Part shown: piece by piece, positions 1 to 64,000 of the stretch
How positions within the stretch are numbered: position 1 is the first letter of the stretch
Layout of the letters: each line of letters starts with the position of its first letter
From: Lama guanicoe
Lineage: Eukaryota
NCBI GenBank assembly: GCA_013239625.1
Contig: MU054338.1
Span: 496,001-560,000 of the forward strand
DNA: 64,000 nt
Reading direction: 5' to 3'
Translations under genes and position numbers: made by a program
The notes under the pieces: generated by a model
Databases searched by the model: none
What the model was told of the DNA's origin: nothing
Seen by the model: the letters and a program-made list of their open reading frames with translations, nothing else

Positions 1-82
1 AAGGACATGTGCGCTGGGCGCCAATCAGCGGCGGGGGCGGGGCGCCCGGCCCGCGCGTCCACCGCCGGCGCGCCCGTCCGCG

Positions 83-117
83 CCGTCCCGTCCCGTCCCG
101 TCCCGTCCCGTCCCGTC
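83..117. repeat. (CCGTC)7 pentanucleotide microsatellite just 5' of the CNN2 start codon
   Basis: Seven perfect CCGTC units read directly, within a CpG island (about 1-330). Confidence 0.95.
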
Positions 118-151
118 CTGCCCCGTCCTGCGCCCGCCGCGCCCGCCAGCC

Positions 152-3100
152 ATGAGCTCCACGCAGTTCAATAAGGGACCCTCGTACGGGCTCTCGGCCG
201 AGGTCAAGAACCGGGTGAGTGAGGGGCGCGCCCCGCCCCGCCAGCCCAAGCCGTCGGACCCTCCACTTCTGCAGGGCGGGCGCCCCGCCAGGCTCCCCAC
301 CAACTGGGGCGGCCCTCCGCCTCCCTAATATCTGGTGGTGCCTCCCGAGGCTCCCTCAACCTTAGGGGAGCGGTGATGTCTGTGCTCTGGCATAGCCTAA
401 CATCTAGGAGTGGCTGAGTCTAACCCCTTCCACAAGCCCTGCTCCCCCAACCCCACCTCGTCTGAAGCCCCCCAGCCCTGGGCCCCTCAGCGCTGCAAGG
501 CCTGAGAATGCCCTGAGGGTCTTAGGAGACCCCAGCAGCCCCTCTCCTCATCGCCCTACCCTACTTCTGCTTTTGGGGCCACTTAAGTTTCGGGAAGGGT
601 AGGGGCCGGCCGCTGGGTTTTGAGAAGCCTGTGCCCCCGCCCGGAATTTCCCAACCTCTTACACCTGGGAGGTGGGGCACCAAGGGGGAAGTTGGAGTTG
701 AGGGGCCATGGCCCCACTGTTCCTTCTACATTCTCTTTCTCCCCAGCTGACAAACTTAAAGGGATAGCAAAAGGGCCCACAGGACCTGTGGGGTCCCCTG
801 AACGTGACCCTGGGAAGTGGGTTTTGTAACTTGCAAACTCAGGGTGGGGCTGGGGAGACACCTCTTAAGAAAACACTTGTGGTTCAGGCTCAGAGAGAGC
901 CAGGCATTTCTGGAGGGTCACACAGCAGGGTCGGCCCATCTAGGGATAGAGGAGCAGGGGGTGATCCCAGACCCAGGGGGAGGTCCTAGGCTTGACAGAC
1001 AAGGGCCATCCAGCTGGAGGAGGTCTGTCACCCCTGTCCACCCCACACACACTTCCACAAGGCTCCTGGGAATGTGGTCCCACAGTGACAGCCTCTGGGA
1101 GCCTGCCTGGGCACAGCGGGGACGCAGCCCTGCCGGCCCCCAGGCCACTGCCCCGTTGGCACGCCAGGACCACAGACAGGAGGGTCTCTGCATCACCTCT
1201 GGGAGCTCCGAGGAGCCTCCCTCCAGCTGGTCTGGGGAGCCAGGGGAGCCGAGGGACTGCACGGGTCTGCCAGGGAACAGAGCCAGCTGGGTGGGAGGGG
1301 ATGCTTTAATGTGCCCTACCCAGGACCAAGATGGTTTAAGACTCCTGGTTTGCACACAGGGCTCAGAGACCACCTTTCAAACTGCCCAGAACCACACAGC
1401 TTGCCAGTGGCAGTCAGGACTCGAACCCAGACCTGCCACAGGCAGTGCCTTACAGCCCTGGATCCTCCAGGGCAGTGCCGGCTTCTTCCCTGAGGCAGCA
1501 GGAAGTGGGTGAGGGCGCAGCCCCAGCAGGGGTGGGAGCAGCTTCCTGAGAGGCAGTAGGGATGGGGGCAGGTTGATACCTGCTCTGTCAGGGAGGAGGT
1601 CAGTCGGAAGGCTTCCTGTGACCAACTCTCAGTTTGCAGGTCTGGAGGTTGGGCGGGGCCCCCACCAGCTTGCCAGGGTCACTCAGAGGCCAATTCCACA
1701 CCAGAATTGGAAGCCAGGTTCCTGTGGCTTCCAGCCCACGCGCCACCCACTTTCCCAGCTGCTAGAGTGGGGAGACCTGGTGCCCCCTCTGCCCAGCCTG
1801 TGCCTCACTTCCCACTCCTGCCACCTGGCTGGATGGCACAGAGGCAGGCTGATGTCCAGTGTGTCCCTCTCGAGCTCTCTGGCCGGCTGGGGGGTCGGGC
1901 CGCCGGGAACAGCTGGTCCCGATTTAGCAGGGAGGCAGCGGCTGCATTCCTGGCAGTTTGCGGTGGGGAGGAATGCGCTGAAGGCCGGCTGGGCAGCGGG
2001 GGAGGAAGGCAGCCGCTGCGGGGCGGGGCTGCCAGGCGCCTTTGCCCCGGGACCCTGCTGCCCCAACCTCCCCTGGCCCCCGAGAGCCGTCAGGGACGGG
2101 CCCCAGCTGGGCAGGCAGGCCAGGCCTCCAGACCAGCCTTTGTGCTTCGAGCTCAGCTCTCAAGATGACCCTGCAAGCTTCGTTTGGGCGGGGCTGCTCC
2201 CCAGGGGTGGGGGCATGGGAACCAGAGACCAAGGCCTGAGGGAGGGGGTGGGCCTGGCGGATCGGGTTAGCAGGCCAGCCTCCCGCCTTTGTCTGCCTTG
2301 CACTCTGGGCAGCTCTGCACTGATCTGGTGTGTGGAGGTTTCTAGGCAGGAAGCTGGAATCAAGGGGCCCAGGTCTGGTGAGCCTTATGAAAATGATTTA
2401 GACGTAGATGGGGAAACTGAGGCACTGGGTGAAAACTGTCCATGATCATCAGGGAGTTGGGGGCAGAGCTGGGAAGAAGACTTGGGTTTGCAAGGGCCAC
2501 TGGGGTCCCAGTCCCCTGGGGGCTGTGGAGGAGAGAAAGGGAGAGGGGTGGGGTCGGCGTGAGTAAAGGTGACCAGGGGTCTGGGACAGAAAGCCCAGCC
2601 GCCTGGGCAGCCGGATCCTCAGTTTCCCACCGCCCCTCCAAGGAGCCGCCCTGTGCTGCCTACACACCATCCTGGGTCTCCCTGGGGGCTGTGAGATGCT
2701 GCCTTGGGGAACAGGAAGTGTTGAATCTGTGAGCAGCAGTGTGTGCTGCTCCGGGACCACGAGCATCTTTATCCAGGGACAGCCTTGAGCTGAACGCACA
2801 ACCTGTAGGCCTGTAAGTAGGGATGGACCATAAGCAAGGAGATAGATCAGCTCGTAGAAGATGGAGGAAGGTTAGACGGAGACAAAGCAGGGTGGGGCGG
2901 GACCGGGAGTGGGATGAGGAGGGCCTTCACAGCCAGGTGGTCAGGGAAGTCCTCTCCAAGGAGGTAACCTTCAAGCTACAAATGGATCGAAGGAAGGGAC
3001 CCAGCTATGCAAACGTCTGAGTCCACAGTGACAGCATGTGCAAAGGCCCTGAGGCAGTAACTGGTATGGCCAGTTCAAGGAGCAGAGAAAGGTTTGGTGT

Positions 3101-6100
3101 TTCCTTAGTAAGTTAAACATAGAATGATCACTTGGCTCAGCAATCCTACTCCCAGGTATAGACCCAAAAGAATTGAAAACAGGTGTTCAGACAAAACTTG
3201 TAAATGGATGTTCACAGAAGCGTGATTCACAACAGCCAAAAGGTGGAACCAACCAAAATACCCATCACTGGGTGAAAGGATAAACACAGTGTGTCCCTCC
3301 ACACACAAAACATCACTCGGCCGTGAACAGGAGAGAAGTACTGACACTCGCTCTCACGTGGACGGACCCTGAGAGCACGATGCTTAGTGCGAGAAGCAGA
3401 CACAGAAGGACACACCGTGTGTGACTCCGTGGATGTGAAACGTCCAGAACAAGCCAGTCCACAGACACAGTGGATTCTTGGTTGTCAGGGGCTGGGGAGG
3501 AGGAGCAGTGGGAGGTGACAGCTAATGGGGATGGGCTTCCTTTTGGATTGACAGAATGTTCTGCAACTAGATAGAGGTGATGGTTGCACAACACTGAATG
3601 TACTAAATGCCATTGAATTATGAACCTTGAAGTGGTGGGTGTTGTGTGTATCTTACCACAGTTTAAAGACCAAAACAGAGAAGGGCCGGTGTCTCTGGTG
3701 CCTGGAGATTAGGGAGATGGCGGAGGGGGAGTGCAAATCCTTTACAGTTTGTGTTGGCTGCTGTGTGGGGTTTGGCACCACTGGAACTAGATTATCCCCG
3801 ATGTTGATCAGTGGGACATACGGAGCGGTTTATCTGTGCTGATGGGAAAGGGGAGTTGTGTGCTCGGGTGGTATGGGGACTTCCAGGCCCCACTGTCTCT
3901 TCTTCACCTGGAGCCATGGGCACCACCCCATCAGAAGCTTCATGAGGCAACAGCTGGGTGTGTGTTTACTCCAACCCTGTGCCCTCTGCCCCTCCAGCTC
4001 CTGTCCAAGTATGACCCTCAGAAGGAGGCGGAACTCCGCAGCTGGATTGAGGGACTCACCGGCCTCTCCATAGGCCCCGACTTCCAAAAGGGTTTGAAGG
4101 ACGGGCTTATCTTATGCACGTGAGTGTGTGTGTCTGCATGTGCTCATCACCCTGACTGCTGTGCACAGTGAGGTCATGCTCCACGTGCTGTGTGACACCT
4201 TCTTGCTTTTCCTTCAAGAGTCTCCGGTCTTTCTCACCCTTCCTTTTTCTTGTGTTACTGCTTTGTCCAGGATCACTAATGGGGAGCATCCTTACCCCTG
4301 TCCTTTCTCAAGAGAGCCTCTAACATGACTGGAGGCCTCTCTTTGCTGCATCCTGGGTGGTTGTCACTCTTTGGCACCTTTGTTTCTTTGGTGGTGAAGA
4401 CTAGATTGCAGCGGGGGGAAACTGAGGCCCAGAGAGAGGCAGTGAGATTGGCCAGGAAGGCATGAATTAGTCTCTTGGGTCTCTGTGGTTCCCCAACCCT
4501 GATGGAAGTTCCCGTGTCCCCCCACCCATGTGTCCCCCACAGACTCATGAATAAGCTGCAACCAGGCTCAGTCCCCAAGATCAACCGCTCCATGCAGAAC
4601 TGGCACCAGGTGAGGGACTGGCGGGTGGAGCAAGGACAGGGCTGGGGGGCCCCACCTGACAGGTGGGCAGACTGAGGCCCCTCACCGCCCTCTTCTCCTG
4701 CCTCCTCCCAGCTAGAAAACCTCTCCAACTTCATCAAGGCCATGGTCAGCTACGGCATGAACCCCGTGGATCTGTTCGAGGCCAACGACCTGTTTGAGAG
4801 TGGGAACCTGACACAGGTGCAGGTGTCTCTTCTTGCCCTGGCTGGGAAGGTGAGGCCCAGAGAGGGGTAGCCACCTGCCCAAAGTCACACAGCAAGCCAG
4901 GCGGAGATCCACAGATGCTCTTAATTTCTTACTTTGGAAAGATTTTTGGGCACCCACAAGGCACCAGACACTTTGGATTCGAGGGTGACCAAGGTAGACA
5001 CAGTCCACCCCTTTCTGGGCAGGTCATGAACAAAATTTTTTTTTTTTGGTGGGGGGGAGGTAATTAGGTTTATTTATTTATTTAATGGAAATACTGGGGA
5101 TTGAACCCAGGACCTCGTGCATGCTAAGCGTGCGCTCTACCGCTGAGCTATACCCTCCCCCTACAAATTTTTTTTATTAAAAAATCCCTCATATGTTAGA
5201 GCATTTTTAGGTTCACAACAAAACTGACTGGAAGGTCCAGAGACTTCCCAGCTGCCCCCACCCCCGCCCTGCTCAGGCATGGTCTCCCCACCTTGGTTAC
5301 AGTCCGTGAGCCTCCTTGGACACCTCATGATTTCCCAGAGTCCACATGAGGGTTTGGGCTTCAAATAACTTTGTTTTACAAATTATACATTATGAGAAGC
5401 AAGTGTTACGCTTGCACCAGGGTCTGGTGACCAGGGTGGGTTAGAGCAGTGCTTCAGGAGGAGGGAACTGCCAGTTCTGCCACGGGCTTGAGGAGGAGGT
5501 TTGCACATCAGGGAACTGGGTTCCAAATAGTGTTTCTGGGAACCTCTGGTAGCTGCCCCGTGGGCGGTGGAGATGCAGAGACCGGGGAGGAGCCAGGGAA
5601 GGCCTCCGGCGAGACGGTGCCCAAGGCCAGGACGGGTGGCCAGGGAAGGGCAGAAGAAAGGTAAGAGACACAGGCGGCAAGGATGACCCCAAATTCTTAG
5701 CCTGAGCAATTGGAAGGCTGGGGCCGCTATGGCCGTGGGAGGGGAGGTGGGAGCCACAGGACCTGCTGAGTCTGAGGTGCCCAAGGGGTTGGGTGGCAGG
5801 TGCAGGGGGCAGGTTGCAGCCCAGCCCCTAGGCCTCGCCTGGGCTCATACACCATGCACCTGGCTTGAGGGACCGGGCTGCCCCACCCTGATACTCCTGT
5901 CCCCCTCCCCTGCAGGCTAAGACAAAGGGGCTGCAGAGTGGTGTAGACATTGGTGTCAAATACTCGGAGAAACAGGAACGGAACTTCGACGATGCCACCA
6001 TGAAGGCGGGCCAGTGCGTCATCGGGCTGCAGGTGGGCGCCGGGCTGCTCCACCCTGGGGCCCCTGGTGGGCAGGCTTCTGGTGCAACCTAGGCCCTGTG

Positions 6101-7182
6101 CAGCCCAGCAGCCCCTCAAGCTCGGGGCAGGGTCTAGTGGCCTGGCGGGGACCATCTGACCTCTCCCACCTGCCTCCCTGCAGATGGGCACCAACAAATG
6201 TGCCAGCCAGTCGGGCATGACGGCTTACGGCACCAGGAGGCATCTGTACGACCCCAAGAACCATATCCTGCCACCCATGGACCACTCAACCATCAGCCTC
6301 CAGATGGGCACGAACAAGTGTGCCAGCCAGGTGGGCTGCGCCCAGTCCCGCCAGACCTCCACCTGCCTCCCCTCCTCGCCAGACTCCGAGGGCTCATCCC
6401 TGTTGCGAAAAACCCCACTCTGGGTTTCCCTCCTACCCACTGTGCCCTTGCCTGCTCTGTCTCTGCCTCAGCTTGCTGTGTGTCCCTGGCGATGTTACTA
6501 CCCAGCTCCGTGCCTCAGGTTCCCTGAAGGTTTTGCCTGAAAGCCCGTCCAACTCTGATATGTTTAGATCCTGCGAGTGTCACTTTTCCTCCTGTGTATC
6601 ACTGAGTATCACTGATGGCCTCCGGAAGACCTGAGCCCCAGCCTGAGCAGCCTCCTAGCTGGCAGGGACAGCTGGGCCCAAACACTGTGGTCCTTAGGGA
6701 GGGGGGGGGTCACTGGTAATTGAGATCAACTCAGCACAGAGTCAGAAAAGAGAGGGTTCTGACCAGGGCTTGGGAGGGTCTGTAGTAGTCTCCACCGTGA
6801 ATGCAAATACGGGGAGGTGGGAAATGATGTGGGAATTTGGGGGAAGTTCTCCTTCGGGGCCTCTGTTTCCCCCTCTTCTTCCTTAATGCCTCTCCTCCCT
6901 CTCCAGGTGGGCATGACGGCTCCAGGGACCCGGCGGCACATCTATGACACCAAGCTGGGGACAGACAAATGTGACAATTCCTCCATGTCCCTGCAGATGG
7001 GCTACACACAGGGCGCCAACCAGAGCGGCCAGGTGTTCGGCCTGGGCCGACAGATATACGACCCCAAGTACTGCCCACAAGGCCCAGCAGCCGATGGCGC
7101 TCCAGGGGCTGCCGGTGACTGCCCTGGCCCAGGGGAGGCCCCAGAGTACCCCTCCTACTACCAGGAGGAGGCAGGCTACTGA
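152..7182 (+). CDS. CNN2: Calponin-2, 7 coding exons, 309 aa
   Basis: Exons 152-214, 3998-4119, 4543-4609, 4712-4849, 5916-6032, 6184-6330, 6907-7182. All introns are GT-AG and phases match; 930 nt total. Starts [21 protein letters not shown], then a CH domain ([17 protein letters not shown]), calponin repeats ([10 protein letters not shown] twice, [13 protein letters not shown]) and the tail YYQEEAGY*. Confidence 0.98.
3105..3670 (+). mobile_element. Old L1 (L1MB-like) 3' fragment in CNN2 intron 1
   Basis: L1M 3' motifs: CAGCAATCCTACTCCCAGGTATAGACCCAAAAGAATTGAAAACAGG, GGTGATGGTTGCACAACA, AATGTACTAAATGCCATTGAATT. Boundaries are approximate. Confidence 0.8.
5036..5161 (-). mobile_element. tRNA-derived SINE (vic-1-like, camelid-type)
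   Basis: Minus strand reads GGGGGAGGGTATAGCTCAGCGGTAGAGCG (A box) ... GGTTCAATCCCC (B box) ... AAATAAATAAACCTAATTACC and an A-tail. Flanks share ACAAA(A)TTTT. Family name is from memory. Confidence 0.85.
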
Positions 7183-7815
7183 GGTGCCCAGGCGGGCTAT
7201 CTCCTCACATCTGTTGCCCCATCTGGGTTTTCGGGTTTTTCTGTTTTTGTCTTGTTTTCCTACATGTCTGAGTGCTCCGGGCAGCAGTTTCCCAGCAGGC
7301 TTTGGGCCAGGCAGCTGCCGAGGGGAAGAAACCCCGGCTCCAAGGGGTTCAGGCCCCAAATGGTTTCCGGTTACTTCTTCCCCTCTTCTTTTTTCTCTGC
7401 TGATCAGTTTGTGGTTTCTGTACCCACAAAAGTTTCAGGCGGTTTTGAAAGTACTTTTTTTTTTCAGGGGAACAGTGTGGGGGATGGTGGAGGGTGCTGA
7501 AGGAAGTAAGTTCCCTAGGAGAAGGCCAGGCCACAGTCCCCAAATATTTTAAGCCTCATAAAGTACTGAATTTCCCTAGGACCCTCAGGCCAGCAACGCT
7601 GGCCCCTCCCAGGGGCCCGTGGGGACACCGAGGCCCAGACATGACAGTGAGCTCTGAAAGTTTGAGGCAAAGCCAGACGCCGCCCCAACTCGTCCTTACT
7701 CCCCTACCAAGTGCTGCACAGGTACCTCCACCCGGAGGCCCTCCTAGGGACCAGCCCCTGCCCAGGAGCCCTGGGACCAAGAAATAATGTGAAATACCGA
7801 CTGTGGACCAAAGGA

Positions 7816-7821
7816 AATAAA
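7816..7821 (+). terminator. CNN2 polyadenylation signal AATAAA
   Basis: Canonical hexamer about 630 nt after the stop, followed by U/GU-rich sequence. Confidence 0.75.
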
Positions 7822-8589
7822 GCCTCTTTTTAGGAAATGAAGGTGCTGGGGTCGGTGTCCAAGACAGCCTGGGGATGGGCGGGCCAAGCTGGCCTCTGAT
7901 CCCTTCCGGAGCCATGGGGGCCTGGGGGTGGGGCGAAGGGCAAACCTCTGTGGAGGTCCTCAGGACCGCCTCCCTGGGAGGGGTAGCAGCTGAGGCCCGG
8001 GGCACAGGAGAGTTGGATATGGGGATTTGAGGATCAAGGCCTGGGGTCGAGGGGGAGAAGTTGGAAGCCTCGCCCCTATCCCCCAGCCCCAGGTAGACAG
8101 CTGGGCTTCATCCAGCCTGGTATAGTCTCCACCTGGAGCGCCCTCCCTGGCAAACTCATCCTCAAAGCCCCAGCACCAAAACCACCTCCTTCCACGGAGC
8201 CCTTCCTACACCTCTCACCCTTCCCAGCGCCTTAAGACCTGTCGATCCACACACTTGTTTCAACTTCATCATGATCTTGTGAAATATACCCAATATTCCA
8301 GAGGGAGAAACTGATCTGGAGGTCTTCTTCAAAATCAGGGTGACCATTATGACCCAACTGTAATCTTAGAATGTTGGCGTCCCCTCCCTCTTCTGCCGTC
8401 ACCTGGCCCACTGTAGGGTCCGAGGAATGTTTGTGGAATGAATGAATGAGTGAAAGAATGAAGACTCTCCGAACCCCCGTTTCCTGGATGCGCAAGTGGA
8501 GCCCCAGGGTATTAGAGCGAGTCTGGTTAGGACTGCGTCCCCCAGGGGAAAGTGGGGAGAAAGGGACCTCCTGTGACCAGGAGCTGCGG

Positions 8590-9000
8590 TATTGCAGGTA
8601 GCTGTGAAACATGGGAAGACAGCCGGGCCCGTGTGTCCGGAGCCCAGCCGGAAGGGGTTGAGCCGAGCGCCCCGCCTCCTCGCGGTGCGGCAGCAAGAGG
8701 AGCGCCTTCCCAGCCCTTTAAGAAACCCGGCTCAGCGTGTCTCCGCTGTGACCCCGCCTCCACCCTCAGCGCGCGCGGCCCTGGCTGGCCCGGCCTCTGA
8801 GTGGCGGGTAGGACAGCCAATGGGGATGGACTAGGCGGGCCGGGCCGGGAGCGGCAGCGCGCGCGGGTCCACAGGTACAGCTCGCTGCAGGGACCCCTCT
8901 CCCTCTGGAGTAGGGGGGAGGTGGGGCTGCTGTTAAGGGAGCCACGCTCCCTGGCCGCTGTCGGGTGGAGGGAAGGCGGCAAGAGCTGGGGGCTGGAACG
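8590..9000 (+). promoter_or_regulatory. CpG-rich candidate ABCA7 upstream promoter or non-coding first exon region
   Basis: High CpG density, CCAAT at 8817-8821 and GC-box-like GGCGGG, about 1.7 kb upstream of the ABCA7 ATG. A second cluster (CCGCCC, CCAAT 10393-10397, ATTGG about 10430) lies just upstream of the ATG exon. The TSS cannot be determined from sequence. Confidence 0.5.
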
Positions 9001-10622
9001 GTGAGAGCTTCCCAGAGAGAGAGGATGGCCCTGAGACTCTCAAGGAAGGATGCGGGGGTACGGATGGTTGGGAAAAAGGTAGATTCCCTGGGCATTAAGG
9101 GATGCGGGCGGAGTCCAGACTCTCACTTTCACTCCTTGCCAGGGAGTGTCGGGGACCGCAGAACTGACCACTCATTCTCGAGGGGAAGGTTGGGCATTAG
9201 ACTCCCCTGAGAGGCGCTTTGCCAACATACGTTAGCGGATGGGAGACTCCCCTTTAGAATGGGGGTCTCACAGATAGGTGGGTTCTTGCCTGCTGGCTGG
9301 AAAGGATTCGCAGCACAGGCAGAGGGACAGAGTGAAAGCTGTTTTATTGCTTAAGGGGAAGAAGAAAAGGCCCTGGAGCGGGGAGCGGGGGAGCCATAAG
9401 CCCGGGTGGCTTGACCAGGAACTGCCGCCCTTGGGGGTCTCAGCTGGGTCCTTTTATCTGTTCCTCTTTGTGGCTTCTTCCCGTTGGCTGCCCTTTTCGC
9501 TCTCATTCCTCCGCTCATTCCCCTGACTCCTTCTGCTCTGTGCAGCAGAGCACTTTGCGAAAACAAGATTAAGCAGGCGGGACCCTCAAACATTGTGGTC
9601 AGATAAGATTAGATCAGTTGGGGCTCTCTGTTCCCTTAGGATAACTTTAACATTACTCAAGCAAAAGTATCTCCTAAGTTAAATTTAAACTTTTAAAGAC
9701 TTCTCTAGGCAACGAATGAGTGCAATTTCAGGTCCCTAGTTCCCCGCCTCCCTCACACACACCTGCAGTCCCTCTTCCCTAAACTCTTTGCCTCATTTTA
9801 CAAGTAGAGTAACTGAGGCCTCTCCCCCAGGTCCCATTTGTAAAGGAGAGTCCTGGAGTGGGGGCCGAGGGTCCTGGGTCCACTCTGTGCCCTACTGGCG
9901 GCCTCAGCTTCGCCATCTGTACGGTGATGAAGTAGGCCAGGCTGGACAGTTCCAAGTAAGGACAGTATCAAGAATCGCTGGTTCCAGGAGTCTTCATTCG
10001 CTGCCTCTTCCACTCACTCATTTTCAGGATCTTGTGATTTTTCTGAACAATGAATAATACATGAGGGTGGGCAGAGCTGGGGTCCTGCCTCTGGCTGAGT
10101 GACTCGGCCTGACTCTCTAGGGGCCTGGGGTGGCCCCTCTTCCAGTCAGTAGTGTAAAATGTCCAGCACAGTGTATACTGGTTGCTAGTATCATTGGGGA
10201 AGAGCCGGGGTAAAGGGAACTTCCCCCGGGTTAGGGACATGGCTGGGGGACAGGACCTGGAGACCTCCAAGTGGGGCTTCAGGGGGAACCTGGTGATGAA
10301 AGAGTTAAGCTGAGGCTCCGCCCCCCTGCAGGATTAATTGAGCGCCTTTAGGACGCCTCCGATAGCCCTGGAAGGAGCGACAGCCCCAAAAACCAATCAG
10401 ATCCGAGGACAGCTTCGGGCAGGGCTCCCATTGGCTTACTACACCGGGAGAGGGGAGCCGCTTTAATAAGTGCCTACTGTTTTCTTGGCTCTAAGCAGAG
10501 CTTCCAGGAACCCTGCGCAATGGAATAGATGATGAGGTTCAGAGAGGGGCAGGGAGTTGCCCGCAGCCACACAGCAGGTCCTCAGCCTGACCTCTGCGTC
10601 CTGTCTCCCGTCCATTTCCACC

Positions 10623-12515
10623 ATGGTCTTCTGGACGCAGCTGATGCTGCTGCTTTGGAAGAATTTACTGTATCGCAGGAGACAGCCGGTAAAGCCCCGT
10701 CGGGTGAACCAGGGCGGGGCGGCCAGGGCGCCCGCCACAGCCCCCCACTCCTCCCGCCTGTTCTGCCCCCGCAGATCCAGCTCTTGGTGGAGTTGATGTG
10801 GCCTCTCTTTCTCTTCTTCATCCTGGTGGCCGTACGCCATTCCCACCCCCCACTCGAGCAGCATGAATGTAAGCCCCCGCAGCGTCCAGCACTTTGGGAG
10901 GCAGGGAGCAATGGTCACCCTATCCACAGGGCCCCCAGTGAGCGTTAGGAGCACAGATCAGGCACTCAAATAATGGCTGAGAGTGAGCGCTCTGTCGCGG
11001 GGGGGCGTAATCACGATGGGGACTCGGACAGGAGCCCCAACATCCGGTGTCCCCACAGGCCACTTCCCCAACAAGCCGCTGCCTTCAGCGGGCACCATTC
11101 CTTGGCTCCAGGGCCTCATCTGCAACGTGAACAACACCTGCTTCCCGTGGCCCACGCCTGGAGAGGAGCCTGGAGTCGTCAGCAACTTCAAGGATTCCCT
11201 GTAAGTAAGATGCTGTGGGAGCGGCGGGGTGAGGGGGTGCCCATTGGCCACCGCCTCCCGCTCTCTCTCTCTGTCCCCAGGGTCTCCCGCTTCCTGGCAG
11301 ATGCCTATAGTGTCCTGGGGGGCCCCAGTGCCCAAAGGATGCTGGCCAGCCTGAGGAAGCTCATGCCCATGCTGAGGGCAGCTCACCAAGCTAGGGCAGG
11401 TGAGAAGGCAGGAGCCTGGGGGCAGGCAGGGCTGAGCACTGAGCCTCCGCCTGATTGTGAAACAGGCAGCAGGTTGGGGGTGGGTCTCAGATTAAGCTTC
11501 CCTAACCCTCTGCTTCTGTGCCTTACTCCCTCAGCCTGGCCTCAGCCGAGTGACCAGCCCAAGGAGGGACCACCCCTGGCCACTGAGCTGCTGAGGACAC
11601 TGCTGCTAGGGGTGAGGTGGGGTGGGACGCTGCTCTCATGGGGCCTCGGCGCTGCCCGTCCTGGACCAGGCACCTCCTTCTGGGACCTCTGATTCCAGCC
11701 TTCAGGCCTTGGCCTGGACTGTCCCTGGTGCCCAGTGTGATGTTCCTTGTCCGATCCGTGCCCAGACAAGCCACGTCTGGCATGCTGGTGAAGACTCCAG
11801 CTCTGAGACCTTGAACAGATCATGTGCTTCTTAGAGCCTCAGTTTCCCTGTTTGTAAAATGGGGTCTCTGAAAGTACTGACCCCGTGGAAACTTGGCTAA
11901 GCCTCTCCTTGTGAGATGTCACTGAATGTCGTTGACTCCTTGTCATCTTTCTCTCCAGGAATCCCTGGGGTCTGTGCTGGGCCAAGCCCCGGAGTCCATG
12001 GGCAGCTTTGTGGAGGCAGCAGAGGACCTGGCCCAGGAGGTAAGAGGCCTATGCATCCTCGACCCCAGCCAGGAAACTGGAACTGTGGCCGCCCGGACGG
12101 TGGGGTGACAGGGCAGCCCCATGCACCTACCCTCTGTAGGTTTGGGGAAACACAAGCAGAAAGAGAGGGAGAGGGTTCTTCCGGCAGAGTCCCTTGCCCT
12201 GGTGAAGGCGTGGTAGGGGAGCCACGTGGAAGCGAAGACAGCCAGGACCCTCTGGTGACCCACCTCCAGGTCCTGGAGCTGCCCAGCCTGGTGGAGCTGC
12301 AGGTGCTGCTGCAGAGACCCCAGAGGACCACTGGACCCCTGGAAGTGGTGTCAGAGGCCCTCTGCAGTGCCAGGGGGCCTAGCAAACCGGCGGGGCCCTC
12401 CCTCAACTGGTATGAGGCCAGTGACCTGAAGGAGCTCATGGGACAGGAGCCGGCAAGGGCCCTACCTGTTGACAGCCTGAGTGAGTGACCACCTTGGTTT
12501 CCCAGTCTGGGAAGT

Positions 12516-12558
<43 letters not shown>

Positions 12559-15500
12559 CAGGACCTCATGGTGTCCCGCCCCAGGCTCCACGTGCAATAA
12601 GCTGATGGGGGCCCTGGACACCCATCCCATGTCCCGCCTGCTCTGGAGGCGCCTGAAGCCACTGGTCCTGGGGAAAGTACTGTTTGCTCCTGATACGCCC
12701 TTCACCCGGCAGCTCATGGCCCAGGTGAGGGTGGGAGGGGCCCCTGATCTCTGCCTCAGCCCAGGGGAGAGAGCCCCCCCCTACCCTGGGCGGAGAGGGA
12801 TGGGCGTGGGCTAGGGCTCAGAGGCACGGGATGGAGCAGAGTGGAGGGAGCGGGAGAGGTGGGCAGGGGTCCTCAGAGGAGGGAAGTGTCAATGAACAGG
12901 CGAGGCCGGCATGGACCTCAGCGCCCACCTCCTACAGGTGAACCGAACCTTCCAGGAACTGGCTGTGTTGAAGGACGTCCAGGAGGTGTGGGAGCTGCTG
13001 GGACCCCAGCTCTTCAACTTCATGAATGACAGTGCGAATGTCGCCATGCTGCAGGTGGGGCTGGGATGGAGGGTGGCAGATTCACCCCCACCTCTTCATA
13101 CCCATCACCCCCTGCGGAGGACTTGGGCAAAGGGCAGGGCCTTATGGGCAAGAGTGTGGAGGTGGGATGTGGTGTCCATGGTGAGCTCAGGCCCCAGGGA
13201 TGGGAAGAGGTGCAATGGCCCTGAATGCCCAATGCAGACCCCCACGTTCCACGACACCCCCCAGAAGCTCCTGCAAATCCGGGACGAAAGAAGGAAGCAG
13301 CTAGGACCTGGAGGCCGGGACCAGGTGGAGGCCCTCCGTGCCTTTCTGAACCCACACAGAGGTGGCTACAGCTGGCAGGAGGCCCACGCTGACATGGGAC
13401 ATCTGGTGGGCATGCTGGGCTGCGTGATGGAGGTGAGGGGCCGTCTAGTAGGGGAAATCTCTAAGCGGAGAGGCAGCCCCTCTGTGGGGGTCCGATGGAG
13501 GGGTCGGCCCCACTCTGGGGCTCTGAGCAGGAAGCACGGCTTGGCCCCAAGGTCCAGGGGAGGACCCTGGGACTTCGGACCCACACCCAGGCCCCTCTGC
13601 AGTGCGTGACCCTGGACAAGCTGGAGGCTGTGCCCTCAGAGGCCGCCCTGGTGGAGCGGGCCCTGGAACTGCTCTCCCAGCACCGTTTCTGGGCCGGCAT
13701 TGTCTTCCTGGGGCCGGAGGACTCCCCGGACCGCACGCAGTTCCCAGGCCCTGGTCCCTTGCGCATCAAGATCCGTATGGACATCGATGACGTAACCAGA
13801 ACCAATAAGATAAGGGACAGGTGGGGGCCTTGTGGGGCAGGGCCAAGAGGACGGGGGCTCCATTGTCTAGAGATACCAGAGAGCTTCTCACCTATCAGAG
13901 GTTCCTTAGACCAACTGGGGTCCGTGGTGGGAGGGGCCTATGATGCGTGAGGGGGCGTGGCAGGCGGGGTCAACACTTTGGCTTCTGGGATAAGATGGGA
14001 GCCGCTAGCAGCTGGGGCTAGGTGCTTAATTGAGCGGGCATATAAGAGTGGAGCTAAAAGTGTGATGGGCAGGGCCCAGCCACTCCCTCCAGCCCACCAC
14101 CATGCTCCCCTCAGGTTTTGGGACCCTGGCCCCGCCGCTGACCCCCTGATAGACCTGCGCTATGTGTGGGGCGGCTTCGTGTACCTGCAGGACATGGTGG
14201 AGCGCGCCGCCGTGCACGTGCTCAGCGGCGCCCCGCCCCGCGCCGGCCTCTACCTGCAGCAGATGCCCTACCCTTGCTATGTGGATGATGCGTGAGCACC
14301 CCATCCTCACTCACTCACCCAGATGCCAGATTCCCGGGTCTCAGGGTGGGGCCTGTGTTCCCTTTGGAATGTCCATGCAGTCAATGCTGAGAACTACTGG
14401 TTTAGAGGGACCATTTCCTGTGACCTGTAATGGGAGGAGCAGGGATCCCTAAGGGTCTGGGGTCTCTGGACACAGCGAGAAGGTGGCTTGGCAGCTGGAG
14501 CACTGAGGGGCCATTAGGGGTCCGAGGATAAGGGAGGGCAAATGTTTGCTGGCTGCACCTTGGGACCCCGGGGCGGGAACCATTGTGCTTGATGGGGGCA
14601 GCACGGGGTCTTCGGCCTCCACCCCAGCTGCCCCACTGCCTCAGGTTCCTGCGAGTGCTGAGCCGCTCACTGCCGCTCTTCCTGACGCTGGCCTGGATCT
14701 ACTCGGTGGCGCTGACCGTGAAGGCTGTGGTGCGCGAGAAGGAGACGCGGCTGCGCCACACGATGCGCGCCATGGGGCTCAGTGGCGCTGTGCTGTGGCT
14801 GGGCTGGTTCCTCAGCTGCCTCGGGCCCTTCCTTCTCAGCACCGCGTTGCTCGTGGCCGTGCTCAAGGTGGGCGCACCCGGGCCTGCCTGGCTCCAGAAT
14901 GTGTGTGCTGCACGTGGGAGGGTAACAGGCAGGGGGGGCCTCCCGCTGTCGTGTGTCACTGGGCCAATCCCAGCACCCTCTCAAGCTCCCTCTGACTCCC
15001 GCAGCTTGGGGACATCCTCCCCTACAGCCACCCTGTTGTGCTCTTCCTGTTCTTGGCGGCTTTCGCCGTGGCCACGGTGGTCCAGAGTTTCTTGCTGAGC
15101 GCCTTCTTCTCCCGCGCCAACCTGGCGGCCGCCTGCGGGGGCCTCGCCTACTTCGTGCTCTACCTGCCCTACGTGCTGTGCGTGGCCTGGAGGGACCAGC
15201 TGCCGGTGGGCGGCCGCGTCGCCGCGGTAAGAGCCGATCCGGGTGGGTGCCGGGGTGCTGAACACCCTTAGTTGCCCTTGCTCGCTGACCCACCTACCTC
15301 CCTACCCCAACCCGCAGAGCCTTCTGTCACCTGTGGCCTTTGGCTTCGGCTGCGAGAGCCTCGCGCTGCTGGAGGAGCAGGGTGAGGGCGCGCAGTGGCA
15401 CAACATGGGCACTGCGCCTACGGACGACGTCTTCAGCCTGGCCCAGGTTTCGGGCCTTCTGCTGCTCGATGCCACTCTCTACGGCCTCGCCACTTGGTAC

Positions 15501-18500
15501 CTGGAGGCCGTGTGCCCAGGTGGGCTGTAGGAGGGACACCAGCACAAGGGAGGCTGGCTGAGGGGCGGGACCCTGGGTGGGGCGGGGCTGAAAGGCCTTT
15601 GGTACCTGGAGGCGGGTCTAGCTGAGTGGGTGGGGCTTCCTTGCCCCTCTGCACACGCACACTGGTGGCTGCGTGGAGGGACAGCCTGGGGCAGGCGGAT
15701 GGGACTTCCTGGTTACCTCCTACCTGGATGGCCTAATCCCAGGTGTGTGGCCAGAAGCTGGCACACTCCAGGAGGGTGGGCTCGAGGGGTAACTGAGCAC
15801 CATTTCCCACAGGCCAGTACGGGATTCCCGAACCATGGAACTTTCCCTTTCAGAGGAGCTACTGGATTGGCCCTCAGCCCCCTCAGGGTCCTGCCCCGCC
15901 CCCTGCCCCGCAAGACCCACAGGGTGAGGCCTGACAAACATTAGCAGCCACTTCCCTGGCCCCCCCAAAACCGTGGTTCCCACAGATCCCGATCCTCTGG
16001 ACACCCCCTAGTTCCCCAGGTCCCCTGGGGCTACCCGAACTCCTACAGACCCCAGCCCGAGAAGTCCCCGACTCCGCAGACCAGTTTTAAGGGTCCCCAG
16101 ACCCCCAAGAGCTCCCATGGCTGACTGTACCTTCCCTCTGCAGTGCTGGTGGAGGAGGCACCACATGGCCTGGTTCCCGGGGTCTCCATACGGGGCCTAG
16201 AAAAGCGCTTTCCTGGCAACCCGCAGCCAGCCCTGCGGGGGCTCAGCCTGGACTTCTACCAGGGCCACATCACCGCCTTCCTGGGCCACAACGGAGCAGG
16301 CAAGACCACTACTCTGTGAGCAGCCTGCACTCCCCTCCCTTCCCAGGGGTCATCTGGGGTCGGAAGTTTCCTTTCTGTACAGTGAGGGTGGGACCCCAGT
16401 TCACTTTGGACACACAATTGGCAGGCGACAAGTGCTTTCTTTGAGCCTCATTTTCCGTCTCCTGTAAAATGGGGATGTAACACCCCTTTGGTATGGGCAT
16501 ACAGTTGGCACCCTGTAAGTGCTGGTCTCTCCTCTCTGGGAGCCTCGGTTTTCCCCTCTGAAGGAGCAGCTGTTCTGAGACCTGTGCACCCCCAGGTCCA
16601 TCCTGAGCGGCCTTTTCCCACCCACTTCTGGCTCTGCCTGTGTCCTGGGCCATGACGTCCGGTCCGGCATGGCAGCCATCCGGCCCCACCTGGGCATTTG
16701 CCCACAGTACAACGTGCTGTTTGACATGTGCGTCACAGTGGGCCCCGGGGGCGGCAATGGGAGGGGCTGGGTGTTCTCTGGGGCCCTGCCAGCCATGGTG
16801 GCCACCCTGTTTTCCGCCCGTGGCCTCAGGCTGACTGTGGATGAGCATGTCTGGTTCTACGGGCGGTTGAAGGGTCTGAGCGCAGCTGCCGTGGGCCCTG
16901 AGCAGGACCGTCTGCTTCAGGACGTGGGGCTCATCCCCAAGCGGCACACACAGACGCGCCACCTCTCTGGTGAGCCCAGCCTGGTGGGGAGCCTCTGGGT
17001 CTGTGGAGGTGAGGCTGGGGGGAGGGGCTGGGACTTTATCCCCAGGGCGGTGGGAAGCCAGGAGACGGGTATCTGGGGGCCCAGGTGGGTAGGGAAAGGG
17101 GCAGGGAGGAGGGAGGCAGCCCTGCCCAAGGCTGGGGGGCAGGGTCATGCAAGACCCCACCCCTGTCCCAACCCAGGCGGGACACAGCGGAAGCTTTCAG
17201 TGGCCATTGCCTTTGTGGGTGGCTCCCAAGTCGTTATCCTGGACGAGCCCACGGCTGGTGTGGACCCTGCTTCCCGTCGCAGCATTTGGGAGCTGCTGCT
17301 CAAATACCGTGAAGGTAAGAGTTGGGGGTGGCCTGAGGTTCCCCTGGATTCTGCTTGAGGAGCCAGAAGATGTTTCTGATGAGAAGGTGCTGGAGATGGG
17401 GTTTTGAGGGGTGAGGAGGAGTTTACCACATGGGGCAGGCAATTCCTGGCAGAGGCCTTGCAGCCGGGGTGGTATGTGCGGATTGGGTCCCATGCCCAGG
17501 TCGCACACTGATCCTTTCCACCCACCACCTGGATGAGGCTGAGCTGTTGGGAGACCGTGTGGCAATAGTGGCAGCCGGCCGCCTGTGCTGCTGTGGCTCC
17601 CCACTCTTCTTGCGGCGTCACTTGGGCTCCGGATACTACCTGACGCTGGTGAAGGGTCCCCCACCTCTGGCCGCCAGCAAAAAGGTGAGGGCTGACCTCT
17701 GACCACTGACCCTCAAGGCTCTGTCCAGACCTGATGGCCATGGCAGTTGGTGCTCCTCTGTCCACAGGGTGACACTGACTTGAAGGATACCAGGAGGGAA
17801 GGGGAGCTGGGCAGCCATGACAGCACTGCCGGTGAGGGTAGGGGGTAGGGAGGAGCCAGAGGGAGCGGCTGGTGGTGGCGGTGACTTGGTTCAGGGCAAC
17901 AGGGTTTTGACCCCAGGCTGGACCCCTGACCCCTGACCATGGGCTGAGTCCACACACAAACCTACCCCTGCCCCTGGGTAGACTCTGGCTCTGAGTCCAG
18001 GTCAGGTCCTGCCCTCAGGTGCTTAATCCTGACCTTCTCTGCCTTTCGGGACAGGTTCCTCACGGGGCACCCAAGCCCCTTCCCCAGGGAGGCTAGGATG
18101 GGGGAGGGGCAGGAGCAGGGACTACTTCACTCCTCCGGGGCCCCTCACGTGCCCCACTGCCCACCCAGGTGTGCCCCAGCTGCTGGCCCTGGTGCAGCGC
18201 CTGGTGCCCGGGGCACGGCTGGTTGAGGAGCTGCCACACCAGCTGGTGCTGGCACTGCCCTACAAGGGCGCCCTGGACGGCAGCTTCGCCGAGCTCTTCC
18301 GTGAGCTGGACCTGCAGCTGGGGAAGCTGGGGCTGGCCAGCTATGGGATCTCCGACACCAGCCTCGAGGAGGTGCGGCTGCTGGGGGAGGTTTGGCAGCG
18401 TGGGAGGTGAGCTGCTTGGAGGGGGTGGCGCTTGGCAGGATGAGAAGGAGTCCGCTTGTTGACAGCTGGGCATCCACGGGAGGAGGCAGGGCACACGCAG

Positions 18501-21500
18501 GGGCCTGGAGGCCCAGAGTCCCTTGGGGAGGCCTGGGGACCCCCACCAATGAGGGCTGGGTGGCTCTTGAGTCCCCCTCTCTCCTGTGTGTCTCCAGGCT
18601 CTGAGCCCCCTGCTTTGTCTCCCCAGATCTTCCTGAAGGTGGTAGAGGACTGTGCTACAGACACAGGCCCAGAGAATGCAGCCACAGGTCCATGTCCCAG
18701 GCCCCTGACCCTGGTCCAGAGTTGGACCTGACTTTAGACCAAGTCCCCATCCCTGGCTGAGCGTAGCCCAAGGCATAGCCCCAACCTACATCCTTCACTC
18801 CTGACTCCTCCATCTGTGAGCCTTGATCTAAACCCAGACCCCAGGCTGAATGCTGACCCTGACCCCTTCTCCACAGATGGTCAGCACAGGCAGCTCCAGT
18901 GCTTGAGGAATTACCCGGAAGTGACCACGCGGCTCAAGATTCTGCCCGAGGGGTCCGCCCTGGAGAATGGGGAGCTGGGTGAGTTGTCCCCACCCAACCC
19001 TGTAGCCCTGTGGCCCCTCCTGATCCCCTCCTGATCAGGGCATGGGCATTGACCTCCCACCCCCCCCCACAGCTGGATCTGCCCCAGAGATGCAGGCCCT
19101 GCAGAGCTCAGGGCCAGATGCCACAGGCCGGGTCCAGGGCTGGGCACTGACCCTCCAACAGCTCCGGGCCTTGCTTCTCAAACGCTTCCTGCTGGCCCAC
19201 CGCAGCCGCCGGGGCCTGTTCGCACAGGTGAGTGGGGCCGGGCACCAGGGAGGCAGCGTGGGGGACCCTGGGGGCCTGTAATCCACTCTGTGACCTAATT
19301 CAGCCCCCTGATCCCAGGCATATCCCTCACTCTGAACACTTTTACTGAGAGCACTGGGGTGCCATGGATGGTTCTAGAGCGGGATCTGGGGAGGCTGGCT
19401 GCAGGCAAGCTTGGAGGGTAGACGGTGAGGACAGCTGATGGGCTGGTCCTTCAGATCGTGCTGCCTGCCCTCTTTGTGGGCCTTGCGCTGGCGTTCAGCC
19501 TCGTCGTGCCTCCTTTTGGATACTACCCGCCTCTGCAGCTCAGTCCCAGCATGTACGGTGCCCAGGTGTCCTTCTTCAGGTGGGCGCAGAGGAGAGAGGG
19601 CTGGTGGCGGGAGGGCCAGGGGCCTATGGGTGCAGCCCTGACCCAGCACCCCCACTCCATGCAGCGAGGATGCCCCAGGTGACCCTGAACGTGCCCATCT
19701 GCTTGAGGCACTGCTGGAGGAGGCCGGATTGGAGGCAAATAACTCCGCCAGGTGAGGGCCTGCCAAGCCTGAACCCTGCTCCTCTCTGGCCTCGGTTTCA
19801 CTATCTGGACTCTGGCCACTGGGCCCCCGTGGGTGCGGGTGCCGGGGGCACCCCCGTGCCTGCTTGGGAGCTGGGCGCGTCCACATTCGAGGAGCCCAGG
19901 AAGCCGGATACCCCAGCCCAGCCCCAACCCTCCCCGCCCCTGCCCCTGTAGGGCGCCCAAGTGCACCCCGCCCGCCGTCGGCCAGTTCTCGGTGCCCGAG
20001 GTTCCTGCGGATGTGGCTGAAGTCTTGGCCAGGGGCAACTGGACGCCAGAGTCTCCGTCCCCAGCCTGCCAGTGTAGCCGGCCTGGCGCCCGCCGCCTGC
20101 TGCCCGACTGTCCCTCAGGGGCCGGTGGTCCCCCGCCACCCCAGGCGCCAAGCAGCTCGGGCGAAGTGGTCCAGAACCTAACCGGCCGGAATCTGTCTGA
20201 CTTCCTGGTCAAGACCTACCCGGGCCTAGTGCGCCAGGGGTGAGCCGCCGCCCTGGACTCAGCGTGCCTGGCTATAACATGGGTCCTCGGGTGGAGGAGG
20301 TGGTCTGGTCTGGGGGGGGTCAGAGGTGGATGCCCGGCTTGGGGCTCTGGGCTGGGGCCTCCCGAGTACCCTCCACTCCTCACCCTTTTCATCTATCTCA
20401 CTGACTCCCCCACATCTCTGTCTCTTCATCTCAGTCACCTCTCTGTCTGTCTCTGCCAACAGCCTGAAAACTAAGAAGTGGGTGAATGAGGTCAGGTGAG
20501 GAGTGTCCCCGCCCGGGTTCCTTCCTGTGCCCTCTGCCTGCCCGCTGGGAGACTCTGCTGCCCCATCTGCCCAGGCCCTCAGCCGCCCCTCCTGCCTCCA
20601 CTGCTCCACAGGTATGGGGGCTTCTCCCTGGGGGGCCGAGACCCGGGCCTACCCTCAGGGCTTGAGGTGGGTCGCTCTGTGGAGGAGCTGCGGGCCCTGC
20701 TGAGTCCCCAACCTGGCGGGGCCCTCGACCGCATCCTGAACAACCTCACAGCATGGGCTCTCAGTCTGGACACCCAGGACAGCCTCAAGGTGGGAACGGA
20801 GCGGGTAGCAGGCAGATGCTGTTGGGGACAGGTCTGACCCCCACACTGACCCCTCCACTCTGACCCCACCCCAGATATGGTTCAACAACAAGGGCTGGCA
20901 CGCGATGGTGGCCTTTGTCAACCGAGCCAACAATGCTCTCCTACATGCCCGTCAGCCACCAGGCCCCACCCGTCAAGCCCACAGCATTATCACCATCAAC
21001 CATCCACTGAACCTCACCAAGGAGCAGCTGTCCGAGGCTGCGCTGTGAGTCCCTCTGCCCTGTGTGTCCCCCCGCCTCCGTTTTTCTGGTGTTTTGGGCA
21101 GTAGGAGTTGGATTTATGCTCTGCCACACTCCTGCTCTGTAAGTGGGGGTCAGGAACGGCCCCTCTGCACTCCCTAGGCCAGGGTAATGGGACAGCATGA
21201 GGCTCCAGTCTCCTCCAACAGCCTGCACATCCTTGTCACATCAACCTCTATCCGACGAGAGACCTGCACAACCTCTCCCTGGCCAACGACCTGAAATGGC
21301 TCAGGCCCCATCCCCCACCCATGCCCAGCCATGGGGACCTCTGTCCCATTTGTGGCATGCCCAGTTCCGCTCTGAGCTGCTCATTTACCCTCGCCCCCAG
21401 GATGGCCTCCTCAGTGGACGTGCTCGTCTCCATCTGCGTGGTCTTTGCTATGTCCTTCGTCCCAGCCAGCTTCACCCTTGTCCTCATCGACGAGCGTGTC

Positions 21501-24500
21501 ACCCGAGCCAAACACCTGCAGTGCATGGGTGGCCTGCCCCCAACCCTCTACTGGCTCAGCAACTTTGTCTGGGACATGGTGCGGTGTCTGCCTGGAGGGG
21601 TGGGGCCCCAGTCACCACTTGCCATTGCCCCTGCTGGGCAGATCATGTCTAGGATGGCCCAAGTGAAATCTTGGGGATTGTGGGAGACCTCATGTCCTGC
21701 TACCCAAAGCACAGGGAGGTCAGGGGGTGGGGGGGAGTACAGTGCTGAGGATGCCAGTTTCTGCCCCTGCACACTGAGGGGTGTAACTGCCATCTCCAAT
21801 GCAGTGTAACTACTTGGTGCCAGCGTGCATTGTGGTCCTCATTTTTCTGGCCTTCCAGCAGAGGGCGTATGTGGCCCCTGCCAACCTGCCTGCCCTCCTG
21901 CTCTTGCTACTACTGTATGGGTGAGGCCCCCAGCCCCTCAGGGCTTGTTCTTATTGATACCCCCTACCACCTAATACTGTTGAGGGAGATAGGACTCTGT
22001 AGCAACTCCTAAGGGGAGGATTTGGAGGTCTGAGTTGACCCCAAGTGTGATCTAGTTCAGCGGTGTGCTGAGGTGGCCTTAAAAGCTCATCTTGTTCTGG
22101 CCCGCATCACAGGAGTCTACAACACAGAATTTGGGAGGGGAGATCTGTATTCCTCTCAGGGCTGCTCAGCACCCTGTCTGGGCAGTAAGAGCAACTCCTG
22201 TTACCCTTCAGCTGGTCGATCACACCGCTCATGTACCCAGCCTCCTTCTTCTTCTCCGTGCCCAGCACGGCCTACGTGGTGCTCACCTGCATCAACCTCT
22301 TTATTGGCACCAATGGCAGCATGGCCACTTTTGTGCTTGAGCTCTTCTCTGATCAGGTAAGGGCACCACAAGCCTGGGCCTTGGGCTGGAGTTGGATGGG
22401 GGCATCAGCCTCAGCCCCTGACTTATCTCCTTCTTTCTGCCCTTGAGCAGAAATTGCAGGAGGTGAGCCAGATCCTGAAACGGGTCTTCCTTATCTTTCC
22501 CCACTTCTGCCTGGGCCGGGGGCTCATTGACATGGTGCGGAACCAGGCCATGGCTGACGCCTTTGAGCGCTTGGGTGAGAACTTCCCTCTAGCCATCAAT
22601 TCTACAGGCAAGGACAAATGACAGCCCCCAGGAAGAGAACTGAAGGTCTTAGGTGGCCCCAAGAACTGGTGGACCAAGTTAGAGGTGCAGCAAAGCAGCC
22701 GTAAAAGTCAATTCCATCTTGGTCACATCACGAGAGGTCTGAGGCCCTAAATAAGGGAGATGATAATGCCACTATTTTCTATGCCAATTAGACCCCAGTT
22801 GAGTGGCCTATTCAGTTATTGGTCCTTTCCCTTAAGAACCCAACGTTGAGGGGAGGGTACAGCTCAGTGGTAGAGTGCTTGCCTAGCATGCATGAGGTCC
22901 AGGGTTCAATTCCTAGTACCTCCACCAAATAAATAAACCTAATTATCTCCTCCACACACAAAAGCATTAAAAACAAACAAAAAGAACCCAAAATAACCCA
23001 AACAGAGAGGGACCCAGATCCCAAGACCCCCAAAATGACCCAATCCCTCCTTCCTATCCCCACAGGAGATGGGCAGTTCCAGTCACCCCTGCGCTGGGAG
23101 GTGGTTGGCAAGAACCTCTTGGCCATGGTGGTACAGGGGCCCATCTTCCTCCTCTTCACGCTCCTGCTGCAGCATCGCAACCGCCTCCTGCCACAGTCAG
23201 TCTGGACCAGGGAGGGTGGTGCGGGCTGGGGTCTGGCTCTGGGCTCACTCATGTCTCTCTGTTCTCAGACCCAGGCTGAAGCCTCTGCCTCCCCTGGGAG
23301 AGGAGGATGAAGATGTGGCCCGTGAGCGGGAACGGGTCATGCTGGGGGATACCCAGGGGGATGTGTTGGTGCTGAGGGACCTGACCAAGGTGGGTGCAGA
23401 GTGCGGGCTTGGGGGGCTCCCTCTGGCCCACTCCCCATTCTCATGGACCTGTGCCCTTCCCAGGTGTACCGTGGGCAGAGGACACTGGCTGTCAACCGCC
23501 TGTGCCTGGGGATCCCCCCTGGCGAGGTAGGTCCAGGGTGGAGGTTCTGGTCCAGGGCTGAGAGGCTGCCCTACTGTGCACCCCCCGCCCCTTACCGTGT
23601 TTGTGCTTATCTCCCTCTACTGAACACCTACTGTGCACCTGCTGCTCTTTATTGAGCACTTACTGGCTGTCGACACTTGAGCTTCAATTTTGAGCCAACA
23701 AATTCTCATTAAGCACCTACTGCATGCTTACATTTATTGACCCCTACTGTGTGCTATCAGGTATTAGAACAAGCCTACTGAGGACAAATTAATGGTTGAG
23801 CACTTGTTGGGCTCCCACATACATGCCGTTTATATTAATCAAGCACCTACTGTGTATCAGCGTTTACTGACTATGAACTGTGTACATTAAAGCATTGTTG
23901 AGCCCCCTTGTGTGCACCCAAAGTGTACTGAATGTCACCTTTGTGATGGTCAACTTTTTATCAAGCACCAACAGTATTTACTGAGCTCCTACTGTGTATG
24001 TCTGAGCACTGCTGACAGCCAGTATCTAGCCGGCACCTGCTTTGTATTGATTCACATTCCGGCAGTTACTCTGTGCAGACTTACCTGCTGTGGGCCATTT
24101 ACTGGCCCCTTCTGGGGGCTGGCACGCACCCACGGACACGTGTGGCGTGCTAGTGTCAGCTGTAGTCACTGTGTCGAGTGCCTACTGTGTGTAGCCAACC
24201 TCTCCACCTCAGGCTGACTTGCGCCCAGCCTGAATTCTCTCTGGGCACCATTGCCATCAGGCACCCCACGCGTGGCCGGAGACATTCAGAAAGCTCCTGC
24301 GTGCCCGGATGGATTCAGCACGTGCCGTGTGCCAGCCACATTCCTGCCGAGTGGCAGCTTTACGTCTGCCTGCACACCCAGTGTCTGCCCCAGGGGTCCC
24401 TGTGGAACTGAGAAAGCTGCCCCAGAAATCAGAGGCGCTGGGGCAAGGGCCTGAGGCCTCACTGAGCGCCACCTGTGGGTGTGCCTGCAGTGTTTTGGAC

Positions 24501-27347
24501 TGCTGGGTGTGAATGGAGCGGGGAAGACGTCCACCTTCCGCTTGGTGACGGGGGACACGCTGCCCAGCGGGGGTGAGGCCACGCTGGCGGGCCACAGGTG
24601 AGCAGCCCCAGCCCAGAGCCCTCGTTCCTCCCCACCACCCTTTCCCGCGCATGGCCACTACCTCCCCAGCATGGTCCTCTCGGGCTGGCCTGAGTGCCTG
24701 ACCCCCACACCCTTGCCCATGGACTCGGCCCTCAGACACCCCGTCCTTTACCAGGGTGGCTGGGCCCTGAGACCCTTGTTTGCCCCTGCATGGCCGAGGC
24801 CTAGCCAGTTCCCTGAGCTACCTGTGCCCCCCCCCCCGTCCCCAGCGTGACCCAGGAACCAGCTGCAGCTAACCGCCGCATGGGCTACTGCCCTCAGTCT
24901 GATGCCATCTTCGAGCTGCTGACAGGCCGTGAGCACCTGGAGCTGTTTGCACGCCTGCGCGGGGTCCCCGAGGCCCAGGTTGCCCAGGTGACCACCCCCC
25001 AACAAGCCCTCCAGCCCCCACCCAACCATCTCTCCCCTGCCTCCGCCCGGATCACAGCTTATCCGCCTTCTCCTTGACCACACCCAGAGCCCAGGTCCAC
25101 CCACACCTGGTCCTCTGCCCCTGCCCTTCCCCCAGCTCTCCCCCTGCTCCTTCCCCAGCTCCTACACAGTCATTTCGGTTCACCTCCCCTTCCCACAGTC
25201 TTGCAGGCTGCATCTGCCCCCTCTCTGCTTAGGGACCCGCCCCTTTCCTCCTTGACCCTCCAGGCTCCAGCCCGCCCACTCTCACGGGACTCCCGTCCAG
25301 CTTGCGCTTCCTGGCGGTGGTGCCTTCTGTCCCTGGGCCAAGTCCTGCCTCTCCCGTACTCCGGCCCCACGCCCACGTGGCATTCCCGCTCTGTCCTCAC
25401 TCCGTATGCGCTCTGGCCCCACCCCCTTTATTTACCTTCCACACCCCCATCCTCTCCCTGGCCCCTTCCGCTCACTCTGGACCCCTGTGCTCACTCCGCC
25501 CTCACTCTGTGCCCACTTGCTCTCACTACCTTCCTGCCCAGCCCTCGCTGTGGCCCCCACCAGGCTCATCGTGGCCTCCCCCAGGCACACTCTGGCCCGT
25601 CTCACCCTGGCCCCCAACTCTCACTCTGGCCCACCGCAGACAGCAAGCTTGGGCCTGGAGCGCCTGGGGCTCCTTCAGTATGCGGACCGGCCCGCGGGCA
25701 CCTATAGCAGTGGCAACAAGCGGAAGCTGGCGACAGCCCTGGCTCTGGTGGGGGACCCGGCTGTGGTCTTTCTGGTGCGTGTGGGCGGGGCCTAGGCAGA
25801 GGAGGGGGCGGGGCCGGTGGGGCGGGGCTTAAACATCTCTCCCCTCCCAGGATGAGCCGACCACAGGCATGGACCCCAGTGCCCGGCGCTTCCTCTGGAA
25901 CAGCCTCCTGGCTGTGGTGCAGGAGGGCCGCTCCGTGGTGCTCACCTCGCACAGGTGGGCCCCAGACTGGATGCCCAGGGCTGCGGGTCCAGGTGCCCCG
26001 GCCTGGGAAGAAAGGTGGACCAGGCCCCAGCGAGAGGGTGTCAGAGCACGGGGTCACAAGGGATGGGGTGGTCCTGCCCTTGGGGGAGGGTGCCCGGCCT
26101 GATTCGGAGGACACAAGGGGTTGGTACCCGGCCCCGGAAACACAGCTGTCTGGGCCCGACAGGAACTCCCCGCGAGCACAGGGTGGTCTAGAGGTGGCGG
26201 GTGAGGATCCCGGCAGGGGCAGCACAGCACCGGGCGTGGCTGGTCCAGGCCAGGCTGGAGCTCACGGCGCTGGGCTCCTGCAGCATGGAGGAGTGTGAGG
26301 CCCTCTGCACGCGCCTCGCCGTCATGGTGAACGGGAGGTTCCGCTGCCTGGGCAGCACGCAGCACCTCAAGGGCAGGTGAGCGGGGGCAGCCCTCCAGGA
26401 CCGGGCTTGGGGCAGGTAAGCGTGGGGCTTGTAGGAGGAGCCGGAGGAGAGACCACGCGGGGCCATCTTGGCTCTGTGGGGAAGAGGCAAAAATTACGGG
26501 CTGTCCGGGAGAGATGACTGAGAGGGCGAGACTGGACCAAGATGGGGATGAGGTCTGATGGGTGAGGGTGCAAGAGGCCAGGGCAGAGGCTAAAGAGGGT
26601 CTGGCGGGTGGGCGTGGCCTGGCGAGTGGGCGGGGCGCGGCCTTATGTGGGCGGGGCCTAGGGGAAACCAAAGTTAGACAAGAAACGAGCATGCGGGTGG
26701 GGCAAGGACAAGCAGGGGTTGGGGTCACGTGTGTTGGATAGGGGTCTAGAGGAGCTGGGGATAGGGATGGGGCCAGAGGAAAGCAGGAGGGTGCTGTGGG
26801 CTGGTTGTAGGGAAGAGTGGGCTGTGGGCGGGCCTTGTAGCTCTGGCCCCGCCTCCCCCCCCCCCCCCCAGGGGCTGGCCACACGCTGACCCTGCGGGTG
26901 CCCTTGTCGCGGTCTGAGTCAGCGGCAGCCTTCGTGGCAGCGGCGTTCCCGGAGGCCGAGCTGCGGGAGGCACACGGCGGCCGCCTGCGCTTCCAGCTGC
27001 CGCCGGGAGGGCGCTGCGCCCTGGCGCGCGTCTTTGGAGAGCTGGCGGCTCACGGGGCGGAGCATGGCGTGGAGGACTTCTCTGTAAGCCAGACCACGCT
27101 AGAGGAGGTGACTGCAGCGCCAGGACTGGGCTGGGGGTAAGGGTGGGGCTGGGGGCCCTCAAGCTGACTTCCCCTCCTGTTTTCTTGGGCCACCCACCAC
27201 TAGGTATTCCTGTACTTCTCCAAGGATCAGGGGAAGGAGGAGGAGGAGGAACAGGAGGCAGAAGAGGACCCTGTGCCAGGCTGGCAGCGCCCCAAGCTCA
27301 TCACCCGGTCCCTCGATGACCCCAGCATGGCCGTGACGGTGCTCTGA
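10623..27347 (+). CDS. ABCA7: ATP-binding cassette transporter A7, 46 coding exons; about 2147 aa if 5 nt are restored, frameshifted at 26872 as assembled
   Basis: Exons 10623-10688, 10775-10868, 11059-11200, 11281-11399, 11535-11611, 11959-12039, 12270-12480, 12585-12724, 12938-13054, 13265-13432, 13603-13820, 14115-14291, 14645-14867, 15005-15226, 15318-15519, 15813-15923, 16144-16315, 16596-16727, 16830-16969, 17177-17314, 17500-17684, 17768-17831, 18169-18371, 18627-18687, 18877-18978, 19073-19227, 19455-19579, 19665-19751, 19952-20239, 20463-20495, 20612-20789, 20875-21044, 21401-21578, 21805-21920, 22212-22356, 22451-22574, 23066-23195, 23269-23389, 23464-23526, 24491-24597, 24846-24987, 25640-25774, 25851-25954, 26284-26376, 26872-27107, 27204-27347. 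Starts [14 protein letters not shown]; Walker A GHNGAGKT and GVNGAGKT; Walker B VILDEPT and VFLDEPT; C-terminal VFLYFSKDQ...TVL*. Confidence 0.96.
12515..12558. repeat. Compound microsatellite (TG)13(AG)9 in a 104-nt ABCA7 intron
   Basis: Read directly. Confidence 0.97.
22848..22983 (+). mobile_element. tRNA-derived SINE (vic-1-like) in an ABCA7 intron
   Basis: GAGGGGAGGGTACAGCTCAGTGGTAGAGTG...GGTTCAATTCC...AAATAAATAAACCTAATTA plus an A-rich tail; target-site duplication AAGAACCCAA at 22834-22843 and 22982-22991. Confidence 0.87.
23565..24200. repeat. Degenerate tandem array of an L2-tail-like unit (about TTTATTGAGCACCTACTGTGTGC)
   Basis: More than 12 diverged copies about 25-40 nt apart, e.g. 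TTTATTGAGCACTTACTG, ATTAAGCACCTACTGCATG, TTTATTGACCCCTACTGTGTG, TCAAGCACCTACTGTGT, TTTACTGAGCTCCTACTGTGT, GAGTGCCTACTGTGTG. Confidence 0.75.
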
Positions 27348-27454
27348 GCCTATCTCCTCTGTGGAGCTGGTGGGAGGCCCTGGGAGTGACAGAGGCAGGG
27401 CAGAGGGCCTGGAGCATGGACCCAGACTCCCAGAAGGGTCGCTGCTCAGGAGGA

Positions 27455-27460
27455 AATAAA
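27455..27460 (+). terminator. ABCA7 polyadenylation signal AATAAA
   Basis: Canonical hexamer about 108 nt after the stop, with GU-rich sequence downstream. Confidence 0.8.
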
Positions 27461-27936
27461 GAGAAGTCGTGGTGTAAAGCAGTGTGCACGTGTGTCCGTG
27501 CGCCAGCCTGCGTGCTTCTCCAAAGCTGGCTGTGTGCACTTGTCTGGATCCCAGGCCTGGCACCCACGTGTGTGCAGGTGTGGGCTTGTGAACACAGATG
27601 CCCTTTGTGGGATGCATGGGAGGCCCCAGCTACAGCCAACTGGACTCCCAGCTGTCAAGGCCTCTGTGCTGGGCTGGGGAACAGGGGTCTCACGTGCACG
27701 GGTGGCCTTCATAAGAGCCTGGACACTGGTCCCGGGGCCCCTACATGCCCACGTGGTTCTGGCACCTGAGGGCGGGACCTGTGAGCCGCTGGTCATAAAG
27801 TGGGCATGAGGTCAGGGCTCAGGAATGTCTCGGGCAGCTGGAGGAGCCCAGCAGCAGTGGCTCGGACCTCGGGCCTCCTGACCAGATCAGAAGCCCACCA
27901 GCTAGCCCTCATCCCCTGATCGTGGCCTCCAGAGAA

Positions 27937-28074
27937 ATGAGTGGTGGGCAAAGGATCTTTAAGGGACTTCTGCACTGGGTTTGTGGATGGACCTGGGCCT
28001 GGAGGGCTGGATTTGTCGTGAGGGGCTGTGGCCTGCATGCCCTGTGCCCCGGAGATCCTCCTCTGCCCACTGAG
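27937..28074 (+). CDS. ARHGAP45: ARHGAP45 alternative upstream first coding exon (46 aa)
   Basis: ATG in GAAATGA context, encoding MSGGQRIFKGLLHWVCGWTWAWRAGFVVRGCGLHALCPGDPPLPTE. Phase-0 donor GAG|GTCAGT is compatible with exon 2 at 30065. Resembles, from memory, the N-terminus of the longer human isoform. Confidence 0.65.
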
Positions 28075-28774
28075 GTCAGTGTGGGCCAGTGCTGGGGAGG
28101 TTGGACGGGCCGGGGTTTGGAGATGGGGGCTAGACTCCGGAAGGGGCAGGGAGGAAGACGTGGGGAGAGGAGATGGCTCAGATTAGGGGCGCTGAAGAGA
28201 AGAGATGGTCATGGGTGGGGGGCGGTGCGTGGAGGACAGAAGGAGGTGGAGAGCTGGACGCACTGCACATTGCCCCAGCTCTGGGGGCCCTGCCAGGGAG
28301 GGGAGGAGGTGGCGTGGTGGCCTCAGGTGTGTTATCAGCCCGGCTGCTGGCTAGCTGTCCAGTGGTCATGGTCGATGTGTGTCCCTGGAATATGGAATTG
28401 GGGAGGTGTGGGGAGGTGGGCTAAGACCAGTGCAGGTGTGAGGCAGAGGGGAGGTGACCCACTGTGCCCCTTGCTGCCCAGGCCCTGAGGTCTGCAGGGG
28501 GTGTCACCAGAGGAGGGCGGGCACACCCAGGAAAGGATGGGGCCTAGAGGGTGGACATCTATGTGTGGGGCATCCATTTCCTCCACGGAGCTCGGGGGCT
28601 TCTGAGCACGTGTCTGAGCCTGTCTCTGGAAGTCTGTGTCCTTCTGGTTGCATCTGGGTTGTCCGAGTGCGGGTCAGCGTCTCTGCAGTCGGCCGCAGTG
28701 CTGCCCAGTGCCTGCCCGGGGGCGCCAGTGCCAGGCTGGGGCACCTTGTCCAGCTCGCGCACGCGCAGAGCTCC

Positions 28775-28990
28775 TGAAACCGGAAGCGAGGGGGCGGGGC
28801 CTGGGACCCCACCTTCGAGCCCACTCTGCAGAGGGGCAGGCTGAGGCCGATGCTGGGGAGGGTCAGGGGCGGGTCTGCGTCACCGCCTCCGGAGGCCTTT
28901 TCCTGTTGGGGGGAAGCACCGCCAATGAGGGCTGGGCCTGTCACGTGGGCCTGACAGCTGGGGAGGGGGTGGCTCGCGGCAATGTGGTCC
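28775..28990 (+). promoter_or_regulatory. ARHGAP45 main promoter elements
   Basis: ETS CCGGAAG (about 28780), GC boxes GGGGCGGG, GCCAAT 28921-28926 and E-box CACGTG (about 28942), upstream of the ATG at 29079. Confidence 0.55.
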
Positions 28991-29078
28991 AGTGGCCACC
29001 TACACCAGGAGCTGCAGCGCTGAGACCCCCCAGCCCGGCCCACCTCGGGCCACTAGGGCCACTTGGCCTGGCCCCACC

Positions 29079-32000
29079 ATGTTCTCCAGGAAGAAGCGGG
29101 AGCTCATGAAAACCCCTTCCATCTCGAAAAAGAACCGGGCGGGAAGCCCCTGCCCGCAGCCCTCAGGGGTGAGTGAGACTCTGCTCGGAGCGGGTGGGGA
29201 CCTTGGAGCCACACCCGGGCAGCAGGGAGACAGAGGGGTACCCTATGCTCGGGGCCTGGCCGGGCAGGGGCTGGGCAGGGCCATGCTGGGGCAGCGGCGG
29301 AGGGCTCGAACCAGCTACAGCCCCCGCCGGGCCGGGCTTCAGGGGCCACGCAGGACAGGCTGGGCCCCCAGCGTTCAGCTCACGGTCAGAGCCCTTCGGG
29401 ATGGCCACTCCACCCTCCGATCCCTTCCAGGGCCAGCTGTGGGGTCCAGGGAGTGGGTGGGGCGGATGCCAGGGTGTAGGCGCCCTGGGTCTGCAACTCT
29501 GTATGGTGGGGGCTCAGGGAATCTGGGGCCTCCAGGCACTGTGAGATGTGAGGACCACTAGGTGGACGGTTTAGTGGGAGAAGAGTGAGGAAGAAGATCT
29601 CTGGGTGTAAGGCCTGGGGGTGTCTCCACAGTCGGGGGGCATCTGCAAGGCCTGGGGGAGTCCACGGGACTCAGGGGCCTCGGGAATCCAGGCGGTGTCT
29701 CTACCAGCAAGTAGGGTTGCCTGCAGTGGCGTAGCCTGAGAGGAGCCGGAGGTTGAGGACCCTCTCCTGGCCCTCCCTACCCCCCAGGAAGTGAGGTGCC
29801 CCTCCCCCGCACCCTTGCAGGCCCCGCCCCTGGCTGTGGTTTGGGCAGACCGTTGTTTGTGAAAGCTCTGGGGAAGAGGATGTTGGGTAACAGGTGTGGG
29901 AGGGGCACGACCCCAAATCTCAGCCCACTGACCTGTGGCCTTTGACCCCTGCAGGGTCAGGCTGAAGACCCTCCCGAGCCCCACTTCACTTCTGGGGAAG
30001 CTGAGGCAGGGCTAGGTGGCAAACCTACTCTACCAGCGCCCCCTCCCCTCTCCTCCCCAACCAGGAGCTGCCCAGGAGAGATGGGGCTGATGCAGTGTCC
30101 CTCGGACCCAGCCTGGAACCACCAACTGTTGCCTCAAATGCCAAGGCCACTGGCACACTCAAGAGGCCCACCAGCCTGAGCCGCCACGCCAGTGCTGCTG
30201 GCTTCCCGCTGTCTGGAGCCAGCACCTGGACGCTAGGCCGCAGCCACCGCAGCCCACTGGCAGCAGCCAGCCCGGCTGAGGTACCCATCCAGGGGCCTGG
30301 CCCCGACTCCGTGGAGGACATCTCCCACCTGCTGGCTGACGTGGCCCGCTTTGCCGAGGGCCTCGAGAAGCTGAAGGAGTGTGTTCTGCATGATGGTGAG
30401 GACCGCCAGGACACCAAGGCCTGGGTGGAAGGCAGGGCCAGACACAGATACCCCAAACCCTGTAGGGTCAAGGCAGGATAGAGGAAGGGACTTGGGGAGG
30501 CTAGAAGGAGGTTGTAGGGAGGGCTTCTTGGAAAAACCCATTGCAGAAGGGTTCTGAGGGATATATAGGAGTTTGGTGGCAACTAGGAAGGAATGGCATT
30601 GAGGCAGAGTGAATGTCACATACACAGACTCAGAAACATGAAACAGATATGAATTTGTGGGAACAAGGTTGGGGTGTATGAAGTGTGTGAGGCTGAAGGC
30701 ACTGAGACTGGCAAGCAGAAGGACCCTGGACATTAACCTGAGGGCGGTGAGGAGCCATAGAAGGTGTTAGAGCAGAGGTGGAACGAGGTGAGATCTGTGT
30801 GTTGGACTGAAACGGACTGGAGGTGGGCTTAAGTCTCAATGGAAAGAGATTCAAGAGGGACAAGGGGCAGGGCTGGCACGTAAACTGTGGGAGTGAGTGG
30901 CCTGTGGGATGGCAGTTCCGTTTTTTCCTGCACGCGTCCGCTGACAGCCCAGCTTCCTGCCGAGTTATTTTCATCTGCTTCCTGTTTGTCCCTGGCAGCC
31001 AGAGAGGGCACTGTGATCTCTCCTCCCGGAAACCGCAGTGCCAGGGCCATGGTAAACACTTTGACTTGCTCCTCCAGGTGCCCATTTTACAGATGAGGAA
31101 ACTAAGGCCCAGAGTGGGCCCCTGACTTCTAGCTCACCCAGCCAAGGAGGGGCCGGAGCCGAAATTAGACCTCAGCCTGGAGGGAGACCTCAGCTCTGCA
31201 GGCGTTAGTGGGGTGCTCTACTGATGCTACGCCTGCTGGGTGGGGAGTGGCAGCCCCTGGGCTGGAAGGTGGTGGGCGCCATAGTTGTTTCCTGGGGAAA
31301 CTCTAATCTCGGTTCCTTTCCTATCCTGGAGGTTCCTTGGAGGCCAGGCCTGGGTGGAGTTGAGCCCTTGGGCATCCTGCAGGAGGCTGGGCCAGGGCCA
31401 GATACCCTGCTTTGCATCTAGGGGCAGCCCTGGGCTGAGGGGCTGAGAGGATGTGGGTTCGAGTCCCAGTGCTGCCCCTGCTGGGCTGAGGCTCCAGACC
31501 AGCGGTCCCCTCTCTAAGCCTCAGGTGTCTTCAATGTGAAATGGGGTAATGATACACCAGGCAGGGTCGCTGACTGTAACCAGATGTCCTCTGCAATATA
31601 GTGCCTATTGTGGGGTTAGTGAGACCCATACAGCGACTTGGTGACCCCTGTGCTGTCAGCGGAGGAAGCGGGGGCAGCGGTGGGGGGAGAGTGCGCCAGG
31701 ATCCATGTGGGCGGGGCGGGGTGTCCCCGCGCCTCCTGACGTCCTGAGCCTGTTTCCCGGCCTACCCTTGGCCCGCCCCACCCTGAATCGAATTAAGGCT
31801 CCTTGAGTCTCGGACTCCTGCTCCCCAGTCCTGGGAGCTGAAAACCCCAGCCAGGGCTTGTGGGACGCTGGGGCGGAGACTTTCTCTGCGGGGGCGGGGT
31901 CTTCGGACCGGCCAGAGCCGGTTTGGCTGCGGAGGACCGAGCACCAAAGACCCTGGACCTGTGTAGGTCGTCTAGTCCGTCCTGCGCGTTCCCGGAGGTC

Positions 32001-35000
32001 CCCGCGCGCTCACAGTCGAGCCATGTGTATCTGCGGGACGGTGCACCTGGCTCTGGACCAGGGCCCCGTCTGCTGCCAGACGGGGCCCCGAGGTGAGGGG
32101 ACTGTGCGGGGTGCAGGGGTCTGGCTGCGAGCACGTGGAGCTTGGGGCATTTACCACCAGTCCATGGGGGGACACAGGGCTGCCAGGCACTTGCCTTGGC
32201 TGTGCCAAGCTGGGCATATCTGAGCTTAGCCAGAATCCCACCTGCCGTTGGCTTCGCAGGTTGGGATGCTGCGCGACCGGAGTGGCTGAGGCCCAGGCAA
32301 GAGGGGTGGGTGCGTGGAAGGAGTGTCCTGGGAAGGGGCGTGTCCTGGCCTTTTCTCTCCTGGCTTCCCTGGTTTCCTGAGGCTCCTTCCCGCCTCCTTG
32401 AGTTGGCCTTGGATTCAGGCAGCAAATTGCACCCAGGTCTGAGGCACCGGGCTGTATCTGGAGCAGGCATTCCGTGGAGGGGGTCTCCCTGTGGGTGGCA
32501 TTCAGCCAGGGGCCTCAGTGCTGCAAAGGGATCAGGCACCTCTTTTTGGGTTCCACTCTTTTGGTTTTGGTTTGGTTTTGAGCATCACCTACCAGGCACA
32601 GAGTTAGGGTCCACAGGTGTGAAAGTTATCCTCCCAACTGATGGCCAGGCTCCTCCTGGGTCTCAGAGTCTGGTCATTCCTTCCCTATCCACGCATTCCT
32701 GTGGCTTGGTTTCCACTAGATGGTGCGTGTTTTGCACACACTGTTCTGCTTGCGCACACTGCTTTTTTCCAATTAAGAACATTTGAGGAGGGCATTTAAA
32801 GCCACTTTCCAAGATGCAGATATGACCTCAACCCTCCTTCACTCTAACACCTTCTGTGGCTCCCCATTGCCCTTGAAATAAAGTCAGGCAGGATCTATCT
32901 GGCTGGCATTCTCATGCCTTCAGAGCTAGTGTAGATTTGAAAGCTGTGTGATCCTTGAGAACTGACTTCTCCACTCTGTGCCTCTTTCCTCATCTGCCAA
33001 ATGGGGGTGATGACAGTGTCTGCCCCATGGGGTGGCTGTCTGGGGAGAGTAAGATAACGAGGTGTTTAAGCCCCAGTGTCCAGGCATGCAGGGCTGGGAG
33101 AGAGCTGGACAGAGCCTTGAGGGTTTGGGGCAGGGAAGGGGCCAGGTGGGCTGCATGGAGGAGGAAGGACCAGGACTACAAATTTGAAGGCAAGCAGGAG
33201 TTTGTTTTCTGGAGGGACGAGGAAAGAATGTTCTGTGCAGGACTACGTACGCCAACGTCTATGCCTTGGTTGAGCTGGCCAGCAGTTCAGAGAGGCACAT
33301 TGCTCCCACTGAGGTCACAGGCCGAGCCTCAGACAGCTGCCCTCCCATCTCTGCCTGTCTCCCCACTTGGGGACAGGGGCTCTGAGGAGGAGGTGGGCCC
33401 CTCTCTCCCTGCTCACACCCACTCTGCCCAGCAGACCTCCTGGAGGCCCGCCGGCCACTGGCCCATGAGTGCCTGGGTGAGGCACTTCGTGTGATGTACC
33501 AGGTCATGTCCAAGTACCCGCTGCTGAACACAGTGGAGACGCTTACAGCTGCTGGCACCCTTATTGCCAAGACCAAAGGTCAGTTGGCTAGGATGGGGCA
33601 GAAATGGCTTTCTGCCTGGGAGGGCTCCCTGAAGGAGGGGATGTTTGAAGTGGGTTTTGAAGGACGCATAGGAGTCTGACAGGCCCAACAGCTCCAATGT
33701 TACCCCTTCAGTTAGTTGCACAGGTGGTTACCTCCCAGACTAGGCCAAACCCTCTTTTCCTCGTCTCTGCACTTCAGCCTTCCATTATGAGTGCAACAAC
33801 GAGTCTGACAAGCGGGAGTTTGAGAAGGCCTTAGAGACCATTGCCGTGTCCTTCAGTAGCACGTGAGCATGGGGCCAGCGACGCCGGGGTGGGGAATCGT
33901 GGGGACCTGTGTGCCTCTTGACATCTGCACCCCCCTGCCCTGCAGTGTGTCTGAGTTCCTCATGGGTGAAGTGGACAGTAGCGTCCTCCTGTCAGTGCCC
34001 CTTGGGGACCTGGGCCAGGTGAGTTGGGGTGGCCTGGAGGCTGCATGGGGTCAGGCTGGCAGGGTGGGTGAGTCACCCCAGCTCCCTCTGTGGACTGTGG
34101 CCCCCTGCTCTGTCCAGGGTTGTGGTGACTGTCTCCTGCAGGGTGGGCGTCAAACGGGCCCCGGCCCTGGCTGGACTCACCTGTTCTCCCCCTGTGCAGT
34201 CCGTGGAGAATCTGTATGGACAGGGGAGCGAGGGCGCCCCACCCAGCACCGACGACTGCGATGCGGGTGAGTCTCGGAACCACAGAGCGGGTGGCACACG
34301 CTCAAGTGGTGGGCCGAGCGGCGGAGGACTCGGGCAGAGGCTGGGAGGAAAGGTGGGCTGAGGGGCAGCCCGGGCTGAGCAGACCCCCCACAGGCTGCCT
34401 GCCCCCGGAGGAGGTGGACGTGCTGCTGCAGCGCTGTGAGGGCGGCGTGGACGCAGCGCTGCAGTATGCCAAGAACATGGCCAAGTACATGAAGGACCTC
34501 ACTGGCTACCTGGAGAAGCGTATGGCACTGGGTGCGAGCCAGACAGGGTTGGGGTGGGGGTCTGGCTGGGGGGCCCCGCCCCGCCCCCCCCCCGCACTCA
34601 CACCTCTCCCTGCCTGCAGAGATGGACTTTGCCAAAGGCCTGCAGAAGATCGTGCACCACTGTAGGCAGAATGTCATGCAGGAGGTGGGGGCCCCTGGGT
34701 ACCGGGCAGGGTCCCTCAGGCTGGGTGTGAGTCTAGGCCCCTCCAAGAAGGGCTGAAGGAAAGGGACTTCCTGTCTACACTACAGTAGCTGAGATGGCAG
34801 GGCTTCCACGAGGGCGTGGGGTGCTGGGGCCCCCTCCCGTCCCACCCCTGTGACCGCCACCCTCTGCCCCCGCCGCAGCCCCACATGCCCCTCCTGTCCA
34901 TCTACTCGCTGGCGCTGGAGCAGGACCTGGAGCTTGGCCACGGCATGGTGCAGGCAGCGGGCACGCTGCAGACCCAGACCTTCATGCAGGTGGGCTGCAC

Positions 35001-38000
35001 CCAGCGTAGGGTGGGTGGGAAGGAGGGTGCTGCGGGCCCCACTCATGCCTGTCTTCCCCCCAGCCTCTGAACCTGAGGCGGCTCGAGCACGAGAAGCGCA
35101 GAAAGGAGATCAAGGAGTCTTGGCACCGCGCCCAGAGGAAGCTGGTACCGTGGGGCTGTGGGGGTGGGATGTGGCAGGGCGGGCTGGCCTGCGCATGCTC
35201 AGTCCCCTAGCAGAGCCTGGAGGGGATCCTTTCCAGAGTTTCGTGGATACCCGGGACCATGGCCTTCTGTGCCCATGTGGGGCTGGCTGCGGTGTCCTGA
35301 CTCCAAGGTGTTCCAGCCCCATCAGCCCCAGCTGTGTCAGGAGTGACCTCGGCCCCTATCACTGTCCCCGTTCAGTCATGGGGAGAAACGGTGTCCCCTG
35401 AGGCCACCAGGAACAGGCCTGGGTTGGAGGGAAACTGAGGCTCTCTCAGGTCTGGTGGATACTCCAGGTTCCTGCATGTTATTTTTTTCTCACCTCTCCT
35501 TTGGGCTGTTCCAAAGGCACTGGTATCTTTTGGGTTTCTTTTTAGGTCTATTAACGGGGTCTGTGGTGCAGTGTCCACACAGCGCCAGCTCTAGCTAGTG
35601 GCGTCCTGTGGCCTCTCCAGCACATCTGGCAAGTGTGCCTCCCCCTCTTCTGTACACTGGCTGACAGCTTGCCGAGGCCCCGGTCTGCCTCTGGCCTTTC
35701 ACCCTCACCTCCACATCTAGGGACTTGCCCCGTTTCAGTCCCCGTGAAGCCCCTTGTCCCTTCTCCTCTGCTACAGGTGTTCAGCTGCAGCACCGTGTGG
35801 CTTATTCCACTAAATTCCTATTCGTGAGCACTTCAGTTGTTGTTGAGCTGTTGCTGTTTCAAACACCACTGCTGTGACGTGCTTGTGCCCTTGTCTCAGA
35901 CAGGTGACCTAGCATGTATCTCTGATCAGTGCCCAAAAGGTAGTGGCTGAATCATGGGGTGAGTGTATGAGCTGCCCTTCTGAGCCACAGCCTTTCTTCT
36001 CCTTTTCCGTGAGCTCTGAGTTGCTATCCTTTGCTCACCTTGGATTGGATGGTACTCTGTTTCTTATTGATTTGCCAGAACTCTTCACATATTAGAGACC
36101 CCGGCCCTTGATGATAGGTGTTACAGACTCCCCTACCCCCAACTTAGCGTTTTGACTTTTGATTTAACCTGTGGCCGGTTTTGCCAGTTGAAACCCACGA
36201 CTGTTAGTAGTAGTCTTTTCTTTTATGGCTTCTGGGTTCTGTGTCATGCATGGAAAGGCCTTCCCCACACTGTGTTTATTTTAAAAAATTCTTCTGTGGT
36301 TTCTCCTAGTACTTGTATGAGTTCTCTTCTTTATGCTTAAAACTCTGATGGTGTAGGCTGCAAGCTGTGGCCCCCAGAAGGCGCACTCGGTTTTGACTAT
36401 GTGCTCTTCCTGCTAACCCTGAGGGTGCCTGACTTCCTGTCTGGGCGGCCTCACTGTTCTCATCTGTAAGAAGGGAAGTGAGAGAGACAAGCACAAGTGG
36501 CTGCGGCAGGGGTGGGTGTACGTGTAAGAAGACGATGCCATCCATGCCTTCTTCAGAGCTTAGGTGTGCTCAGCCTCCCCAGCTGTGAAATGGGCACCCC
36601 GGATGCTGGCTCCTTCTGGGGCCTTGGAGATCCCACCTCCTATTCTTCCACCATCAGTTCTCGGGCGGGGGCCTCTGTTTGCTCAACTGGCTGTAGGATC
36701 TTGGGACAAGAGATGTGGGTGGTGGAGGTCCCTAACTCGGTGTCTGGCTGATGGGGGCGCTGTCTGCTCACTCCCACACCTGCAGCAAGAGGCGGAGTCC
36801 AACCTGCGTAAGGCCAAGCAGGGCTACGTTCAGCGCTGCGAGGACCACGACAAGGCCCGCTTCCTGGTGGCCAAGGCGGAGGAAGAGCAGGCAGGCACCG
36901 GGCCGGGGGCAGGGGGCGTGGCCTCCAAGACTCTGGACAAGCGGCGGCGCCTGGAGGAGGAGGCCAAGAACAAGGTGCGGGCTGGTGAGGTGCAGGCTGG
37001 AGAGGGGCCGAGGAGGCCATGCCTGTGGCGGCAGGCCCTGACCCTGGTGCAGAACTGCCTGCTTCTGTCCAGACTGCATCTCCTGCCAGGAACGCCTGCC
37101 TTCCCATCCTTCTCTGCCTGGCTGATTTCCGTGTGGGGTCTGACGATGCCTTGAGGGGCGAACCTCAGGCTGAGGTCTCTCTGGGTATGCCCTTGTCCCC
37201 ACCCCAGGCGGAGGAAGCCATGGCCACATACCGCACATGTGTGGCAGATGCTAAGACACAGAAGCAGGAGCTGGAGGACACCAAGGTGACCGCACTCCGG
37301 CAGATCCAGGAGGTCATCCGGCAGAGCGACCAGACCATCAAGTCTGTGCGTGCGGTGCCCCCGCGCTCCCCGCAGTGGGGTGGGCAGGGCAGCTGCGGGG
37401 CCCGCCTCCTGACTCGCGCTGTCTGCGCCCTGCCCTGCCCACAGGCCACCATCTCCTACTACCAGATGATGCACATGCAGACGGCCCCGCTGCCTGTGCT
37501 CTTCCAGATGCTGTGCGAGAGCAGCAAGCTGTACGACCCGGGCCAGCAGTATGCTTCCCACGTGCGCCAGCTGCAGCGCGGCGAGGAGCCCGACGTGCAC
37601 TATGACTTTGAGCCCCACGTCTCCGCCAACGCCTGGTACGCCGTCTGCGCATGCTCCGGGAAGCCTTGCGATCGCGGTGGGTGCGGCGAGCCTCTGTGAC
37701 CCCCATCATGGTCCCTCCTTTTGGCTGTTGGCCCCACCAGGTCCCCGGTCATGCGCGCCCGGAAGGGCAGCTTCAATGTGGGCGATGCCACGTTGGGGGC
37801 GGAGGCGGCGGGCAGCCCTCTGGAGGAAGGTGGGCCCAGCGATGGGACTCTTGTCAAGGAGCGCAGGGGTAAGTGTCTGGTGCGCTTGGGTACAGCCTCC
37901 CTGCAGCCCACCTCAGCCCTTCACTAGGGATGCCTCCTTGCACACGCAGGTGGGCGCGGACACCAGGTGCACAAATCCTGGCCGATCTCCATCTCAGACT

Positions 38001-41000
38001 CCGATGCCAGTCTGGACCCCAGCCCTGGCTCAGGTGAGGGGCCTCCCTGGCTGGCGGGGCGCAGAAAGCTGCTGCCCCTCCCAGACTTCAGTGGCCCCAC
38101 CGTGCAGCTGGAGTGATGGGGAGTGCCAGCTGAGGGCCTTCGGGGGAGTGTCCTGCCTGGAGCCTCCTGGCTCAGGGTGTCTAATGCCCTGTTTCCTCCT
38201 CAGGGGACTTTAAGAAGTTCGAGCGGATGTCGTCCAGTGGCACCATGTCGTCCAGCGAGGAACTGGCAGGCCAGGAAGGCAGTGCAGGGACGTCAGCCTT
38301 TGAGCAGGGTGAGGGGGCCCCTGGGCTGGGAGAGGTGAGGGGGTATTTGGACCCCCATCTGTGGGCCTGGCCCTGACTGACCTTGGTGACACTGACCACC
38401 CACCCCCTCCCCACCAGCTGACCTCAACGGCATGGCCCCGGAGCTGCCAGTGGCCATGCCCAGCGGGCCCTTCCGTCATGTGGGGCTGTCTAAGGCAGCC
38501 CGCACCCACCGGCTCCGGAAGCTCCGCACACCGGCCAAGTGCCGGGAGTGCAACAGCTATGTCTATTTCCAGGGGGCCGAGTGCGAGGAGGTGAGTGGCC
38601 GGCCTGGGGAAGGCTGGGCACAGGGGCAGTAGCCGGCGCCAGCACTTTGCATGCAGAGCGCTGGAGGGAAGTGAAGCTAGGAGCGGGTGGTGGCTCCTGG
38701 CCGGAGGGCGCCCCAGGCGCAGGCACGGTCAGCGCAGGGGCTAGCGGCCGGGCGTCGGGGAGTCTGGGCTGCGCTGGGGTGGGGAAGGCCTGCTCACTCC
38801 ACGCCCGGCTCTCCCCCAGTGTTGCCTGGCCTGCCACAAGAAGTGCCTAGAGACCCTGGCCATCCAGTGCGGCCACAAGAAGCTGCAAGGCCGCCTGCAG
38901 CTCTTCGGCCAGGACTTCAGCCAGGCTGCCCGCAGCGCCCACGACAGCGTGCCCTTCATCGTCAAGAAGTGCGTCTTCGAGATTGAGCAGCGGGCACTGC
39001 GCACCAAGGTGACCACCAGGGCCACAGCGCTGGGGGTTCCGTCCTAGGGGCTGTACAGGGAGGGGAGCTGGGCGTGGGCTGAGGCTGACTGCGGGCTTCC
39101 ACAGGGCATCTACCGGGTCAATGGGGTGAAGACACGTGTGGAGAAGCTGTGCCAGGCCTTCGAAAACGGCAAGGAGCTGGTGGAACTGTCGCAGGCTTCA
39201 CCACACGACATCAGCAACGTCCTCAAACTCTACTTGCGTCAGGTGAGACAGATGGGGACAGGGCAGAGCAGATCCTGGGCGGGACCTTAGCTTGAAGGGG
39301 GCGTGGCCAGCGCCTGGCCTGGGGCGGTGGTATGTCAGAGGCATAGTCAGTATAGAGTGGGCGGAACCAGCACCTGGCAGGGGTGGGGCTTCTAGGTCAG
39401 GGGCGTGGCCAAGGCACGCCAGGCCCACTGACTCCCCATACCTGACCCATCGCTCCGCAGCTGCCCGAGCCGCTCATCTCCTTCCGCCTCTACCATGAGC
39501 TTGTGGGGTTGGCCAAGGACAGCCTGAAGGCAGAAGCCGAGGCCAAGGCAGCGTCCCGAGGACAACTGGATGCCACTGAGAGGGAGGCTGCAGCCGTGGC
39601 CATGGCTGGCCGGCTGCGGGAACTCCTGCGGGACCTGCCAGCGGAGAACCGGGCTACGCTGCGGTACCTGATGCAGCACCTGCGCAGGTGAGGGCTGCCC
39701 AGGCAGGGGTCGAGGGTGGCAGGGTCCCAGGAGCCGCTCACACCTGCTCCTGTGCCTTCCACCCCCCAGGATCGTGGAGGTGGAGCAGGACAACAAGATG
39801 ACCTCGGGGAACCTGGGAATCGTGTTTGGGCCCACGCTGCTGCGGCCCCGGCCCACGGAGGCCACTGTGTCCCTCTCCTCCCTGGTCGACTACCCCCACC
39901 AGGCCTGCATCGTGGAGACCCTCATCACCCACTATAGCGTGGTCTTCGAGGAGGAGCCTGAGGAGGCGCCCGGGGGCCAGGTGAGGGCTGTCTGCTCTAA
40001 GCGAGGGGCACAGGGCTCCATGAATGTGGCTGGGGGCCTGGAGTCTGGCTTGCGGGGTACCAGGATGGGGAGAACGTCTGGCAGACATCTGGCTAGGATA
40101 GGGCTGTCGGGGTGGCCTCCAAGGTATCTTTTAAGCAAAGAACTGGACAAGTGTGGGTTCAAATCTGTGGGCTGAGCTCCAGATGGTGCAAAGGTCCTCC
40201 AGCCTTCCCTCTGCCCTTGCCTGAGCTCCTGTCAAGCCTGCATGGGCCCAGCTGCCCCAGCCCCTCCCATTTCCCGTCTCTTGGCACCAGCAGCTCGTCC
40301 CTGTGCTCTGGCTCTTGAGCACTCAGCAGGGTCCCCTGCCGCTGGGTCTCACTTCCTGCCACCAGCTCTCGTTTCTGCTAGTCCAGGTAGTGTTGGAGCA
40401 GCACCTTGCTCCTGTGCTCAGAGTCCCTGGGCGTCTTTAATCCTTCTCCTGGCATCTTGGTGTTGAGGGGAGGCTCCTGTGCCGGTGTCCATGTGGGGAC
40501 TCAGCCTTTCTGGCCTGAGCCTTCTGCCCTCTTTGCACAAGCTCAGCCTGCTCACGACGTGAGAATAGGGGTCCTCGTGTGTTCAGCTACTGTGGGTGTT
40601 GTTAATTTACAAGACAGAAAATGGGACTTGGAATGGTACCGTGGTACCTGCCTGACCTCCGTCCCACCCCTGCAGGATGGGATGTCCAACCAGCGGGCCG
40701 AGGTGGTGGTCCAGGTACCCTACCTGGAGACGAGTGGGGGCGTGGCCTTCCCCCTGGAGGAGGAGGCTGAGGACGGGGCCCTCGGTGAGTGGGGCAGCCC
40801 TGGGGGTGCCGGGCAGGTGGCGGGTGAGGCACTGGGCCTGGAAGCTGCACTCTGACTTGCTTCCCAGAGACTACGTGGGTCACCTGTTTGTTCACTGTCT
40901 CAGCTTGTTACAAACTCTCGCAAAGAGATACCCTTTCAGGTGTTTTGCTGACGCTGAGAAATGGGCATCTAAAATGAGAATTACCCCAAAGTTTGAGACT

Positions 41001-41496
41001 TTGTGCACCCCTGCTTCCCCCGGGGTTCTGAGCGGGAAGTGGCCTGCTGAGGGGCTGCCTCAGCATCATGGGAGGCCGACGCCCAGTCGCCCTCCTGCTC
41101 ACAGGACCATGGTCTCTCTGTATCTCTGCCCCGGACTTCCCAGAATCCCACGTCACCTCCAACGACTCTGACTCAGAGCTGGAGGAGGCCTTGGACCCGC
41201 AGTCCCCGGAGGCCATCCTCGTGCAGCACCAGCTGAACTTCCTGGAGAAGCAGGGGAGCCAGGCCAGCGCCGAGGGTTGCCAGGGCAGCTGCAGTGGCAG
41301 TGAGGAGCAGCTGGACCCCGGGGAGGACGGAGACACGCCCTGGAAGGGCCTTGGGGAGGACCCGGCCCGGCGGCTCTCTGAGTACAACACCAACCAGTGC
41401 AACAACGCGGCTGCGGCCCGGCTGCCGGCCATGAGGCTCCGCGGCGGGCGGGTTGCAACAGGCACCGGCCCGGAGAGGCAGCCAGAGTTTGTCTAG
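29079..41496 (+). CDS. ARHGAP45: Rho GTPase-activating protein 45 (minor histocompatibility protein HA-1), 23 exons, 1139 aa
   Basis: Exons 29079-29168, 30065-30395, 33435-33578, 33778-33862, 33946-34018, 34200-34266, 34394-34531, 34620-34684, 34879-34989, 35064-35144, 36786-36974, 37208-37345, 37445-37635, 37741-37868, 37950-38033, 38204-38308, 38418-38590, 38820-39008, 39105-39242, 39461-39687, 39770-39980, 40676-40784, 41144-41496 (3420 nt). Starts MFSRKKRELMKTPS; F-BAR; C1 finger (HRLRKLRTPAKCRECNSY...CHKKC); RhoGAP GIYRVNG and NLGIVFGPTLL; ends RQPEFV*. Confidence 0.97.
32023..32092 (+). CDS. ARHGAP45: ARHGAP45 internal alternative first coding exon (MCICGTVHLALDQGPVCCQTGPR)
   Basis: Kozak GCCATG and strong phase-1 donor GAG|GTGAGG, matching the phase-1 acceptor of exon 3 at 33435. 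Lies in an intronic CpG island with several GC boxes (31660-31900). Confidence 0.65.
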
Positions 41497-41956
41497 CTGG
41501 GGTGCTGGGCCCGTCACGCTCCTGTCCCTCACACAGCCCTGGGCTCAGCCAAGCCGTCGGCTCACCAGAGGCCTCTTCTTCTGGCCCACAGTGGCGAGGG
41601 CAACCCTGGACAGCTTTCCCAGAAGCTTCTGCCCTGTGGCCCTCTGCACGCCCAGCAGGCCTGGCTCCCCAAGGGAGAGGATTTGCTTTCAGGAGTTGCC
41701 CAGGGGCTATGGTAGAGGGACCCCCTGAGCAGCCTCTGCCTGCCCTGGGCTGTGCAGGCCCGCAGTAGCCGGGAGGAGGACTGGAAACTTCTGCAGACAG
41801 CAGGCCTCGGTGGTCCCCGGACGTCCTGACTTTTGTGGAAAACCACGTAGACACCTGAAGTTCAGGAACATGTTGAGATGACACATGGAAAACCGGGCTG
41901 GACACCTGGGCTTTGGGAACACGATGTGCTTTGACGTCAACGTTTACTTTGCTTAC

Positions 41957-41962
41957 AATAAA
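41957..41962 (+). terminator. ARHGAP45 polyadenylation signal AATAAA
   Basis: Canonical hexamer about 460 nt after the stop. Confidence 0.8.
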
Positions 41963-42619
41963 GTCTTTAACCTGACTCCGTCTCCTCTGGCGGTAGCACC
42001 CTAGGGACCAGGACACAGAGGGCCCTCAGCACCCCTGGCGTTCCCTGCTGGGGTTGAGGTGAAGGAAGTCCCCGCCCCCCGAGGTGCGTGAGCCCAGGCG
42101 GCCACGCGGCCCCAGCTGCAAGTGTGGCCAGTGCATGCGAGGAGCTGCAGCTGAAATCCCTTTGGACGGAAGAGCCTGGGGAAGGCTGCGGCCACCGTCC
42201 GGGCCAGCACAGCGAGGACCCTCCCAGTGCCTGCTCTCGACCCCTCACCCAGCTGAGAGACCCCACAGTCCGCTCAGCAGAACTATCCACCTGATATAGA
42301 ATGAAGACGAATTTCACACCCGGTCATGGTACGAGCAGCTGGGGAGAGCAGGGGCATCCGTTCCTGGCACAGAACAGCCCCAGACGGCAGCCCCTAGCAG
42401 GCCTAGGTAAGGCTGGGCCGCGGTGGTCAGAGGCTCTGCCTCCGCAGACGCCTCCCAGAGCCAGCGAACTACAACCCAGTGTGTTCTGCAAACGGGGCCG
42501 GGGCCACGTGTGAAACGCTGGCAGCAGAGCTGAGCACTGCAGCAGGGGGAAACGGGCAAAACCCTAGAATATTTCACCATCAGATCCTTCACAGAACGCT
42601 TCCTGACCCCTGACCTACA

Positions 42620-42736
42620 TTTTTTTTAGAGGAGGACGTAATTAGGCTTTTATGTTAACAGAGGTACTTGGGGGTGAACCCAGGACCCTGTGTATGCTAG
42701 GAACATGCTCCACCATTTAGCTGTATCCTCGCTCCC
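42620..42736 (-). mobile_element. More diverged tRNA-derived SINE (vic-1-like)
   Basis: Minus strand GGGAGCGAGGATACAGCTAAATGGTGGAGCA...GGGTTCACCCCC...CCTAATTA plus A-tail; flanking duplicate CTACATTTT. Confidence 0.75.
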
Positions 42737-43344
42737 ATCTACATTTTGAAAACAGAGGACTGTGCAGACAGAACCACCGCCAGCGCTGTGCTCGGCTGGA
42801 TAGCAGCTTCACACTTCTCAGCGTCAGTCCAAAGGCTGAAAGCATGGGATCCACCTCGAAGGAGCCTGACAGACGGCTCACGCCTCACGTGAGATGCCTG
42901 GCAGTGCGGCAATCCACAGGCCTTCACAGGCTGCTCTGGCTCCAGGCATGGCCTGACCCAGGCTCACGGCGCGTCCCGGGGGCCACGGGGCTGCTTGAAG
43001 GCCAGGCCCCGTCCTCACCTCACCCCCGACCCCCAAGAGGGAGCACTGCTGAGGCAGGTATCGGAACCAATCTCAGGGCCGTGGAACAGCCATGCTTGGT
43101 GGCACAAGCAGGCAGAACTGGTCCCCTGTAAGAAGGAGCTGGTGCCGCTGGAAGAAGGGGGCTGGGGGGTAATCTCTACTACACCCTCTAAAGCCAGAGA
43201 CTTGACCGACAGCATCCAAGGCCACGCATCCAGGGACAGGTTTGTCCCCAACTTGGGGACCAAGCAAACCCAACCGAAAGCAAGAGGAATTCTCAAGGAG
43301 TTGATGAGTGTAGAACTCATTTCTACCCTGATTTCTACACAACA

Positions 43345-43625
43345 GCCAAGATGCTTTGTTTTAATTGCAAGTTACACATATTTACTGTTTTTGCCATTTT
43401 TAAGTGCATAGTTCCCAGACTCTAAGCACACACACAGTCACTCAGTCATGCAAGCATCCCCACCACCATCTCCAGGACTTTCTCATCTTCCCAAACTGCA
43501 ACTCTGTCTCCATGAAACCCTCACTCCCCAGCCCCTCCCCCCACCTATTTCCTGTCTCTGTGGATGTGACTCCTCCAGGTCCTCCTGCGAGTGGGATCTG
43601 ACAGTACTTGTCCTTTGGTCGGGCT
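43345..43625 (-). mobile_element. L1M 3' fragment (antisense)
   Basis: TTTTAAGTGCATAGTTC, CCATCTCCAGGACTTTCTCATCTTCCCAAACTGCAACTCTG and CTGTCTCTGTGGATGTGACT match the reverse complement of an L1MB 3' UTR. Boundaries are approximate. Confidence 0.65.
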
Positions 43626-43889
43626 CATTTTGGCCAGGGCAGTTTTGGGAGAAGGAGGGACCTGTTCCACCATCAGATGCTATATAAACCCATGACTCCT
43701 ACAATCTTCATTTACCAGTAAAGAAGAGGGCCTCAAAACAGACCCAGGGCACCTGCGCGTTGACTGTGAGAGCGGCGATCCGGGCAGTGAGGAAGGAACC
43801 TCTGGTTCATCGATAAATGGTGTCAGGACCACTTTCTGGGGTAAGGTTACAGCCCTAGGTCGTATGACACCCGGGCCCCAGGAAGGTGA

Positions 43890-44532
43890 GTCTGAACCAC
43901 GGCGACGTCACTCAGCCCCAAGGAAAGAAAGAACCAGTGCTGGTGAGGACGCAGAGACACCGAATCTTTGTACAGGGCTGGTGGGAACAGGAAATGGGGC
44001 AGCTGCTGTGGGAAAGTCTCTTGAAAGGGTAACCAGAGCTTCCATATGACCCAGCAATTCTATTCCGAGGTACACACCCAGAAAAACCAACCAACCCACG
44101 TCCACACTAACTTTCACCTGGAAGTTCACAGCAACATCACTCACAATCTCCAAGAAACGGAAACAACTCCAGCGTCCATCAGCCGGAGGACGGACAGACA
44201 ACGCATCCCTCCACGCACGGGAGCATCGCTCAGCCGTGACCAGGAGAGCAGCCCTGACACCCGCTCCCACATGGCCGGACCCTGAGAGCACGCTGCTCAG
44301 GGAGAGAAGCAGACACAGGAGGACACACAGCGTGTGAGTCCACGGATGTGAGACGTCCAGAACAGGCCAGTCCCCAGACCCAGGGAGGGGGCTCCTGGCA
44401 GTCAGGGGCCAGGGCTTCTTTTTAGGGTGATCCAAAGTTGATTGTGGTGATGGGTGCGTGACAGTGTGCGCGTGGAACTCTGCCCTCCTGACAGGTGGAT
44501 TGTATGGTATGTGAATTCTACCTCAATAAAGC
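43890..44532 (+). mobile_element. L1MB-like ORF2 end and 3' UTR fragment
   Basis: TGCTGGTGAGGACGCAGAGA, CCATATGACCCAGCAATTC, GATTGTGGTGATGG, TGTATGGTATGTGAATT...CTCAATAAAGC. Confidence 0.8.
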
Positions 44533-44859
44533 CATCGAATGGAGACTAGAAACAATTGTGCTTAGGCCTGGCAGGAAGGCCTCTCAGCTTGGCGACAGGG
44601 CGAAAGCAGGTAGTCTGCTCCCAAGCTCGCACACAGGAGAAGCACCGGGCAGCAGAGCTGGAAGCGGCACGGGACCTCTCCCGGAACCTCACTCCCGCAG
44701 CTCCGAGCAGGACACGGGGAGGGAGTGGGGGCCCTGAGGATGGAGGGGAGACTGAGACTGCGTGGAGGGGCTGGGAGCAGGAGCAGGAGCAAGGCTGCCC
44801 CTGCACCGTGAGGCTACCCTTTCTCTGTCTCTCAGACGAGCAAACTTACTCAAAATAGC

Positions 44860-44865
44860 TTTAAT
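44860..44865 (-). terminator. Probable POLR2E polyadenylation signal ATTAAA
   Basis: TTTAAT on the plus strand, about 540 nt beyond the stop, in the only AT-rich patch nearby. Confidence 0.6.
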
Positions 44866-45406
44866 TTTTAAAAATGCCCAGCATGTAACAGCAATCGAAA
44901 TCCAGACCAGTTTTCACCTCCCTCCCTGCTGCCCTCAGAGCACCCACAGACGGGCAGCATCAGGACCGCTGATGGGGAAAAGGACCGGGAAGGCCAGGAG
45001 GAAAGGGGCCGACCAGACGCACACCCAGGCCCTCAATGGGGAATCCTGTCCCCTCCTGAGGCACTATCAGGTGGGATCCACAGTGGGACTCAGCATCCAG
45101 GCGACCAGGAGAGGCAAACCTGAGGCAGGCAGCCTTGGTGCCTGGAGGAGCAGACCCCCCCCAGGGCAGCCAGCCACTAGGCTCACAACCGTGGTGGATG
45201 GTCAGTCCAACTTTCCGTCCCCCAGGGACAGGCCAGGGGAGAAGGGGCAGTCACGCGCCCCACCTGTCACGTGAGCTGGGCACACCCAGGCTGGATGCAG
45301 GGCTGCCTCTGGGGCGGGTAGCAGGTGGGGCTCACTCATGGGACTGAGACAAACCCCGCAGCCCTCTCTGCCCAGCCGCACTGTGCACTTCTGGGCTGTC
45401 AGGCAG

Positions 45407-50104
<4,698 letters not shown>

Positions 50105-50129
50105 GGCCGCCACCGCCGCTGCCCCCCGC

Positions 50130-50470
50130 ACTCACTGCGCCTGCGCCCAAGACCCGCGCCCACTGCGCCTGCGCCGAGTCTCGGTGAGGCCCCCCGCCCC
50201 CCGCGCGCCCCGTGTAGGGCTGTCGCCAGCGAACGCCTGAATGCAGCGACCTTCAGGAGCGGTAGCGCCAAGGGCAGCCCTAGCCTTACTAAAGCGGCGG
50301 TTGGCTGCGCGAGGAACGTGCCAACAGCACCGCCCTCCGGCCCCGGAAGTTTTCGCGTGGCTTTGACTGCAAGGCCTCTCGGGAGTTGTAGTTCCCACCC
50401 AACGCCCGCCTCGGGGCGGCAGTTTAGAATCAAAGCAGCAAAGTCGAGGTGTGGGCGGGGAACTGAGGTT
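50130..50470 (-). promoter_or_regulatory. POLR2E CpG-island housekeeping promoter
   Basis: NRF1-like TGCGCCTGCGC twice (50137-50147, 50165-50175), ETS CCGGAAGT 50343-50350, ZNF143/THAP11-type ACTACAACTCCC (minus, 50381-50392) and GC boxes. Confidence 0.75.
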
Positions 50471-50899
50471 GCGATGGGGTCTGGGGTATGCTAGGCTCTC
50501 AGGGACTCTTGGGCAGCCACTCCATAAGTATTTGTGCGTCCAAGTGTAGGCGGTTCTCTCAGCTGGCTCTGGGCCGCGTCCAACAATGCACTTCGTCCTC
50601 AGTTTTCTGTCTGTACAATGGAAATAAAAAAGTGACCTTATTTTAGAGGGTTAGCTGAGAATCTAAAGGGATGGTCGTACTTGAGATGAGCTTGGCATAG
50701 CACCTGGTTATGAAATGCTCCCATCTCTGTCTTCCCCCTTTTCTGTCCCCTGAGCCCCAATCCAGACCCTACCCGCATATTCCGCAGCCCCCCAAGACCG
50801 TGCATTTTTACAACCTCCCCATCTGCCCTTTCCCCGCCGAGTCCATATAGGAGGTTTGCCCAGCCCAGCCCAGCCCCCCAGTAACTTCTCATTCAGTAA

Positions 50900-51500
50900 T
50901 ACATTCATTCACTGACTCAGTATTTAAGAAGCAACAACAGGGACAGTGAACCAAAGAGATCTGAGAGAGACGGGCCGTGAACAGTACGCATAATAAGTAA
51001 ATGACAAAGTGTTTTAGAAGGTGACAATGCTGTGGAAGGAGAAATAGAGGAAGCTGAGGGAGGTGCATCAGGCAGAGGGTGCGATCTGTTCAAAGGCCCT
51101 GAGGCTGGACCTTGGTGTATTGGTAGCAAGGAAGCCTGTGGTGGGGAGAGGTAGGAGAGGAAGTTAGGGAGTCAGGTGGGACAGATCCTGGGAGGCCTTG
51201 TGGATTGGGTAGGGGTTTGGCCAAGGGCATGTGGTTTGTGACCATGAACAGGGCAGATTCAAGGAGCAGGCCCGGCTGTGTGTGTTGGCTGGGTGTTTGC
51301 TGGAGGAAAGTAATTGGAGATGTGAATGCAGTGGGAGGTGGGCTGAAGGTGGAGAGGAAGCAGGTCAGGAGTGAATTTTAAGAAAGGGTGTCTGTCTGGG
51401 TTGCTGGAGTGATGGACAGATCTGGGCAGGGGGCAGGGGCAGAACTGCTGGAGCCCAAGTCGGGAGCCTGGACGGTAACTGAGGTGACTACAGGTGCAGG
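50900..51500. mobile_element. Degraded L2 fragment
   Basis: CATTCATTCACTGACTCAGTATTT, CAAAGGCCCTGAGGCTGGA and GATCCTGGGAGGCCTTGTGG are typical L2 pieces. Similar pieces occur at about 2900-3090 and 30700-30830. Confidence 0.5.
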
Positions 51501-51852
51501 CGGGCGCAGGGGGATGTCAGGTCATCTTGCTGTTGCTTGGGGCATGGAAGAGAGGAGAAAGGGCTCACACGAGTTGGGGGGACTCGGGATCCCAAGAGGC
51601 TGGCAGGGCTCAACCCCAACACCCAAGACTCAGAGCCCTGCCTGTGATTGCAAGGCCTCAGCAACAGGACATGGAGTGGTAACCTTCTCCATGAACCCCC
51701 AGACCACTTAGTGCCTAGAAATCAGGTCACCACCCACAGGCTCCTGGGTGCAGATGTAAAACAGGGCTGTGACTGTGGGAAAGTCCAGCAGCTCCTCAAA
51801 CAGTTAAAGAGAGTCACCCTGTGATCCAGCACTTCCACCCTAGGGGCATATC

Positions 51853-52369
51853 TGTTACTGAGTCCAAGTTTGTACTGCTCGCCACCTGAGAGGCTGATAA
51901 ACGTGGAGTTGACCTGTTGAGGCAAGGAAGAGTAACTTTATTTGGAAAGTCAGTGGACCAAGAAGGTGGGGGGCTAGCGTCCCGGAGAACCATCTTCCTC
52001 AAGTCAGAATTCAGGCTCCTTTGATACTAAAAAGGGGCGGGGGTGTGATTGGTTGTTGCAAACTTCTTGATGTCGGAATCCTTTGTTCTTGCAGCTGTCC
52101 ATGTGGGTCAGGTCAGGATGTCCCTGTAAACCTCCAACAAGACAAATAATGTTCTCTGTTCTACAACTTTCTATTTCTGTATGAATGGAAAAGTGTTGTA
52201 CCCTTAAGAGTCAGACCCTTGAGAATGGGCTCTCCTGTCTGTCTCAGTCTACAGGCAATTCTTTTACAAAAGGTTTAGAATCAGCATGACTGAGCCCAGG
52301 AAACAGAGCACTGTGTTAGAGCCAGAGGAACAGATACAATATGGAGTCAAATTTGTTTTCCCTATTACA
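51853..52369 (-). mobile_element. Solo ERV1-like LTR (517 bp) inserted into an L1M fragment
   Basis: TG...CA termini; 4-bp near-duplicate flanks TATC/CATC; AATAAA on the minus strand (51937-51942). The L1 sequence resumes across the insertion (CACTTCCACCCTAGGGGCATATC | CATCCAGGAGAAATGA). Confidence 0.78.
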
Positions 52370-53010
52370 CATCCAGGAGAAATGACACTATACTCCCACG
52401 CAAACACTTGTACAGCATTACAAAGTCAAAAGGTGAAAACAACTCAAAAGCCTGTCAGTAGATAAAGTGATAAACACAACGTAGCCTATTTATATGATGG
52501 AATATTATTCACCCATCAAAAGGGTGAGGCCCTGACACATGCTACAAGCTGGATAAACCTATCATGAAAACATGATACTCATCAAGAGAAGCCAGACGCA
52601 AAAGGCCCCATTGTGAGTGACTCCATTTGTGTGAAACGTCCAGAACAGGCAAATCCAGAGACAGGTTGCCAGGGACTTGAGAAGTGGATGGAGAGGAGTG
52701 ACTGGTAGTGGAGCTGAGGGTTTCTTTTTGGGGTGCTGAATGAAATGAGCAAGAAACAGAAAGCCAAGTAGTGTCTGATCCACTCATATGAGGTCCCTGG
52801 AAGAGTCAAATCCATAGCAACGAAGTAGGATGGTGGATGTCGGGCTGGGGGAGGTGGGTGGGAGTGACTGCAGATGGGGATAGGGTTTCTTTTTGAGACG
52901 ATAAAAATGTTCTGGAATTAGATGGTGTTGATGGTCACACAACATTATAAATATTCTAAACATCACTTAATTGTACACCTTGGTTAAAATGGTGAATTTT
53001 ATCTCAAAAA
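52370..53010 (+). mobile_element. L1MB-like 3' fragments (continuation of 51750-51852)
   Basis: GATGGAATATTATTCA, GAGAAGCCAGACGCAAAAGGCC, AAAATGTTCTGGAATTAGAT...TTAAAATGGTGAATTTTAT. Confidence 0.75.
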
Positions 53011-54594
53011 AAGTTTTTTTTTCTCAAGAAGAAATCAGGCCCCAGGCAGCTCTGTCCAGGCGCCTCCTCTTGGATCTGAAAGATGTTCTGGAGAGTCTTC
53101 TGGCTGGTGGGCAACTCAGCTCCCTCTCTGGGGGACCCAGGCACCCTGGCCACCACAGAGGAGCCTCCCTGGAGCCTTGAGACTTCCCCAAGATTCCATT
53201 GCCTCACCTCAGAGTGGGGAAAGTGGGGGAAAAGCTGTGAAACCGCAGGCACAAATCCCTACCAGAGCCAGTGGGACCAGCAAGGGCAGCTCTGGGCCCA
53301 CGGGCTTGGCCTCACTGCCTCTGCTCTGCTGTAACTGGCAGGCAGTCAGGAACCTGGTGAGGCCTTGCCCCATTAACCCTCGAGCCCCACGTCCTCACAC
53401 CCCTTGTGCTCCACGGGGGCGTCATCCTGAGCTGTTTTTCTGGAAACCCTGAAGTAAACAACCAGTTGGTGGCCATCTTTCTGACAAAGTTCCAGATCCC
53501 AGCTGAAGGGAACAGCTGGGTCTTCCCAAGGGCCACTCAGACTCCCTAGCGTGGCCTGACACCCAGTGTCGCCAGGGGGTGGAAATGAGGGGGGTTTCCT
53601 GAGAAGGGAGGAGGCCCAGCTGGGAAAATGGAGGCTCCTGGCCAGAACTCAGCAGCCTCTGGTGACCACTGAGGCTTGAAGCCTGGTTGTGCAAGATAGG
53701 AATATAGCAACCTGGCCGGGGACCCTGTCCTCTGCCCCCAAACTCCCCTGGGGCTGGGTCTTGGGAGTTCATCGGTTCCCCCAAATGAGTCCAGCCCGGA
53801 AAGTCCTGCCCCCAAGGCCTCTGTAGAAACGTTCATGGGAGGGTCCAAGAAAAGAACGAGAAGTTGACGGGCAGCACACAAAGCTGAAACCACCCTCCTG
53901 TCCAGCCTGCAGGTCAACCTCCGGCCATGGTTAGGGCCGGCTGTGGCATTCCATGACTCAGTTCCCGAGGATGGGGTGGGTCTTCTCTCTGGGCTGTGGC
54001 CAAGTGCCTGAGCCTTGAGTGGAAATGAGTCTGGAGCCAAGGCAGCCGGGAGCTCCATCCTCAACTGCGTGCACACGCAGTGGGAAGTGACAACAGATAC
54101 CTCTGGGCTCGCGTTTTCCTTTCTAAGCACACACCTGCGCGTCCTCGCGCGTCTTCTCTCGGGGGCGGGACCACAGAAGCCGAAGTGCCGGGTTAATCCG
54201 TAACTGGGTAACAGCTAACAGCCCCGCCAGGGCTCACGTGTCACTTACATAAGCAGCTAAGACGGCGGAATCCAAGGGAAATGACACTCGGCCCTGTGCT
54301 GATGGCTCACCCTGCGGCAGGCATGCCGCTGTCCGGGGCTGTCGCCGTAAGTGACCCCCAAGCCCTCGCAGCGACACCGCAGCCCAAGTGGAGAGACACC
54401 GACACCTACCGTGGTTTTATTTACATTAAAAAGAAAATTTCCAGTTCTCAATGAGCTGGGGTGAGATTTTTGAGAATTCCAACTCGCCCCACAAGTTTCC
54501 AGTACTGTTTCAAGTTGTCGGGCATCCCATAGCACCGCAGTCAACCACCCGGATAACTGTCCGCAACCCAGAGCCTGCATGGACGCGGTCACCC

Positions 54595-54800
54595 GCCCGT
54601 CGACGGGCATGCGCAGTCACCGATAGCGACAAAATCGCAAGCCGGCCCCAACCCCGCCCCCGTCAGTCCTTCATCCTGACCTCCCATTGGCTAGCGCTGG
54701 CACGAGTCTGCAGCGCCTGCGCAGCCGACCAATGGGATAGCCGGTGGGCGTGGCCAAGGGCGGGGAGGCAAGGCTCGCCGGCGCGCGTCCATTGGTCGGC
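54595..54800 (+). promoter_or_regulatory. GPX4 exon-1a promoter
   Basis: Three CCAAT/ATTGG boxes (54686-54690, 54729-54733, 54791-54795), GC boxes and NRF1-like GCATGCGCA (about 54607), within a CpG island. Confidence 0.75.
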
Positions 54801-54846
54801 TCGGCGAGGGGAGGAGCGCTGCCTTCCAGGCGCCCCTGCAGCCGCG

Positions 54847-56956
54847 ATGAGCTTCAGCCGCCTGTGCCGCCTCCTGAAGCCAGCGCTCCTCTGCGGGGCT
54901 CTGGCCGCACCTGGCTTGGCCAGCACCATGGTGAGCGGGGCGCCGCCGGCTGGCTGGCGGGCCGTTGGGCGGGCGCGCGGAGCTGCGGGGACCTTGGGCT
55001 GGCGGCGCTGGCTGGGGGCGCGCGAGCAGTACTCGGCCGCCCCCTCCGCGGCGGTCGGAGCGGTGGCTAGCGCGCGGGCCTGGGTTACTGAGTCTAGATC
55101 GGGGACTGGGGGCGGCTCCCGGGAGGCCGGGTTAGGGCTAGGCGGTCGGAACCCCCGGGTGGGCGCCCCTGACGCGCAGACGCTGCTGCTTCAGGGCAGC
55201 TGAGGGTGGCGTCGTCGGCCACTAGCGACCCGCCTGCTGCCGGGGGAGCGAGGGCGCCGGATGGCCGGAAAAGGCGGGATCACGCGCCTCGGGGTGTCAC
55301 TGCCCCTCCCCCGCCCTGCGCCTCCCGGGGCCCCGCTCGTTGGCGTCACAGAGCAGCGGCCCGGCGCCCTCGGCTCCTGGCTCTTTGTCCTCCTGGCGCG
55401 GCCCTCGGTGGGCACAGGAGCGGCCAGGAACGGGCGGGCATGGGCCGCGCAGCCGCCGGCTCCCCGGGTCGTCGCGGGCAGCGGCGCCGGTTGCCAGCCG
55501 GGCGGCGGCGCCGAGCCCCCCGGAGGCGGAGGGCTCGAGTGTGCAGGAGGGCGCGCCGCAGGCGGGAGAGGCCCGCGCCTGGGAACTCTGGGCAGGGGGA
55601 GCCTGTGGCCGGGGAGAGCTCCTGCGGCGCCGAGTCCCAGGACCCGGTGCGCGCGGGGTCTCCACACCCGCCTAGCAGGGTCCCAAGCCCTTCCCGGCTC
55701 TCAGTTATGTCTTGGGCCAAATGCGCCCTGTCCCGCCCCAGCTTTGAGGAGGAGCCGCCTCACTCTTTCCTTGCCCCGGTGCCCCAGTTGTCCTCCCTTT
55801 GGCAGCCCTGGCTGGGCGGGCTGAGCGAGTGGGCCAGGTGGACCCGGACCAGGGCCTGGCACCCCGGGCCCGCAGTCCGCTCAGCACGCCTTTCCGTTGC
55901 AGTGCGCGGCTCGCGACGACTGGCGCTGTGCTCACTCCATGCACGAATTCTCAGCCGAGGACATCGACGGTCACATGGTTCACCTGGACAAGTACCGGTG
56001 GGTGCTAGTCGGCCTGACGGGGGAGGCAGGCAGAGGCCTTGGCCCTGACCTGGCTCCTTCGTCCCACCTCCAGGGGCCACGTGTGCATCGTCACCAACGT
56101 GGCCTCGCAATGAGGCAAGACGGGCGTGAACTACACTCAGCTGGTCGATCTGCACGCGCGATATGCCGAGTGTGGTTTACGGATCCTCGCCTTCCCTTGC
56201 AACCAGTTCGGGAGGCAGGTGTGTGGCTCTGGGGGCCCCCATTCGTCCTGTGGGCGGAGGCGCGGGCGAGGGCCTGTCTTCTGGAGCAGGGGCCAGAGGG
56301 GTGCAGGCTCCTCCCACTCAGCCCCGCACCCTGTCCTGCCACAGGAGCCAGGGAGCAATGCTGAGATCAAAGAGTTCGCCGCAGGCTATAACGTCAAATT
56401 CGATTTGTTCAGCAAGATCTGTGTTAATGGGGACGATGCCCACCCGCTGTGGAAGTGGATGAAAGTTCAGCCCAAGGGGAAGGGCGTCCTGGGAAAGTGA
56501 GCAGGGGCAAGGGGAGAAGGGAGGGCAGGGTGGCGCCCCGGCGCAGTGGGGGTCTGCAGTTGCCGTGGGATTCCTCAGACACCACACTTCTTTTGTAGTG
56601 CCATCAAATGGAACTTCACCAAGGTAAGGGGGACTGGAGGCCTAGGGGGGCGACCCAGCCCCCAGCCACAACTGGGCCACTTCAAGGGTCCCCAGCTGTG
56701 ACCTAAGTGGGGTGGCGGTGGGGGCTGCTTGCTCGCCCCAGCCCTGCGGGCCTCCCGGTACTGACACCGCCTCTCTGGCAGTTCCTCATTGACAAGAACG
56801 GCTGCGTGGTGAAGCGGTATGGTCCCATGGAGGAGCCCCTGGTAGGTGCCTTTCGAGGGAGCCTGCTGCAGGGGGTGGGGAGGGGGCACGGGAAGAGGTG
56901 CCCTGACCCTTCCTCCCCTGCAGGTAATTGAGAAGGACCTGCCGTGCTACCTCTAG
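54847..56956 (+). CDS. GPX4: Phospholipid hydroperoxide glutathione peroxidase (selenoprotein); 197-aa mitochondrial form, cytosolic form from ATG 54928
   Basis: Exons 54847-54930, 55903-55997, 56074-56218, 56345-56496, 56599-56623, 56782-56841, 56924-56956 = 594 nt. In-frame TGA (Sec73) at 56111-56113 in NVASQUGKT; motifs LAFPCNQFG and IKWNFTKFLID. Confidence 0.98.
55440..55646 (+). CDS. GPX4: GPX4 alternative exon 1b (nuclear, sperm-nucleus isoform), 69 aa, Arg-rich
   Basis: [37 protein letters not shown]...AESQDP; phase-0 donor CCG|GTGCGC joins exon 2; CRE-like TGGCGTCA upstream at 55341-55348. Confidence 0.85.
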
Positions 56957-57013
56957 TTCCACAAGGTGCGCCCCTACCCGAGCCTGCTGCCCGTGCCCCT
57001 TGGAGCCTTCCAC

Positions 57014-57073
57014 CCGGCACCCGTGACGGTCTGCCCGAAAACCAGCCCTGGTGGGGCAGACCTGAGAACCCGG
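57014..57073 (+). promoter_or_regulatory. SECIS element (type II) of GPX4
   Basis: Helix I CCGG/CCGG; core GUGAC...UGAG; 9-bp helix II GGUCUGCCC/GGGCAGACC; unpaired AAA 57038-57040; apical mini-stem ACCA/UGGU. Confidence 0.93.
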
Positions 57074-57150
57074 CGTGCACCCCTGCCGGAGGAAGGCCCC
57101 TCGGCCCAGCTCGCAGCTCGGCAACCCCCCACCCCCAGCTGCTTTGTCAG

Positions 57151-57156
57151 AATAAA
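57151..57156 (+). terminator. GPX4 polyadenylation signal AATAAA
   Basis: Canonical hexamer just 3' of the SECIS. Confidence 0.85.
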
Positions 57157-58826
57157 ACATACAAACTGGCCTGCTGGGTGCTCCTACTTATGGTGGGGGT
57201 CTTTTGTCCCAGGCCCCTCCTGGCGCAGTGGCAGGTGTTGCCAGCTCCCCAGGCTGCGGGGGGTTGGGGAGGACGGATGTGGACGTCGGACTTCCCTCAG
57301 GGTTTAGAGGGCTGCACCCTGGGCTGCTAATCGCCTCAGCCCAGCCCAGAGGGCAGGCAGAGCTGATCCTGGGGAAGATAATAACGGCTCCTGATGGGCT
57401 GCTGCCCCCTCCACCAGGTCTCCTCCCATGTGCTGAGGCGGGAGGGTCAGGGGACCTAGGCAGTGAGGCCTTGCCTGCTGGAGGCCCGCTGCACCTGGGC
57501 TGGGCACCAAGCCAGCCTCACAGAATAGATGCGGAGTCAGGGCACCAGCCTTCTCACGCACCTCATCAGGCACAAGCTGTCCCCCAGGAGGGGCTGTGGG
57601 CACAGCCTCCTTGCCTGCCTGCAGCTTGAGGGAGCCATCCTGGAGAGTGTGGAAGGTGGCCCAGCTTGCTGCTGTCTTCCAGACGGGGCCCAGCTCCTGG
57701 GCTCTCCTGCCCCTGGGCTGCACAACCAATACCCTCGAGGAAGACCTGGAAGGGCGCCAAGGCAGAGGCTGCAGCCGTGAACACGGAGGTCTGAGGGACC
57801 GGACTCAACACCATCAAGAGGGTCCCAGGCAGGGTCCTGTCTCCAACTAGTGTCTGGGCCCAGACACCTCGGGCCTGGCACTGCCAGTTCAGAGGCAGCT
57901 GGCTGGCTGTTCCAGTGCCAGGACCACACAGTGGACAAACTGCCTCACGGGGTGGGGTGTCTCCCCTGGCCTGGCCCCAATCATCTGCCAGGCCACGCAG
58001 CCTTCAGGAGATGAACCAGCAGGGAGAGGCCAGCAGCCACCCCTGACCTCAGTCCCTGGGTCCCCCTAATCACCACACCTGGGAGGAACATGCAGTGGTA
58101 CCTGCAGGCCACAGGAACAGACAGCCTGGGAAGTAGTGAAAATGCACATATATTTAAAAAAGATCTCTTTACATATATACACTTGAATTCATTATAAATA
58201 CACATAGAAACCAGGGGGCCACCCACCAGCTCCACAGGAGTCCGGAACCTGGGAGAGGTGGCTGGGTAATAATTTAGGGAACAGAGAGCAGGGAGGGGGA
58301 GTTGCATATATTAATGGGGGGATCTGCCCCATGGAGCCCCCCTAGAGACAGTGGGGCCCTGAGCACCTGGGGTTTCCTGAGTTTCCAGCTCTTGGGGCCA
58401 CCCAGTTTTGTGGATTACAGGGGTTCAGGCCTGACTAGGCCCTGTAAGGTGGGTGGGGCAGGAGCCCCAACCCAGGCCTGGAGGGGGGCAGTAGAGGACC
58501 GAGGCACAGAGAGGGAGGAGGGCCCCCACCCCCAGGCCCTTCCTGGGCCTCTGGACCCGGAATCTCCTGAGTGGGACCTGCTTGCAGCCACTGCCCCACC
58601 AGGCAGGGCCTCAGAGGGGCCCCCAGGGCTGGCAGCATCTTGGGGGTCTGCCCAGGCATCGGCGGGAAGGCACTGCAGTGGGGGCCTTGGTGGGCTGGAT
58701 GAGGGCACCCTGGCCCCCAGTCCTCTCAGTAGTCGGCAGGGGAACCCAGCCTGATGGCCACCCGCTTCCTTGGTGTAGGCGTGGCATGTTCTTACAGTCC
58801 TGTCTGGGAAGGATGCCCGGCGGCGC

Positions 58827-61800
58827 CTAGGAGTTTGGGAATGGGGGGCTGAACTGGATGACGCTCTGCCGCTCAGGGCCCCCACCGCCTCCAGGAGCGC
58901 CCGGGGCCCCGGCACCAGCCCCCAGCGGGCCAGGGGGTTCGGCGGGTGGCACAGCGTTGAGGGAGCGCAGCATGTCCTCCAGCACCTCCTTGAAGTTGAT
59001 GTCACAGCCCTGGTGCAGGAGGGCTGCAGGGTCAGTCGGGGCCTCAGGGGCGTCCGGAGCGCCCAGCAGCAGGCCACCGGGGCCGGGGACTGGCGGCGGC
59101 GGTGGGAAGGTGAACGGCGAGGGCAGAGGGAAGGCCTGGGCGGGTGGGCTGTAGGTGAGGTCTAGGACCTCGCTGGGGCCGCAGGGCATTGCAAGCGGGC
59201 GCAGGGCGGCCGGTGGAGGGGGAAGCCCACGGCTGCGCGCCTGCTTGCGCTTCACGTCGGCGTCCATGAGCTGCAGCTCCTGCAGCACCCGGTGCACGCA
59301 GCCCTCGGGGATCTTGATGCCTGCAGGGCGCCAGGAGGTCAGGGCCTGCGGGGGGCCGACCTCCCCCACCCCGCCCGCGCCCACCGCTCACCAACTTGCT
59401 TCTTCTTGTCCTTGGTCTTGAGACGTACGATCTGCAGGTAGCTGCTGCTGGTGACGTCGGCCATGACGGCGGCGATGCGGCCCCACACGCGCAGCAGGGC
59501 CCCGCACAGCATGTAGTGGTGGCGCAGCCGCAGGCCCTGCGCGCAGTCCTTACCCTGCTGCGCCAGCCGGCAGTGCCGGTTCCTGCACAGGACAGGCTCG
59601 CTGCTGTGCCTGCCTTCCCAGCCCCGCCCACCCTGCTCCCACCCCTTGCCCCTCATCCGCAAGCCTCCAGGACCGCCCTGGCTCCTTCCACAGCAGCGCA
59701 CAGCCTCCCCCTCTCCAGTCCAGCCTGGGCCTCACCACGTGGTGTGGCTGCAGTGCGTCAGCGAGAAGGTGTAGCTGCTCTCCCAGTGCTCCCTGGCCTC
59801 CTCCGCTGTCACCTGTGGAGACAGGCAGTTGGGCCCCTGGACGGGTGTCCCCGGGCTCCACAGTGCCCCAGGCCTGCTCATCTTGCACCTGGTAGCCAGG
59901 GCAGCGGAGCATGGAAGCCGAAGGCGGCCTGGGGACAGCAGGAGGCCCGCCAGGGAGGAGCCACGGGGGAGGCTGGAACTACAGGGCCTAGGTGGGGGCA
60001 CGGCTGGGCCTACCCGGTGGAACTTCCGGCACAGGCTGTCGAACGTCTCCAGCTGGCTCTGCCGCCCGATGTTGGGCTTATACACGGTGAAGAGCTTGCC
60101 GCGGTTCTGCTGGGCCAGCAGGCAGCTGGGCTTGTTGTCACGGACCTGGGCAGGGGTGGGCGTCAGGGCGGGGGCACTACCCCACGTGCTGAGTGTTGGT
60201 CCCCAAGGTATGCGTGCCCAAGAGGGCCTGAGGCTGACTGCTGCCCTCGCCCCGCAGCCCACCAGCTGCTGGGGTCCTGCCCTTGGGGTACTGGGGGCTT
60301 GCTGGGGGTGCCCACCTTGTAGGAGAGGTAGAAGCCGTCGTGGGTGCCTGTCAGCTCCAGAGACCTGGCATACGCCTCCTCCCACTTCAGGCCGCGGTCC
60401 ACGCTGATCTGCAGGGCCCGTGGGCATTAGGGGGATGTGGGGGGCGGGGACGATGGGTGGGACGAGGNNNNNNNNNNNNNNNGGTGAGGGGCGGGACGGT
60501 GGGCGGGGATGTGTGGGGCGGGGATGATGGGTGGGGACATGGGGGGCGGGGACGACGGGCGGGACGAAGGGCCGGGGTGGTGTCTGATCACCTTGTAGAA
60601 GACCACCTGCCCGTCCTGTGGGTGCCCGGGGGCCAGGAACACCTGCTGGCTCTCCTCGTAGATCTCGTCGATGCCGGGAGCCAGGTCTGGAAGAGAGCGA
60701 GCAGGATGAGTGGGGCCCAGGCTCCCGCCTTGGGGAGGGGGGTCTAGCAGGGCGGGCCTGGCCTGGCCGCCGGTGCTCACCCAGGATGCCCATGTCATAT
60801 TTGCCCTCCTTCTTGTCCACCGCGATGAGGTGGTCGAAGGTGTCGGAGAAGTACTGGAACAGCGCGTTCTGCTTGTGCACTTCCAGCCCCAGGATACGGT
60901 TCAGGAACTTGGTGATGGAGCAGTCTGGTGGCGGGACGGAGCCTCAGGCTGCGGCTGAGCCCAGCCTCTCCCTGTCCACTGGACACGGAAGTTTGGGGGC
61001 GCCGCCCGCCCCAGGCTCTACTGGGGGCTCACCCTTCTCCACATCCAGGCAGCCGGACCTGGACTCGCGCCCTCCGATGCCAACCGACAGCAGCCCCTGC
61101 TTCATGTCTGCGGGGAGGGAGGGGGCCTCACACCTGCTTCCCTCCCGGCCCTCACCCCAGCCCACCAGGGATCCCCCTCACCACCAGTGTCCCCTTGGCA
61201 TGTGTGGGGAGGACCTTTTGACACCAATCCCAGTGGCCCAGATGGCACCCCTTGGGGAGACTGCAGGCACCCCAACTCACCGCGGAAGAAGGCGGCGTCC
61301 CCTCCCGGGTAGCCCTGGGGCAGCGGCACCTTGCTCTCGGTCTGGCTAAGGATGGTGGTGAGGACGCAGCTGAGGGCCCGGGCGCCGTACTGCGTGGAGG
61401 GGCGAGGGTCGTGTCAGAGGCTGGGCTGGGCACCCCGGGACCCTCCTCTCTCGGGCCCTACCTCCTTGGGTACCTTGTTCTCAAAGTTGTACTTGCTCAA
61501 GTCCCGGGACTCGGTGGCTCGGCGGTCTCCGTGGGTCAATGCCCCCTGCCCAGGATGGGAGAGGCTGTCACAGGTGGCCCACACTCCTCCCTGATCTGCC
61601 CTCCTCAGGGAGCCTCCCCCAGCCCCTGGCCCGCACACTCACCAGGCTCTCCAGCCGCTTGGCCACAATGGAGGCAAACCTGCGCTCCCCAGCTAGCTCT
61701 GAGATGAGGAAGATGTACTCGGGTGCAGAGACCTGGTTGGACCGGTGGGTCCTGCCTGGAGGCAGAGGAGACTTTTAGAGACCTTGGCAGGCCTGCAGGG

Positions 61801-63681
61801 TTGGGTGACCTGGGGCAGGGGTGGGGACAGGGCTAACCGAACTGCTGGATGGCGCGGTCAGCACTCCAGGGAAGCTCAAGCGTTATGTGGACCCGGCGCC
61901 GCTGGTTCTGGACCCGGCGGTCAGCTTGGAGGGAGACACCGGAGCTGGAGGCCTCTGAGATGATGGCCACGAGCTGGGGAGGCGTGGACACGGCCAGGTC
62001 ATCAGGGCAGACAGCCTGCTCCTCCGGCCCTGGGCCCAGGTCACTTGGATGCATTCAGGGTGACCCGCACAGGAAGTTCAGATACGCGTATCCGTAGAGG
62101 TGCCCGTGTGGGCTTAGAACAGAGTCTTGACCACCCCTGGAGGGTCTGCCTGCCTTGTGGACATCAGCTCCCATGGAGCAGCTCAGAGAAGCTGCGGGCA
62201 TGGGCGACTCGGACAGAAGGTGGGGCGGGCCAGGGAGGGCTTTGGTCCTCGAGCCAGCCCTCCAGGACCCCTGAACCTCCCCTGCCCACAGGGCCCTTGT
62301 GGGCTCCCCGCTCCTGGTCCAGGGGGTGCCCTGCAGACACAGCCCCACAGTTACCTCCCCCAGGGCCCCACCTTCTCGCCGTTCATGAACCGTTCCTTCT
62401 CCCTGAGGTTCACGTGGTCGATGGAGAGGCCCTGCTCTGCCCGTGACTCGAAGGCCACTGTCCCATCAGGCCTGGACACCACGCGGCCCTTCCTGCCGGT
62501 CATCTGTGGCCAGGGTGGGGCCAGGGACAGGCTGTCAGCTGGTGTGGCTGCCAGGGGCTGGTCCCCGCGTGTCTCGGTTTCCCCACCTGTGACCCTGGGG
62601 CACCTGGGTGTGTGTGGCGAGGGGCAGCAGACCCTGGGCCAGGACTCGCCTCTCCCCGGGCTTGGGGCCCACGGAGCAACTGACAGGGTTTTCACTTGTC
62701 TTCCTAAGTCTTTTCCCAGAACCCAGCTGCCTTGGGCCACAACAAACTTAAGGTGGCACCAGAAGGACGTCCTGAGAAACAGCAGACTAGCTCAGGTAGA
62801 AGGAAGCACAGGGGTGTTCTGGGGTCGGGGGACAGGCCTGGGCCCAAGAGTGCACCCAGAACACAGAGGATGTGTGGGGCAGGGGGACGAGGAGCTGGGC
62901 CAGAGGGCGGGGGGGGGGCGGCAGTGGCTAAGAGAAGAGAGCCCTCCAGCAGCAGCCCTGGCCAGTGAGCAGGACACTTGGACGCTGGGCCCTGTGGCCA
63001 CCCTCACCTCTCCAAGACAGCCACCAGGGGGCACCAAAGCTCACCTCTGCCACCCTCTCTGGGCCCCCCAGCTGGTCAATGAGCTCGTCCAGGGTGTTGA
63101 CAGGCAGCTCCCGACCCAGCGCCCGCACCTTGGCCAGCAGGTCCTGCTTCAGCCGCTCAACCCGCTCCAGGACGCCAGGGCCATGCAGGTCTCGCTGTGG
63201 GAGGCACAGCGGGCCTGTGGGGCCAGAGGGTCAGAAATGACCAGCCAGGCCACCTGCTCACAGCCATACTTGCAGGGAGACGCAGTCCTGGGCCGTGGAG
63301 GATGAGGGGGTCCCTCGGGAGTGGGGGTAAGCCAGGTACCCAGGAGGTGTGGGGGTCCAGAACCTCCTTAACCCCAGGCTGTCAGCATGAACCCGGCTTT
63401 GCCCCTGCCCAGCCATGCGCCCTGACTCCCCTGAGACTCAGCACCCCGACTTGAGAAACGGGGAAATGGAGGGCAGCCACAAGCCTCACCGCGGTCATCA
63501 ACTGGAAGCCCGATGGTGTCCACGATGACCACGTCGTCATCCATCAGGGACTCGGGGGAGGAGTGGAAGTCGCTGTCCAGGCCGCCGTCCGACTCCGTGC
63601 TGCTGTCATCACTGATCCGGATCACGCCTGCCACCTCGCACGCCAGCCTGGGTGCCTTGGCTCCGCGGCCCCGTGGCCGCC
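58827..63681 (-). CDS. SBNO2: Protein strawberry notch homolog 2, last 15 coding exons (5' part lies beyond the window)
   Basis: Exons (minus) 63681-63490, 63214-63045, 62503-62372, 61973-61838, 61755-61643, 61545-61474, 61389-61281, 61107-61033, 60924-60781, 60686-60592, 60408-60316, 60145-60014, 59812-59736, 59582-59392, 59320-58827; phases consistent. Motifs [47 protein letters not shown]; ends [13 protein letters not shown]. Confidence 0.96.
60431..60578. repeat. G-rich degenerate minisatellite containing a 15-N assembly gap (60468-60482) in an SBNO2 intron
   Basis: Repeating GGGGATGTGGGGGGCGGGGACGATGGGTGGGAC-like units on both sides of the Ns. Confidence 0.85.
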
Positions 63682-64000
63682 CTGCAGGAAAGCAGGCAGG
63701 GGTCACTGTGGTCCAGCCCTGCGTCTCTGTCCAGGGGACCTGGCCTGGAGGGACTCCCAGCAGCCTGGGGACAGGCCAGTGTGTGGGGAATGGTCAGGGT
63801 TCAGGGCCCAAGCCCCTAGCTCCATCCAGCTTTGGCAGGTCTGGGTCCTGCTGTTGGCTAGGGCGCAGGGTAAAGGGGCAGTTTTAACATCCCCGACAGA
63901 CTTCCTGACACACTGGTGTGTCCTCGGGCCGCACCTAGGGAGGGCACATGCCCAAACTCATGAGGCGGCCCTGGGCAGGTCAGCCCGAGGACATGCTCAG

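Follow-up and report, generated by a model that had tools for sequence, protein, structure and literature searches.

A frameshift in the assembled ABCA7 gene of the guanaco is most likely a consensus error behind a long C run

Truncating alleles of ABCA7 raise the risk of Alzheimer's disease in people, as the preliminary description of the locus studied here had also stated, and one such allele reaches a frequency of 5.85% in African American cohorts, as reported in a review (PMC11095487). The same review describes ABCA7 knockout mice that were studied as adults and showed lipid changes, and its domain order assigns human residues 2015-2146 to the second regulatory domain (PMC11095487). Because human truncating alleles and knockout mice exist, an ABCA7 null allele would be viable and is not implausible (PMC11095487).

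Apparent gene loss can also arise from sequencing. In Illumina reads, the base after a homopolymer tends to be called as the base of the run, on most instruments and more severely for long and for G/C runs (PMC8002175). Indel errors per base were reported to rise 1,000-fold between runs of 2 and runs of 15 (PMC3334598), and a study cited in PMC13330187 found a five-fold increase in error rates behind runs of at least 12. Older assemblies are described as containing many false gene losses, with fewer frameshift errors in Illumina-based assemblies than in others (PMC9516821).

Here, we analyse a 64,000-nt stretch of a Lama guanicoe assembly (the window), in which the second-last coding exon of ABCA7 is out of frame. 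The frameshift is confirmed as present in the assembly itself. As we discuss below, the reported lesion is most likely not a real feature of the gene.

One lesion in an otherwise intact gene

We built an exon model against dromedary ABCA7 (XP_031293893.2), and the resulting 46 exons were colinear with this protein and spanned it end to end. All 45 introns had GT-AG boundaries, and exons 1-44 encoded 2019 residues free of stop codons, of which 1983 were identical to the dromedary protein and 36 were different (98% identity, with two in-frame gaps). Exon 45 matched the solved structure of ABCA7 with an E-value of 6e-39, followed by ABCA3 (3e-10) and ABCA1 (4e-9), and camel orthologues were the closest proteins. 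The gene is an ordinary ABCA7 orthologue, as had been proposed from the letters alone. The conserved neighbours expected beside an ABCA7 orthologue are CNN2 and ARHGAP45. Two small in-frame shortenings relative to dromedary (~2 residues at 17768-17831 and 1 residue at 18877-18978) fall in the linker that follows the first nucleotide-binding half. Mismatched model junctions near residues 1051 and 1158, which we considered as extra lesions, turned out to be in-frame length differences from dromedary instead. A second copy or haplotig of the stretch was discarded as well, a 421-nt query having a single match in the assembly (2.05 Gb, 55,231 contigs).

Among the 46 coding exons we found one lesion, at the start of exon 45. 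The assembled acceptor AG (26870-26871) directly follows a run of 15 C's, and the exon that it defines has a length of 2 mod 3 behind an upstream exon ending in phase 2, so that the frame is lost as assembled. Recomputation gave the same phase, acceptor and length as the preliminary description, and also its premature stop: the spliced frame runs for 2034 aa to the TGA, compared with 2147 aa if the gene were intact. According to the NMD rule, a stop codon triggers decay if it precedes the last junction by more than about 50-55 nt; the TGA lies 190 nt upstream of the last exon junction in the assembled gene, a position that qualifies an ABCA7 truncating allele for NMD. A real lesion would therefore predict NMD or the loss of the last 127 residues of ABCA7, including the second regulatory domain. 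The VFLYF tail, whose loss had been predicted, is encoded by an intact exon downstream of the stop.

Table 1. Features of the ABCA7 locus, in positions of the 64,000-nt window.
Feature	Position	Strand	Remarks
ABCA7 coding span	10623..27347	+	46 coding exons, ATG to TGA; 2147 aa if intact
Coding exon 44	26284..26376	+	ends in phase 2; GT donor 26377-26378
GC dinucleotide, candidate donor	26373..26374	+	nearest frame-restoring GC; in-frame protein 3 residues shorter (in silico)
C15 run	26855..26869	+	final five C's at positions where relative's contig carries acceptor AG and first exon letters
Lesion	26865..26870	+	CCCCCA in window, AGATTC in relative; gap-free register
Expected acceptor	26865..26866	+	from relative's contig, register check
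Expected start of exon 45	26867	+	from relative's contig, register check
Coding exon 45, as assembled	26872..27107	+	236 nt; 241 nt from expected start; human ABCA7 residues 2018-2095
Premature TGA	26915..26917	+	met in shifted frame
Last coding exon (VFLYF... tail)	27204..27347	+	intact; 45/47 identical to dromedary

The C15 tract is the longest single-base run within the 64 kb, where runs of at least 9 number 10, and local GC content around the lesion is 73%. Shorter C runs of 9-11 at 19060-19068, 24827-24837 and 34584-34593 are also acceptor tracts that end a few letters before the AG; the exons behind the first two, both in ABCA7, splice in frame, and the third belongs to the gene next to ABCA7, which we take to be ARHGAP45. 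The window has a single gap (15 N, 60468-60482), which sits within a G-rich tandem array, a further sign of assembly trouble in G/C-rich simple sequence. We rejected a tandem repeat as the cause of the lesion: the sole repeat, an 18-nt unit in 2.2 copies, lies away from it at 26597-26636.

We searched for a splicing route around the break. Between 26420 and 27100, 61 of 62 AG dinucleotides failed as alternative acceptors and the remaining one (27087), although in frame, would leave a 19-nt exon and drop nearly all of exon 45, which extends the earlier statement that nearby AGs give no rescue. Skipping of exon 45 keeps the frame broken, and none of the GT donors between 26330 and 26840 restores it. 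The preliminary description had left donors untried; with GC allowed as a donor, five such dinucleotides of the upstream exon bring the reading frame back in silico. The strong-looking GTAAGC at 27084-27089, inside exon 45, fits two camel RefSeq isoforms that are 8 residues shorter at this place and is consistent with an in-frame alternative donor that does not rescue the frameshift.

The junction in sequencing runs and in the proteins of relatives

Evidence on the letters around the C run came from a run labelled as RNA whose contigs were ~96% identical to the window and which probably derives from an Old World camel. Two of its contigs covered the region; both contain intron and leave the exon body uncovered, and neither holds a spliced exon 44-45 joint. 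One of them (151 nt, depth 3.4) aligned without a gap over 26739-26864 and then continued with eight loose letters, AGATTCGG, the last two of which (GG) coincide with window positions 26871-26872. Read in this register, the acceptor and exon start move to the expected positions in Table 1, the exon begins with A, and its length becomes 1 mod 3. The register taken from the left, in the intron, agrees with that from the right, where camel proteins require F-G-A codons. Compared with this relative, the window therefore has zero net length change and differs in six letters, of which five read C in the window. This contig is one low-depth record from another species that reaches only eight letters past the run, short of our 31-letter bridging rule, and four further mismatches, not itemized, may fall in the C tract.

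These letters revise two points of the preliminary description, which had taken about 5 nt to be missing and had guessed G as the first letter of the exon: the contig shows a six-letter replacement of equal length and gives A. The reading of the junction as RFGAGH stood up well, all 17 camel ABCA7 records (dromedary, Bactrian and wild camel, many isoforms from few assemblies) having KGRFGAGH with no X. The frameshift is thus absent from three Camelus species. The preliminary description had also held that an exon of 3n+1 nucleotides in other assemblies would mark the lesion as an artefact; relatives do have such an exon, from the contig's implied 241 nt and from camel proteins that read in frame, an outcome limited to relatives. 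More widely, the junction motif was present in 182 of 214 fetched proteins, and in every one of the 182 L[KQ] and GH are separated by five residues, with RF at the junction in 181 and KF in 1; the 32 proteins outside the pattern are intron read-through fragments, other isoforms and distant ABCA proteins. The best 120 matches listed and the 15 of 26 camel-cluster members listed, all Camelus, included no ABCA7 protein from a South American camelid (alpaca, llama, vicuna or guanaco).

Own-species DNA runs were examined over 26300-26970. One yielded no contigs, and two yielded 41 and 2 C-rich pieces of 31-35 letters with about 3 mismatches, which end short of bridging the lesion; because contig recovery was incomplete, the absence of a bridging piece is uninformative. 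In 14 DNA runs (four organism labels, seven studies), each run held 0.93-0.94 of 122 sampled words and none held more. About 4-5 sampled words are expected to touch the lesion, and 7-8 were missing in the runs; the missing words weakly fit letters peculiar to the assembly, and contig breaks at the C run could have the same effect. An exact 35-letter exon pattern had 0 matches in metagenome contigs.

Among more distant relatives, ABCA7 is whole in hippo and camel, and four of five cetacean models (two gray whale, common dolphin, pilot whale and humpback) are short, at 983-1768 aa, with neither the second Walker B motif nor the VFLYF tail; the remaining one carries a low-quality label. Judging by these protein models, ABCA7 may be decaying in cetaceans. 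Among the papers listed on ABCA7 in cetaceans, none dealt with such decay by title, and ABCA7 is absent from the text supplements of PMC6760925, whose tables could differ.

Constraint and the competing explanations

A rough neutral rate of 4.1% (21/516 letters, mostly intron) was taken from the window and the two relative contigs, with the relative assumed to be as distant as dromedary. Set against that rough expectation, amino-acid differences from dromedary are few upstream of the break (36 in 2019 residues, compared with about 179 if neutral, a ratio of 0.2), downstream of it (2 in 125, compared with 11) and within the broken exon itself (0 in 78, compared with 7), where 78/78 residues are identical to dromedary XP_031293899.2. 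Change thus stands at ~0.2 of the rough neutral value on either side of the break, which does not indicate relaxed selection, and a unitary pseudogene would show multiple inactivating changes, whereas here one lesion occurs in 46 exons. Because amino-acid changes fall far under the neutral expectation, an old loss of ABCA7 is ruled out; a recent allele is compatible with the conservation.

A loss of ABCA7 across the whole South American camelid lineage is, in our view, extremely improbable. Such a loss would suit the lack of a South American camelid protein among the matches and cluster members listed, and the degenerate look of several cetacean models suggests that the gene can decay in relatives. 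With 15 of 26 camel-cluster members listed, however, the missing protein means little, and the gene carries no second lesion. Moreover, the 36 changes in 2019 residues compare with about 90 expected if this branch alone had been neutral (P about 1e-10, rough), and a fixed allele should have put the words of the site into runs under the four organism labels, although this last point is weak. Rescue of a real lesion through the GC donor, 4 nt before the GT one, with an in-frame protein of 3 residues fewer, is very improbable too. The frame is restored in silico, and rescue would account for the conservation downstream of the break, but the GT donor is only 4 nt away, the shorter spacing occurs in 0 of the 182 motif proteins, and R/K-F is kept in all 182. 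This explanation also presupposes a real lesion, and no junction read for it was seen.

Under a recent null allele in the sequenced animal, five exon letters would have been deleted next to a C run that had lengthened independently, and the outcome would be NMD or a 2034-aa protein without the second regulatory domain and tail. The letters of the assembly and a stop 190 nt ahead of the last junction speak for it, and human truncating alleles that segregate, together with knockout mice studied as adults, indicate that loss is tolerated (PMC11095487). Long homopolymers also mutate genuinely, which counts against an error. Compared with the relative's contig, however, the allele requires a +5 expansion of C's that exactly offsets the deletion; none of the listed runs contains all sampled words of the stretch; and the lesion lies where the window is most prone to error. 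We consider such an allele in this animal improbable. Taken broadly, a natural loss-of-function allele that segregates in a South American camelid, arising by slippage of the acceptor C run over the exon start and possibly part-rescued by the GC donor, is unlikely.

Very probably, then, the frameshift is a consensus error that arose through over-calling of the C run past the true splice acceptor, and ABCA7 in the animal is likely ordinary and full-length. The odds move to error because there is a single lesion, purifying selection acts on both sides of it, three Camelus species are intact, and the C overrun preserves length against the relative. An error also fits better than a 5-nt deletion because no net length is lost against the relative and five of the six changed letters are C. 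The lesion stands directly behind the long C run, five of its six letters take the base of the run, and length is kept relative to one contig (depth 3.4, another species). The preliminary description had put a null allele and a consensus error about even, with error at least as likely; its preference survives but its near-even balance does not, and the evidence now weighs, by rough estimate, heavily for error over a real allele. The assembly is probably a short-read one, judging from its 55,231 contigs. Reads anchored on the left, whose C run was lengthened or bled, could have been merged with exon reads anchored on the right within a space of fixed length; the true run would then count about 10 C's if letters were purely substituted, or 15 C's if the merge dropped five exon letters.

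If the lesion is an error, its value is as a caution: screens for gene loss run on this assembly will score ABCA7 as lost, and any lesion next to a long C/G run in it needs read support. If it is a true allele, it would offer a natural model of ABCA7 deficiency in a large mammal, a long-lived carrier of a mutation of the Alzheimer-risk type, and would test the dispensability of the second regulatory domain.

Comparison with known alleles, orthologues and errors

The human premature-termination alleles resemble the assembled sequence in that the stop precedes the last junction and either NMD or a missing second regulatory domain is predicted (PMC11095487). By contrast, the human alleles, as reviewed there, are supported by reads, mostly heterozygous and tied to disease, whereas the window is one consensus sequence known from the assembly alone. 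Among the matches listed on ABCA7 in camelids and on mammalian gene loss, where subscription papers fell mostly outside the scope, no title or abstract opening named a camelid ABCA7 allele.

The orthologues of Camelus (XP_031293893.2 and XP_031293899.2 from dromedary, XP_032322038.1 from wild camel and XP_045360000.2 from Bactrian) share the 46-exon reading of the window, at 98% identity over 2019 residues. They read KGRFGAGH in frame; the window has no usable acceptor in that phase. With published homopolymer errors (PMC8002175, PMC3334598, PMC13330187, PMC9516821), the lesion shares a long C run, GC-rich DNA, letters that take the base of the run, and a length that is kept. The errors described in those reports occur per read and mostly affect one base, whereas the guanaco sequence would represent a six-letter overrun in a consensus, together with a displaced AG.
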